This document shows, in pieces, positions 1-64,000 of a DNA stretch of 64,000 bases. The stretch is from Camelus dromedarius. Its lineage: Eukaryota. The stretch spans positions 45,138,001-45,202,000 of the forward strand of contig NC_087436.1 of the NCBI RefSeq assembly GCF_036321535.1, read 5' to 3'. The notes beneath the pieces are model-generated. The model worked only from the letters and a program-made list of their open reading frames with translations, had not been told where the DNA came from and ran no database searches. Position 1 is the stretch's first letter. Each line of letters opens with the position of its first letter. The position numbers were made by a program, and so were the translations under genes.

Positions 1-49
1 TGAAAACATCTTGCCATCAATGAAAATCCAAATCTGGAAAATAAAACAT

Positions 50-215
50 GAAACTTTAGAGCTGGAGAAATTCTTGGGCATAATCCAGTACAGCTCCCTC
101 ACCAACGGAAAGAGTTATCCTGCAATGTTAGCTTTGCTTAAAGTCATACTGCTAGTGACAATCAGGACAGGAACTAGAACCCAGATTTCTTGGGGCTAAG
201 TCTTTGTTGTTTGTA
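50..215 (-). mobile_element. MIR-family SINE fragment
   Basis: AAAGTCATACTGCTAGTGAC...GGAACTAGAACCCAGATTTC resembles the reverse complement of the MIR core/head (aaggtcacacagctagt...gaacccagg). Confidence 0.6.
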
Positions 216-671
216 CCACAACTTGCTGCTTCCTAACACCTGTGGAGAGTAAGTGATGGAGCAGATATTATTCTTATACTAAGAGGATTCTTCTGATGTA
301 TTTTCTTTCTTTCTTTCTCTCTCTCTCTCCCTACTTTTTTTTTTTTTTAGATATTGTCCTTCAATAAAGAGTTTTATTATTGCATTTATGATGTGCTTCA
401 ACTTATAAAAATTAATGTTATTTACAGCATTTCCTTTTATAAGCTGGTAAGACCCATTTTATATGGGATTGATGCTAGAGAATGGGGCCCCTGTGTAGCC
501 AGTCATGGGTTAACTACACAATTAATCACCATTTTCATGACACAAAGATAATGAAAAAAAAGAAATGCTTAGATTTGCCAAGTCACTATCAAGTTCACTT
601 CAGCTATCCACACCAAAGAGTTCTGAGGTTAAATGACAGACACTGTTTCACCTAGTATTTGTAATTGTCTA

Positions 672-982
672 CACAGTCCTCTTGGTATCCACAGGAAATT
701 GATTTCAGGACCCCCAAGGATATCAGAATCTGCAGATGCTCAAGTCCCTTATATAAAACGTCATAGTTTTTGCTTATAACCTACGTACATCCTTCTGTAT
801 ATTTTAAATCACCTTTTGATTACTTATAATACCTAATACAATGTCAATGCTATGTAAATAGTTGCCATCATATGTGGCAAATTCAAGTTTTGCTTTTGGG
901 AACTTTCTGGGATTCTTTTTCTTTTTAGAATTGGTTGTTTAAACCTAAGGATTCAAGATTTTCAGACATGGAGGGCCAACTG
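672..982 (+). mobile_element. MER2/Tigger-type non-autonomous DNA transposon (TcMar-Tigger)
   Basis: Starts CAGTCCTCTTGGTATCCACAGG...CAGGACCCCC, contains GATGCTCAAGTCCCTTATATAAAA and GATTACTTATAATACCTAATACAATG, ends ATGGAGGGCCAACTG (terminal inverted repeats); TA at 670-671. Confidence 0.85.
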
Positions 983-1995
983 GATACATACAATTCACAC
1001 GCTTTACTGGTTATATGTTTTCTCCACTAATGCTGGGTGAGTACCTTCTTGCTGTGTTACTGTGGGAACCCCAAAAAGCACTTCAGTGGCTACATGAGAT
1101 ATTTAAATGAAAACAAGGCTTAACCCTTATACCCCAAATTTCTCAGCCCTACTCTGATCCCACCCTTCCCACTGGTAAAATATATATAGTTTTAAACTGA
1201 GCTATATATACTTATTTCAAATTTCCTTTTACACTGCTATCATCTTATTCTTAAGCTCCCTTTCTCAATATCTCACACTGACAATTAATTTGAAACATAT
1301 TCAAATTGATGATGTGTAAAAACACAAGACACAGGCTGCTCTTTCTCCAGAGAAGATAAAACTTAAGAGTTAGTTGACAAATACGAGAAATCAAGAAATA
1401 TTAAGCAAAAAAACACTGTCACTTTTCCTATCAGCATTTAAATAGTACTGCAGTATATGGATTTGTTGGTTTAGGTGTTTTGTTTTGTTCTGTTTTGTTG
1501 AGGGGGGAGGCAAGAGGATTGGCTTATTTTACTTGTAACTGGTATTTTAAATAATTAATTAATTGAAAAATAAATATGATCCTTTCTTTTAACCAAGTGA
1601 CTTGGCCATATCCTGTTTTGTGAAATAGATGCTTCCTCCTTTGTTTTACAGACACTGTAGTATCATGTTGAAGCTTAGTATGTCAGGAAGACAAAAGTCA
1701 CTTCACGAATATCTACAACTTATGTCTGACTTGGTTAGAATTCTATACCAAGAGTTTTTTCAAATGATCTAGCTATGGTCCTGACCTTGCTTGAACAAGG
1801 CATAGACTCCATATAGAGCAACAGGGAATAGCCACTCACTCACGTTCCTAGATTCACAATCACTTTAGCTGAAAAGTGGAGTTACCTACCTTGGCTTATT
1901 TACTGAAAATTTTTAATCTAAATTCTCTAAAAGGTCATTTGTAGTAAAAATCTTAAATTACATTACATTGGAATTCACAGTGACTAGTCATCTAT

Positions 1996-2139
1996 GTTTT
2001 ATTTTTTAATTGGGGGAGGGCAAATAATCAGGGGTTTATTTATTTATTTATTTTTTTACTTCAATGGAGGCACTGGGGACTGAACCCAGGACCTCATGTA
2101 TGCTAAGCAGGTACTGTACCACTGAGCTATATCCTCCCC
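1996..2139 (-). mobile_element. tRNA-derived SINE, camelid Vic-1-like
   Basis: Reverse complement reads GGGGAGGATATAGCTCAGTGGTACAGTAC...GAGGTCCTGGGTTCAGTCCCCAGTGCCTCCATT (Pol III A and B boxes) followed by a (TAAA)n tail. Confidence 0.85.
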
Positions 2140-2329
2140 CCAAGTCATTTATGTTGATAATTGAAAAACAACACATAGCAGATATGGCCTTGTTCACATG
2201 GAGCATAAATTTCGGTGGGGAATTATCATCACAGGCAGATAAACAAATGAATAAAGAAAACGACTGCAGATTGATGAAGTTAATACAAAAATTAATGGCT
2301 TTAAACGAGAGAATAACATGATTCTATTT

Positions 2330-2960
2330 GCTTTCTTAGAAATCACTCTGGCTTCTTGAAGAATGAAATGGAAAATGAAAATGAAGCAAGAAATTAGAAA
2401 GATCTGTTTCAGGGTGATCTCAAAAGACAGGAAGATGAGCTGACGAATTTGTGATATATTATAGAAGTTGAGGAGACAGAACCTTCTGATGGATTGAATG
2501 TGAATAATACAGGGACACCTTATCAAGAATGGTACCCAAGATTTTAGCTGTGACTCTATTCAGTGCTAGTATCATTCACTGAGAAAAGGATCAAGAAAGA
2601 AACACAGATTATGGGGAAATGTAGCAAATTCTATTCTGGATAGAATAATCTGAAATTTCCTGTGGAACATCATAATAAAAGTGATAACTAAGTGTTTAAA
2701 TATAAGAGTCTCAATTTCAGCAGCAAATCCTGGGTTAGAGATGGAATATAGAAAGTCATCAATGTATCATGACAATGAAGCCATAGGAGTAGATCCAACT
2801 GATTAGGGAGAAACATGCAAATGAAGAGAGAAATGATGCTAAGTCAAAACATCACTAAAGACTCACCAAGAAAAGAAAACACGCAAGACACTGAGAAGAA
2901 GTAGCTAGAGGATTCAGAAAGAAAACCAGATTTCTGGATTAAGGGTCTAGAGTATGTGTG
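2330..2960 (-). mobile_element. L2 LINE fragment
   Basis: Purine-rich + strand with degenerate L2 motifs (AGAAATCACTCTGGCT, CCCAAGATTTTAGC, GAAGCCATAGGAGTAGAT, GAGACTGAGAAG-like). Confidence 0.6.
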
Positions 2961-3039
2961 CATTATTACTGATATGTGGAAGACAGAAGATTATTTATTG
3001 GGTGGTAAGGGATTGTAAATCCATAATTGTGTTAGCCAT

Positions 3040-3945
3040 GTCAAGCTTACAATGCCTGTGATTCCTCCAAACAGAGATATTCAAGAAAATAGTCTGAATA
3101 TTTGAGTCTGTACCTCAGAGAGAAGTCTGGAGAGAAGATGCAAATGTGAAAACTTCTAGCATATATGATATTTGAAGTCATTAAGTTAGGGGAGATCACT
3201 GTTGGGAGAAAGTATGGGGAAAAAATGAAGGTTGGATCAAGCCCTGTGGAGCTCCAACGTTTAGAGGTTGAATCAATAGAAAGAGTAAGAAGCCAGAAGA
3301 GTGTGACACCATGGATGCTAAGACAGAAAAATGTTTCCAGAAGAAGAAACTGATCAATGGTGCTGAATGCTGCCAGGAAGTTGAGTGAGATGAGAACAGA
3401 AATGTGCACACTGAATTTGGCCTGATCAGTTTCATTGACATGGTAGAGATGCACACCAGATTCGAGTGGCTCAAAAGCTGAATAGAAGGTGAGAAAGGGT
3501 AAGAGCACAGGTGGATTACTTTTTGAGTAACGTGGCCAGAGAGAGTGACAGAGAAATGAAGCCACAGATTGAGAGCTGAGGGAGGTAAGGGGTTAGTGGG
3601 GTTTTTTTTCTTTAAGAAGAAAAATATTATAGCATCTTTTATATTGATGAGAATAATGCAATAGAAAGAAAGATATTCACAATGTAAAAGATAAAGGAAG
3701 GACTGAAGTGTTTTAAAAGACCAGAAGGAATGAGATCCCAAGCAAAATTGGAGGGATTGTCCCTTGATGAAAGAATTAACTCTCTTTCTTTCCATATTTC
3801 TCTAAGAAAGAAAGAGATTCAGGTTATTTATAGATTTAGCAGTGAGAGTTCTCTGATGACTGTAATTTTTCTCAGTGATACATGAGATGGAGTCTTCTGC
3901 TGAGAACTGGGTAGGGAAGGGGGGAGAGGTAATGAGACCTCTGAG
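3040..3945 (-). mobile_element. L2 LINE ORF2 (reverse transcriptase) remnant
   Basis: Minus ORF 3047-3565 reads PLESGVHLYHVNET...SVLISLNFLAAFSTIDQFLLLETF, matching L2 RT (PLQSGFRPHHSTET...LDLSAAFDTVDH.LLL); a shifted frame gives GAPQG (RT GVPQG motif). Confidence 0.85.
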
Positions 3946-5349
3946 GAACAAGCAGACAGACAAAATAGTCATCGTGTAGAGTAGAAAAGTAAACTGAATA
4001 GTGTAACTAGGATTACAATTTTTGATATGTATTAATGTGCCTTTCTCTTGAATTTCCATGGACGTGACCATCTCTCTACTCAGCGGTATCCATCTACAAG
4101 GGAGAGTAAGTGCCAAGGGGCACAGGAGGGTGGAGATGAGGACAATTATAACAGGAATAGAAAGAAAGCAACAAATGTTCAGTTGAATCCCTAATAATAC
4201 CATAAGTTTGAAAAAACAGACTTTATCAAGAGAGAAAAAATTTTTTTAATTCCTTAAACTCTCAATAATGCATCAAAAGCCATTCTGGCTGATTTGATCA
4301 TCAAGTTTATTATCAGTAGAGAAACTCAAGATAGGGCACAGGAAAAGTCCCTGCCACATGAGGAGAAGAAGAGAAGCCCAGCTGATCCAGCCCTAGAAGA
4401 ATGTGGAAATGAGAAAGGGAAAAGGTAGAGCAAGGACTTTGTCTTTCCTCCCACTCCTCATGGGAACCCAATAGCGGCGGCTATAGGAACATTCTGATGG
4501 GTAGAGAGGCACTGGAGAACATTAGAGACAGCAGGCTGCTTCTCCAGGCAGAGCTTGGAGACACAAACCTCAGGCACAAGTCCCTCATTTGTCTCAGCAC
4601 CATGTCCAATTCACCTGGAATAAATTGCACACATATTACTACTGGTTTCTTAAAGCTCATGTGGAATATATGCAGATATAAAGATACTGAGAGGGCTGGT
4701 TGACCAGAAGACCCAGCACCATTAAAAAAGAGACTACAAAGCATGAGATCTGGGCAACCACATCATTAGCTAAGACTATAGATTTCACAAACAGATGCAC
4801 ACAGAATATCTCCAAAATGCCACAAGAGATCAGACACATCTCAATGGGTTCCAGTGCAAAGGGCCAAGGATCAATACAGATAAGACACCTCTCCAACCCA
4901 GCAAAGACAACAGGGATCTAGAATTTCAGTGAGTCTGAGGTCTTCTTGCCCTCTATCATAAAATCAGGTACGCTGCTTCATCTATCTAGAACCCATCATG
5001 AAAAGGAGCTAGAAAGAACGAAGAGATTTGAAAGACAAAGCACCTAAATGTTGTCCAAAGCAATGAAATCTGAAATTGAGATTCCATTCATTAAACTTTA
5101 TATCCAAGGTTCCCCTACCCAATATCTCATCTCCCCAATTTTTGCTTCTGCTACTGAGACCTGGGAGGGGGAGATGACATCTGTTACAGAAAATAAATAT
5201 TCACTTTTTTTTCTCAAATCAGAGCAATGGTGTTTAATATTTGGACCCAACAGTAAGAGGAAAAAAATCAAAGAATTTCTGGACTGTGTTCGAGCCCATT
5301 TGAAGTTGATGATCAAGAGTTTAAAACTGAATAAGTCAGCTTTACTGTG

Positions 5350-5665
5350 AATTTTTTTCCCCCAGTTTCAAGGGAATGGTTGGGTTCAATCAGGGTTGAG
5401 TCTTAGCCAGTCAAATGTGAAGAAGGAAAAGAGGAGCAAGGGAGTTTAGGGCATTAGCAAGGGAGTGATAATAATGATGGACCATGACATTATGCTGGAC
5501 AAGAAAGGAAATGAAGACGGGGGAACTGATGGATAGGGCATGTAGGGTCGATGGGCTGGAGGTCTCCATGACATTGAAGAATTGTTACAACGGGTGTACT
5601 AGAGCAATTGAGCTGGGAAAATAAGTGGTGGGAGTCAAAGAAGGGGATATTTAAAGATTTTAAAG
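5350..5665 (-). mobile_element. L2 LINE fragment
   Basis: Purine-rich L2-like motifs (GTAGGGTCGATGGGCTGGAGGTC, GAGCTGGGAAAATAAGTGGTGGGAGTCAAAG). Confidence 0.55.
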
Positions 5666-7774
5666 GCAGTGGTGACATCATTCACAGTATCTTATAGGTG
5701 TACAACTTACCAAGTACATTGACATGCACAATTGATGTATTCAACTATCTTTGCCTACAGAGAAAGAGAAATTTAGTGAAGTGATTACAAATTCAAAAAA
5801 TTAAGAGGGAAAATCTACATTTAAGTACACTTGGGAAATTTAGAAACAACCACGTAAATCCAAACACTAAAATACAAATCCATCATTTCTTTTCACTGAT
5901 ACACACTTCCTAAAAACCTAAACCACAATTTTTATTCAATTACTTAGCCGGCAATTTAGCTGATGAATTAGTGAAAGTTATTCCACTAGCTTGTTTACAT
6001 TTTAAAAAAATAGAATTGCTTTTGTTTTCTGTATTTTCAATTTAGACATCTTCATTGCAACTAAACCAAATTTAAAAATTTTGATCCAAATATCTAGATT
6101 TAAGGATATCAAATTGTATCCTTGCAATTTGCTTCCACTGAAGCACAATGATCAAACATTCTAATCTTCCCCATCTTGCCAACTGACCAGCAAAAATCAG
6201 TCGATCCCAGAAACAGACAGTAAGCCACCTCTGCAGACACTTTTTCTCCCTTTCAGTATCTGTTTCAGTTTCTGACAGTTTTTTCCATAACCCCACAAAA
6301 TGCAAACATTTCATTTTTGTAAAAAAGAAATCATTCTACACTATTTCTATACTTGAAATCTAAGACTTTCAGAAATTGATCAATAGAATAATTCTACATA
6401 CCCACTTTCAAAAGTAGAAATACTATTTGATGGCCAATTAAATCACCCATTAAAATGAGCAAAAATTAATGTAAAATTGTATTAATTCAAATTTTAAAAT
6501 GTTTTAGTTTGAAATATGTAGTGAAATGATGAAAACACTGTTTTTTTAACTATCATTAAATCAAAGGGTCACCCCGTGGAGGACAAAGGCCTGCTCTCTG
6601 GCCTTCTCAACTCTGCTAAGCCAGCCCGGTACTCAGAAATGATTTGAATTTGAATGCGCAGGACAGGCCACTCTGAAGTTCCCACAGTGCTCCCTACTCT
6701 TTGTTTTCAACCCAGTAACTCTGTTCCCTGCCGATAAATGATTTTTAATTGGTGGCCTGTGGTTTCAGTCAATCTCCGTGTTTCATACAGAGTCAGTTTA
6801 AATTGTATTGTTCTTATTTTCATTTTCCAAATTTTAAGCAATCTTAGCTTTTTACATTTAAGCTGCCTGTTTTCATATTAGAAGTGTCTACAATGCTTCA
6901 ATCTCTGCTAGACAACTGTTTGACCTGAATTCCGTAAGTAAGAACGTTATTGCCCAAAATTTGAGAAGACAAGATAATTTGTGTCTTCCAGTTTCAACCA
7001 CAAAGAAGTTAACCCATTTTTGCTAACATTTGAAAAAAATATACATGTATATGATTTTCTTAGATTCCAGTTCCTTGAGGCATCACTCAAACTTCACATG
7101 AGGTTCAGAGTGTAGTAATTAGCAGTAGGCTGCTTACATTTGCCAATATATTTGTACAAACATATGTTGGCACTCAGTTCCATATCAGCTACACATCAAA
7201 GGAGGGCGCTGAGGAGGAATTATTCCACCTCAGGGCTGGATTAGTGTCTCTGCCTGAAATAGGCCTCATTTAAGGCTATGGTTTGGGGGAAATTAAAGAA
7301 CTTGCATGGCCTGAGTACTGGAGTGAATCCATTAACAAAAAGCCGTGCTGAATATTTCTGCCATTCTTTTTCCGTTCCTGCTACGATGATCCTGGGGCAA
7401 GTTGTAAGCTCTTTTATCTTCAGTTTGCCAGTCTGCAAAAGGCAGACCATATAATTCTCTCCCAAACACCTCACCAGAGGATGGGCACATCAAGCATCCT
7501 CGTGTGCTGAAAGTCAGTGCTCCTTTCTGCTAACGTCCTTTTTCAGGCACTCGCAAGCCTTCCCATCGCCTCTCTCCACACCCTCCACACCTCCCTGCAA
7601 AGATTAAAGCCTGAGTCCCCAGCGCAGCCAAAACAAGAACCAAAGACAGAAAAATCTCCCTAATCTCACCACCTAAGAAAGGCTGGCTGTCTTTTCATTG
7701 CTGTGAATTTTAAAAGCACTACTGCCAAAATGAGTTCATATATTTTACGAGAAAACCAAATAATTGTAATAATC

Positions 7775-7970
7775 CTAGAGCTGACAATGCACAGAGTTCT
7801 GTTCGTGTTTCCCTGCATTCAGTCCTCCACAACAGCCCTTTAGGGTACAGACGGTTATCCTCATTTTGCATACAAGGCAACAGGACTCAACATTAAGTAA
7901 TTTACCCAGGGTCACACCACTAAGGCACAAAGCCAAAGTTTTAACTCAACTCTAACTCCAAAGTCAGGTA
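7775..7970 (-). mobile_element. MIR SINE
   Basis: TTATCCTCATTTTGCATACAAGGCAACAGGACTC...TTAAGTAATTTACCCAGGGTCACAC = reverse-strand MIR core. Confidence 0.75.
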
Positions 7971-8074
7971 ACTTAAGTGTTTTGCCAGAGCTGAGGATGG
8001 AGATAAAATCAGCACAAACTGATCAAGAAGAGACTGTCGATCAGTAACGTACCGAAGCCATTACTCCAAAGGGA

Positions 8075-8192
8075 AGAAAGCCAACTGTTACATTTTGAGA
8101 AATCTTGTGACAGTTATTAAAATTTTAAGCTATATAAATATGTAATTAAATAAATTACATTAAAAGCAAAGGTAAGAAATACTCAAAACTGT
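8075..8192 (+). mobile_element. MER63-like hAT-Blackjack DNA transposon fragment
   Basis: AATTAAATAAATTACATTAAAAGCAAAGGTAAGAAATACTCAAAACT matches the recalled MER63 5' region. Confidence 0.6.
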
Positions 8193-8307
8193 TTACGTGG
8201 CAAATGAATCCACACAATTTCAAAAAGACCTTCGAAGGGACAGGTAAGTCACACTCCCAAGAGATTTATGCTCAAAGTAAAACACTGGGAATGCAAATTT
8301 TAAAAGG

Positions 8308-8815
8308 CTACTATTTCAGTTATCTATTGCTGCCCAACAAAGCACCTCAAAACTTAGTGGATTAAACAATAACCATATGAATATACCTCATAATCTTTTG
8401 AGTTAGGAAATCCAGCAGGGGAAGCCTGGACGATCTGTCTGCTCAACATGTTGTCAATGGAGGCGTCAGGTGGGCTGTTCCGGATGGTCCAGGATGGCTT
8501 CACTCACACATCTGGTGCCTTGGCAGAAAAGCCTAGAAGGCCGGGCTCAGCTGGGACCGTTGACTGGAGCACTTGCACATGCCTCTCCATCACAGCTGTC
8601 TCAAGGTAGTTAAATTTGTTATATGAAATTCAAGACTACCAGAAAAATTGCTCCAAGAGAAAGGAAGTAGACGGTCTTAAGGCCTGGACCCTGAAGCTGC
8701 TACAGCATCTCCTCTGCTGTAGTAAAGCCACAAAGCCCGCCCAGATTCGACGGGAGGGGACCCACACCTGACCGCGTGGCAGAGGAGCATCAAATCACTT
8801 TTAATCTTTTACCAC
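8308..8815 (-). mobile_element. MLT1 (ERVL-MaLR) solo LTR
   Basis: CAGTTATCTATTGCTG...CAAAACTTAGTGG...GATGGCTTCACTCACACATCTGG...GCTGGGCTCAGCTGGGAC-like motifs. Confidence 0.8.
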
Positions 8816-8869
8816 CCAAATAGTCATTAAGTTTCTTTTATATATGTCATGTTTTAAGAATTATTATTA

Positions 8870-9068
8870 TTTAGAGATATTGCTGAAATATTAATAGATG
8901 AAATAATACAAGGTTGGGATGTAAGGAGAAGTGGAGCAGAGTAGAAATAAAATAATATTGGCCATAAGGTGATCATGTCCAAGCTGGACGAGGGCTAAAT
9001 GGAGCTTCATTGCCCTTTGCCCATTAGCATTTATATATGTTTGAACATCTCTGTAATTAAAAAAAAAA
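8870..9068 (+). mobile_element. Old L1 (L1ME-like) 3' end
   Basis: GAAATATTAATAGATGAAATAATA...ATATATGTTTGAACATCTCTGTAATT followed by an A-run. Confidence 0.55.
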
Positions 9069-9159
9069 TCTGTTTCAATGTCAACCAAGCAAAAAGCATC
9101 TGTTGCATACACCAAACACAGGGAAGACTTAGAGAGAATGCAAAAAATGCAGTTCTTTA

Positions 9160-10252
9160 AAAACTGGTCTGATCTGGGCTCCTTAGAGAAATGGCTGATT
9201 CTAGGACTGGAACAGGAAGTATACGAAAGGAGCCTGGAGTATCTTATAGTGCCAGAAAGTAAGGAAGTGCTCAAATAAAAACAGGAAAACAGAGATGGAG
9301 CATGTCAAAGGGACATAGGGACCACCTGAATGAGTTCCCAATGGCCAAAGGCAGAACATTTTAAGAAACAAAGTAGTATTGGGTTATAACCCAGAGTTGA
9401 AAATAAATATCTGTAAGTGTATACTGACGTAAGTAAGTAAGTAAATAAAGGGGGAGAATAAATAAATCTTCCAGCAGAAGAATTCCAAATAATTTATGTA
9501 GATGCTCCACCCTCAAGGAGGTGGAGCCTAGCTCCCCACTCCTGCGTCATCCCAGGACATGGAGAAAGCTATATAACTCGGGCCTAAACACCTGCAGTTT
9601 CTTAGTTTGTAATAATAATCTCCTTTAGATAAGCTGTGTTTAGTGACTTCCTCCCAAACAGGATAGTATGGAAAAGAGAAAAAAATCAGTCACTTTACAG
9701 TGGACCAGCCTGACCAAATCTACCTCAAGCAAGTGATCAAGGTTAATAGCAACACTGAGAAGTCATGTGGACGGTATGTACCCTTGATATTATGCCATGA
9801 AAGTGATACCCTTCCTCTGGAGTCATCATCCCCAAAACGCGTAGTCTCAGCCTAGTCGTAAGAAAAACATCAGACAAATCCCTGTTGAGGAACATTCTAC
9901 AAAATGTCTGACCAGTATTCCAGTATTCCTCAAAATTGTCGAGGTCATCAGAAACAAGAAAAGCCTTAAAAACTGTCACAGCCAAGAGGAGTCTAAGAAA
10001 ACATGATGACTAAATGTAATGTAGTATCCTGGATGGGATGGTGGAGAAAAAGACAATTAGGTAAAAACTTAGAAAATTGGAATATAGTAGAGAATTTAGC
10101 TAATGCTTCTGTGTTAATATTGGTTCATGAATTAAAACAAATACACTGTAAGATGTTAATAACAGGTAAAACAGGGTGTAGGACGTGTAAGAATTTTCTG
10201 TACTGTCTTTGCAATTTCCCTGTAAATCTAAAACTATCCTAAAATAAAGTTG
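9160..10252 (+). mobile_element. Old L1 (L1MC3/4-like) 3' UTR
   Basis: GAGAAATGGCTGATTCTAGG, GAAGAATTCCAAATAATTTATGTAGA, AAAACATCAGACAAATCC, ATGACTAAATGTAATGT, CTGTAAATCTAAAACTAT...AAATAAAG. Confidence 0.8.
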
Positions 10253-10767
10253 TTGGGTTTTTTTTTTTAACTATAAACTGCTCCTACAGCCTTGACAGAA
10301 ATCTGACAAGATCTAGAGCTTTGAAGTAGTTCCTCTAGTCCATTTGGAAGAGACTTGGAAGCAGCAACAGAAACCTGCACTTTAACCCACTCTAGCCTAC
10401 TGCCAAATCTGGTTATTAGATGAAAGAAGATAACATCAAGAGAGACACATCACTTAATGAAAGACCTAGCTTCTTTCCCTACCTAATATATTCCTTTTGT
10501 GGGTGCATTTCTGCCCTACAGCACAAAAAAATAAATAAATAAATAAAGAACCAAGATCTAATGCTGCCTGAAAGACAGCAGAGGTGTTGGGGATGGTGTC
10601 TATTACAAACTAAAGAATAATTGAGGGGTATAAAGAAATTTATCCATCTTCCAAAAATGTCAAAAAGGCAGGGAGTTTCATAGACCCCAAGAAAATCTGG
10701 ACTGACATCTTTTTTGGCATCCTGAAAAGAAATACTTTTTGTCAAGTATAAAGTTCCATTTTATATC

Positions 10768-10856
10768 TTTTTTTTTTTTTAATGGAGATACTGGGGATTG
10801 AACAGAGGACCACATGTTTGCTAAGCACATGGACTACCAGTGAGCTATTCCCATCC
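10768..10856 (-). mobile_element. tRNA-derived SINE, camelid Vic-1-like
   Basis: Reverse complement: GGGAATAGCTCACTGGTAG...GTGCTTAGCAAACATGTGGTCCTCTGTTCAATCCCCAGTATCTCCATT followed by poly(A). Confidence 0.8.
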
Positions 10857-10861
10857 TGCAA

Positions 10862-11680
10862 GATTCTCTTTGAAGAGGTCTTAACAATGTCACATTTCCA
10901 CTTAGCTAGGTCCACCTTGGAGTCAGCTCAGGTCTAGGAGGCAAGGTCAGGTAGTATACCTTCTTGTCCCTACAGTAGTCCTCACACTTGGAACATTTAA
11001 GTGTGCCACTAGCACAACAAGGTCAGTTCTTCTCACTCTTGCAATTGTGAAGAGAAAAGGCACTGGAAAGGCAGGGCATTCTTCCTCCTTACTGCACCTT
11101 TGATGAACAGCTGTAGACATTTCTGCAGACCATCCGATTGTGGCATCTAGCCAGAATAAACCTGCCCCTGGTGCTGAAATTATTTTTGGCCACCATTGAG
11201 AGGCATTCCAACTGCCAGTGGAGTCATCCCTCCGGTGGTCCAGGAGCAATCAACACCCAAGTCTAGTCCCAGGCTCACAGCTCAAAGATCACACCTCTCA
11301 AGGGCGCCGTAACCACTTGTGTGCCCTAATTGTGCATGGTAGTTTTGGTGTCCCCTTGAGAGCACAGCTCCAAATAACATCCCTCTGCTGCAGAGTGAAG
11401 CTGGAGCTTGCCTCCTGGTCCACTGGGCCTGGGGCTTGCACACCCGCTAGACTTGGAGGTTACAGAGTTTTCAGGTTCTCTCTGCATCATACCATGACTT
11501 AGATTGAGCTGTAGAACTCATCCCAAAACCCTTGTAATTCCTCTTAGTTAGTGATGATAAATTTCCCTAACACGTTGATCACCATGTCACCCACACCTGG
11601 GTGACAGTTGTACTTCCTCAGGAGCCCCATCACCCAGATATGGGTGGCGTTTTCCTTCATCCAATTATGCAGAATTTATT
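10862..11680 (-). pseudogene. Candidate processed pseudogene, parent gene not identified
   Basis: GC-richer island with codon-like, GC3-rich minus-strand frames broken by stops and frameshifts (from 11660: MKENATHIWVMGLLRKYNCHPGVGDMVINVLGKFIITN*EELQGFWDEFYSSI*VMV*CRENLKTL*); no evident introns; matches no repeat family I recall. Confidence 0.6.
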
Positions 11681-14467
11681 CCAAATTTATTCTGTGCAGA
11701 ATAATGACATCCCAAGAAGAAATAAAACTGTAGAGAGCTTGAAAATTGAGAAGAAGAATATAAATTTTTTTAATAATTCCAATTACATTGGAAAAAACAA
11801 ACAGATTACTTAAAAGCACATATATTGTTAGTGCATAACACTGGGGTGTAGTGTGAATTCGAGCCCTGCAGGAAACACACCTGATCCACAGTGGGCAATC
11901 AAGGTGTTAATAGAATTCACCGCTCCCTCCCAAAAAAATCCCTATACATCAAATGTGTGAAAATTAAGTTCATTTAAACTCCTTATAAAATCAACCATCT
12001 ATTATCAGCATCAGTGGAGAAATGTTGCAACAGGTACATTAAACATCCTCTACACAAGATTATATAAATTTTGTGAAATAAGCATAATTGTCTTTTACTT
12101 ATATAGTATTAAAATAAGTTTTTATTATCTAAGTACACACCCAATGAATTGCTCAGAAACATAGCAACATCTTGGGTTGACTGAAAGATGAGATTTCAAA
12201 TTAAGTACAGTGTTCACCTTTCACTGTGTGCAGAGAAGACAGACTCCGCTTTGGGGCGGGGAGGGTCAGTCTAGAGTAGTTCTGACTTATCAAAAGTGGC
12301 CAGCCAGGCATTCCTGGGAGGGATGACCCACCATCCTTGAAAAATAAATAACTCACAGAAAAGCACTCCCATAAATTTCAAACATAGCTTTAGCACCTAA
12401 ATTCAATTTGCTGTAGTTTAATATAGTTGCCTCACCCAGCCACCTGCAGGCTTTAACAACTTCAGAGACAAGTCCAGTGACCAAAGAAAGTCTCATTACA
12501 AAGTGGCATTTAACTGGGGGGCCTCCAGGCAACTCAAGAACGTATTGTCTCAGAAAACACTGACCAAGGCAGACATGAAATAAAATCTGAAGAAAACAGT
12601 CTCTCAAAGGCAGGATGCAACAGGAACAAGTTTAAAATAACTGGCAGACATAGGTACACAAGATTGACTACAGATAATCTTCTCCATTTACCACTTCGAT
12701 GGAATCCTAATTATGCTTTATTTACTAAGGAGGGGACAAACTGAGTATAAAATATAGAGATGTACTAATTGACATTTTATAAGTATTTGTTTTGGAACAA
12801 CACAGCAAGTGGGCATCTAGCTACCAATTAATTGAATCAGTGCAAACTTTTACATGAGTGATAATTAATTTTTAACTGATCTTCCAGAAATGTTTGCAGA
12901 ATTTAAGGGAAAAAATCCCATTAGAAAGCTTTCAGTCTTACCAAGAACGTGGTTGCTCAGACATTTATATTTCCTGCCTAGAGCAGCAATTTCAATTATT
13001 TGGGGGAGGTGGTTTTGTTGGTGGAGAATCACAGCAATTTTCTTATTTTTCTCTGCTTTTGAGCATCTCATTTAGATAGTTCACACTCCAAAGGCAAGCA
13101 AGAAAAGACAGAGAAGTCAGAATTCATATTAATATTTTTTGACTCAAAATATTCATGCCACTACCCCCAAACTCTCTAAAAACAGTCCCGAGTTACTTAA
13201 AAAGTAAGAAAAATATCTTTTTAGTCTATCCCTGTTACATTTCCATTGTAAGGGACCTAATGTTTACAACAGTGCTTAAAATACTTTAAAGAATTTATTT
13301 AATTGTTGATTTCTATGCTTATGAATGCTGTGCACGGTTGCATTTTAAATGTAGCTACCGATACTGTTTTTCAGGGCAAAATTCAACTACTCTGTTCATT
13401 TCATAAACTCGTATACGTTTCATAACTATCTTTTTCTCTTATTGTTGGAAGCTAGACAAAATAATAGTTTTATTTTCAAAAAGTGATAACCTTAAACAGA
13501 ACTTGTCTTATCCTTAGTGCTAAAAACTAGTGCATATATGCTGTAACATACCGAAAGTATTCTTGAAATCTTTCTCTTCATACAAATTTAAGATAAGAAA
13601 GTCCTTAATGCCAGTGACTCGGACGTGACATCGCTGGGGACATAGTAACAAGGGAGGGCGGGAAAGAGTGGGGAGAGACACACAAAAAAACTGTTGGAAT
13701 GGGAAAGGAGAGCGGAACTGGGAACAGACTTCTGCTTCACACTTCTGTATAGGTCCGGGCCTGTCCTTAAACAAATGTTCAGCCAGTAATGCCGAGAAAT
13801 GCGAGTTCCTATTTTGCCATCTCCACTTCACATTCTTAAATCATTTAATTCTTCCCTATTTTGACAACAAACTAGTCCTCATTTTCCCATCACATAATCC
13901 TATACCACTTGAGTCTCAGATCCGCCTATGAAATGCTGAACAGAAATATAAACCATACTGCATTTGGAAGATTTCTCCCAGACCCTAACCACCTTCAACC
14001 CATGACATTTACTGGCCTTGTAGAAAGCAGTGGTATCACATGGTCATAACTAACAGTAAATCATCTGAGAATCGTGCCAAAGAGCTGAATCATGGGACTT
14101 GTACATTGTTGTTTTTACACGTAAATCAAAAATCACCAACCATTTTCAATTAAAAAAAATTGCATCTGGGGTTGTCAAGACATGTGCTACGTTTCAGCTG
14201 AGGGCAATTTGGGATGGTTAGATTATCGAGCGATCAAATAGCAACTTGGTAAATGGAAACACTGACGGATTTTTAGCTCATGAAATTCTCCCAGGGATCA
14301 AGGCAGCTGAACCGAAGAAATGCTCACAGGAAGGCTCTCCAGTAGGTAGACCAGGGTGTGCACCGTCCCAAGGCCAGCAGTGGCCCTGAAGCTAAAGCCA
14401 ACCGGCTGCAGGCTGGAGGGGAGCACAGACAGCAACTTTTAACTTACCTTAAAGAGTAACCTGTAGC

Positions 14468-14980
14468 AATATTATTCAGCCACGGTAAAGGAAGGAATCC
14501 TGCCATTTGCTGCTATAGGATGGAGCTTGAGGTCATTATGCTAAGTGGAATAGGCCAGACAGAGCAGGGCAAATACTGTATGATCCCCCTTATATATAGA
14601 ATCTAAAAAAGCCAAACCTATAGGAACAGAGAGTAGAGGGTGGTTACCAGGGGCTGAAGGTGGCAGAAATGGGGAGATGTTGTTAAAGGGACAGACTTGC
14701 AACTGGAAGATGAATAAATCCTGGGATCTAATGCACAGCATAGAGATTATAGTCAATGATACTGTATTAGAAACTGCAAAGTTACTAAGAGACTAGACTG
14801 TAAATGTTCTAACCACAAGAAAGTAGTGGTAATTGTGTGATGTGATAGAGAGATTAGCTAATGCTGCAGTGGTAATCATATTGCAATATATAAATATGTC
14901 AACTCAGCATGTTGTACACCTTAAACATATACAATGTTATAGGTTAATTTTATCTCAATAAACAAATTAAATTAAAAAAA
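14468..14980 (+). mobile_element. L1 (L1MA-like) 3' end
   Basis: TATTATTCAGCC...AATCCTGCCATTTGC...ATTATGCTAAGTG...CAAATACTGTATGATC...TTGTACACCTTAAAC...TATCTCAATAAA followed by an A tail. Confidence 0.9.
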
Positions 14981-16304
14981 GAAGTCTGGGCTCCCAGGGT
15001 CCTGGTAATTGATGAGAAGGGTCTGGGGAAAAGAAATGTCACTGGTCTGGGCTCAGATGACCTGGGCTCCGGGCACAATTGGCCACTAGTGCTCAGTGAA
15101 TCCTTGGGCGAAGCGTCAGATGGATTTCCTTACTCTCCCACCAAACCATGACTCATTTCTCTGTTGAAAGCTCCACGTTCCCAGCTTAATGAGGCTTTTT
15201 TTTTTCCTCAGGTACCACACTCATGTTCTGAGGTTGTAACAAACCGGCGTGTGTAAAAATGTCTTACCAGCCTGCACACACTCATTTTTAAAACTCTAGT
15301 TCAGATGACTCCATGTCTAATCTTTCAATTACTTCAGAAGTTTTTGTGAATAAAGGCTTTAAAATTCACATTGCAAATTTCACTTAACGTTTCCCAACAA
15401 ATCTAACCTCTTGAGAAGCTGTCACGAAAGGTCACTTATCGACCACCAACCTTTCAAAAATTGTGGAGTGATTAGAATTGCATTTTGAATATAATCCAAA
15501 CATGATCGTGGAGAAACACCTTCATTTCTTCTTAGCCCTCAGCACTAATTTCCCCATGTAATTTGTTCTTGTAGAACCCTGAGAGACTATATTTAAATCG
15601 TTGTACTGACAATTTTTAAAAGTTGCTTAATTAAGTGAGTGGGATTTTTTTTTCCTTGGGAAAAATCCTCAGCCCATATTGAGATTTTGTCTTAAACCTT
15701 GGTATTTTAAGGATTCTTTCAAGGTGTTTGAAGTATTCTTAATAGTTACTCAATTGCTATAAAACCCAATTTCTATTCTTCTAATCTCTATAATCAAATC
15801 TTTACTTTCATGACTTGCTATTAAGCCTCTATTTTAGGATTATAAAACCAGATATTCATCTTCTGTGTCTTGTTGCCATCAATTTGAAGGTGGCAAGAAT
15901 TTCGCACATACTTATAGTGAATGTGCTTCTTGGGCATACACTCAAGAATAGAATGTGCGCTGAGGTGCCTGTAATGTTATTAGGAAAGCACTTAATGCAG
16001 AGACGAACACGTGGCAGGTAACCTGGTGAATACAATGGACGAATTGGCACCATTAAGCTTGCAGAGCAACAAAGCATGTGATACAGACCCCCTAAGGGTC
16101 ATGGGCAAACTGATTAAACCCAGTACCAGTAGGATCCATCTTTGAATCCTGGGACTAAAGTAGGAGCCACACATAAAGAAAAGCCTGAAGAAATAAAATA
16201 CAGGTTCAGAGGATAAATAGAATAATAACAGTTGTACAACAAGGTGATTGTACTTAAAAATGGCTGGAATGGTAAATTTTATGTGTTTGACCATGATAAA
16301 ATAA

Positions 16305-16565
16305 TAATCATAATAACAGCAAATATATGTGTGTTTCCTGCACCGAGTGCTTCCTGTGAATTATCCACTTAATCTTCAAAGCAACTCTTTGAGGAGACAC
16401 TGGTATTATCTTCTGTTGAAGGAAACCCAAAGACCACAAAGATAAAGTAACTTTTCCGAGAGCTAATAAAATAACTTCTCCCAGTAGGTTCTCATAGAAC
16501 AGATAAATGCTAAAGGCCTGTTGAACCCAAGTATTCTGATTTTAGATTCTGTGATTTTTAACTAT
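16305..16565 (-). mobile_element. MIR SINE (degenerate)
   Basis: AATAACAGCAAATAT...CACTTAATCTTCAAAGCAACTCTTTGAGG...TAAAGTAACTT...TTGAACCCAAGTATTCTGA. Confidence 0.55.
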
Positions 16566-16729
16566 AGACAGTAGGACTTCTACAGATGTTAATGAAAATA
16601 GTTACAATTATAGCGGAAAGGGGCCCATACTGAAAAGCAAAACAATCTAAAAATTTTAGTCCAAAGCAAAAGACGCTGGCTGAGTGACTGCAATAACATG
16701 GAGAACAGGGGAGAATAGTCAGTTATGTT

Positions 16730-17490
16730 TACTTACTTACTCATCTAGACAATGAATAATTGGATGTCTACTAGGTTTCAGTTCCAGGCACTGGGAATAT
16801 TATGTGAATGAGACAGACAAGGACCTTGCTTTCCTAGAAGTTGCATTCTAGTAGGCCAGAGAGATGGTCAAAAGAAAGTAAACAAATTAATAAAGTAATT
16901 TTGACTCTCGGCAAGTGCTTTGAGGTAGCACAACACTGGTGGCAAGAAAGCGCCTGTGTTAGAGAAGGAGATGTGTTAGCCTGGCCTTGGCACAGCTGAC
17001 CTCTCAGGCCAGATGATTCTCTGCTGTGAGAGCTGGGGGTGGGCAGAGGACTGGCATGTGCATTATAGGGTGTTCAGCAGCATCCTAGCCTCTTCCCCTT
17101 AGAGGCCAGTAGCACAACCCCTCCTCCTCCCAAGTTATGGCAAACAAAATTGTCTCCAGACACTGCCCAATGTCTCTTGGGGGACAAAGTCACGCCAGTT
17201 AAGAACCATAGGCTTAAGGGATCATAGACATCTTCTCTGAAAAGGTGATATCTGACCTGAGGCCAAATGACATGACAGGGACAGCCAGGAAAGATCTGGG
17301 ACTCAGCATCTGGGATCCAAGCAAAGAGGCGAATAAAGGCAAACACGCTAATGTGGGAAAAGAGATGGGAAAGAAAGCCAGGGTGGCTGAAGCATCATGA
17401 AGCGTGTCAAGAGTGGTAGGAGGGGCGTCACACAGGTAGGCAGAGGTGGTCCTGGAAACCTCGTGGGCACCTGAGTCCTTGTAAGTGTTT
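16730..17490 (-). mobile_element. L2 LINE 3' region, interrupted by MER20
   Basis: CCAGGCACTGGGAATA...AGACAGACAAGGACCTTGCTTTCCTAGAAGTTGCATTCTAG; resumes after 17215 with CTTCTCTGAAAAGGTGATATCTGACCTGAG. Confidence 0.7.
16970..17211 (-). mobile_element. MER20 hAT-Charlie DNA transposon
   Basis: GTGCATTATAGGGTGTTCAGCAGCATCCT...CCAGTAGCAC...AAAATTGTCTCCAGACACTGCCCAATGTCTCTTGGGGGACAAAGTCAC...AAGAACCA. Confidence 0.85.
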
Positions 17491-17664
17491 TAGTTTATCA
17501 GGAAAAAATAAGAGCAAAGAGGATTTTTTTTTAATCTCTATGATAGGTGATTAAAGAAAGTACTTTTCTATTTTCTTTGAAATTCTTAAAAGGGCTTAGC
17601 ATTTGTCACAGCTAACACCTACCTGGGATGAAACAGTGAACCTCTTCAGGCCTGTATAGCCAAT

Positions 17665-17895
17665 CATTGCTTCATTTGATATGCAAATATTTGTTGAGGG
17701 CCTACTAAGTCCCAGACGCTGTTTTAGGCACGTGGATACAGCACCGAACAACAACAACAAAGAGATCTGCCCCCCTGGATCTTATGTTCTAATTGGAGGA
17801 GACAGATGAACAACAGATATCAAGTAAAGTGGTTATACAGTGGCGTGGAAGATGATAAGTACTATGCACCAAAAAAATAAAGTGGATAAAAGATA
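17665..17895 (-). mobile_element. L2 LINE 3' end
   Basis: CAAATATTTGTTGAGGGCCTACTAAGTCCCAGACGCTGTTTTAGGCAC. Confidence 0.75.
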
Positions 17896-18500
17896 GAAAC
17901 CACACTGAGGACATATAAAAATGTAAATTCATCATGTTCTTAGCAAACAATTAATACATTTCCAGAGATTTCCATTTATTCTTTCATTTTCATTGGACAC
18001 TTTGCAAAATCAAATACTTTTTGCCTTATGAATGAACTTGTGAACTGACTGAAAGACACCTGAAAATGTGAACAAAGCCCAACCGTGCACCTGTGGTGAA
18101 GCTCAGGGTACCCTATAAGGGGTATCAAATTGTTTGACAATCTACAATAGATAGGTGATTCTCTTTGAGTCATTTTTGTTTGGGGGTTCAAACATACCAA
18201 TATATCACCGCTAGTATGAATTCAAATCAGGATTGATGAGGAGAAGCATCCAAAAACCTAACCTAATCACTCACTCAAGTAATCTATAAAGGTGTGTGAT
18301 GCCATCCCAGGCTGAGTGTAATTACCCTCTTGCTTTATTACTAGAAAATTTAACCAACTTAAAGCTAAACATCAGTGGCAATTTTGAGTGTGGATCATAG
18401 TAAACACATACTCCCTACAACTGATTTTTATCAAAGGACATTTCAAATAGTAAGATGGGAAGAAGTTAAAATTCCCTCTGTTAAGATAAGACTAAGATGA

Positions 18501-18960
18501 TGTAATAGTTTCTGACAGTCACTGTAAGAAATCACCACAGATTTGGTGGCTGAAGACAGCAGAAATTTCTTCTCTTACAGTTTTGGAAGCCAGAAGTCTA
18601 AAATCAGTTTCACTGGGCTGGGATCAAGATGCCAGCAGGGCCACACTGCCCCTCGAAGCTCTAGGGGAGAATTTGTTCCTCACCTCTTCCAGCTTCTGTG
18701 GTTGCCAGCACATCCCTCCACCCTCCACCTCAGTCTTCCTCTCACCTTCTCCTCTGTGTGCCTACTCTCCCTCTGCCTCTCTCATAAGGACATTTGTGAT
18801 GGCACTTAGGGCCCACTCCCATAATCCAGGATAATCTTCTCATTTCAAGACCCTTAACTAATCAAATTTGCAAAAACAATTTTTCCAAAAAGGTAACATT
18901 TACAGGTTCCACGGATTAGGACATGAATATCGTTTGGGGGGCCTTTCTCAATTTACCATA
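18501..18960 (-). mobile_element. MLT1C/D-like solo LTR
   Basis: TGTAATAGTTTC...TTACAGTTTTGGAAGCCAGAAGTCTAAAATCAG...TAGGGGAGAAT...ATAATCCAGGATAATCT...GGTAACATTTACAGGTTCC. Confidence 0.9.
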
Positions 18961-20586
18961 ACGTTGTCTTCCATCGAGGGAAGAGGGAAACCAAATTAAA
19001 GTACTTGGGAAAACTTCCTGTTCTCACATAAGCATTGCGGTTCATCACCAAATATCACTTAAGCAGCAAATGCTGCTCCCAATATCAAGTATTTCCTATC
19101 CCCCAAAATGAGTTGGAAGTGTCACGTGAAGGTAAATGACAACATACCAAACACTCCCTGACATTAATAGGTTTACTTCTCACTGACTTGTAAAAAAGTT
19201 ACTATAGATTTCCGATATGGTCTTTTAATTTAAAGAAAAACATTATTACAATGAAATGAATCATTTTATTACTACAAGGATATCCTTTATATTAATTATA
19301 GAATTGGGTATCAATTCCAACCTCTCAGTACAAACTAATATTAAAAGACCAGTTTTAGGAATCTGTTTTTTATATTAGTATTTCATGTTTACTCAGAAAA
19401 CTTATGCCTAGTTCACACTCCAATACTAAAACTCATGTGACATAAAGTTCTGTTCCTCTTAGAATTGAAAAAGTCACAAGAGATTACTCCTTTTCTAAAA
19501 ACAAGAGAAAAAAAAAAAAACAGATAACCCACAAAATCATAACCCTTCTTGAGCCCAGGAGAGAGCTGAGCACAAGATAATCAGATGAACTAAATTTGAA
19601 GGCATGACACGCCCGTCTGAAGAGAAATGGGATACACGAACTGTTTCATCTCAGCCAGAGTACAGGAGGAAGAAGGCAACTGCCAGTGTAAAAGTGGATA
19701 AGAAAAAACTTAAATTTTACACATTTTTAAAGGTCAGCTGTGTGCTAAAAGGACAATTTAGACAGCTCGGGAGATCCAGACCCAAGGGGAGCACATATTC
19801 ATTCTCCAGCTCTTTTCCATGAGCCTCCACTGATTGCTCACAAGAAAGACTGGAGCATGACAGAGGAGCTGAGACAGCACTCCTCAGTAAAACATGAGCA
19901 TGAAGCCCTGCCTGCATCTCGGATCCTTCTCCTGTGTGAAGTAAAAGCCTAAGGCTCTGGGAGAGGAGCAGAAACGCCACCCTCCCAGACAAATATCCAC
20001 TGCTTCTCCGGGAGGGCAGAAGCAAAAGCTATCTACTGTTGGGAGAGGAGAGAAAAACCTACATCTCCACTCCCAGCAAAGGTTGGTAATGCTCATACCA
20101 GACGGAAATTTGAAGCTTCAAAGAAATGAAAAGAATTAAAACAGGAAGAATTAGGATAAATATGAAAAACATTTTTCTTATTTTCAATTATTTTAAAAGA
20201 TAATTGACTAAAGCAAAAGCAGTAGCAATGCATTCTGAATTTAGAACATGAGGAGAAATAACATTTATGACAAGAGCAGTATAGAAGGGAAGAAATAAAA
20301 GTATATCATGATAAGGGTCTTACACTACATGTGAATTAGCATAATACTATGTAAAGGTACACTCTGATTAGTAAGAGGTATGTGTAGTAAACTCTAAGGC
20401 AACCAAAAAAAAGAAGTATATGTAATAAGCTGATATTAGTTGTGTCAAAATAGAGTCATAAAATATTCAAAGCAAAAGGAAAGGGGAAAAGAAACAAAGA
20501 ACAGATAGGAACAATAAAATACAAAGAGCAAGATAATAGATTTAAGTTCCAGATTATTAATGACTGCATTAAAGGTAAACAGTCTA

Positions 20587-21782
20587 AAAACAAGAATAAA
20601 CAAATGGGACCTAATTAAACTTACAAGTTTCTGCACAGCAAAGGAAACCATAAGCAAAACAAACAACAACCTGCAGAATGGGAGAAAATTTTTGCAGAAG
20701 ATGAAACCGACAAAGGCTTGATCTCCAGAATATATAAGCAGCTCATACGACTTAATAAGAAAAAAACAAACAACCCAATCCAAAAATGGGCAGAAGACCT
20801 AAATGAGCAATTCTCCAAGGAAGAAATACAAATGATCAATAGGCACATGAAAAAATGCTCAATACCACTAATTATCAGAGAACTGCAAATCAAAACCACA
20901 ATGAGGTATCACCTCTCACCAGTCAGAATGGCCATCATTCAAAAGTCCACAAATGACACATGCTGGAGAGGCTGTGGAGAAAAGGGAACCCTCCTACACT
21001 GCTGGTGGGAATGCAGTTTGGTGCAGCCCCTGTGGAAAACAGTATGGAGAGTCCTCAAAAGAGTAGGAATAGACTTACCATATGACCCAGGAATCCTGCT
21101 CCTGGACATGTATCCAGAAGGAACCCTACTTCAGAAAGACACCTGCACCCCAATGTTCATAGCAGCACTATTTACAGTAGCCAAGACATGGAAACAGCCT
21201 AAATGTCCATCGACAGATGACTGGATAAAGAAGAGGTGGTATTTTTATACAGTGGAATACTATTCAGCCATAAAAAACCGACAACATAATGCCATTTGCA
21301 GCAACATGGATGTTCCTGGAGAATGTTATTCTAAGTGAAGTAAGCCAGAAAGAGAAAGAAAAATACTGTATGAGATCACTCATATGTGGAATCTAAAAAA
21401 GAAAAGAAAAGAAAAGAAAAGAAAAGAAAAGAAAAGAAAAGAAAAGAAAAGAAAAGAAAAGAAAAAAAAAGAAAAGAACATAAATACAAAACAGAAACAG
21501 ACTCATAGACATAGAATACAAACTTGTGGTTGCCAAGGGGGCAGAGGGTGGGAAGGAACAGACTGGGATTTCAAAATGTAGAATAGGTAAACAAGATTAT
21601 ACTGTATAGCACAGGGAAATATATACAAGATCTTGTGGTAGCTCACAGCAAAAAAAAGTGACAATGAATATATGTATGTTCATGTATAACTGAAAAATTG
21701 TGCTCTACACTGGAAATTGGCACAACATTGTAAAATGACTATAACTCAATAAAAAAATGTAAAAATTTTAAAAATTAAAAAA
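20587..21782 (+). mobile_element. Young 5'-truncated L1 (ORF2 C-terminus + 3' UTR), camelid-type
   Basis: ORF 20718-21338 gives L1 ORF2 C-terminus with [18 protein letters not shown] and [24 protein letters not shown]-rich tail; TSD-like TAAAGGTAAACAGTCTA (20570-20586) / TAAATGTAAATAGTCTA (21783-21799). Confidence 0.95.
21401..21475 (+). repeat. (GAAAA)n microsatellite inside the L1 3' UTR
   Basis: About 13 consecutive GAAAA units seen directly. Confidence 0.95.
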
Positions 21783-21900
21783 TAAATGTAAATAGTCTAT
21801 ATATTACAAATAAAAGGCAGAGATTCTCACATTCGGATTTTAAAAAGCAACCAAACAATTTGCAGTAAAAGAACAACACTTATTAAAAATAAAAGGATGG

Positions 21901-22543
21901 TTTTAAAAAAAACTAAAAATAAAGTTACCATATGATCCAGCAATCCCACTCCTGGGCATACATCCAGAGAAAACTCTAATTGAAAAAGATACATGCATGC
22001 CAATGTTCACAGCAGTACTATTTACAGCAGCCAAGACATGGAAGCAACCTAAATATTCAGTGACAGATGCCTGGATAAAAAAAGAGATGCAATGGAATAC
22101 TACTCAGCCATAAAAAGGAATGAAATAATGCCATTTGCAGCCACATGGCTGGACCTAGAGATTATCATACTAAGTGAAGTAAGTCAGAGAAAAGACAAAT
22201 ATATGATATCACTTATACGTGGAATCTAAAAGCTGATGCAATTGAACTTATTTACAAAACAGAATCAGATTCACTGATGTAGAAAACAAACTTATGGTTA
22301 CCAGGTAAGAAAGGGGAGTAGGGGAGGGTTAAATTAGAAGTTTTGGATTAGCAGATACAAACTACTATATATAAAATAGGTGAACAACAAGGTCTTACTG
22401 TATAGCACAGGGGACTATATTCAATATCTTATAATAACCTATAATGAAAAAGAATATATATGTGTAACTGAATCACTATCCTATACACCAGAACCAAACA
22501 GAATGTTGCAAATCAACTATACTTCAATTTAAAAAAAAAAAAA
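21901..22543 (+). mobile_element. Second 5'-truncated L1 3' end
   Basis: TTACCATATGATCCAGCAATCCCACTCCTGGGCATA...GCCAAGACATGGAAGCAACCTAAAT...AATCAACTATACTTCAAT followed by poly(A); TSD-like AAAATAAAAGGATG / AAAGTAGAAGGATG. Confidence 0.9.
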
Positions 22544-23079
22544 AGTAGAAGGATGAGAGAAGCTTTGCAAACACTAATCAAAAGAATGCTGGAGAAGTTA
22601 TACTAATAAAGTAGATTTTGGTACAAGGAATATTACCAAGATAATATTCAATCATGTCAATAATAATGAAAGATTAAAATGTATCAAGAAGAAATAACAA
22701 CACTGACTATGTAGGCACTTAACTGTAGAGCTTTAAATGCACAGGCAAAAACTAACAGGACTAAAACAAAAAATAGAAAAATCCACAAGTGTGGTTAGAG
22801 ATTTCAAAAAAATCCTCTCTCAGTAAGGTTATAGAATTACTAGACAAAAAGTCAATAAGGATATAAAAAATTTGAACAAAACCATCAACTAACTCCACCC
22901 AGTGACAGTACAATACATATTTTTAAACCACAATAGATTGTACTCTGGGCCATGAAACAGATACCAACAACTTTAAAAGAATTGAAGTCATACGAAGTAT
23001 GGCCTTTGACCAAATGAAATATGACATGCAGATTCCAAGGCCCATAGGGCGCTCTAAGAAAGGCTGGTTTTCATCCATT

Positions 23080-23950
23080 CTGTCAGAAGTTGAAAAAGGT
23101 TCCATGAAGTAGCATCTGATGTGGATTTTTTTCTAAATTAGAGGGAGGTTGCTTCACACGGAGGAAAGAATATGAACCAAAGAATGAGAGCAGGAAAGAC
23201 AGTCAGTCATAAGAAGTATCCCACTTCAGTGGGGAAATACAAGGTAAAGCCAGAGTGTAAATTGGGGTGACTTTTTGGCCTAACTTGCGATATCAGGCTG
23301 AGTGTTTGACACCTAATTCAATAAGAAACTGGCAATTCCCAAGATATGTACTACTATGAGATTCACCTGCCAGCAAAGCAAGAGAGAAGACTAGAGCTGA
23401 AGAGGCCATGATAACAGTCTAGGCAAGAAACAATAAACTTCTCAGCCAAGATGCTGGCAGTGAAAGAAAAAAATCAGTGACATTTTTGTGTGACTATGCA
23501 GATGTTAAAGCTGATTTAATTGGCAAAAGTTGGGTGGTTGTGGCACAGGTGAGAATAGAAGGAGATTCTCAAGAAATATGGTCGGGTTTTGATTTGGAGC
23601 GACTTGGAGGATAGTGGTGCCATTAAAATTATTTTTAAAAGTTATATATATATTATATTTTTTTAAGTTTTAGAGTTGGTGGAAAGAGATAAGGCGAAAT
23701 GATGAGTTGGGTTTCAAAGATGAATTTTAAAATATTCCCCATCCATCCAAATAAAGACTGGAGAGAGAAGAAAGGTTCTACAATTGGGGATGAAGATGGG
23801 CATAGAAATATAAATGTCAGAGTCATCTGCATGGAGGTGAGTGGAGAAAGTGGAGAGAAAGAAGAGAAAAATATAGGGACCAGGACTTGGGTTTATCTAC
23901 ACTTAAGGAGAAGGATAATGAATTAACAAAGAAGACAGGCAAGGATTGTC
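23080..23950 (-). mobile_element. L2 LINE fragments
   Basis: Purine-rich L2-like motifs (ATAGTGGTGCCATT, GATGAGTTGGGTTT, AGAGTCATCTGCATGGAGGTG, ACACTTAAGG). Confidence 0.55.
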
Positions 23951-25689
23951 CAGCACCAGGGATTTTCCATTAGACAAAAAGTTTTTTTATTATTACACTG
24001 TATGCTCAAATAGGAGCACTTCAGCTATTGCTCTACACAAACAAAAATAAAAGCTCATTTCTTTTGCTGCTATAGAACAGAATATTAAGACATTATTATG
24101 ATCCGTCAGTTCAGTTTCATGACATACCAAATACCTGGTCGGAATACATTCTATTTGAAAATTTTAAATCACTCTGTCACCTATGTCTTTACATATAAGT
24201 TTAGCAGAATGATATTTTCTTTTAAAAATCACTTAAGATCACTCAATTATGAGAGTAGAAGAGGCCTCTTTAGTAATAGTGTTGTTGAATACTGGAATGA
24301 AAATCCTTGAGCTCCTTGTCTTATGAAATAAGTCTTTTTGTGTGCATAAAATATAGTTCAACATTAAGCATTTTCTACAAAATGGGGGACAAATCCCAGC
24401 GTAATCTTCATACAAAGTTATTTTAGGTGCCTAATGCCTGTAAAATTATAGTTGTGCCTTGTCCTAAAGTTGAGAGTCTTTCAACATTTTCATCATAAAC
24501 CTCGTTTTTCAGGGGCTTATAACACAACTATAGAAATTTGCTTCGGGATGAAACTCGGAATACCCAATTTCAAACTGATCTACTTATAGCCAGGTGAAAT
24601 AAAGACAAAAAAGTTCGCAGTATCTCTTTCCACATTTGGCTATCTGCTGTTTGAAGTTTAAAGAAACACTCTCAGGCATTTCCCCCAGTTTCTCGTTTTT
24701 CAAAAAATCTTCATCTTTGGAATCTTTTAAATACAGCAAAAAGGATAAAAAGAAAATTCAATGAGTAATTAGTATCTCAGGAGAAGGATAAAGAGGTACT
24801 GAATCTTTCATAGCCAACTCACCCTCCAAAATCCAGGTGAGGTCAGCAGATACTGAAACTCATTACAACATAATGACATTTATCTTCAGTGAAGAGCTTT
24901 TATTGAATGAGAATAGAATACCTAATAGAGGCCTATAGCATAGAAAGACATGGGGAAATGTCACCATCAGCTGTTCACTGTACAGTGTGGTACTAGTCTA
25001 GATTTTTGTAATGAAAAAAAATGCAAAACGCAACTCTGAAACAATGGCAGTAGCTTATATCTCAAATATTTATTTGTTTCTCTACAGATATAAGAAACTA
25101 CCTTTCTCGAATGAGAAGATTTATCAGGTTAGTGGCTATAAAGAGATTTAAATACAATTATAAACTATTGTTATAATATTAAGTGCAATAGGGTATTTTA
25201 ACAACCTGAGAGTTAATATACTTCCCTAGAACCTGAATAACTATTTGACAAGATGAGGGGCAACAAATGTGGTCATTATCTGCTTTGGTTATGCCTGTAT
25301 TCCTATTCAACACAGCCATGTATATTCAGAGCAATGCTTCTTCGCTTACACGTTGCCCAGTGTCACCCATCTTCTGCACACACCACCTTCACTGAGCATA
25401 CATCCCATCACAGCATCGCCTAAGATACATATAAAATGATCTTCCATCTGTCAAAGAGTAGGGACTCAAAACTGCCCTCCATTGCCTTTTCACTTCTTCC
25501 CTACTCCCCATTGTCAAGTCCCATGCCCTGGAACACGTCTTCAAACTGTGTGTACACTTTTGACTGTCTTTTGTAATATGTCTGGGCCAGATCTGATAGT
25601 ACTAAGGTCAAGATACAAGAAAGAAAATCAGGCTTGAAAGCTAAGGTGTATAAACTGACAGGTAATAAGTTTTGTTGAAAGGTAACAAG

Positions 25690-25838
25690 ACGAAAACCAT
25701 TCCAGATTTTAATCTCCATTCTGCTACTAGCCAGCTGTTCTTAACCTGTCTGAGCCTGAGTTTTCTTAGGCACAAAATGAAAACATTGGATCAAGAGAGT
25801 CCTAAGATCCTTTCTGGCTCTAATGTCGTGAAATTCTT
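25690..25838 (+). mobile_element. MIR SINE
   Basis: CTGCTACTAG...CTTAACCTGTCTGAGCCTGAGTTTTCTT...AAAATGA...TAAGATCCTTTCTGGCTCTAA. Confidence 0.7.
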
Positions 25839-26924
25839 GTGGAAGTAAGTATTTAGTCACGCTAGGTAAATTTTCCTATCATTTAGCCCAATTAAATTCA
25901 CACAGATAACATTTTCTCTCCCAAAAGCATTTTACTGTTCCGACTAAACAAGATAGTGTACGGTAAAAAATCAGACTTGCTACTGAAGTATGATGTTTTA
26001 CTAATTTGTGCATGCCAAACATTACAGGACTCCCTTCCCAACAATAGGCAGCCGACCATTTGACTATTGCCTGGCTGTGTGGCCGAACCCATAGGAGAAA
26101 ATAAGGGGAGAGATCCTTGCTGAAATCCCTCATTCTTGTAGATTTGAAACTAACTCATTGGAAAATCCAGTGGCTTTTGCGGGTTAGCTGTGCATGTGAA
26201 ATGCAAGCTTGTTAAGAACTTAAACCAATATTCATAATTTGATGTCAGCCAGATTCCTTTTCCTTCCCATCCCCCAGCGAAGTATGATCAAAGAAGGGTT
26301 ATAAAGATGAGAAAAGGGAGAAAAAGAACCTATGCACATTTGAATTCATCTACAGCTCATCGTGAAAATGCACAAGATTCAATAAAGGGCCAGAATCTGA
26401 GGGTGCTATCTAAGAGAATTCGGCCACTCGATTTGCTCATCCCAGAGGCTATCCAACTAGAGTATGCCAACAACTACAAGACACACAATTAAAACAGACC
26501 CAGACCACGCCCACCTTCAGAACCAGGGCAGGCAGTATCACTATCAGAATCCCAGTCTTTCCTCTGTAAGTAAGAGCTGCCATCAGTTGCTCTGGGAACC
26601 ATGGCCCTGCTCCTACTCCGCCAAACAACTGTTAGATTGGGGCTGTTCTTCACACCGTGGAGGAAGGGTCTGTCCAAAGTGCTGCAGGGTTCCAAGCAGA
26701 AGGACAACAGTGAGGATAAAATACCACAGCAACGTGTAAGGATCAGGCTTTTTCAGAAAGTGGGGACATCAGATCCCACAGGAACCTCTGACTCTCCCCT
26801 CAGTGGAGGCACATTTTGGAGACGCTGCAGTGTAGGCAAAGATCCCAGGCAACAGTGTGCCTCTAGAGGGCCTGATAATTCCTTCTTTACTAAGCAGCTT
26901 TGAGGTCAGGAAGTATAATTTCAA

Positions 26925-27385
26925 TTTTGCATCACAGTATAGAGATCTGAACACACTCTAAGTATTGAAAATCGAGGAAATGTAATGCAAGGAATTGGTT
27001 ACACAGGTGATGGAATTGCTGAGAAACCAAACAGGAGAAAGTGAAGAAACCCAGAAATTAGCAAAAGCAGTAAGGCACTCCTTGTGCTGGAGCAGCATTA
27101 TCCGAGGCCAGAGAATTGTGTCACCCCAAAGAAGGTGGAATCACTGCAGCCTGTCCAGCAGGGGCTGGGGTCGCAAAGGTTGTGCAGCTGCCCAATGCAA
27201 AAAATAGCTTGGTTGCTCCCTTCCTCCTGCCCTTCAGTCTCCCACCGCTGCCTCCTCTTGCCAAAACTCAGAAGGAAGGCAACTGTGTGGGAGCCTGAGA
27301 TGCAGCCTGCTAAGATCAACTTCCCTGAGGCATAGAGGAAAGGCTGGGGAAGGATGAGGAATAGATCTGGACCTGCAGCACAAGA
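26925..27385 (-). mobile_element. ERVL LTR (LTR33-like)
   Basis: CACACTCTAAGTATT...GGAATTGGTTACACAGGTGATGGAATTGCTGAGAAACCAAACAGG resembles recalled LTR33 sequence. Confidence 0.55.
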
Positions 27386-27878
27386 GTCAAGGACCAGAAT
27401 GAAGATTTTCATCCACTCTTCAACATGCATACAAAATGAGCACCTGCTATGGGCCAGGCAGTCCACACTGGGGCAGACATAAGTAACACAACAAACCCCG
27501 AAGAAGCTAAGATGTTTTGGAAGGGATAGATATGTACGCACATACTTAACCACCCTGCGTGTGAAAAGTGATAAGATACATGAGAACTCAGAGAAGGGAG
27601 TGGCAGCCTGGGAACGGCGCTTTTCATATAGTGACTACGCTCATTTAATTCCCTCAGGAAAAATGTTAAAATGGCGTATCTCGGGTTGGAAACACAGAAT
27701 TTGTATTCTTATCGCTGAAATCTCTTCTCTTTAAAACCCATGAAAAGGTCCTAAAGAAATTATTGTGGCTCTTTCTATTTCTTGTTCCCCATGATCAAAT
27801 GACTTCTGTCATCGTTGAGGGATTTTGACTGTCTCTGGAAAATGATGGCTAGAATAACCCAACCAAAATGAATATTGC

Positions 27879-28048
27879 GGTAAGGAGGCCATTAAGCTGG
27901 AAAGTCACCCAGCCAAAAGCGCCTTGGTAGACTACGAGTCAAGTAAGGGGTGAGGGGAAGGAAAACACATTCAGCCTTTGCAAATGTAAGGAGATTTTCC
28001 AGTGAAGCGACAATAATTTAATTACAAAAATGCTTCTGATACTGCTAC
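27879..28048 (+). repeat. Left arm of long-range inverted repeat (partner 30078-30278)
   Basis: Base-by-base manual check: 27879-28030 is complementary to 30278-30127 at 122/152 positions with no gaps; 28028-28048 is perfectly complementary to 30098-30078. Confidence 0.95.
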
Positions 28049-30077
28049 CCATGAAATCTTTTTTGGCAAAAAGACTGACAGAGTAAGTAGAGCAGGCTCG
28101 GTGATTACCGATAGGTTTGAATTAGAGCCAGATTAAAGGTACTATACTGGCTTACCGTGTAGGGTGCTTGAAGCAGTGGCCAAATGTTCAAGCCTGAACC
28201 CTCTCGCTAGCATCTAATCTAAGGCCACCATGTTCTGTCAAGGCATATTAACAAGTTTTAAGTTAGTGGGCTGAACATCAACATTCTTCTCTCCTGATTT
28301 ATTTCCCATTAGGACAAAATACTAACCTGAGTCTGATTGATTTCTATGGCAAAAATCGAATGTTAACCGCAATCATGCTAGACGACAGAGTGATCATTTT
28401 TAAAGAGTAAGTCATACTCACCATCAAGACCCACCGCACCATGGCAGGTCTTCATTGCCCCACGGTGCTTTGTGTTCTGTAGCCAAAGTCTTAACAGCCC
28501 GTAAAGGCTGATAAACACCTTGTGTTTAATAGCATACTGAGAATGCAATCACCATTAAGTGATTTTTAAGCCTGGGTGTGGCTCCATTTATATCAGTTCG
28601 TTCTTTTTTTTTTTTAATGACACTTTGTGTTTTATTGGGAACCATCCAGATTTTTATTTAAAACAGAAATGCTAGGGAGAAAAAAAAACTAAAAAAAGAA
28701 AAAAAAAGACACAGTTTCTGTTCTGGACCATTAATTTTTCAGTCAGATCTAACTATCATTTAATTGGTTCCTGATGCTAAAACTTGGATTCCACTTTAAA
28801 CGCTTGAAACTAGAGCATATAGAATAATTTGGTATGCTGAGCTATTCATCCCAAGTGTCCAGGGAAAATAAACCAATCTCAAAATAAAACTGGGCTACCT
28901 TCTGTGATGACACAAAATTAATAATATAGTCTAAGAAATAAACCTGGTGTCTGTTTGCCCAAAAAAAAAAAATCATTAGGCTTTCCATGATGAAGTAATA
29001 TTTAATTCATATTAATGTTTAATGTAAAAGGAGGTCTGTTAACTGGAAAACACAAAAATTCTATGAACATAAACTTTAGAAATCCACCAAATTTAATAAG
29101 ACTCAAACTCGTAATTCAGATAAACTTGCTTTTTTTGAGTATTTAAATAAGTTTTTGGTCCTTCTTTCTTCTTTTTATAGATCAATTAAAATAAGTTCTG
29201 GTAATATTTACTCCTATACTTAATTTCTAGAAAGAAATTTAAACTTCCCAAAGATTTCAAGGCAGTCTACACTGCTACTTTACAACTCGAAATCTAAAAA
29301 GGGAAAAACTTTATAGACATGACTTTTTTATGTAAGAATAGAGGGGAAAATTATTAGATAACTTAATTTAACCAGCAAGGTGGCTTGGGAGATCTGCATT
29401 GTAAATAGGTTTCTGTTCACACCAAACAGTCAATTTGTAATCTGGCTCAACTAAGCAGCTCAGAAAAACAACCTCTGAACAGGAATTCCACACATGCAGA
29501 TAAGCACTAGTGAAAATCTTTGTGGAATAACTGCTAGTTCAGCATGAACCCAGGGCAATTTGGTAACCCGTCCTCTGGAGAGATGCCAAATTGGTTAGAT
29601 AATTGCTCTAGGCTGAATGAAGCCCTGGAAGTGCTAAAATCCAAAATTCTTCGGAGCTGTTTAAGGATCGGTTGTAGGTCCTCAGCTACTGACCGTGCCA
29701 CAATGCCGGCTATGTTTTGGTAGCTTCAGTAACCGCAAAGTATTTTGTACATCAAGAGCTCCCTTTACCCCTGAAATGAAGTTTAAAGACAACATCGTGG
29801 AGCCGTTTTCTCGCGGTTGAAACTCCAAGAGAAAAAGGAGGCATGTGATGCACGATGTATTTAATTTAGGAAAGGTAGGGCATAAAGTTTCCTCATCTCC
29901 TGAAAATATTTTAGAAATATATTAATAAAATTCATCTTATTGTTATTTTAACACCAACCCCCAACCAATACTTTCATCCAGATGTAAAGTACGAACTATA
30001 GATGTATTTTTATCACTTTTTCTACTAATCAGCTCCTGATGAGTTGTTTTCCATTGTTTCTTTTCCATCAGTTTCAA

Positions 30078-30278
30078 GTAGCAGTATCAGAAGCATTTAG
30101 CAGTATTAGAATTTTTAGTAATTAATTTTTTGTAATTAAATTACTGTCGCCTTACTGGAATATCTCCTTACATTTGCCAATACTGAGTTTGTTCTCCTTC
30201 CCTTCACCAGCTCCTTGCCTTGGAGTCTATGAAGGTACTCTTGGCTGTGTGGTTTTCCAGCCTAATGGCCTTCCCACC
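30078..30278 (-). repeat. Right arm of long-range inverted repeat (partner 27879-28048)
   Basis: GTAGCAGTATCAGAAGCATTT...TTTTTGTAATTAAATTACTGTCGCCTTACTGGAATATCTCCTTACATTTGC... is the reverse complement of the left arm, with an extra ~28 nt at 30099-30126. Confidence 0.95.
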
Positions 30279-30329
30279 AACATACCAGAATTCTTGTGTT
30301 GATTTAACTATCTCCCCTGGTTTTTCTTT

Positions 30330-31160
30330 CTAGCAACAGCTTCCACTGGCAAGATGACTCGTTAGCTTCACAGACTAGTCTGACTCAATGCCAAGAATTC
30401 ATCACCTTTGCTCCCCCAAAACCTCTTCTACTTCCTGTGTTACCTAGCTCAGAGAACAGCAGCAGGTCGCAAGACAGAAAACTGGCCAAACTGCGAGACT
30501 CCACTTGCTCCCCCATCCCCCACGTCTCTTCCTGCATCCCGTCCAGTGGACCCCCAGTGTGCCTCGGGTTCATCTCATCATTTTCACCCTTCGCCCATTG
30601 CCTTCGCTGAGGACTTTGTAAGTTTTGCCTGGACGATTGCAGTCCTCCTCTACTGTCTCCCTCCATCTCCCACTTCCTTCCTCTTTGCTTTAACACTCTG
30701 GCCAGGCAGGTCCCTCCACTTCAAAAAGTCATCAGTGGCTCCAAACGCCTACTGTCTAAATTCTGAACTCCTTGGCAGGCCTTACTGGGCCTTCTGGGCC
30801 CCATCTCTGGCCAATCTCCATGTTTATTCCAATCTGCATTTCCCTAAACTTCTCATTTTCTTTTTATCTTTGAGCTTGCTGCTTCCTCTCCATGGAATAT
30901 CTTTCCCATTCCACCCTGTACAGCCTTCCTGGAGAATTCCTCACAGGCTCAGTTCTTCTGCCTTCCAGAGGGAACCCTTCCACCTCCAGCCCCGGTGGCA
31001 GGGCTTTCCCTGCCCTTCATTCCTGAGCACGACTGCACCCTCTCTAAGGACACTCACCCACTGCCAGGAAGTCGGCAGTTTAGGGAGAGTTGCGTGTTTC
31101 CTGAAGGCTGGGATTTTTTTTTTCTTCTCAATTTTTGAAATCCTTGCATCTAATGCAAGT
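30330..31160 (+). mobile_element. L2 LINE 3' region
   Basis: Pyrimidine-rich L2 motifs (GAATTCATCACCTTTGCTCCCCCAAAACCTCTTCTACTTCCTGTGTTACCTAGCTCAG; TCAGTGGCTCC; AAATTCTGAACTCCTTGGCAGG). Confidence 0.7.
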
Positions 31161-32599
31161 CCTGAGAATCTGAACAGGGGAGGACAGTTGGAGGAAGGAA
31201 AGGAGGAAGAGAGAAAAGGAAGGAAGAAAGGAAGAAAACAAAGAAAAGGAAGGAGTCAGAAAAGAGGAGAAAATGACTTAGATACCCTTATTAGAATAAA
31301 TGCTTTTAGCCAGTAAAGATAACCAACTACTGAAAAAGCAGCAGAGTGAAAACAGACAAAGAAAGGAACGTATCTTTAGCCTGTACTTGGAAGCTTGTGT
31401 ATAAAGCCTGAAAAAGATCCAAAACATAGTATTCTCCTTTCTAACGTAACTCAGTCATGTGTTGAGACTGGTTTCTGAAACCAATAGTATCTAAAAGTAA
31501 AGAAAATAATGAATGCCAGAACAGTGTGCGGGGGTGGACTTTTCTCCAAAATACACCCTAGAGATTGAAAAGGGAGAGGGAGAGGATAAAGGTTGACTAG
31601 ACGTGAGTGGAGCCAAAAAATCACCTTTTCCTCCCTTCAAAAGGCAGCAGAGAAAGGAAAGGGGGGTTGTACATTAATGGAAAAAAATCAGCCACTCTGA
31701 TTAAATGTTACATATTTTTTCCTCACTCAAATTTCAGAAGGTTGGGGCAGGGGCTGAAGTGTGTGTTTTTACTAATGATTAATCTCCCTCTTTCTGTGTT
31801 TTTCAACCTGGTGACATTGTTGAACTTGGGGGAGGGGAGAGAAGAACTAAAGTAGCAAAAAGTAAGTTTTCTCTGATTCTGCTAGAACATTACCCTTGAT
31901 GAAAGTTTCTCTTGATTGTTCACTTTTATGTACCCACTGAGATCCTGGCTTGAAAGGATTTTTCTTTTATGACTTGGCACCTAAACATTCTCTGTCGACT
32001 TAACGGTGAAGAATCATCAAATAAAGGAAGTTACAGAACAACATTATTATCCCCAAAGCAATTCATAATAGATAAGGCCTCCTAAGTTTTGTCTGGTTAA
32101 AAAAAATTAATGCTTCTGAGATGATCACTTGTTAAAATATTTGAGGAAGATAGGAATGTCTTTTTCTACAGGAGTCTGCTTTTCCTATATGGTGGCAAAA
32201 AAAAAAAAAAAAAAAAAAAGCCTACAGACACAGCAGGAATAAATAATTCTCTGTGATTTATTTACAGAGCCTGAAGTGTATGGTTCTGAACAAGATATTT
32301 CCCAGAGCTGCAGCAGTCAGCCTGACACAGCACCAGACCCGTTCCAAGCTCCCAAACTACTTTTCCCCAGACGTTTACCTCTGTTCTCCATGCTAGACGT
32401 CCCGCTTCAAGGTCATCAACTTATTTCATTGACCTTTTTTCTCTAACCTGTCTGCCTATCCTATCAAGCTAAACCTCTAAGGTCTCAATTTCAATAATAT
32501 GGGTGAGACTGACTTAGTGTATTTAATCAGCAGTCAGTCCAAACATGAATCTGTGTCTTATCCCTGACGTACTGCCTGTCCCAAATAAGCAATTTACCT

Positions 32600-32790
32600 T
32601 CATCCATTCATTCATTCAGCATACATGCAATGAGAAACAACTGTATGCCTGGTACAGTACTGAGTACTGAGGTACAAAGCTTAACACCTGCTACTCTTCA
32701 GTGAACCCACAGTAAGTGATGAGTGCTAGGAAAGAGGAAAACAGAAAATAAGGATGCAGAGAGGAAGAAGCAACCAACACCAGCTCCTTT
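32600..32790 (-). mobile_element. L2 LINE 3' end
   Basis: TCATCCATTCATTCATTCAGCA...CTGTATGCCTGGTACAGTACTGAGTACTGAGG. Confidence 0.65.
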
Positions 32791-33771
32791 CTTCAGAGGA
32801 GACAGAAATTTGCCTTCAAAGGAGCGTAATTCTACTCAACCCCAGAACTGTGTCTATAATTTTTATGTGCCATTGGATGAACGTTTATACTTCTGAAGAC
32901 CTGGGTCTGTAAGATCATCTTCTATAGACAAAGCCAAGTAGTAACTTGAAGAAATTATTTAGATACCTGCTTGTGGGGGTCGGGAGGAAGGGGACTACGC
33001 AGGGAAGAGGGTAAACATATATCAGTTATTGAGAGATTTGCTTAAAGTGTCTGTAGAAATGTAATCCAAGTCACATCTGTGGTTGAGAATTAACAAAACA
33101 CCTTCACCAGAGGCCCGCAAGAGCAAATTCATGGGGATCCAGCCTAACTCACAGTGATAAAGGATTTAATGATTTCCAGGGCACTTTTACCCTCATTATC
33201 CCCATGCACCAAAGGGTTCATCACGGAGTAAATACATTGAGGCACTCAGGAAAAATATGAAAACCCCTGTCTGACCAGGAAAATTGAGAATCAGAGAACC
33301 ATGCTAGGACATAGCCCACCCAGGATAAGTTCTCCAGTTTTCTGAATCCTTAATCCTCTTTCCACCAAGACACTGCCTCTTACACTCCACTGTGTGAAGA
33401 AACAGAGCAGGGAGAGTAAAATCTCAATACAAAAGCAGGTTTTTGGGTCAGATTGATCAGATGGATGTGACTGCATTGCGTAGTCCTGGAAGTGATTGTG
33501 AAATCCACTCAAGACCAAAGACTTCTGCCTTCTAAATCTACTCATTCTCTCCAAAAACCTGGGGTGGTTTTTCCTTGGTTAGCAAGAGAAAAACATGGGT
33601 GTAGACTAGGATTCAGCTCTACCCACCTCCGACCAGGAAGAGATGCCTCCCCAGTGGAAGACTCCCGTGGGGTGGGGAGGAAGTGAGTAAGCTCGGCTGC
33701 ACTGAAAGTTGTTGAATCTGGTGCTGAGCCACGAGGCTTGGGGACTGCACCAACAGAAGGACTACGCCCCC

Positions 33772-34185
33772 TGTATTCATGATAAATTGGTTTGGCTTTT
33801 GTAGTAGACAGACCAAACCAAACAGCATCTTTTAAACAAGATGGAAGTGCATTTCTCTCTCAAGTGCCAGTCCAGCAGGCATGGCAGTCTCATGGCACTA
33901 GGAACCCAGGCTCCTTCTAACTTGTTGCTCAGTCACAGCTGCTCCAGCTGCAGTCCCTCCCACCACACTGCAGCCAGCAGAGAGAGGAAGAGGAGAAGGA
34001 ACGGGCACGTCCTTTCCTTTTAAGGCCACAATCTGGAAGTTGCACACGGCACTCTTGCTAATTAACATCTTACTGGCTAGAATATCATCACATGTGCACA
34101 CCTAGTTACAGGTGCCCAGCTAAAAAGTTTACTGCAAAAACCAGGGAAAGCAGATGTCAGAAGACAGCCAGCTGTTTCTGCCATA
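33772..34185 (-). mobile_element. MLT1K/J-like solo LTR
   Basis: TTAAACAAGATGGAAGTGCATTTCTCTCTC...AGGAACCCAGGCTCCTTCTAACTTGTTGCTC...ACATCTTACTGGCTAGAA...CACCTAG. Confidence 0.7.
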
Positions 34186-35300
34186 GACCCAACCCTGAAG
34201 AGTCATCCCAAACAGAGCGTCCCCTTCTTCCTCCACCTGCAACGATTTTCCAGAACTTCAGTGTAATAATGAGGCTCTTGTTCCACCTGAACTGCAAGCC
34301 CGTTTCTGAGGCACTAAGTCACCAGCCACGCCTAAAAATAGGAGGCACAAGCCCAAAAATTGCTTCCAAAGACTCTCTACTCCAAAGTCACTAGCCTTAT
34401 GAATAGATTACTGCTGTTTTTTAAGCACTTGCTCTTAAGACAAGTGTAAGAACTCGTTTGTAATTAAAAGAAACATTACCTTTAATAGGAAAATATCAAT
34501 CCATGAGAAATAAATGGTCTCTGCCCCTTTAGAGAAATCGTGTACTTTGGGGCATGCTAAGACTATTGCATCACTTTCAAACTTGAGATATGAAAAAATG
34601 ATCAAAGTCTTACTGTCTGTTTTAATGATAGTTTGAAAGGGACAGTTAAGAGCGAATTTCTCAATTCTCTCTTCATTTACCTATCTTAGTAGTCACTGCA
34701 TTAGTAAAGGAAGAGGACACGAGATCTGAGGTTAAAATGACTCATACCCAGTTCTAATAAAAACTGTGTTGAATGTATGCATGGAATTTATTTGGATTAA
34801 TATTACTCACAGTAAAGATACCAGGAAAAACATCCCACGTGATGGGAGATTTGAGGTTCTCACCACTGTCCAGAGCATGTAGACAGACCATCCAGTAGCT
34901 ATGTTACATTCTAAGGGCACGTCAAACATCTTGTATGTGTCAACATTAAATAGGGATCTGGAAGCGAGTTCGAAAATCCCTAAACTAAGTTTATTTGCGG
35001 GCTTAACCATATAAATTGCAAAAGAAGAGAGAAACTCCTCTACAATGTAACACACTACAAACAGCCATCCAGAAATGTATTTCATCAGCTGAGCAGGATC
35101 CCCTTGGCAGGCCATCTCCCAAGGGTAAGCTGCAGCATCTGTAACATCTCCAACTCCGGGAGGAAGATGACATTCTCTGAATCTTAGACGGACTGTATTT
35201 TCCCCTTAGAACAAAAAGCCTCATCCTAGAGCACAGGCTTCATCAGTTTTATTACCACCGCCAAACCCTCCCATCTCTGTTCCCCCAGATGTGTGTCCTA

Positions 35301-35346
<46 letters not shown>
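35301..35346 (+). repeat. Compound (TC)10(AC)13 microsatellite
   Basis: Seen directly. Confidence 0.95.
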
Positions 35347-35350
<4 letters not shown>

Positions 35351-35494
35351 CCATGAAGAACATCATTTCTAGTAAGAAGAATAATTACATTGCTCATTGA
35401 TACTTTTCAGCGTCAAGTAATTAAGGTTCTCTGATCAGCAGGGTGGTTAGAATCTTTAACTTTCACCTTTTTCCCAGAAAATGAAAAAAGCATC

Positions 35495-36473
35495 TGTGGC
35501 AGAGAATGGAAGCCATTTACCCTCAGTATCCTTCTTGGGAACAGAACTCTGATTTTCACTTCGGCATCTTGCCCCCCAGAATGAAGATTATGTTCCCCGC
35601 TTCCTTCCAGCTGGGTGTAACCATGGGACCAAGTTCCGCCCAATGAGAGGTTAAGTGGAAGGTTTCCAGCAAGCCTGTTGAAAGGACCTGACTGAGATGG
35701 GAGAGCCCTTTGCCACTCTGCCTTCCCTCCTCCTGATTTGCAACATGGATATGATGGCTGGAACCGTCACACACAGACAGCCCAAGCAGCCATCCTGGAC
35801 CATGAAGCGACTCTGAGAACGTAAGCCATGCCTAGGATGAAATTTAGTTAACAAAGGTTAAGGTGCTGTAACAAAGAACACCCAGACTTGGTGAATTAGA
35901 AAACAGATGACCTCTCTCCTGTATAACAGGTCGAAGGGAAGCCTCTGGCATTGGGCAGTTTTGCTCCAGTCAGTCAAGGACTCAGGCTCATGGTGGCTCT
36001 GTCATCTTTGTTGTGTGGCTTCCAAGGTCACTCTAGCTAACACCATCCAGACCAAGCCAAAATGGGGAAGGGTGGGAGGCCTGCATCAGAGCCCTCCTCT
36101 TAGACAGGGAGGACAAGGCTGCCTAGACCGTGTCTCCTCACAGTCCATAGGCAAGAGCTCCGCCCATGGCCACATCCAGCTCCAGGAGAGACTAGGAAAG
36201 TCAGTGTCTAACTGGACAGCTGCAGCTCAGCACAGTGCCGTTACCATGGAAGAAGAGGAGAAGCAGAGGTTAATAACCAGATGCTAGTGTCTGGACAGAG
36301 GATAGAGCATCCTGATAGGAGTCTGGGCCCTGATGGCACTTTGGGGCTGCACTCTATACTGACTACATCTACATTTCTCTTATTTGACAGAAAAATCAAT
36401 TTCTGTGCTGTTAAGCTACTTTTATTTTGGACTGTTTTCTTTCTTTGAGGTCAAACATAACCCTAAATGGTAC
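35495..36473 (+). mobile_element. MLT1J-like LTR carrying a nested opposite-strand MLT1 LTR (~35845-36295)
   Basis: TGTGGCAGA...CATGGGACCAAGTTCCGCCCAATGAGAGGTTAAGTGGAAG...GCAGCCATCCTGGACCATGA; insert begins TTAGTTAAC...GGTGCTGTAACAAA; outer LTR resumes GGAGTCTGGGCCCTGATG...GTTAAGCTACT. Confidence 0.7.
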
Positions 36474-37369
36474 AAATGATCAGATTTTATCTTTGAACAT
36501 AAGAACACTTTGGTTTATGAGTACAAAATACATATTGTTCAATTAAACAATTATAGTATTCCAACTATAAAGGATTACTCTAAAAAACACTGGAGATCAT
36601 GGCTGCAATTTTGAATTACCTTTAAAATGGAACTTTTTCTTATCTCCTTCCATATTGCCCTTCCTTTAACTGTGCAGTTCACCCTGTGATTTCTCTGTGG
36701 CTGAATTATCAATAATATTGGTGTAAAAACTGAGATTTATTTTTAAAAGTAAAACAAATTCTAGACTTAGCAATTCTCTCACAGATGACACCTCTTTAAT
36801 CCAGATAATTTAATATATCACCTACTCAATTCTCCATTTCAGAATTATGATTTTTAAAACAGAATCAATTTATCAAATTGATCAAATTTTCTGTGAGTTG
36901 AAACAAATTGAAAACAATGTATAGATTTCCCATGTAGAACATGTATTAATTAATTTCAAGTGCTATAGTTCATTTGACAATGTATAACTTTTTTCTTGAC
37001 ACTAGTAAAAATCAGTATTCAAATCTAGGAGGATTCCCTACTACTTTTGAAATAGTTTTTGTTTTTTTTTTTGAGTTTGGGGGTTTTTGTTTGTTCCTGT
37101 TTTTTTGCAATCTATAGTCTCTCGCATATCTTGAGTGAGGTATCTACATTTGTTCTAACCACATTTTATAAAGAAGAACTTGTACACATAAAATTTTCAT
37201 TTGTGGGATCATGAGTTCTTACTAAATAAAAATTCATTAAATCAGATACTCCCTGATGCCTCAGGCAGCATATTAACCCTTTTAAGTGCTTAGAGCTGCA
37301 TTTAGCACTCACCTCTCACCACAGCAACATAAAATCAAAATGACTTAGAAGTCTGCTTGCGTAAGTAGG

Positions 37370-39620
37370 GGAACCAGAAAACATAGGTTCTGGTCTGACT
37401 GATCAAACTCAGCTCTCTGATCTTGAACAAGTCCCTTACGTGCTATGATCTCATTTTTCTGACTTACTAAAGCAAACATTCGACTCAAACACTCTCTAAT
37501 TTTGTTCTACTCTACCCATTGTTTTCCCAGTCCTAAAGTTCCCCTGACTCTGTGCCTACAAGGCCAAACTTGTAGCAGGGACAGCAAATGGCCTAGCCTC
37601 GTAATCAGAGTCCTTAGGAGCATGGGAGGAGGCCACGTATTAGTCAGAAATGGTTACACAATTGTGTAAGTCAGGAGGCTGTGTTGTTCACCTTCCTGAT
37701 AGTTACCTTTACGGGGAGTTTATCATTCGTCAGGCAGTATGCCGAGTGAATTACATGCAGTACCTCAGTTAATCCTCCTGACAACTCCATGAGGGCAGCG
37801 AATGACCCCCATTGCACAGATGAGGAATCAGAGACTTAGAGTGATTAAATCATTTGCCTGAGCCACACAGAGAGCAGACTGGAACCCAGGGCTGCTGCCT
37901 GGCTCCCCCGTACTCTGAGGCCATGACAGCAGATGATGGGGTCTTCCTGGCAAATGGCTCTATTAACCCCACTTGTGGGTCTGCCACTTGAGTCACCCAT
38001 CTTTAACTACGTCATGAAGTCTGCATGGTAAACATTCTTTGCGTCCCTCTCAAATCCATTCTCTTACTTCTCCTAATAATAGATGCAAACATTGATTTAG
38101 CACTGGCCACAGAGCTCTGCTCTTTAAATAGATGGTCTCATTTCATCTTCACAACAATTTCGGAGATAGATACAATTATTTCCTCCCTTCTGCAGGGAAG
38201 GACACTGAGGTACAGAGAAGTTAAATACATTGCCTAAGCTACCCAGCTAGTAAGTGGAAAATAAATATTTGAATCTAGTTCCAATTCCAAAGTAAATAAA
38301 AATGTGTAAATTCTGATAGCATTCTAAATTCACACGCATTGAACCTTTACAGTGTGCTGAGTCCTGCGCTAAAGCCTCACACAAGCCATCACATTTAATC
38401 CCATAAGGCAGGTATTACTGTTAATGATGTCACTTTTTAGATCACAAAACCCAGCAGTCTTGGTAAATCCTGAAGGAAAATCAAGCAGAGGCTGAAGAGT
38501 AGGATGGTCAGGAAATCAGGCTTCCATATCAAACAGGCTGCTGGTTAGAACTACCAGGATGTGTGCTTTCAACAAATTACTGAATCACCCTCTGCTTTAG
38601 TTTCCCTACGTGTGAAATGGGTGTGTTATGAGGGTTAAAGGTGTTAATATAAAGGTAAAGTGTTTGAAACAGTCCCTAGCACAGAGTAAGAACTATATGA
38701 CTGTTAAGGCAAAATAAATAAAAGTCCAGACTTTGCCTTTTAATACCAAAGTTGTTTTCTCTCTCTGTGCCACAGTTTTGTCATTTGCAAAATATAAATA
38801 ATAACAGTACCTCCCTTGTCCCAGAATAGGTATATGAGTAAAAGTGTAGGTACATGTTAGAACAGCAAGTGACATATAAGTGCTCAATAAATGTTAGTTT
38901 TCATTGCTGCTGTTATTAGGATTATACCATTATCATTTTGATCCTTTCCCCAGTCATAAAAAATCTTCCCCTGCCTCAGGAGCAGTCAAGCCAGTCTTGC
39001 CTGAATGCTTTTTCCTCAAAGGAGCAGAAATGATGTCTTAGATGATTGGCAAATGGGATCATTTCATTTGAAGGACAGGTGTAGATCAGAGGATGTTTTC
39101 TTTTTCCTCAGAACTCACCCCCAGGAGGGCTGGAATGATTCTCAGTATCTGGGCATAAATGGTACTCACTACACCATGCAAAAAAGCCCATAATTATACC
39201 CCATCTTGAAATGTTTTCTAAGAATGAGCCTGAAATGCATGACCGCAAAGCTATCAGGGCAGAGGCTTCACGTTTACTGTTTTGATGACTCCTGCTGCAG
39301 CAAGATGTAGTCCAAAGTATTGACTGATTGCTTGGTTGACTGAATGATAGAACAACTGGCCCTCCTAGCCGCTTCGCTGAGAGCAAAGACGGTCCTGCTC
39401 CTGAGAGGTGGGATTGCTTCCAGAGCCTGGCTGTCTGGCTTTGAAGCCTGCCTCTTCCCCTTCTGACTAGATGAACTTAAGCACTTTACCTCACTTCTTT
39501 GTGTCTTAAAAATCTCTAAAAGAAGAATCATAATCTCTATTCTGAGGATTAATTGAATTGATCATGTAAATGCTTAGAAAAGTATCTGGATATAATAAAT
39601 GCTTAAGAAATGTTAGCATT
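37370..39620. mobile_element. Cluster of MIR SINEs in both orientations (~37370+, 37700-, 38070-, 38330-, 38500+, 38750+, 39400+)
   Basis: Repeated MIR cores, e.g. CCCATTGCACAGATGAGGAATCAGAGACTTAGAG, GACACTGAGGTACAGAGAAGTTAAAT, CTTTAGTTTCCCTACGTGTGAAATGGG, TAAGTGCTCAATAAATGTTAG. Confidence 0.75.
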
Positions 39621-40014
39621 ATTGACTGGCTGTCTCAGTTAACTTCAAGTGGTGTGGGTCGTCCAGTCCCTTCACAGTCATATTATGTGTCCCTGCATGA
39701 ACAGAAGAGAGCTCCTCTCCTTTTGTTGGTATAGGCTGTCCATCCAGCAGTGAGAATGCTCTCACCACAGCTGTGCCCTGCCCATCACTCCAGCAGCAAA
39801 CGTGTGCCAAGCATACATACCTCCATGAATCATTTTGGCTGTTAAAAACCATTCACCAACATGACCTTCTCTTTTCTTTTTGAGCCATGCTAATAAGACT
39901 CTGTCACTTGCCACCCACACCTACATACACATGCAAAAAAAATGTTTTTAATCTTGTCTATTCTATTACATTGTACAGACTTGTCCTTGGGCACTAAGGA
40001 AAGAACTGTTCCTT

Positions 40015-40320
40015 CCTTCCCTTATTCTGTTCATCAGCATTCACTGAGTGTCCCACTACCTCAACACAGAGCTAGGCACTGCAATTAAAGTAGTGAAAAC
40101 TCGATTTTAGACTGGAGTTTATAATCCGAAGAGATGGGGTTGCTGAGGACGTGGAGTCAAAAGAGAAGTAAACAGGCAAACATAAAACCTTGTGATAGGC
40201 ATAGAGTTTCAAGCTGGGCATCAGGGGTTGGATTTTCAAAAATTAGGCACCAAACCAAAAATCAGAGGTTCAAGGAAGGCTTCCTGAGAGAAAGTAGCAT
40301 CCAAGCTGAGACCTTAAGCA
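40015..40320 (-). mobile_element. L2 LINE 3' end
   Basis: TCAGCATTCACTGAGTGTCCCACTA...GCTAGGCACTG...CAAGGAAGGCTTCCTGAGAGAAAG. Confidence 0.6.
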
Positions 40321-40325
40321 AAGTT

Positions 40326-40406
40326 GTTTTTTGTGTTTTTTTTTTTAAATTGAAATATAGTTAGTTACAATGTGTCAGTTTCTGATGTACAGCGTAGTGT
40401 TTCAGG
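40326..40406 (-). mobile_element. Very short L1 3' tail
   Basis: T-run then AAATTGAAATATAGTTAGTTACAATGTGTCAGTTTCTGATGTACAGC = reverse complement of an L1 terminus. Confidence 0.7.
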
Positions 40407-42731
40407 TGCAAAGGTATGTTAATTCTCAGAATTATTTCATTACGTGGGTGGAGAAACTGAGGCAGGAAAACATGACCTAAAGTTGTAAAAATGTTTGAGC
40501 ATCTTAGGAGTAAGACATAGTCCTGTAGACTTGGCGTTCTTTTCTTCCACCATCACACCATGCTCCCTCCCTCCAAGAGATCTAAACATTTTAAGTTTAT
40601 GAGTCTGACAACTTCAATGGCATTCCTTACCCAGGCTATAAAATTCTAGCCCTGCCACCACAGAGCTGTTTTTTTCTGAATTTCACAAACTTAGAGATAA
40701 CACTGACTCTAGCTTTCTGGCCAGAAACAGTAATGGAGCCCAGGACCTCGGTTTATATTTGAAGGCTAACTTTACAACTGCAAGAAAAGCTGTTGCCTGT
40801 GAAATCCAGGCTTAGGGGGAGGTGGGGGGAGATGAGAGTAGAAGAAAGGATCTTTTTCTGAGATTTCCTGCTTGGGGAAAACTAGAACTTTCTAATCATT
40901 TTGTAAATCTTGGATTTCCTTTCAAAGTTGGTTTTGGAGGGTTTTGTTTGTATCAACACAAGAAAATATCATGTCATAGCATCACCTATATAATAATAAA
41001 AGTGCTCTGTCTTTTCAAAAAAAACTCTTTGTGTAAAAAATTTTAAGTAGCTATGATGTAATAATTTCTCATTTGATACTGACTGTTCAGCAAAAATAGA
41101 AGTTGGATCAACGTGTCAGCTTTGCACAAAGGCATCAACACATACTCTACCTTATAAAATAGTTTGTAAAGTAAGATTATAATTAAGATTTTCCCTATTT
41201 TTACATGTATGCATATGTGCAACCTCTTGACTCTGATAATTTTGTACAAGCATTCATTAACCAAGGAACTTTATATGCCATGGTAAAACTTGTTCAATCC
41301 AAATATACAATGATGTCCCTTGCCAAGCATACGAAGGCTACTGCTCTTACAGCCGAATGTAGCTCACTTCCCTTCTTACACTCATGTGATTTGACAAATG
41401 AGACATCCCTACTCCCACCCAAATTCATTTAATCAGCCTGATTAGACTTTTATCAGTCCAAGTTTACAACGAAACAAAGAAATTATTATTAGAAGGGAGA
41501 AAGATGTTATTTTGGCATAATTATCACCAGTAACCTGAGGTGTGCCAGTGTTAAGTCAATAAAGGTTATTTATAAAGCATGAGGTACCACAGTACTGTTA
41601 GGAATAAATACAACCCAAGACTTCAATTCCTAACTTCAACTAACAACTCCTTCTCAACAGAAAAAAAGAATTACCTCTGAAGTTCTGGAAAAGGAATAAT
41701 GTCAACAAGGCTATATTTCACGTTCTTTATGGAAAGAATATATGAGAAATGAAACGTGATAATAATCAGATGTTTACTCCAACAAGAAAGAATGCATCCA
41801 TATCAGCTTTTGCTTCCATCATCTGATTATAAACATTCAGTGTCTGTAGGGCTGAATAGAGGCCAAGGAAGGATGAAGGCCACAGTGCAGGGGAAGTGCA
41901 GAGAGCTTGAGGCTAGCAAGCATGTTCCCTCAGGGCGATTCTTCTTATTTAGTGCTTCACAGTTTACGAAGTTTGTTTTAATTTGACCGAAACTCAGAAA
42001 GTGTCTCCTGTGTGCTTGCTTTGTCACAGGAGCTCTGGTGTCAGTGCCAGCATGGAAATCGGCATCCCATCCCTGCCATTTTATCCAAACCTTGAAACAG
42101 ACTCACAGGAGGCAGATGTTCTCCCTATTTTTATGGTTACAAAAAGCAAAGTTGATCAGGGCAAAGAGATTCTCCTATAATCACGGATCCATTAGACTGA
42201 GAAATTAATAAGAATCTGAACTCTGATCATTTGACTCTGGGACCAGCGCCCTGCAAAAGAGATCACCCCACCTCCAGCGGGTGCCCTCGAGCTCCCTTGT
42301 GGCCATTCTTAGAGCTTTTTCTGTTTAAACCACCTATTATTATCTGGAGGATAGCTCCTGCAGTCAGCCAAATGACCCTGAACAAAAGGTTGGAAAAAAG
42401 GAAGAAGGCTCAGAAACTGGAGATGAGGGTGGAAGGGGATGATGTAAAGAAAGGAAGGTAAAACTCCAGCCCCTCCTTTCTCTCCTCCCCATCCCTGAAT
42501 TAGGAGGAAACTGCCATTATTTTCAAGTAGCTGCTAATTATGATATTAATGTATCACTCATTTTTGAAATAAGTTTTGATTTCCACCAAATTTTACAGTT
42601 GCTCGAAAAAAAAGTTTAGCTGATTCTGTGCGGAGTGCAAAAGTTACCCCTAGGTTCAAAATCCTTGAATATTTAGTATTCAGGCAAAAGCCATCCAAAA
42701 ACAAATCCCATGCTAGTGATTAATCTTTAGG

Positions 42732-42898
42732 CAGTGGTTCCCAGTTATCATCTCCTGGAGAGTTTTAAACATTACCAATTCCCTAGGACCCACTGCAGAC
42801 TAATCAGATCAGAAAGTCTGGGGGTGGAGCCCCAGCTTGAGTTTTGCTTCAAAGCTCTCCTGATGATTCTGCTGTGCATCTGAGGTCGATAACCTCTG
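42732..42898. mobile_element. MER5-family (MER5A1/B-like) hAT-Charlie element
   Basis: CAGTGGTTCCCAG...ATCAGAAAGTCTGGGGGTGGAGCCCC...AAAGCTCTCCTGATGATTCTGCTGTGCA...AACCTCTG. Confidence 0.75.
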
Positions 42899-42903
42899 CC
42901 TCT

Positions 42904-43086
42904 CAGTGGTTCTCAAAGTCTGGTCCTGGAGACCAGCAGCAGCAGCGTCATCTGGGAACTAGTAAGACATGTGGAGCCTCAGACACCACCCCAGAGCTAC
43001 AAAAACTCTGGCGATGAGGCCCAGCAAGCTGTGTTTTAAGAAGCTCCCAGGTGATTCCAGCACATGTTCAAGCCGGAGAACCATTG
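42904..43086 (+). mobile_element. MER5A hAT-Charlie element
   Basis: CAGTGGTTCTCAAAGTCTGGTCC...CCAGCAGCAGCAGCGTCATCTGGGAACT...GGCCCAGCAAGCTGTGTTTTAAGAAG...CCAGGTGATTC...GAGAACCATTG. Confidence 0.9.
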
Positions 43087-44462
43087 CCTTAGAATGTTTT
43101 ATTAGTCCAAGAGCTCTGATTTATCTAGTTAAACATCCAAGACAGCTAATAAGCCTTTTCATTTCCTCACATTAGCAATGATAAGCTACTTGAAAAATAT
43201 ACGTTGCATTAAAAAAAAAAAAGGTCGCAGTAAATAAACTCAAACTAAAAGATGCAGAAAAAAAACTCTATCATTTAATTCATCTTTTATGAATTTTTTT
43301 TTTCCTATTTTTCATTGATTTTTTGTTTCCTTCTGTTTCTAGTGATCAAATGATGAAGTTTTCAGAGCGCTGGCCTAATGTAAATGAGTTCCCTTCGTCT
43401 TTAATTGTATGAGACACATGCGAGCCCAGAAATCTGAGTTACAGATTTACATGTATTAATCTTTGTGAGAGCAGCATTCTCCAAGTAGCATGCAAGCCAC
43501 ACGTGACAGTGCTGGGTGCCACAGGCAGGCATAAGTTGTTTACATTAGCAAATACATTTCAACAAAAACACATGTTGGCAGTTAGCACTCTCTCAGCTCC
43601 TCACACAAGCCATTCTATGGGGAGTTAGAAGAATTTGAATTTGAAGAGTTTTTTTTTAATATGTGGTTCCTAACAACCATCTGAAGATCTCCAAGTATTT
43701 TGGATATGTTGGATTTTCAGTTCACCATATAGTACAAGGAGTTAACGTGACCAATCCAAAAACCATAAAGTAAGAAATTTAAAGCTCCTCAGGCCACCCT
43801 TTGAGTGCATATCTTGATAGGAACACATTTCAAGGAAAGGCTTGGGGAAAACATTATTCAGAAACCAACAGAAACAACCTGTGTTGTGGAAATGGCGACA
43901 GAAACAGTCCAGATGAGTGCAGTTCTGAAGAGCCGAGGGGGGGGTCATTAAAGTGACACAGGCTGAGGACAAGCAAGCAAGCCATCTCCATAAGGAAGGA
44001 CAAATACTCGGCTGGTAGAGCCAACCTCTTGGTACAAAATGGAAATACTTCTGTATTGATTGGTAAACTGATGATACTCTGAGCCCCCATAGTGCCATCT
44101 CCCTGTTCGGGCCACCCCTGACACTCCCCCCAGGCACCCTCGCCCTCCCCAAAACCCATCCTGCGGCTACAGAGGCAGCACCACACAGAGCAGGGAGCTC
44201 CCGGGCTCTGCTGATGCGTGCAGTGATCAGGGAGCTCTTCCAATGGCCAGGCCCAGCCGCATAGTCTGCTGAGTGTTTGGAATGTCACCTCTGCATCCAT
44301 CTAGGCTAGGCTCAAAAATAACTCACAAGGAATGAAATAAATTCCAGGTGATTTTAGCCCATTACTAAAGTATTTAACGTCTTAGTTTCACATCAATATA
44401 TTTTTGTTCTGGAATGAAATGTCCTTTAACAGGTATACCTTTTTTAAAGCGGGGGTACACAC

Positions 44463-44960
44463 CTGCAGAGACCTCGTTTCTAACAGCAGCATTGGCGTTG
44501 GCAGCATCCAGGGGTCATCGTGGTCGCAGTCGCGGTCGTGGTTGTATTGCCACCACTCCCGGGCCTGGCTTCTCGCCTTGCACCTCTCTCCTAACTAGAG
44601 AGAGAACTATGGGCCGCCGGACTGCTGGTTCTCTTTCCCTCAGAGCGAGCATTTAAAGGAGCATACAGTGGCTCGGGGGGAAAAAGTGCATAAAAATCAC
44701 AAACTCTAGAGTTGGAAGGTGAAAACGTTCACAATCTCTTTTTTTCACCTTTCTTTCAAAGTGTTTGTTTCTGCTCTAGTGAAAGAAAGTTGCTGCCAAT
44801 GCAAGTATCCCGATGGGCTATCAATGAACCGCGTTGCAGACGCATCAGCCGGGAGTGTCCTCTTGAGTGATCATCTCCTTCAAGCCTTTTTGGCTCATCA
44901 AGAGAGAGGGCGGGCCGAGGACTCTCGGAGCCCTGCGCAGTCCGGCGCAGCGTCCAAACT
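44463..44960 (-). promoter_or_regulatory. Candidate CpG-enriched promoter / first exon (minus strand)
   Basis: Local CpG enrichment, no recognisable repeat; GC box GGGCGG at 44908-44913; TATA-like TTTAAAT (minus, 44657-44651) 31-34 nt upstream of Inr-like CCAGCAGTCC; donor CAG/GTGTGT at 44463/44462. Confidence 0.4.
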
Positions 44961-47028
44961 CCTGTGTGAAGCCACCTGACTGTCTGAAGTAGGTTCAGCC
45001 AGTCACAGTCTCTACCAACTTTTTCAAGTCCCCACCTTTCAGACCTGCTTATTTGGTTTTGCTGTTGTCAGATTCACACTCCTCAGTTCTCTCCAGCTCC
45101 GTGTTTTTGTTCTCTGCCAGCTCCCTTAGCTGAGGGCGTTACTTGTTCCTTTGCTTCCTCCTGTTCCACCCTTGACCCCCAGCATCCCTTGGCGTGAGAC
45201 CCTGCAACCTCGGGACAGTCGCTCCCACACACCAACCCCAGCACCTGCAAGACCAGCCTGAGTAGCCCCCCTCCTCCTATCCCAAAAACTGCTTGCTGGC
45301 AGGGGTGAGAGGGGGCCGGGTTTTGTCCACATCAGTAGGAGTTTTTCACAGAGGGAGTCGCTGACCTCAGCATCATTCACTTCCTATCCCCTTGTACTGA
45401 CATTTAACCAGCTAACTACCTTGAAGCACCAGTTCTTTATAAGTTACCTTCTCAGGGCTCTGGAATCCCTGCTTCCCCAGGGCTAAAAATTATTAATAAC
45501 AATAGTGGTGGGTAAGAATGAACATTAAAAAAAAGACATTTTAAGATCTATGCAGAAAGAAAGAGGATTCAAATAAATGTATCCATAGTTTGAAGCAAAA
45601 AAAGAGTTCACTTTTATATACCTCTTTTTTATGTAGCTACTAGTAAAGAAGTCCTATTCAAAATAAGCCCCAAAGGCATGCGTCCAATGGAAAGTTCCTT
45701 TTCACTTTTTTAGATTATTCATTTTTTAGAAATTCTAGAAAATGATATTAATTTAGTGTCCAAGACTTTGCTTGAGCTTTGAGTCCTCTCATCCAAATTC
45801 TGATGGGGTTTACAATGTAAAGAGGATTAACTTTAACATTTAATTTAAGCACTCTAAGGATTATATTATCCATAAATGTCAGTAAATAAACATTATCTTT
45901 ATCCTTTGGTATACAGGATGTAACACTCTTGAACTTCACCTGTTTCAGTAACGGTTGGCAAGTTTAGTGTGGGATGGGCCTTTTTAAGAAACTAATATAA
46001 CCAAAAATGCGGGTCAAAGATCCATCTGGCACTTAAATGGTTCGTTTTCTCCATTTACTCTAGACTTACGTAAGTTCTGGGTTTTAGTTAATCAACCCCA
46101 CAACAATATAGCTAATTTTTCCCAGAAGTGGAAATCTTTGCCTTCAACCATTTGTATTCAGATTTTTGTATTTCAAGTAACTTCTTTATATAAATCCCTG
46201 CTGGTGAGAAAGAAACACTAAATTAGATCTACCTTGGCAACAGGAATATCCAGTCTAAAAAGCTTTGCTTATCAACTTATTCTTTACCACAAATATTTTC
46301 CTTTTGCTTCTTCCTAGTTTTATGATCACATTCCTTGTTGTTATGACTCTGCTAAAGATCTGGTTATAAATTCATCAGAACTAGTGCTCTCGAGAACTTA
46401 CCTGTACAGTTCATCATCTCTGACCACTATCTTGAATCTCACCACTACTGAATTATAGTACAAAGATAAGAAAGAATTAGATTTCCAGCATCACCCAAAG
46501 TCTTATTTTCTTTGTTTGTCAATTATTTCATTTTGCACTCATAGAACAATAGAAACATCAGGATTTTACTTTACCTATAAAATGCTTACAGAACGTCCAG
46601 TGACTTCATGTAGAAATAGAACAACAAAATAAGATAAGGTGTTAGAGATGTTGCCAGACATCTTAAAGAACTGGAATATCTAAAAGTAGAGCTGAGGAAA
46701 GAACAGCCAGTGCTCACTTTTCCAATGTCCCAAATCAAAATTTTCACTTCTGAAAACAGCAAAACAGAAAGATCTGCTTTTCCATAAATTATCTTTAAAA
46801 CTGAAAGCTTTCGATCCATTCCCCCAAAATATATTAATAATAAAAACTACCATTAATTACAGCATAGTATCAGCCACCTTTCAGGAGTGTATCTGTTCCT
46901 CCTCCCCCCATGCTGTCCCCTCACTGTTTCCCTAGGACTCCCCCACCTTGTTATGTCTCTTTATTTAAAAGGGGCAGCACATAAGCTTTCATTTCACCTC
47001 AGTCTGTGTACATCGTGGGAAATCTTGG

Positions 47029-47468
47029 TATATTAGTTGACTATTCTTGCATAACACAGCTACAGGATTTCAGTGGCATATGATGAGTATTATTTAATTC
47101 TGACTCACAAATTTGCCAGTCAGCGGGGGGAGCTTCACTTCAGGCGGTGGCTGCGGAGGTGGGTCAGACTGGGCTTAGCTCCTTGCCTCGGGCTGGGCTC
47201 TAGTTCAATCCTCCTGGATCCTTGTTTTATGGAGCTCAGACTGAAGGAGCAGCAGCTGCCCAGGGGAAGTTCTTGTCACATCAGTGGCACCGATGCAAGA
47301 TGGCAACACAGTAATACAAGCACTGTCCAGCCCCTGCTGGTGTCACATCAGCTTGCGTCTCACAGACCAAAGCCATGACTGAGCCCAAGAGAAACTGCAA
47401 GGTTACAGGGCAAAGGGCATGGGTATAGGGAAAAGTGAAGAAATTAGGCCAATGTTTCCACCTACCCA
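47029..47468 (-). mobile_element. MLT1H/I-like solo LTR
   Basis: TATATTAGTTGACTATTCTTGCATAACA...TTTCAGTGGCAT...GACTGAAGGAGCAGCAGCTGCCCAGGGGAAG...AAAGCCATGACTGAGCCCAAG. Confidence 0.75.
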
Positions 47469-47499
47469 ACCTGGCTAAGACAAGTACTCTTGTAACAAA

Positions 47500-47640
47500 T
47501 TTGAAAGGTTATCTCTAGTTCACAGATAAAGAAATAACCATCCCAAGAGATAAAGAAACTTCCCCAAAGTCACAGGTATGACTGACCCGGGATGCTGAGA
47601 CAAGTCACATCTATCAGGCTCAAAAGCCCTTCTATTCAGA
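47500..47640 (-). mobile_element. MIR SINE
   Basis: CACAGATAAAGAAA...CCCAAGAGATAAAGAAACTTCCCCAAAGTCACAGG. Confidence 0.6.
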
Positions 47641-48459
47641 AATGCAAGTGAGTGGCCACCGTGTGCCAGGAAGTGCGTAAAGTCCTGGGGATACCCAAGC
47701 AAATAAAAAGTGTTATCCTGACCTCAAAGAGCTTGCAGGCTGGTGGCAAGACGTATAGACATATAAGCATAATACAATTAGGTAAGCGCTGTCCTGGGGG
47801 TGCAGACTCACTTCAGTGGGAGCATGGGAGACAGGGCCCCGGAGACAGAACTCTTGGGACAGTCAGAAGGTCCTCATTTTCCAGGTTTCTCCACCACAGC
47901 ACACTGCTCATTCATCTGCACGGTGTGTCTCCCTACCTGACGGTGGTGTTTGCACCCCCAGGATGTCTGCAGAGCTGGAGCTACGGCACTCCCACACAGC
48001 AGAACCTTGCTGTGCAGGAATGCCTCAGGCCCTATGCCTGTGAAGATGGAAGTGTGGGTGTTCCTCCTCCAAGTGAGATCCGCTTCTTGAGTAAGTCACC
48101 AAAGATAAGGTAGACCACTCCGACACAATTTCACCTTTTCCCAGAATCGGGGCTTACATCACTGCTTGTAAGAACAGTCACAAAAGCTACTCTCTTTTCA
48201 TCCAGTTTCTAATGCTGTTCACTCAATCTAATTTCGATTTATGGCAAGGCATTTTGTACTTCACTACACAAAACATGCTGCGGATATTTATGCCAAGATA
48301 ACTTAACAAATATAATGCTTTATATTTTTACCTTCATCCAATTATTGTCATCTTTGTTCAGAATACTTAGTCAGAATGAAATTATTAATAGGAATAAAAT
48401 GAAAGAAGATATCAGAACAAAAGAAGATTGTGTTGTATGACTCGTTACCACCCAGAATC

Positions 48460-48630
48460 AGCAGTTTTCCATCCTGGCCACACATCAGAATCAGAATTTA
48501 TAAAAATACTGATGCTCTGGCCACATCTCAGACCAGATAAATCAGAACTTCTGGAGTGGAGTCTGGGCATCATCAGTTAATAAAAGCTTCTTAGGTGAAT
48601 TTAACAACCAGTCAGAATTGAGAAACACTG
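48460..48630. mobile_element. MER5-family hAT-Charlie element
   Basis: CACATCAGAATCA...AAAAATACTGATGC...TAAATCAGAACTTCTGGAGTGGAGTCTGGGCATC...AAAAGCTTCTTAGGTGA...TTGAGAAACACTG. Confidence 0.75.
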
Positions 48631-48744
48631 TTCTTCTTATGCCATCAAGCTAAATTTTTTTTATTCATTTATTTCCTTGGTTAGTCTAATGTTGCTATCT
48701 GAGCTGTTGAGGTATATCCAGTATCCTTACTAGAAACCTTATTT

Positions 48745-49145
48745 CAGTTCATTCATTCAGCAAATATTTGCTGAGTGCCTGCTATGTCCCAGGTGCTGGG
48801 CTAGCTATAGAGGGAGGCAGCGAAAACAAAACCAGAGCCACAGTCCCTTCCTTAGGGAGGTTACAAAACAAGCAAACATTGAACAACTAAACAAAGACTA
48901 TTTAAAAAGCAAATCAAAATATTAAAAATTATAACAAGTGCCACAAAGTAAAAGCCTACCTGAGCACATCAGACATAAACTGAGACTTGAGGGATAAATA
49001 GGAGTTCAACAGACAAGACCTGGGGAAAGGGTATTCCAGGCAGAGGGTGTTCCAGGCAGAGGCAACAGCATGTGTGAATGTGCTGAGACAGAAAGAATCA
49101 GGCTTGTTCTGGGAACTGGAAAAAGGCGCCTGTGGCTGGAGCAAC
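48745..49145 (-). mobile_element. L2 LINE 3' end
   Basis: TTCATTCATTCAGCAAATATTTGCTGAGTGCCTGCTATGTCCCAGGTGCTGGGC...TTCCAGGCAGAGGCAACAGCATGTG. Confidence 0.85.
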
Positions 49146-49798
49146 GGGGGGTTCACAAAATAAATACTATCATCCTAATATCATAAGGGAAAGAATATTT
49201 TTATCTTACACCAAGAGGGATCTATAATTAAAATAAAGGACAAACATTTATATGAAAGAAGGTTAGCAATATTCTAAGGTATATGAAATAAAAGTCATAT
49301 TTTATGGCAAAACAAGAAAAATTTAAGCATAAATTCTTCTCTGCCCTTTGGCCTCCTCTCTCTGCACTATGCATTATGTATCTGCCTTATGTAGCCAAAA
49401 CCTCCATCAGTAGGAATACCTGCTCAACCATAAAGAGCAGCATTAAAAAAGAGAGAGACAGGAGAGAGGGGCCAGGCTGAGAGGTGGGGGCCACATCTTT
49501 AGGGCCTTAAGGCTGTGTTTTTATATATATATAAACATATGCATACATACACACACACATATATATATGTATTCTACTCTAATATGCACTGTATACAGTA
49601 GGACACCATTCAGGTAGTGGGAGGAGGAGAGGGTGACTGAGGAGATCCAGTTCATCCCAGTTAACAGGGGGATGATGGCTCCTGTTTCACCCCTCTCCCA
49701 GGAGACATTTTGAAAATAGAAAGCTCACAAACTAGTGAGTCTCTAGTTGGTGGAATAACAAAGTGTTTATGAAAATAAAGCACAAATTTGTGAATCAT

Positions 49799-49851
<53 letters not shown>
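49799..49851 (+). repeat. (AC)n microsatellite with one interruption
   Basis: Seen directly. Confidence 0.95.
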
Positions 49852-49853
<2 letters not shown>

Positions 49854-50527
49854 GCACTGTCACCTAACTAAGGCTCATTCATAGCAGTGGTAACTCAGGT
49901 CGGAATACTTACTGGTATGTCAATATTCAGCTCTACTGTCTCTTTTAATAATTGATCTTAAATACAGTGTTTGCCACCCTGAAAAATTGATAAATGGTGT
50001 TTGTAATCATTCCCCTTTTATTGCCAAACCTAATTGCCAGTTTTTGTTACTATAGAATCTGAGTTCCTTCTGAAGAGAAGGAAACGCTTCATCCATTTGC
50101 CCAGGAAAGGCAGTATCATTTTAAGCAAAAGCTGTTCATTTGATTTTCATTGATGAACATCAGCCAGTTGATAAATCTTCAAAGAGACACTTATATTTAC
50201 ATATAAGTACAATGGATTTCTGATGCGCTAATGGGATTGGTCCCACAAAGAATCCTAGCAAGATAAATATACTCTGGGAGAAAATGACTTTTTGCTAAAC
50301 GACAGATTAATGGCTTTAATGACTTCTTTCAAGCCTGGCATAAACACAGTGCCCAAGAAGAAATCATCAGGTCTGTGTTTAAATTATCATTTTATGACTT
50401 AGATAAATCTCTTATATGTTCATTTTTTAGAAAAGGGTTTCATGAAACTTATATAATGTTATAAACCAATGTTCCTTCAGTTAAAAAAAGTAAAATTTAA
50501 TTAAAAATTTTTTTAATTGTTATACTT

Positions 50528-51115
50528 TGTACTAATTTCTCAGGATTATCATATCAAATCCCACAAACTTGGCAGCTTAAAGCAATAGGAATGTATTCTC
50601 TCACCACATCAGCAAACTTCTGGGGAAAATCCTTCCTTGAGGCTTCCAGTGTCCAGTGGCTCCTGGCTTTCCTTGTCTTGTGGCAGCAAAACTCCAGTCT
50701 CTGCCTCTCTCTTTACCCAGCCCTCTTCCCTGTGTCTCTGTGTCTCAAGTCTCTCTCTCTCCTTTCTCTTCTAAAGACATTATGGGATTTAGGGCCTAAC
50801 CTAATCCAAAATCATCTCATCTCAAGACCCCTAACTTAATTATATCTACAAAGAATCCTATCTTCAAATACAGTTACATTCACAAGAACTGGGGGTAGGC
50901 CTTGGATGTATCTTTTGAGGGGACACAGTTCAATTTCACATTTCTACAACTTGCATTCCATTGGCCAGAATTTTATGATATGGCCAACCTAGCTGCAAGA
51001 GAAGCTGGGAATTATTGTTTTTCATTTTGGGCAGCCATTTGCCCAGCTAAAATCAAGAATTCTATCACTAAAGAAGGTGGAAAATAATATTGAAGGACAC
51101 CTAAACATCTCTGCC
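50528..51115 (-). mobile_element. MLT1C/D-like LTR adjoining an older MLT1 fragment
   Basis: TGTACTAATTTCTCAGG...CACAAACTTGGCAGCTTAAAGCAA...CATCTCATCTCAAGACCCCTAACTTAATTATATCT...GGGGACACAGTTCAA; then CCATTGGCCAGAA...CTAGCTGCAAGAGAAGCTGGGAA. Confidence 0.8.
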
Positions 51116-51649
51116 CCAATAGCAAAATAATCTCCCAGAATTATTTTCAAGAACTGAATATGCTGAATTGTCATGTTCTGTGAAGAATCAATGCCTGCAT
51201 AGAATCTGAGTTTAATCTCTGAAATAACCACACCTTCATTATTTTTTCTTTCTTTAGTACTACCTATGTGTTTATTTGGTCTCCATAGACAACTGTGATG
51301 TCTGTACCAAATGCACCAGTTAAAAAGTTATTACATTTGTTGATCATTACAAAGTCTTATCAACACCCTTGATTGCTAACCTATTGTCAAGGTAATATCC
51401 CACTATATTTTATCATTGGGGTTACTATAAAAATGATATGAATGAAAGGTGCCACAAAAGCAAAGGAGAATGATCAGAGTAAGGGGGGATTTCATCCAGA
51501 AGAAGGAAACAAGTAGACTTGGAAAAAAACAAAGAAGCAGCAGCAGCTCCCATTTCAGCAGGAAATGAGCAGTCCATTTCACCCCCAAATGTGGCAAAAG
51601 AACAACAGTTCAACAATAACAGAAACTTAAGGCCAGTACAGGTAGTGAT

Positions 51650-52100
51650 CAGCTGAGTCAATGGAAGATAGAAATGCTTCAGGAGTTGCTATAATGATAA
51701 TTTGCCGAGTCAATTACAGACATGGACCAGGAGATATCCTAATGTGATATAAAGGAGGTAGTGGAGGAAACTCAGCTCTAGGAAATAGAGCTTATAAGAA
51801 TGAGACCAGGAAATAAGCCCCAGAAGCCAGCTACAGTAGTGGATTGCCCCAACTCCCTACTAGAGACCAGAAAGCTAAGGGGGGAAAAAAATCCAGAAAT
51901 GGAAAAAGATCTCAGCAGAAGGGCAGTAGACTGTCAGATGGCTTTACCAAGGATAGATTCAGAAAACCCTTGTCAGATACTGCCAACCACAACCACAGAA
52001 TACGGCATCCTCTGGAACATTGCCCTAAGGAGTAAGCAAGCAGAAGATGTTTGCCAAACAGTAAGTGGGGGAAACATGTCTTAATACATTGATAGGTGAA
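51650..52100 (+). mobile_element. Possible ancient non-LTR retrotransposon (L4/RTE-X or CR1) endonuclease remnant
   Basis: Degenerate APE-like order across frameshifts: IEMLQELL...KGGSGGNSAL...TVV(D)APTP...EMEKDLSRRAVD; purine-rich; weak match. Confidence 0.3.
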
Positions 52101-53376
52101 GTTCCAGCACAACCTGCTGGTGACATTCATTTACCAACAGTGAGAACAAGTCCCAGCGAGGTAAGAACTGACCACTACTTTCTGAAATATATGTATCTCT
52201 GTGATTTAAGTACCATGTTAATTTCTTTATTAACCCACATCTGAGGGCTCTGGTTTAAATCCTAAAAGCAAGATTGCTTCTGTGACAAAACCCAAAGCTA
52301 ACTTATTTTAGGCCTTCAATTTTTCTGTGTCTAGTCATAGCATCTTCTACCCTTTACAATGGAACCATTCTTTATAACACTCTTGAGTATAATTAGACAG
52401 ATAATCCTCTTATTCTGAACCACTATTAAAATGAGCAAATCCGAGTCTCCCATTAATAAACCAATGAATGGAAGTCTTCTGAATTCAGGCGCTGGTGGAA
52501 GAACTCATGTGTTTCCAAAATGGTAAAGAATGAAATATTTTCTTTGCAATGTCATAATTTGAAAGGCAGAGTCACAGTCTCTAAGATACTGAAAAAGAAA
52601 AAGTAACTTAAGTTTTATTCCAAACATTACCAAAAGTGGTAGAAACAGTTATGTGATGAAAGACAGAGAACTGTCATCTGTTACTGGATCAGACATCTAT
52701 CATTTGACCAGCTATAAGTCAGATGTTTTTTTACTGTAGAGTGTCCTTTTTTTCCCCCACATCTGTTATAATCCCCTACAAACACCACAGAGTTCATATA
52801 AAACTCATTTTAGGAAACAGATGTGAGGGCACTTTACAGTATAAAGTAATATATAGATGCAAGATGTTCACACTCCTGCAAGCATCAACACTTTCTTCTG
52901 AAGGAGTATTTTGCTCACTTTGACTCACCACAGGACCAGCGTAATTGCCTGAGTGCTGAGAGGATTTTGTTTTATGTTCATTGTTATATAGTTCGTGTTC
53001 CCATTTCATCTTTTAGGTCTTTATCTTGATTCTTTGATTTGTTTGCTGAATTTTCATTTTGCTTGCTCAGGAATAAAAATCTTCTGTTTATGATCCCTCT
53101 GCTGCACATCTTTTCTCATTCCACAGCATGGAATTGTTGGTGAATCCTTAAAGGCTTCTTTGAGGGGAGCACATGGGTTGGAAGAAGTGACTTCCGGTGT
53201 TCTTTCATTGCTGATTGACTTAGGAAGTTTTGGAAGATAAGAGAACAAGTTAGTTCAATGGGTGGACTGGAGGTACAAGAGGGCAGGGAACCTCAACCTC
53301 ACATTCTGCCTTCAAACACTGGGAAGCATTTGGAGCACCTACTGAAACACAGATTTTTTTCTTCAAACAAGGTTTT

Positions 53377-53466
53377 GAGGGGTGGGTATAGCTCAGTGGT
53401 AGAGTTCGTGCTTAGCATGCATGAGGTCCTAGGTTCAATCTCCAGTACCTCCATTTAAAAAAAAAA
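53377..53466 (+). mobile_element. tRNA-derived SINE, camelid Vic-1-like
   Basis: GGGTATAGCTCAGTGGTAGAGTTCGTGCTTAGCATGCATGAGGTCCTAGGTTCAATCTCCAGTACCTCCATTT followed by poly(A). Confidence 0.9.
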
Positions 53467-53981
53467 TTCCATCCACTGTAGCTTAAGTTTCCCTGATGAT
53501 AATAACCTTATTGGTATTTTCAAGAGACTTCAACCAATAGGAAGTACTGAACCAATAAGAAGTAAGACCAAAGAGTCAGCTAATGAGCAAAAATACCCAC
53601 TTTATTACTGATACAGACTAGGTTAGAGGACTTTGCTTACTGTGAGAACCAGAGTTGACTTGTTCACTTCTGACCCCTAGCCTAGTCCTCAGAACAGCTC
53701 ATCTGAGGGCAAGTTTGAGACCACACGGCAGACACATTTACCCAGGTCACTGTCTCCATTTCTCCGAGTGGAGAATGAAAGAGAAAGACACCAAATCCCT
53801 TCATGCTCAGGACTTTTAGTAGAGTAGCTCCCCACAATCAAGGAAATTGGAATAATGGCTGTCACTAGGCAAACGTATCTCCCAGGGGAGTAAGGAATTG
53901 GGCCAAAAGTTGGGGGTACATAAGGGTGATCCCTCCTCAGAGACATCAGAAGTCAGAGGAGGTGCTTCTCTTTAAAAAACA

Positions 53982-54170
53982 AGAATAGCTAATGTTTATT
54001 GAGTTCTCACTATGTGTCAGGCACTGCTCTAAAAGCCTTTCTCCCTCTGCCTTTCTGTTATAAACCCAGATTTACTCATTTAAACCTCACAACAAACCTA
54101 TAAGGAAAGTTCCTTTATTATCTCCACTTTACAGAGAAAGAAACTGAAGCACAGAGGGGTTAAGTAATTG
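53982..54170 (-). mobile_element. MIR SINE
   Basis: AATAGCTAATGTTTATTGAGTTCTCACTATGTGTCAGGCACTG...CCACTTTACAGAGAAAGAAACTGAAGCACAGAGGGGTTAAGTAA. Confidence 0.85.
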
Positions 54171-55031
54171 AAGGAGAAAAAAGAAAATCATGTCCATATA
54201 GAAGGCTCACCAGGAGGTAAGGCGACATTATATCACTAACAGGATTCATGAGAAAATCCAACCTGGGTGGAAGAGTTTTTCTTCTTCCATATTTAGGGTT
54301 CCTTCTGCTGATACATCTGGGGCTGTACTACTGCCTACACACCGTGCTGCTCACGAACTGGACTGGACTTGATGCAGTACGACAGGACGGGCAGGAGGAA
54401 TGCTCCTCTCTCTCCAAAGTGTCTCTCCCTTAGGCTGATGTGGAACCTGCGTGAAATCCCCACTGACTTCTCTCCTCAGCTTAATGGGTCCAAGATCAGT
54501 TGTAAAAGACAAATGTTATTAAAACAGGGTAACAGTGAGTTATAATCAGTCTTATCTCCTTGCAACAAATTAATTGGGGGTTGGGATTTAGCCCTAGGAA
54601 GAGAGCCCTGAGGAAAGGAGACAGAGGTTGGAGACAGCTTAGCAGAAGGCGGAGACGAGTGGCTTGGTGAGAAGGGCTCACAGGTATCCAGGAAGCGGGG
54701 TGAGGGCACCATGATCTGAAAGGGTGTGAGCACAAAACAGGGAATGGTCTGTCCCTCTCTCACTCCTTCACTTTATTTGACTTGATATTCTCATCTTTCT
54801 CTGGGGGATTTTTTAATAAAATCCCCATCATTTGCCAGAAGGTCATTATTGCCTGTCTATATCACAACAAAAACCCTCATATGTCCCTGAAGCTCTTCGA
54901 CTGTCCACTCCCATCAGCAGACACCCACTCTCCCTTAGTGTGTGTGAAGTCAGCAGTGAGAGAAAAGACATTGGTTCTACGATTTTTTTTTTTTATATAA
55001 CATCAGTTCTATCATATCAGCTCTTCCCCCA

Positions 55032-55494
55032 TGTATTAGTTTCCTGCAGCTGCTATAACAAATGATCAAAGGCTGAGTGGCTTTAAACAGACATTTATTC
55101 TCTCAGAGTTTTGGAGGTCAGAAATCAGATATCAAGGGGTTGTCAGGGCTGTTCGGTCTCCAGAGACTTTAGGGGAGGATCGTTCCCTGCCTCTTCCAGC
55201 TTCTGGTGGTTCTCTGCGCTCCTTGGTTTCTCCAAATCTCTGCCTCCACCTTCACATCACCTTCTCCCCTGTCTTCTCTTCAGTCAGTCTCATCTTCCTC
55301 TGCCTTTCTGTTATAAAGACACTTGCCATTGGATCTTGGGTCTACCAAGATAATCCAGGATGATCTCATCATCTCACTATCTTTAAATTAATTATGTCTT
55401 CAAAGACTTTTTTCCAGGTAAACTGACATCCACCAGTTCCAGGGAATAGGATGTGGATATATTTATTTAGGGGACCACCATTCAACCTACTGTA
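55032..55494 (-). mobile_element. MLT1C-like solo LTR
   Basis: TGTATTAGTTTCCTGCAGCTGCTATAACAAATG...CATTTATTCTCTCA...CCTCTTCCAGCTTCTGGTGG...ATAATCCAGGATGATCTCATC...CACCATTCAACCTAC. Confidence 0.9.
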
Positions 55495-55599
55495 CTCCAT
55501 CAGAAGGACAAATGAGAAAAAATGGGGAAATATAATTAAGTTGTACAGTATTAGAACCCCAGGCTCCCTCGCCTCATCGAGAAAAATGTTAAATTGATA

Positions 55600-57345
55600 G
55601 GTTATATAGTGATGCCCAGAAAAGAGGACCAGGTACTTGTCCCAACAATACCAATAAGCATGCATGTGACCTCGGATGATTCTCTTATCATTTCAGAGCC
55701 TCAGTTTTCTTATCTACAAATGAGGGGTTGCTAAGATGTTCTTTGCATATTCTTCCAACCTCAATATCTTATGATTCTACAGAAAATTCCACGCATATCT
55801 TAAATCCCAGCATGCACACGGTGAGAAACAGAGAAAATTAATGTTATCCCAGCTAGTCTTTCAATCATCAAACGCTGTTCAATGCCTTCTTTTTGGCAGG
55901 AAAAAGAAGGGTATATGGATAAATAAATACATTGAAAAATAAGCCACTGAATTAATTAAAAGGATCCCCAGAAGCTCTCTGTGATACTAAAATTAACAAC
56001 CCCCTACAAAATTAAACTGTTTTATACAAAGTCCACCCTATTGGAAAAGAAGAAGGAGGAAAAGAAGAGAGAAACCTGGCATAACTAACCTGAAGCAGAG
56101 CTGGCTCACTGCCTCCAGGCCCACCTGAGTTTGTACCATGCTAAGGAGACACGGTGCTAGAAAAGGAAATGTATGCGTTCCGGATTCATTTCAACCTAAG
56201 ATCGATCCCAACCCCGTGTGATCTTGAACAAGTCACTTAACCTTCCAGAATCCATTTGCTCAAGGGGAAAATGGGAAAACCGTAAGAATGCTTACCCCCT
56301 GGAAAATGGTGAAGACCCAGCTTGAGAAGGTATGGAAGGCATTTAGTGGCAGCTCTCTGGCATGTGCTGTTTCCTTCTGTTTGACCTGCCCCAGAGAAAG
56401 TAAACAGAGTTGACCTTAAACAAAGTTGTAAAGTGTTTAAAGTTCACTTTTCACCTGCTTTCCTGTACTTTTCTTTTCCCTCTTGTTGGTAACCCTTCCA
56501 GGCAAGGAACTTGTCATTTATAATTGTTTACTGGTTAAACAGAAATTATTCATACCAAAATGGTGCCTGAAGCAGATTTTCAATTATTTTGTCTCTAACT
56601 GTAGAAGGTATGTCAAGAATATTTGGATATGAGCAAAAAGATGACAGGAGATCAGGGTGGGAGTAGAGAAACTGATTCTGAAGTTCCTTGAAATGGAGCT
56701 GGGCCCCCTCTCTAGACTCAGAAGAGGAATCTCATTAGTCATATTTGAAATGCATGCAATGACTGAAGGCAATGTTACATAGACTCTTCTGTTTCTTACC
56801 AAAGCCAGGCTGAAAACTGGACTCTCACTCTAATCTGCTGCAAGAGGTGGTTTAAATAAAATAATGACAGTCCATATTCTTAAGAATGAAAAGCTATACC
56901 ATCGTCACAGTCACCTTCCTTAAATTTACCTAATGTGACCACTTTCTATACCCCCCAAGATATCAAGATGCATAATGAATATTTTCTAAAATAATTTGTG
57001 GTTTGTTAATATCTGATGATTTTTTTTGTCATGTCCAAACCTTCCCCACAGCTGTTATCCAAGAAAATACCCCTATGGCTCCTAACTATATTTATGAAGC
57101 TCCCAAAAAGTGCACGTGCTAAAATTATACTCTTCATTAACAGAGGCAGTTGAAAGTGAATATGAACATTTGGACCCTCGAGTCAGACAGGCCTGGATTT
57201 GCATCCAAGCTTGTAACTATTTGCTCACTCTCTGTTTTTGTGAGAACTTGGGAAAGTTACTGTCCCTCTTTAAGTCTTACTTTTCTCATCGGCAAAATGA
57301 GGACGATAATAGTATCGATGTAATAAATTGCCTAGCATAGTACAC
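55600..57345 (+). mobile_element. Three separate MIR fragments (~55600-55780, 56150-56345, 57130-57345)
   Basis: CAGAGCCTCAGTTTTCTTATCTACAAATGAGG; GTGTGATCTTGAACAAGTCACTTAACC; AGTCAGACAGGCCTGGATTTGCATCC...CTTGGGAAAGTTAC. Confidence 0.65.
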
Positions 57346-59856
57346 TCATTACATATGAGCTATGGTCATCATCCAAAACCTAGACGTATGAAAAGAAAAG
57401 CTTATTACTCCAGTCTTGAGAATGAGAGAAGCATTACTCTGAATTAACGGAATGTTTAACTGTAAAATAATTTTAAAGAAAAAAACATAAAGAGTCCCAC
57501 ACTATTGCCTAGTAAAGAGCTTGTTTGTCTCACTAAGACATATTTGTGGACCCATATAATAGACCCATGATGGGCAATTTGACTTGAGTGAAACATTAAA
57601 AAAAAAAAAATGAACCATACTGCCCACAGGTGAGTCCGATATAGTTATTATTATCAAAATTGCCAGATATGTCATTTTTAGTCCTGATTATTTTCATCAC
57701 AAAGAGTTTGTCATTTGATCCATTTATTCTTCCGTTCCACAAATAGCAATTGTTGGTATCAAGGAATTGTGCTTGGAACACAAAAATTAATACTTAGCCC
57801 ATGGCCTCCGAAAGCTGACATATATACATATATTTATTTCTTCCCTGTTGCAAAAATTAAGCTGAAGGAGCACAATTAGCTCAAGAAGGCAGCACTTAGG
57901 AGCCTGACTCAGGTTATTATGTGTATACTTGAAAGAAAATAAAACTGCCTTCCTTCTAAATATTCTTTAATTTACACTTTCACTAACAGTCCTGCCATCT
58001 TACCTGTTTTTTGTTTGTTTGTTTGTTTGTTTTGCTTTTCATAGATAATGTGCTTAAAAATAAATATAATGTGCTTAGCAAGCTGTAGTCAAATCACTTA
58101 GGAGTTTTCTCTTCATTATGACAGAGGACAACAAACAGATTTTCAATTTCTTTTCACATAAATAAATTTACAGAGCAAGTAGCAAAAGATACTGAATATG
58201 ATCCAAACAGTTAATGTTCATGGAGAGGAATAACATTTTTCATACATTCCAAACTTATACTTTCAATACAGTTTCAATACAATACTGTAATTAGCCAGCT
58301 CTTTTGACATAGAGTATTAGGATGAATGAAAAGGGATTATTTTTAGCTTCCCAGGGCCAAAACAATCTAGTGATTGAAACTGGGACATGATACAGCATCT
58401 AAAAATATTTCAATGTATCATTTTATACTACTAAGACCATGTCACTTACTTTTTTTTAATTGGCCTGAGACAAGGAGGTTTTCATTAACTCTCACCAACA
58501 TTACTCCAAAGAAGAGTCAGCTTCAGATTAAAGGCATATACTTTTTTAATTATGTGTAACTGTGCCAAGGTGTTCTTGGGGAGGAAAAATAAAAAGCTCC
58601 CTTATAACCCTTACTGAGAATCTTACCATGGGGACTTTATTCTTACTTAAATTAAGAGTCAATCCTTTATTAAACATATTCTAAATAGCTATTACTCTTA
58701 TAGGAAAATCACCTCTATGAATGAAAAGATTAGGGATAGGAGAGGCAGGGAGAGTCTGAACTGGATTGCTTGTCTTTTTACAATTCATCCACACTTCAGA
58801 ATGCTTTTAAAAATAGAAAACATCCTATACTGAATGAAGTATGCAGTTAAACATTGTGCTACGCCTACATGAGCTCACAAGGAAATGACACAAGATGTTT
58901 GATAAATAAATTGTAAGTGATGTAAAAGAATTTATATCTGAGTTCTTTAAATGAGTCAAAGAGTTTTCCCCTTTTGATTATTTATCCTACTCTTTATTTG
59001 TTTTTGTTGTCAAAATTATAAGCAGTAGGACTTACAGGGAATGTTGACATATAATGTATGTATATATGTGCATAAATATTTATACACACGTTTATATAGA
59101 GAGGCCTATTTAAAATCATAATGCTTTACATGGACCTCCTATGGAAATACTTAAACACATATCTATTTCTCTATGTATAGAATACAGAATGTAGAGAGAA
59201 TACATTCATAATTATGTGACTATTTTAAACTGTCTTTTTAGATTTAAAAGGGTTAAAAATTAAATAAAACACAGTCGTAAAGTTTCATTCATTTTACTTC
59301 TAATTAGGATAGAGAGATCTGATTCAGCCTTCTTAAGTGTTTTATGACAGCTTATTTGTCGTAAGTTTTTTTTTATATAGGTATGATTCTGGCAGGAATA
59401 AAAAACTAAAAAAATCCGTAGTGCAAAATAATAATGAAAATCACAGCCACTGACTTCCAAAACAGTGAGGTATTTTCAGCTTAACAGTAATGTTTATCAA
59501 CTAAATCCTAATAGTAGTAAAAAAAAAAAGAGAGAGAGAGAGAAAAGTGTTTATTATATTACAGGCCCCTCGATTATCAGTTATTTTGAACATCTAGAAT
59601 AACATCAGCTTCACAGTTTTCAGATATCTGCTTATAACCTGAGGTAGGAAATCAGACATAATGAATCAATTAAAGTCAATTAATTTTATCCAGATCAGTA
59701 ATTCATCCTATTTTAGAGATAATTGATATATTTTTTCTTATTTCACAAAGAAATGTTGATTTTTGTGCTTTCCTCCCTACTCTTCAACTTCACATAGCAT
59801 GTCTTTGCCAGGCCAGCATAGACCAATGAATGAGCTATAAACAGAATGCAGAAGCA

Positions 59857-59982
59857 GAGGAAGGGTATAGCTCAGTGGTAGAGTACATGCTTAGTGTGCA
59901 TGAGGTCCTGGGTTCAATCCCCACCACCTCCATTAAAATAAATAAATAAATAAACCTCATTGCCCACCCACACCCAAAAAAA
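59857..59982 (+). mobile_element. tRNA-derived SINE, camelid Vic-1-like
   Basis: GGGTATAGCTCAGTGGTAGAGTACATGCTTAGTGTGCATGAGGTCCTGGGTTCAATCCCCACCACCTCCATT + (AAAT)n + AACCTCATTGCCCACCC tail. Confidence 0.9.
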
Positions 59983-62900
59983 GTCCTTGTTCAAAAATAA
60001 ATAAAATTTAATATTTACAAAATAAATACATTATTTTTAAAAAGTAGATTCCTAGAGGGGGCATCAACGACTCCTGTCCAGTCCGTGGTAACAGCGGGGA
60101 AGAAGCCCTGAGGGTTCCACTGCTTCTGTCCCAGCGCCGCGCCCTGAGCTTCTCTGCCCTGGGAGGCTCCTCATTCTACATGGGCTATGTGACCTCTAAA
60201 CGGGGAACTCCGGGGATATATCCTCTTTTGAGGAACTCTCTCAAATGTCCTCACCTGTGTGATTCAGGTAGTAAAGCCCAGTGAGAGCAGCCTGGAAGCT
60301 GGTTCAAATCCTCGTCTTCACCTTCCTTCAAATCCTGGGAGCCTTCTGAGGTCAGAACTAGCTCAACGACTGAACTATAGCTTCTCAGTGAAATAATCTT
60401 TGGAAGGACCTGGAAATAATGCACTTTCCTACTTTTTTCAAACCCCCCAAAAGATATGTTTAAAGGAAAGAACTAAGACAGCACATTTAAACTCAATCAT
60501 GGTATTCCTTACAATACAAATTATGTGTAACAAAATGGTCAAGGAAGTGAGAAGTTAAGTTCACCTGAATTTAGAAATAAACTTTCAATTTAAAAATGTA
60601 ATACTACTTAAGTTTAATGTGGGAAACAAAAGACTCAAAAAGAGTCTCTTAAAGTCAATCTGCAAACCGTTCTACTCTCAAAAATTCTTGTCTTCCCCCA
60701 ACCCTGCACCCTACCACATCTGTTTAACCATCTCTCTTTTCTTTCATTTTCATGTGATCATTTGCGTATAATTAAAGTATTTAGTCTTTCTTTTTAAACT
60801 CAGCTTATGCCCTTTAAAGATCTAGAAACACATCTCCATCATCCAAAACTCATAGTAACAAACTACCACAAAATGAATCTACCAAATTAATCGAACCATC
60901 TTGTTGACCCACAATCCTAGATTCTGCCTCAGCTTTTTTCTCATTTCAGTTGAGTTGAGTCATTCCTTTTCCTTTCTTGATTCCTTTTTCTCTCTATTCC
61001 ACATATTCTTGTGGATTTGGAAAGGGTAGAGGATGAGGAGAGGGTATATGATTTGTGTCATAATTTTAAAATATATAGGAAAGCCATAAGTTTCCTTTCT
61101 AAAATTAGGAAAGCAACAAATAAAGGTTTTGAGATGAAAAGCATTATTTTTATTTTCACTGACTTTTGTGAACCCTCCTTGAGTTTTGTAAATCAGAAAC
61201 CAGTAGAATGACATTAATGCTTCGGGAAAAGAAGTATGAGTTGTCAACTGTGGCAAAAGAAATAAAGAACTGAGAGGATGTAGCTCTAACCTGTACAATT
61301 CACAGTTGCTTTCCCGTGAGGAGGAAGATAATATGAAAAGCTCCCTGGAGTGCATCTCTGGGAGAAAGGAGGAACTACTTCAGGGGAGAATAAGGAGAGC
61401 AAATATCAAAAAGGAAAATGAGTAAGAATCCTGTTGCTTTGGGCTCATAAATTACATTCAAGGAAAAGAACTTCTCCCCAAATGTTGGAGTATGTGGATT
61501 TGGAAAAGAAAGAACATTTATATCCAGATAAAGATGATGCATGGAAAATCATTTTTGTCCCAGGATTGTGCCAACATTTTCTTTCAGGAAATTTAAATAT
61601 TTTTAAGTGAATCAGTGACTTTACGCTTGGGAAACAAAACTAAATACACCTGAGAGAAAGCACACACCTAAACAAAAAGGCAGTTGTTAGAATATCAAGT
61701 GAAGTGAACAAAACGATCAACATCCTTCCAAGAGACAGTGTAAATATCAAAAGTGCTAATAAGTGGAGGCAGTCCCCTCGTGACAGGTGTGGTACATGTA
61801 CAGTTTCCAGGTAAGAACAAAATCATGGCACTTAAACAGTGGCAGAACTGTTAGTTACATGGGAAATGTGAAAAATATGACAACCATCTCAATCTGCTCA
61901 AGTAGCACTCATGGTAAGGGTGAAATTTTATCAACATTGGTTAACTTGTGGTATATTTAAAAAGTAGCAAGGAGATAAATTGATGGATTAAAAGATAAAC
62001 TACTCACAGGCAGACAAACAGAAGGACAGATAGAGTTACAATCAAACATGTACTTTACTCAGACAGATAATAACTAGCCCCAAGAAGTGACGTGCCTGCT
62101 AGGAAAGCCTTGAACGTAGAATTTTCTGACTTTGCCTTTAACTTACTTCTTTCAGCACCGTGCTGCATAGCCAGGGCTGACTCTCTGTAAGTCTCTGTGA
62201 CATAGTTTTCCATCTGTTAATGGGGCTAATAATATTTTCATATAGATTTTTGAAAGTAAAAGACATATGAAATATTTAAGAGTCTGGAAGAAATGCCTTC
62301 TATTAATTGGAGCTATATGATATGACATTATTCTCTTCAGTACCTGGGGTTTACACAATAGATAGCTATTCAGTGTATATGTGAAATTATGAGGCATCCA
62401 AATGCATTAACAAGGGATCTAAGGGGGAATCTTTCCCAAAGAGTGTAACTGGATATCTTTCTGGGAATAATTTAAACACAGGCTGAGGGTGAGTGTACCC
62501 TCTAGATCCTTTCTAGTTTTTAATTTCTATGGATCCTAATTTTTCTTCCCCGTTTATTTATTTTTTTAAAGTAACTATGAGACTCACAGGCTAGAGATGG
62601 AAAATAAGACAGTGTGCCCTTGAACTTTTCTTTCAAAAATACCATAGCATTTACAGGGATAGTCTGGATTCCTGTGACAGCACAAACTGAGGTCTCCCTT
62701 GAAATGAACTCACATATGAACTCACATATCATTTTTCTTTATTTGAACCCACTCCTCATGTTTCCTTATTCTACACACACCACAAAAGAATAAGAGAATT
62801 TTTTTACCAGAAAACAGGAAACTGGATTGAGTCTTCTTTTTTTTTTTTTTTTTGCTTCTTCTGTGCTTCATAAAACTGGGAATCCATACATACACTTGTG

Positions 62901-63857
62901 TGTATCTATCCCTTCTGGAAAAGGCTGAAGTGAAGCCAGTTTTGGCTCATTTTTGACAAAGGGACAAAGCTGAATTGGAAATAACCTTTACGATCAGCAA
63001 CAGGCCCACTATGATGACATGGATTTTGCAGAAGTCTCCCTGACGTTCTCTCCTGGCTCACGTTCTACCATCAGCAACTCATCTAAGTGGAGCATTGCTC
63101 CCACAGCCTGTGTCCTTGGGATCATTCTCTCTCCCCTTCATTCACCTCCTGATGCTCCTCCGTGCAAGATTTCTTCTTCAGCACAGGAAGTCATCTCACT
63201 GTAAATTTCAAATGACTTCACAACAGTAATGGAGATACTCGGGTGCACTCTAGGCAGAGGTAGGTAATGATAGGTAAGATCTCATTTCTCCTTTGAGCCT
63301 GGCATGATTTAGCACAATAACCAGATTCCTAACAGGTTTTTCTAGATTTCACTCCCCACTCAACGTGCATGTTCCTGCAACATGGATATTCTTATTACTC
63401 AGTCCTTACTTGCATCTCTCTTTGGTTCTAGAATAAAACTACTCAAACTCAGTTTAGATATTTTAGCCTACTTTGGAATCTCAGGGAGAGTCTTATGAAC
63501 TACATTCCTAGATTTATTAGGCTTAGGCCATCCTGACCATCTAAGCATTAATTTTCCTACTGTTCACAAATATCCCTGAACTTATCTTTCTCTTTCCTGG
63601 AATGGCCTGCCCAGGACAAATCCTGGAGCTGGGCTTTCCTGATGTCTTTTATTCAATCATTTCTCTTTTCCTCCTCTCTAGCACTTAAGGCATTTCTGAC
63701 TTTCTCCATCCCCTAGATAATATATTTGCTTTTCTTATCTCTGCAGTTTTCTTTTGTTTTTTGAAATTTTCCACATGGAAGTTCTATATTTCTTCCCCTC
63801 AGCAGATTCTGACCCTCCAGTTACAGTCACCACCAGTTCAGTGTACTAGTTAACATT

Positions 63858-63950
63858 TGGGACTCTGGAGATGGTAGACAAATCGAGATTCAAATTCCAA
63901 CTGTGACACTTAATGCCTATGTGATATGAAGTAATTTCCTACTCACTCTG
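63858..63950 (+). mobile_element. MIR SINE head
   Basis: GGGACTCTGGAG...GATTCAAATTCCAACTGTGACACTTAATGCCTATGTGA. Confidence 0.6.
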
Positions 63951-64000
63951 CATGCCAGTGACTAGAAGCTCTTGCTCTTACCAGGTAGTGACCTTGGGCC

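Follow-up and report, generated by a model that had tools for sequence, protein, structure and literature searches.

A long imperfect inverted repeat, lying about 40 kb upstream of PITX2 within a 64-kb window (the whole stretch of DNA analysed, from whose first letter positions are counted), is best read as an old inverted duplication that copied one portion of a constrained and probably enhancer-like element, the right arm being a spare copy. We give this reading a probability of about 55%. An inverted-duplicated enhancer had been among the candidates of a preliminary description of this DNA, and the present reading comes close to it. As a repeat the structure is ordinary; its value is as a specific and testable lead to a candidate enhancer some 40 kb before PITX2, whose dosage matters in the development of the eye, the heart and left-right asymmetry. 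The gene desert of PITX2 is reported to be the main atrial-fibrillation risk locus and to be affected by patient deletions (PMC4416339; PMC11032321; 10.1101/772426). Moreover, the duplicate provides a natural experiment on the fate of a copied enhancer module. Our literature search, thin in subscription journals, found no published account of this repeat, of any inverted repeat at PITX2/4q25, or of conserved non-coding DNA upstream of PITX2 in camel.

In the core of the repeat, 27879-28030 is the reverse complement of 30127-30278, with 122 of 152 positions matching in an ungapped alignment. The mismatches comprise 19 transitions and 11 transversions; nine of them would be G-U pairs in a plus-strand RNA and ten in a minus-strand RNA. 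A perfect 21-mer is shared by 28028-28048 and 30078-30098, and its overlap with the core at 28028-28030 gives an aligned length of about 149 + 21. On recount, the match count, the coordinates, the 21-mer and both G-U counts were exactly those of the preliminary description. Its statement that the arms contain no indels held for the core but failed beyond it, where the right arm carries 31 inserted nucleotides between core and 21-mer (30099-30129, a degenerate additional copy of the inner 33-nt unit), and where the outward extension contains a 1-nt gap. The arm pair is far above chance, with a BLASTN E value of 3e-33 within the window. The weak extension described as reaching about 27844/30312 is alignable but not above random, as outside 27879/30278 seven of 60 random stretches scored as well under permissive gap costs, and the outer limit of the arms is therefore soft. 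Aligning 1.4 x 1.6 kb under permissive settings yielded scores at noise level, and longer arms were not supported. The features referred to below are as follows.

27879-28048, plus strand: left arm, the likely parent copy (core 27879-28030 and 21-mer 28028-28048), from the alignment and the left orthologues P0001, P0004 and P0002.
30078-30278, minus strand: right arm, the inverted copy including the 31-nt insertion, from the alignment and the right orthologues P0003 and P0006 (outer part).
27844-27878, plus strand: the left arm's weak outward extension, which pairs with 30279-30312; aligned but not above random.
30279-30312, minus strand: weak outward extension of the right arm, aligned but not above random.
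30099-30129, minus strand: right-arm insertion of 31 nt, also in P0003 (5 nt shorter), with left orthologues lacking it.
28049-30077, no strand assigned: loop or spacer of 2029 nt, single-copy in the genome search, with no Rfam match at E ≤ 1.
28005-28088, no strand assigned: constrained block that begins in the inner left arm and continues into the loop, a candidate cis-regulatory element, from P0001 and P0002.
28014-28024, no strand assigned: TAAT-TTA-ATTA, a putative P3-type paired-like homeodomain dimer site, left copy, from the motif scan and the residues of P0001 and P0002.
30133-30143, no strand assigned: putative P3-type site, right copy, from the motif scan; altered in P0003.
30144-30180, no strand assigned: right-arm stretch of which about 27 nt appear to be missing in P0003 (frameshift-aware fit), and which contributes to the longest predicted duplex helices.
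28422-28688, minus strand: exon-like segment within the loop, with a strong polypyrimidine tract and AG, a GT donor and no open frame.
27549-27766, plus strand: outer flank, rich in CpG; contig C27 has a single copy of it, 87% identical, surrounded by direct repeats of about 22 nt.

The mismatches are unevenly spread along the arm, with 4 in the inner 69 columns versus 26 in the outer 101. Within the 152-nt core alone this unevenness gave p = 0.067, with 8 of 69 control stretches as uneven; with the 21-mer added, a block chosen for its perfection, it gave p = 0.002, with 1 of 52 control stretches as clean. The right arm of this genome has thus changed slowly in its inner part as well (the same 4 mismatches in 69 columns, matched by 1 of 52 controls), which pure drift explains poorly.

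The window spans 45,138,001-45,202,000 of contig C1 in a 2.3-Gb mammalian genome, which looks camelid-like from its tRNA-headed SINE. The copy number of the repeat was determined in this genome. Each arm yielded two candidates, itself and its partner, and the 23-mer common to the arms, allowing up to two mismatches, occurred in both arms and at one unrelated place; such a search could miss a family that is very old, low in copy number and less than about 70% identical. The loop found itself and one 61-nt A-rich match. Two control repeats from the window, which we take to be MER2-like and MER5-like, gave 3122 candidates (best 80–85%) and 164 candidates (mostly 70–78%). With arms in two copies and a loop in one, the structure is therefore neither an ordinary repeat pair nor a transposon family. 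A repeat-family origin was rejected on these counts when set against the high-copy controls, and the earlier impression that the arms are no ordinary SINE, LINE or MER pair was borne out by their presence in only two copies.

Exon-like frames were scanned across 264 kb around the repeat. A homeodomain exon with 46 residues identical to PITX2 was found 56.7 kb downstream of the repeat, the first large CpG island of PITX2 lies 39.7 kb downstream, and ENPEP exons lie beyond PITX2. The repeat is thus located in the gene desert 5' of PITX2, outside any coding-gene intron, a position that does not support the premise of intronic ADAR editing or back-splicing in the preliminary description. In human, some 1.5 Mb are reported to separate PITX2 from the next coding gene on its upstream side, an interval in which all known transcripts are non-coding (10.1101/772426); a lncRNA host for the repeat is possible. 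Within 23-36 kb of the window, none of the 150 frames scanned (from 167 frames of at least 40 aa) reached the Pfam cut-off, and seven weak matches (E 0.017–0.042) were taken as chance; an origin from a coding exon or pseudogene was rejected on this result. The observed/expected CpG ratio is 0.46–0.56 at 27501-28500 versus 0.22 over the window, a hint of low germline methylation.

The mismatch pattern of the repeat is neutral-like. For comparison we used 126 repeat alignments at the locus, 59 of which had at least 120 columns and 74–88% identity; removal of the repeat itself left 58. The transition share was 0.63 (19/30) in the repeat versus 0.61 in these 58 control pairs, which are not mutually independent. 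The controls carry 9.8 substitutions per gap, and at this rate the probability of a gap-free run of 150 columns in 200 is about 0.12. Since a block of this kind is expected in about 12% of neutral pairs of equal identity, gap-free divergence of 20% needs neither selection nor gene conversion, contrary to what had been proposed.

A profile of one chance open frame running through both arms retrieved three proteins at E ≤ 0.001 among 1.84 billion. A second protein search gave four among 5746 candidates, two of them new, and two further searches found no homologues through other frames or lengths. In metagenomes, the DNA of the 23-mer gave no matches and an 18-mer gave 50 loci, all 50 of them chance matches without flanking similarity. 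P0001-P0006 are predicted chance frames from short contigs, and the comparison is one at residue level between few sequences. Their unique flanks identify P0001/P0004 and P0002 as left-arm orthologues and P0003 and P0006 as right-arm orthologues, with P0005 covering the right flank only; the informative cross-species sequences number three (P0001 with its near-twin P0004, P0002 and P0003). The 69% residue identity of P0001 corresponds to about 15% DNA divergence, and hence the sequences come from other species, presumably mammals.

On these residues, both arms are present in other genomes within orthologous flanks, and the duplication is therefore old. In the outer part, P0003 agrees with the right arm at 21/32 residues and with the left at 19/32, the arms agreeing with each other at 19/32; P0001 agrees with the left arm at 17/34 and with the right at 16/30. 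The outer arms are thus about equally far from each other as from their orthologues and the insertion is shared with P0003, which suggests an old duplication, probably made shortly before these lineages split. The insertion itself is also old, as P0003 has a version of it that is 5 nt shorter, while none is present in the left orthologues. In a frameshift-aware fit, P0003 matched the right arm better than the left (220.8 vs 172.6) and appeared to lack about 27 nt within 30144-30180, the partner of the longest helices; the deletion is known from one 818-nt contig and may represent an assembly error or a lineage loss. Taking P0003 as a right arm without the insertion, with an anchor distance of 69 nt versus 70 in the left arm, fitted worse than an insertion with a deletion and was rejected. 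P0003 differs at two residues over the right P3 site and retains all six residues that cover the right 21-mer. In this genome, only two derived changes can be seen among the residues of the right arm's inner 16 codons.

Constraint on the left side is indicated by P0001, which displays 28 consecutive identical residues over 28088 to 28005, within 81/116 overall (permutation p = 0.00015, an optimistic value since the search profile covered the conserved block, and residues hide synonymous changes). This run reaches 40 nt past the arm into the unpaired loop. By segment, the identical residues of P0001 number 38/51 for the loop, 20/23 for the inner arm and 17/34 for the outer arm (inner versus outer, p = 0.005). 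P0002 retains 29/34 residues over 28052-27951, with two changes inside the block. At residue level and in these few sequences, the inner end of the left arm therefore changes more slowly than its flanks, and the constraint is not tied to pairing, because the conserved run continues into a loop that has no partner.

This block contains TAAT-TTA-ATTA at 28014-28024. Across the 64-kb window, TAATYNRATTA matches there and at the counterpart in the right arm (30133-30143) and nowhere else; over 264 kb these are two of three matches. The motif is not enriched: the two occurrences stem from one duplication, the chance mean is 0.74 and 17 of 100 shuffles reach two. The residues over the left site are unchanged in P0001, and those of P0002 are compatible with an intact site. 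TAAT-NNN-ATTA has been described as the P3 site, bound cooperatively by ALX4, PROP1, ARX and PHOX2B and not strongly by PITX3 (PMC13530268). Both arms carry an exact TAAT-TTA-ATTA in common with the P3 sites of paired-like dimers (ALX4, PHOX2A/B, PROP1, ARX; PMC13530268, PMC12102336); unlike the bound sites reported in PMC13530268, those here are putative sites, and the motif is not enriched. Alx1-null mouse embryos are reported to have less Pitx2 in the periocular mesenchyme (PMC8815032). A direct Alx1-Pitx2 link through the P3 site is plausible, and the site described here would give a direct route for that dependence of Pitx2 on Alx1.

The block shares its locus and side with the published elements of the PITX2 gene desert (human 4q25; CE4-CE15, 10.1101/772426; AF1-AF7, PMC4416339) and, like them, is a short constrained non-coding block with a motif for a developmental transcription factor. 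However, the accessible text of these two sources describes no inverted duplicate for CE4-CE15 or AF1-AF7, and the atrial-fibrillation elements lie about 170 kb out, compared with about 40 kb for the block described here.

The following sequence of events explains these data best. An old local inverted duplication, presumably of roughly early-placental age, probably copied about 170–240 bp to a site 2 kb away, and the copied piece took in the edge of a constrained non-coding element that lies in the gene desert before PITX2. To this element the left copy presumably still belongs, an element that would extend from 28005 to at least 28088, past the arm and into the loop. The element most likely acts as DNA, that is, as an enhancer module in which a paired-like homeodomain dimer (ALX/PHOX2/PROP1 type) would bind TAAT-TTA-ATTA, and its target may be PITX2, at a distance of about 40 kb. 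As a spare copy, the right arm would be drifting and is apparently in part deleted in at least one other lineage, and the capacity to fold back would be a by-product of the duplication.

The repeat might instead be a wholly neutral relic, its inner part being cleaner by chance or through an old tract of arm-to-arm gene conversion, an account that we regard as unlikely. The neutral-like mismatch spectrum and gap rate are consistent with it, as are the non-significant unevenness of the core alone and the conversion-like strata of a second inverted duplication at this locus, 3' of PITX2. Against it, the 28 unchanged residues of P0001 reach outside the arm, beyond the reach of conversion, and none of 23 codons has a change that is common to both arms and absent from both left orthologues. 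Conversion hence leaves no positive sign in this shared-codon test, which would not register conversion if a constrained left arm were the donor. The conversion-homogenised inverted repeats described in PMC1803023, with which the Y/X palindromes are classed, likewise have two copies, a spacer and uneven arm identity, but in them each arm resembles its partner more than its orthologue, whereas the outer arms here are about as far from each other as from their orthologues; on this and on the 0/23 shared changes, the repeat does not behave as a gene-conversion palindrome. The second inverted duplication, between PITX2 and ENPEP (L023:3830-4305 / 5359-5840; 23 mismatches in 476 columns, 1.05-kb spacer), fits that class far better than the repeat upstream of PITX2. 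It consists of fragments of old repeats, one fragment crossing the boundary between left arm and spacer, and it has 4 mismatches in a 332-column tract versus 19 in the other 144 (reached by 0 of 150 permutations), which is the pattern expected of arm-to-arm conversion (mechanism: PMC1803023). Such repeats therefore arise and become partly homogenised at this locus without evident function. It is also conceivable, though we consider it quite unlikely, that both copies are working enhancer modules, with two P3 sites 2.1 kb apart serving PITX2, kept in this genome and lost in some lineages. The P3 site is intact in both arms, which hold the only two in the window, and the few visible derived changes in the inner right arm and the six unchanged residues of P0003 over the right 21-mer point in this direction. 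Conversely, P0003 has an altered right P3 site with about 27 nt apparently deleted beside it, and conservation past the arm is seen on the left only.

There is no sign that the repeat is kept for folding into double-stranded RNA. That selection has maintained long-range pairing within a non-coding transcript, whether as an ADAR substrate or to loop out or circularise 28422-28688, is in our judgement improbable. Either transcript could form a duplex, as had been claimed, with predicted core energies of about -187 kcal/mol on both strands (-186.6 for plus and -188.9 for minus). These values fall at the 58th and 44th percentile of a null in which mismatched bases were swapped between the arms at random, and with G-U counts of 9 and 10 no mismatch skew preserves pairing on one strand. 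With the inner block included, the predicted energy is -212 to -214 kcal/mol, and whole-region folds contain 202 and 174 pairs spanning more than 1900 nt. The exon-like segment in the loop, whose splice-like signals on the minus strand were scored by an approximate splice matrix, would be in keeping with such a duplex. Furthermore, the C27 copy of 27549-27766 lies between direct repeats of about 22 nt (2 of 1917 null pairs score as high) and looks like an L1-mobilised RNA from the plus strand, though a clear poly(A) tail is absent, which suggests past plus-strand transcription beside the left arm. Some words of the repeat region occur in 15 of 24 listed sequencing runs, one of which is recorded as RNA (share 0.08), and four runs guessed to be RNA (they may be DNA) hold 22–32% of the words of 27400-30600, word shares being no evidence of transcription. 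The duplex is stable and within the range of edited non-repetitive human dsRNAs, for which a median of 144 bp and -184.8 kcal/mol is reported (PMC11838218). Its arms of unique sequence around a kilobase loop likewise resemble the dsRNAs predicted by dsRNAscan, and its size and energy are near the edited medians; that source gives 4,597 edited and 492,832 unedited non-repetitive human dsRNAs (PMC11838218). In contrast to the edited members, the duplex here is a predicted one, there is no strand bias and the helix is apparently broken in one orthologue. Selection on pairing, as proposed in the preliminary description, is not supported, given the lack of a favoured strand and the P0003 right arm, which appears to have lost about 27 nt of the best helix. 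Moreover, there is no host coding gene, any 80% inverted repeat folds equally well, the conserved block enters the unpaired loop, and Rfam gave no matches at E ≤ 1 in 27300-30700, its only matches in the whole window being three tRNA-like SINE heads. A combined version, in which both arms would be selected in many mammals and the inverted arrangement itself would matter, with the two homeodomain-site modules folding, in a non-coding transcript through a PITX2 enhancer, into a duplex that is edited or promotes circularisation and so adjusts PITX2 dosage, and with the helix lost in some lineages, strikes us as very improbable. Least credible is that the arms are the terminal inverted repeats of an ancient DNA transposon of about 2.4 kb (MULE-like, with long TIRs), as had also been suggested. 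The geometry fits, the 80% arm identity is near the 80–85% of the best copies of a presumably DNA-transposon-like repeat in the window, and long-TIR transposons (MULE/Pack-MULE, Ricksha) likewise have long inverted ends around some 2 kb. Unlike those, the repeat has no family, target-site duplication or transposase remnant that we could find: arms and interior have no further copies, identity fades outward with no sharp end, and no convincing direct repeat surrounds the whole or either arm (three 9-mer near-matches occur in the outer flanks, none at both ends). No transposase domain was present among the 150 of 167 frames scanned in 23-36 kb, where a badly broken gene would escape detection.

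A consensus fold of the inner unit from two sequences was uninformative. One of three local hairpins tested, at 28380-28520 on the minus strand, gave z = -2.4. Local duplications recur around this locus, with the second inverted and one direct duplication within 100 kb.

Between PITX2 and ENPEP lies a second inverted duplication, which is younger than the 27879/30278 inverted repeat of the window. A direct duplication and a palindrome were also found in neighbouring stretches (each with its own coordinates):

L023:3830-4305 and 5359-5840 (G000:C1:45,255,830-45,257,840), inverted duplication
L024:2454-2690 and 3891-4130, direct duplication, 240 nt, 81% identity, 1.2 kb apart
L022:1499-1547 (joined coordinate 113499-113547), near-perfect palindrome, 49 nt, 86%

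The inverted duplication is built from pieces of old repeats and extends over 476 aligned columns, with its arms separated by a 1.05-kb spacer. With a 332-column tract at 99% identity and flanking ends at 87%, the profile reads as a clean conversion signature; a toggling inversion is possible. The corresponding human region carries the lncRNA PANCR (10.1101/772426), and the duplication could therefore be an edited duplex. The palindrome is located 3' of PITX2, ∼320 nt from the sole P3-type site (TAATYNRATTA) in the 264 kb other than those in the arms of the window repeat.

The CpG-rich flank of the window repeat has a single copy elsewhere in the genome, on contig C27:

window 27549-27766, CpG-rich flank
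L006:1501-1853 (G000:C27:17,718,599-17,718,951), its copy, 87% identical

Direct repeats of ∼22 nt bracket the C27 copy, whose host element we take to be MIR-like, and the copy was later split by a ∼127-nt L1 3' end. The two copies have kept 7 and 8 CpGs.

Further features were located within the window:

44450-45250, CpG-rich patch, o/e 0.68 and GC 0.53 at 44501-45000
29501-30000, another patch with retained CpGs, within the loop of the inverted repeat, o/e 0.60, GC 0.40
2043-2143, 10769-10876, 53375-53466 and 59859-59954, tRNA-headed SINE copies
20619-22546, two L1 3' fragments, nested or adjacent, 77% to each other

The patch at 44450-45250 could act as a promoter or an enhancer. On the minus strand, strong splice donors are predicted at 46402 and 14448, and another donor-like site lies near 34808; together these sites suggest a lncRNA heading away from PITX2. 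Three of the four SINE copies score as tRNA (Rfam), and one L1 fragment holds a 239-aa open frame.
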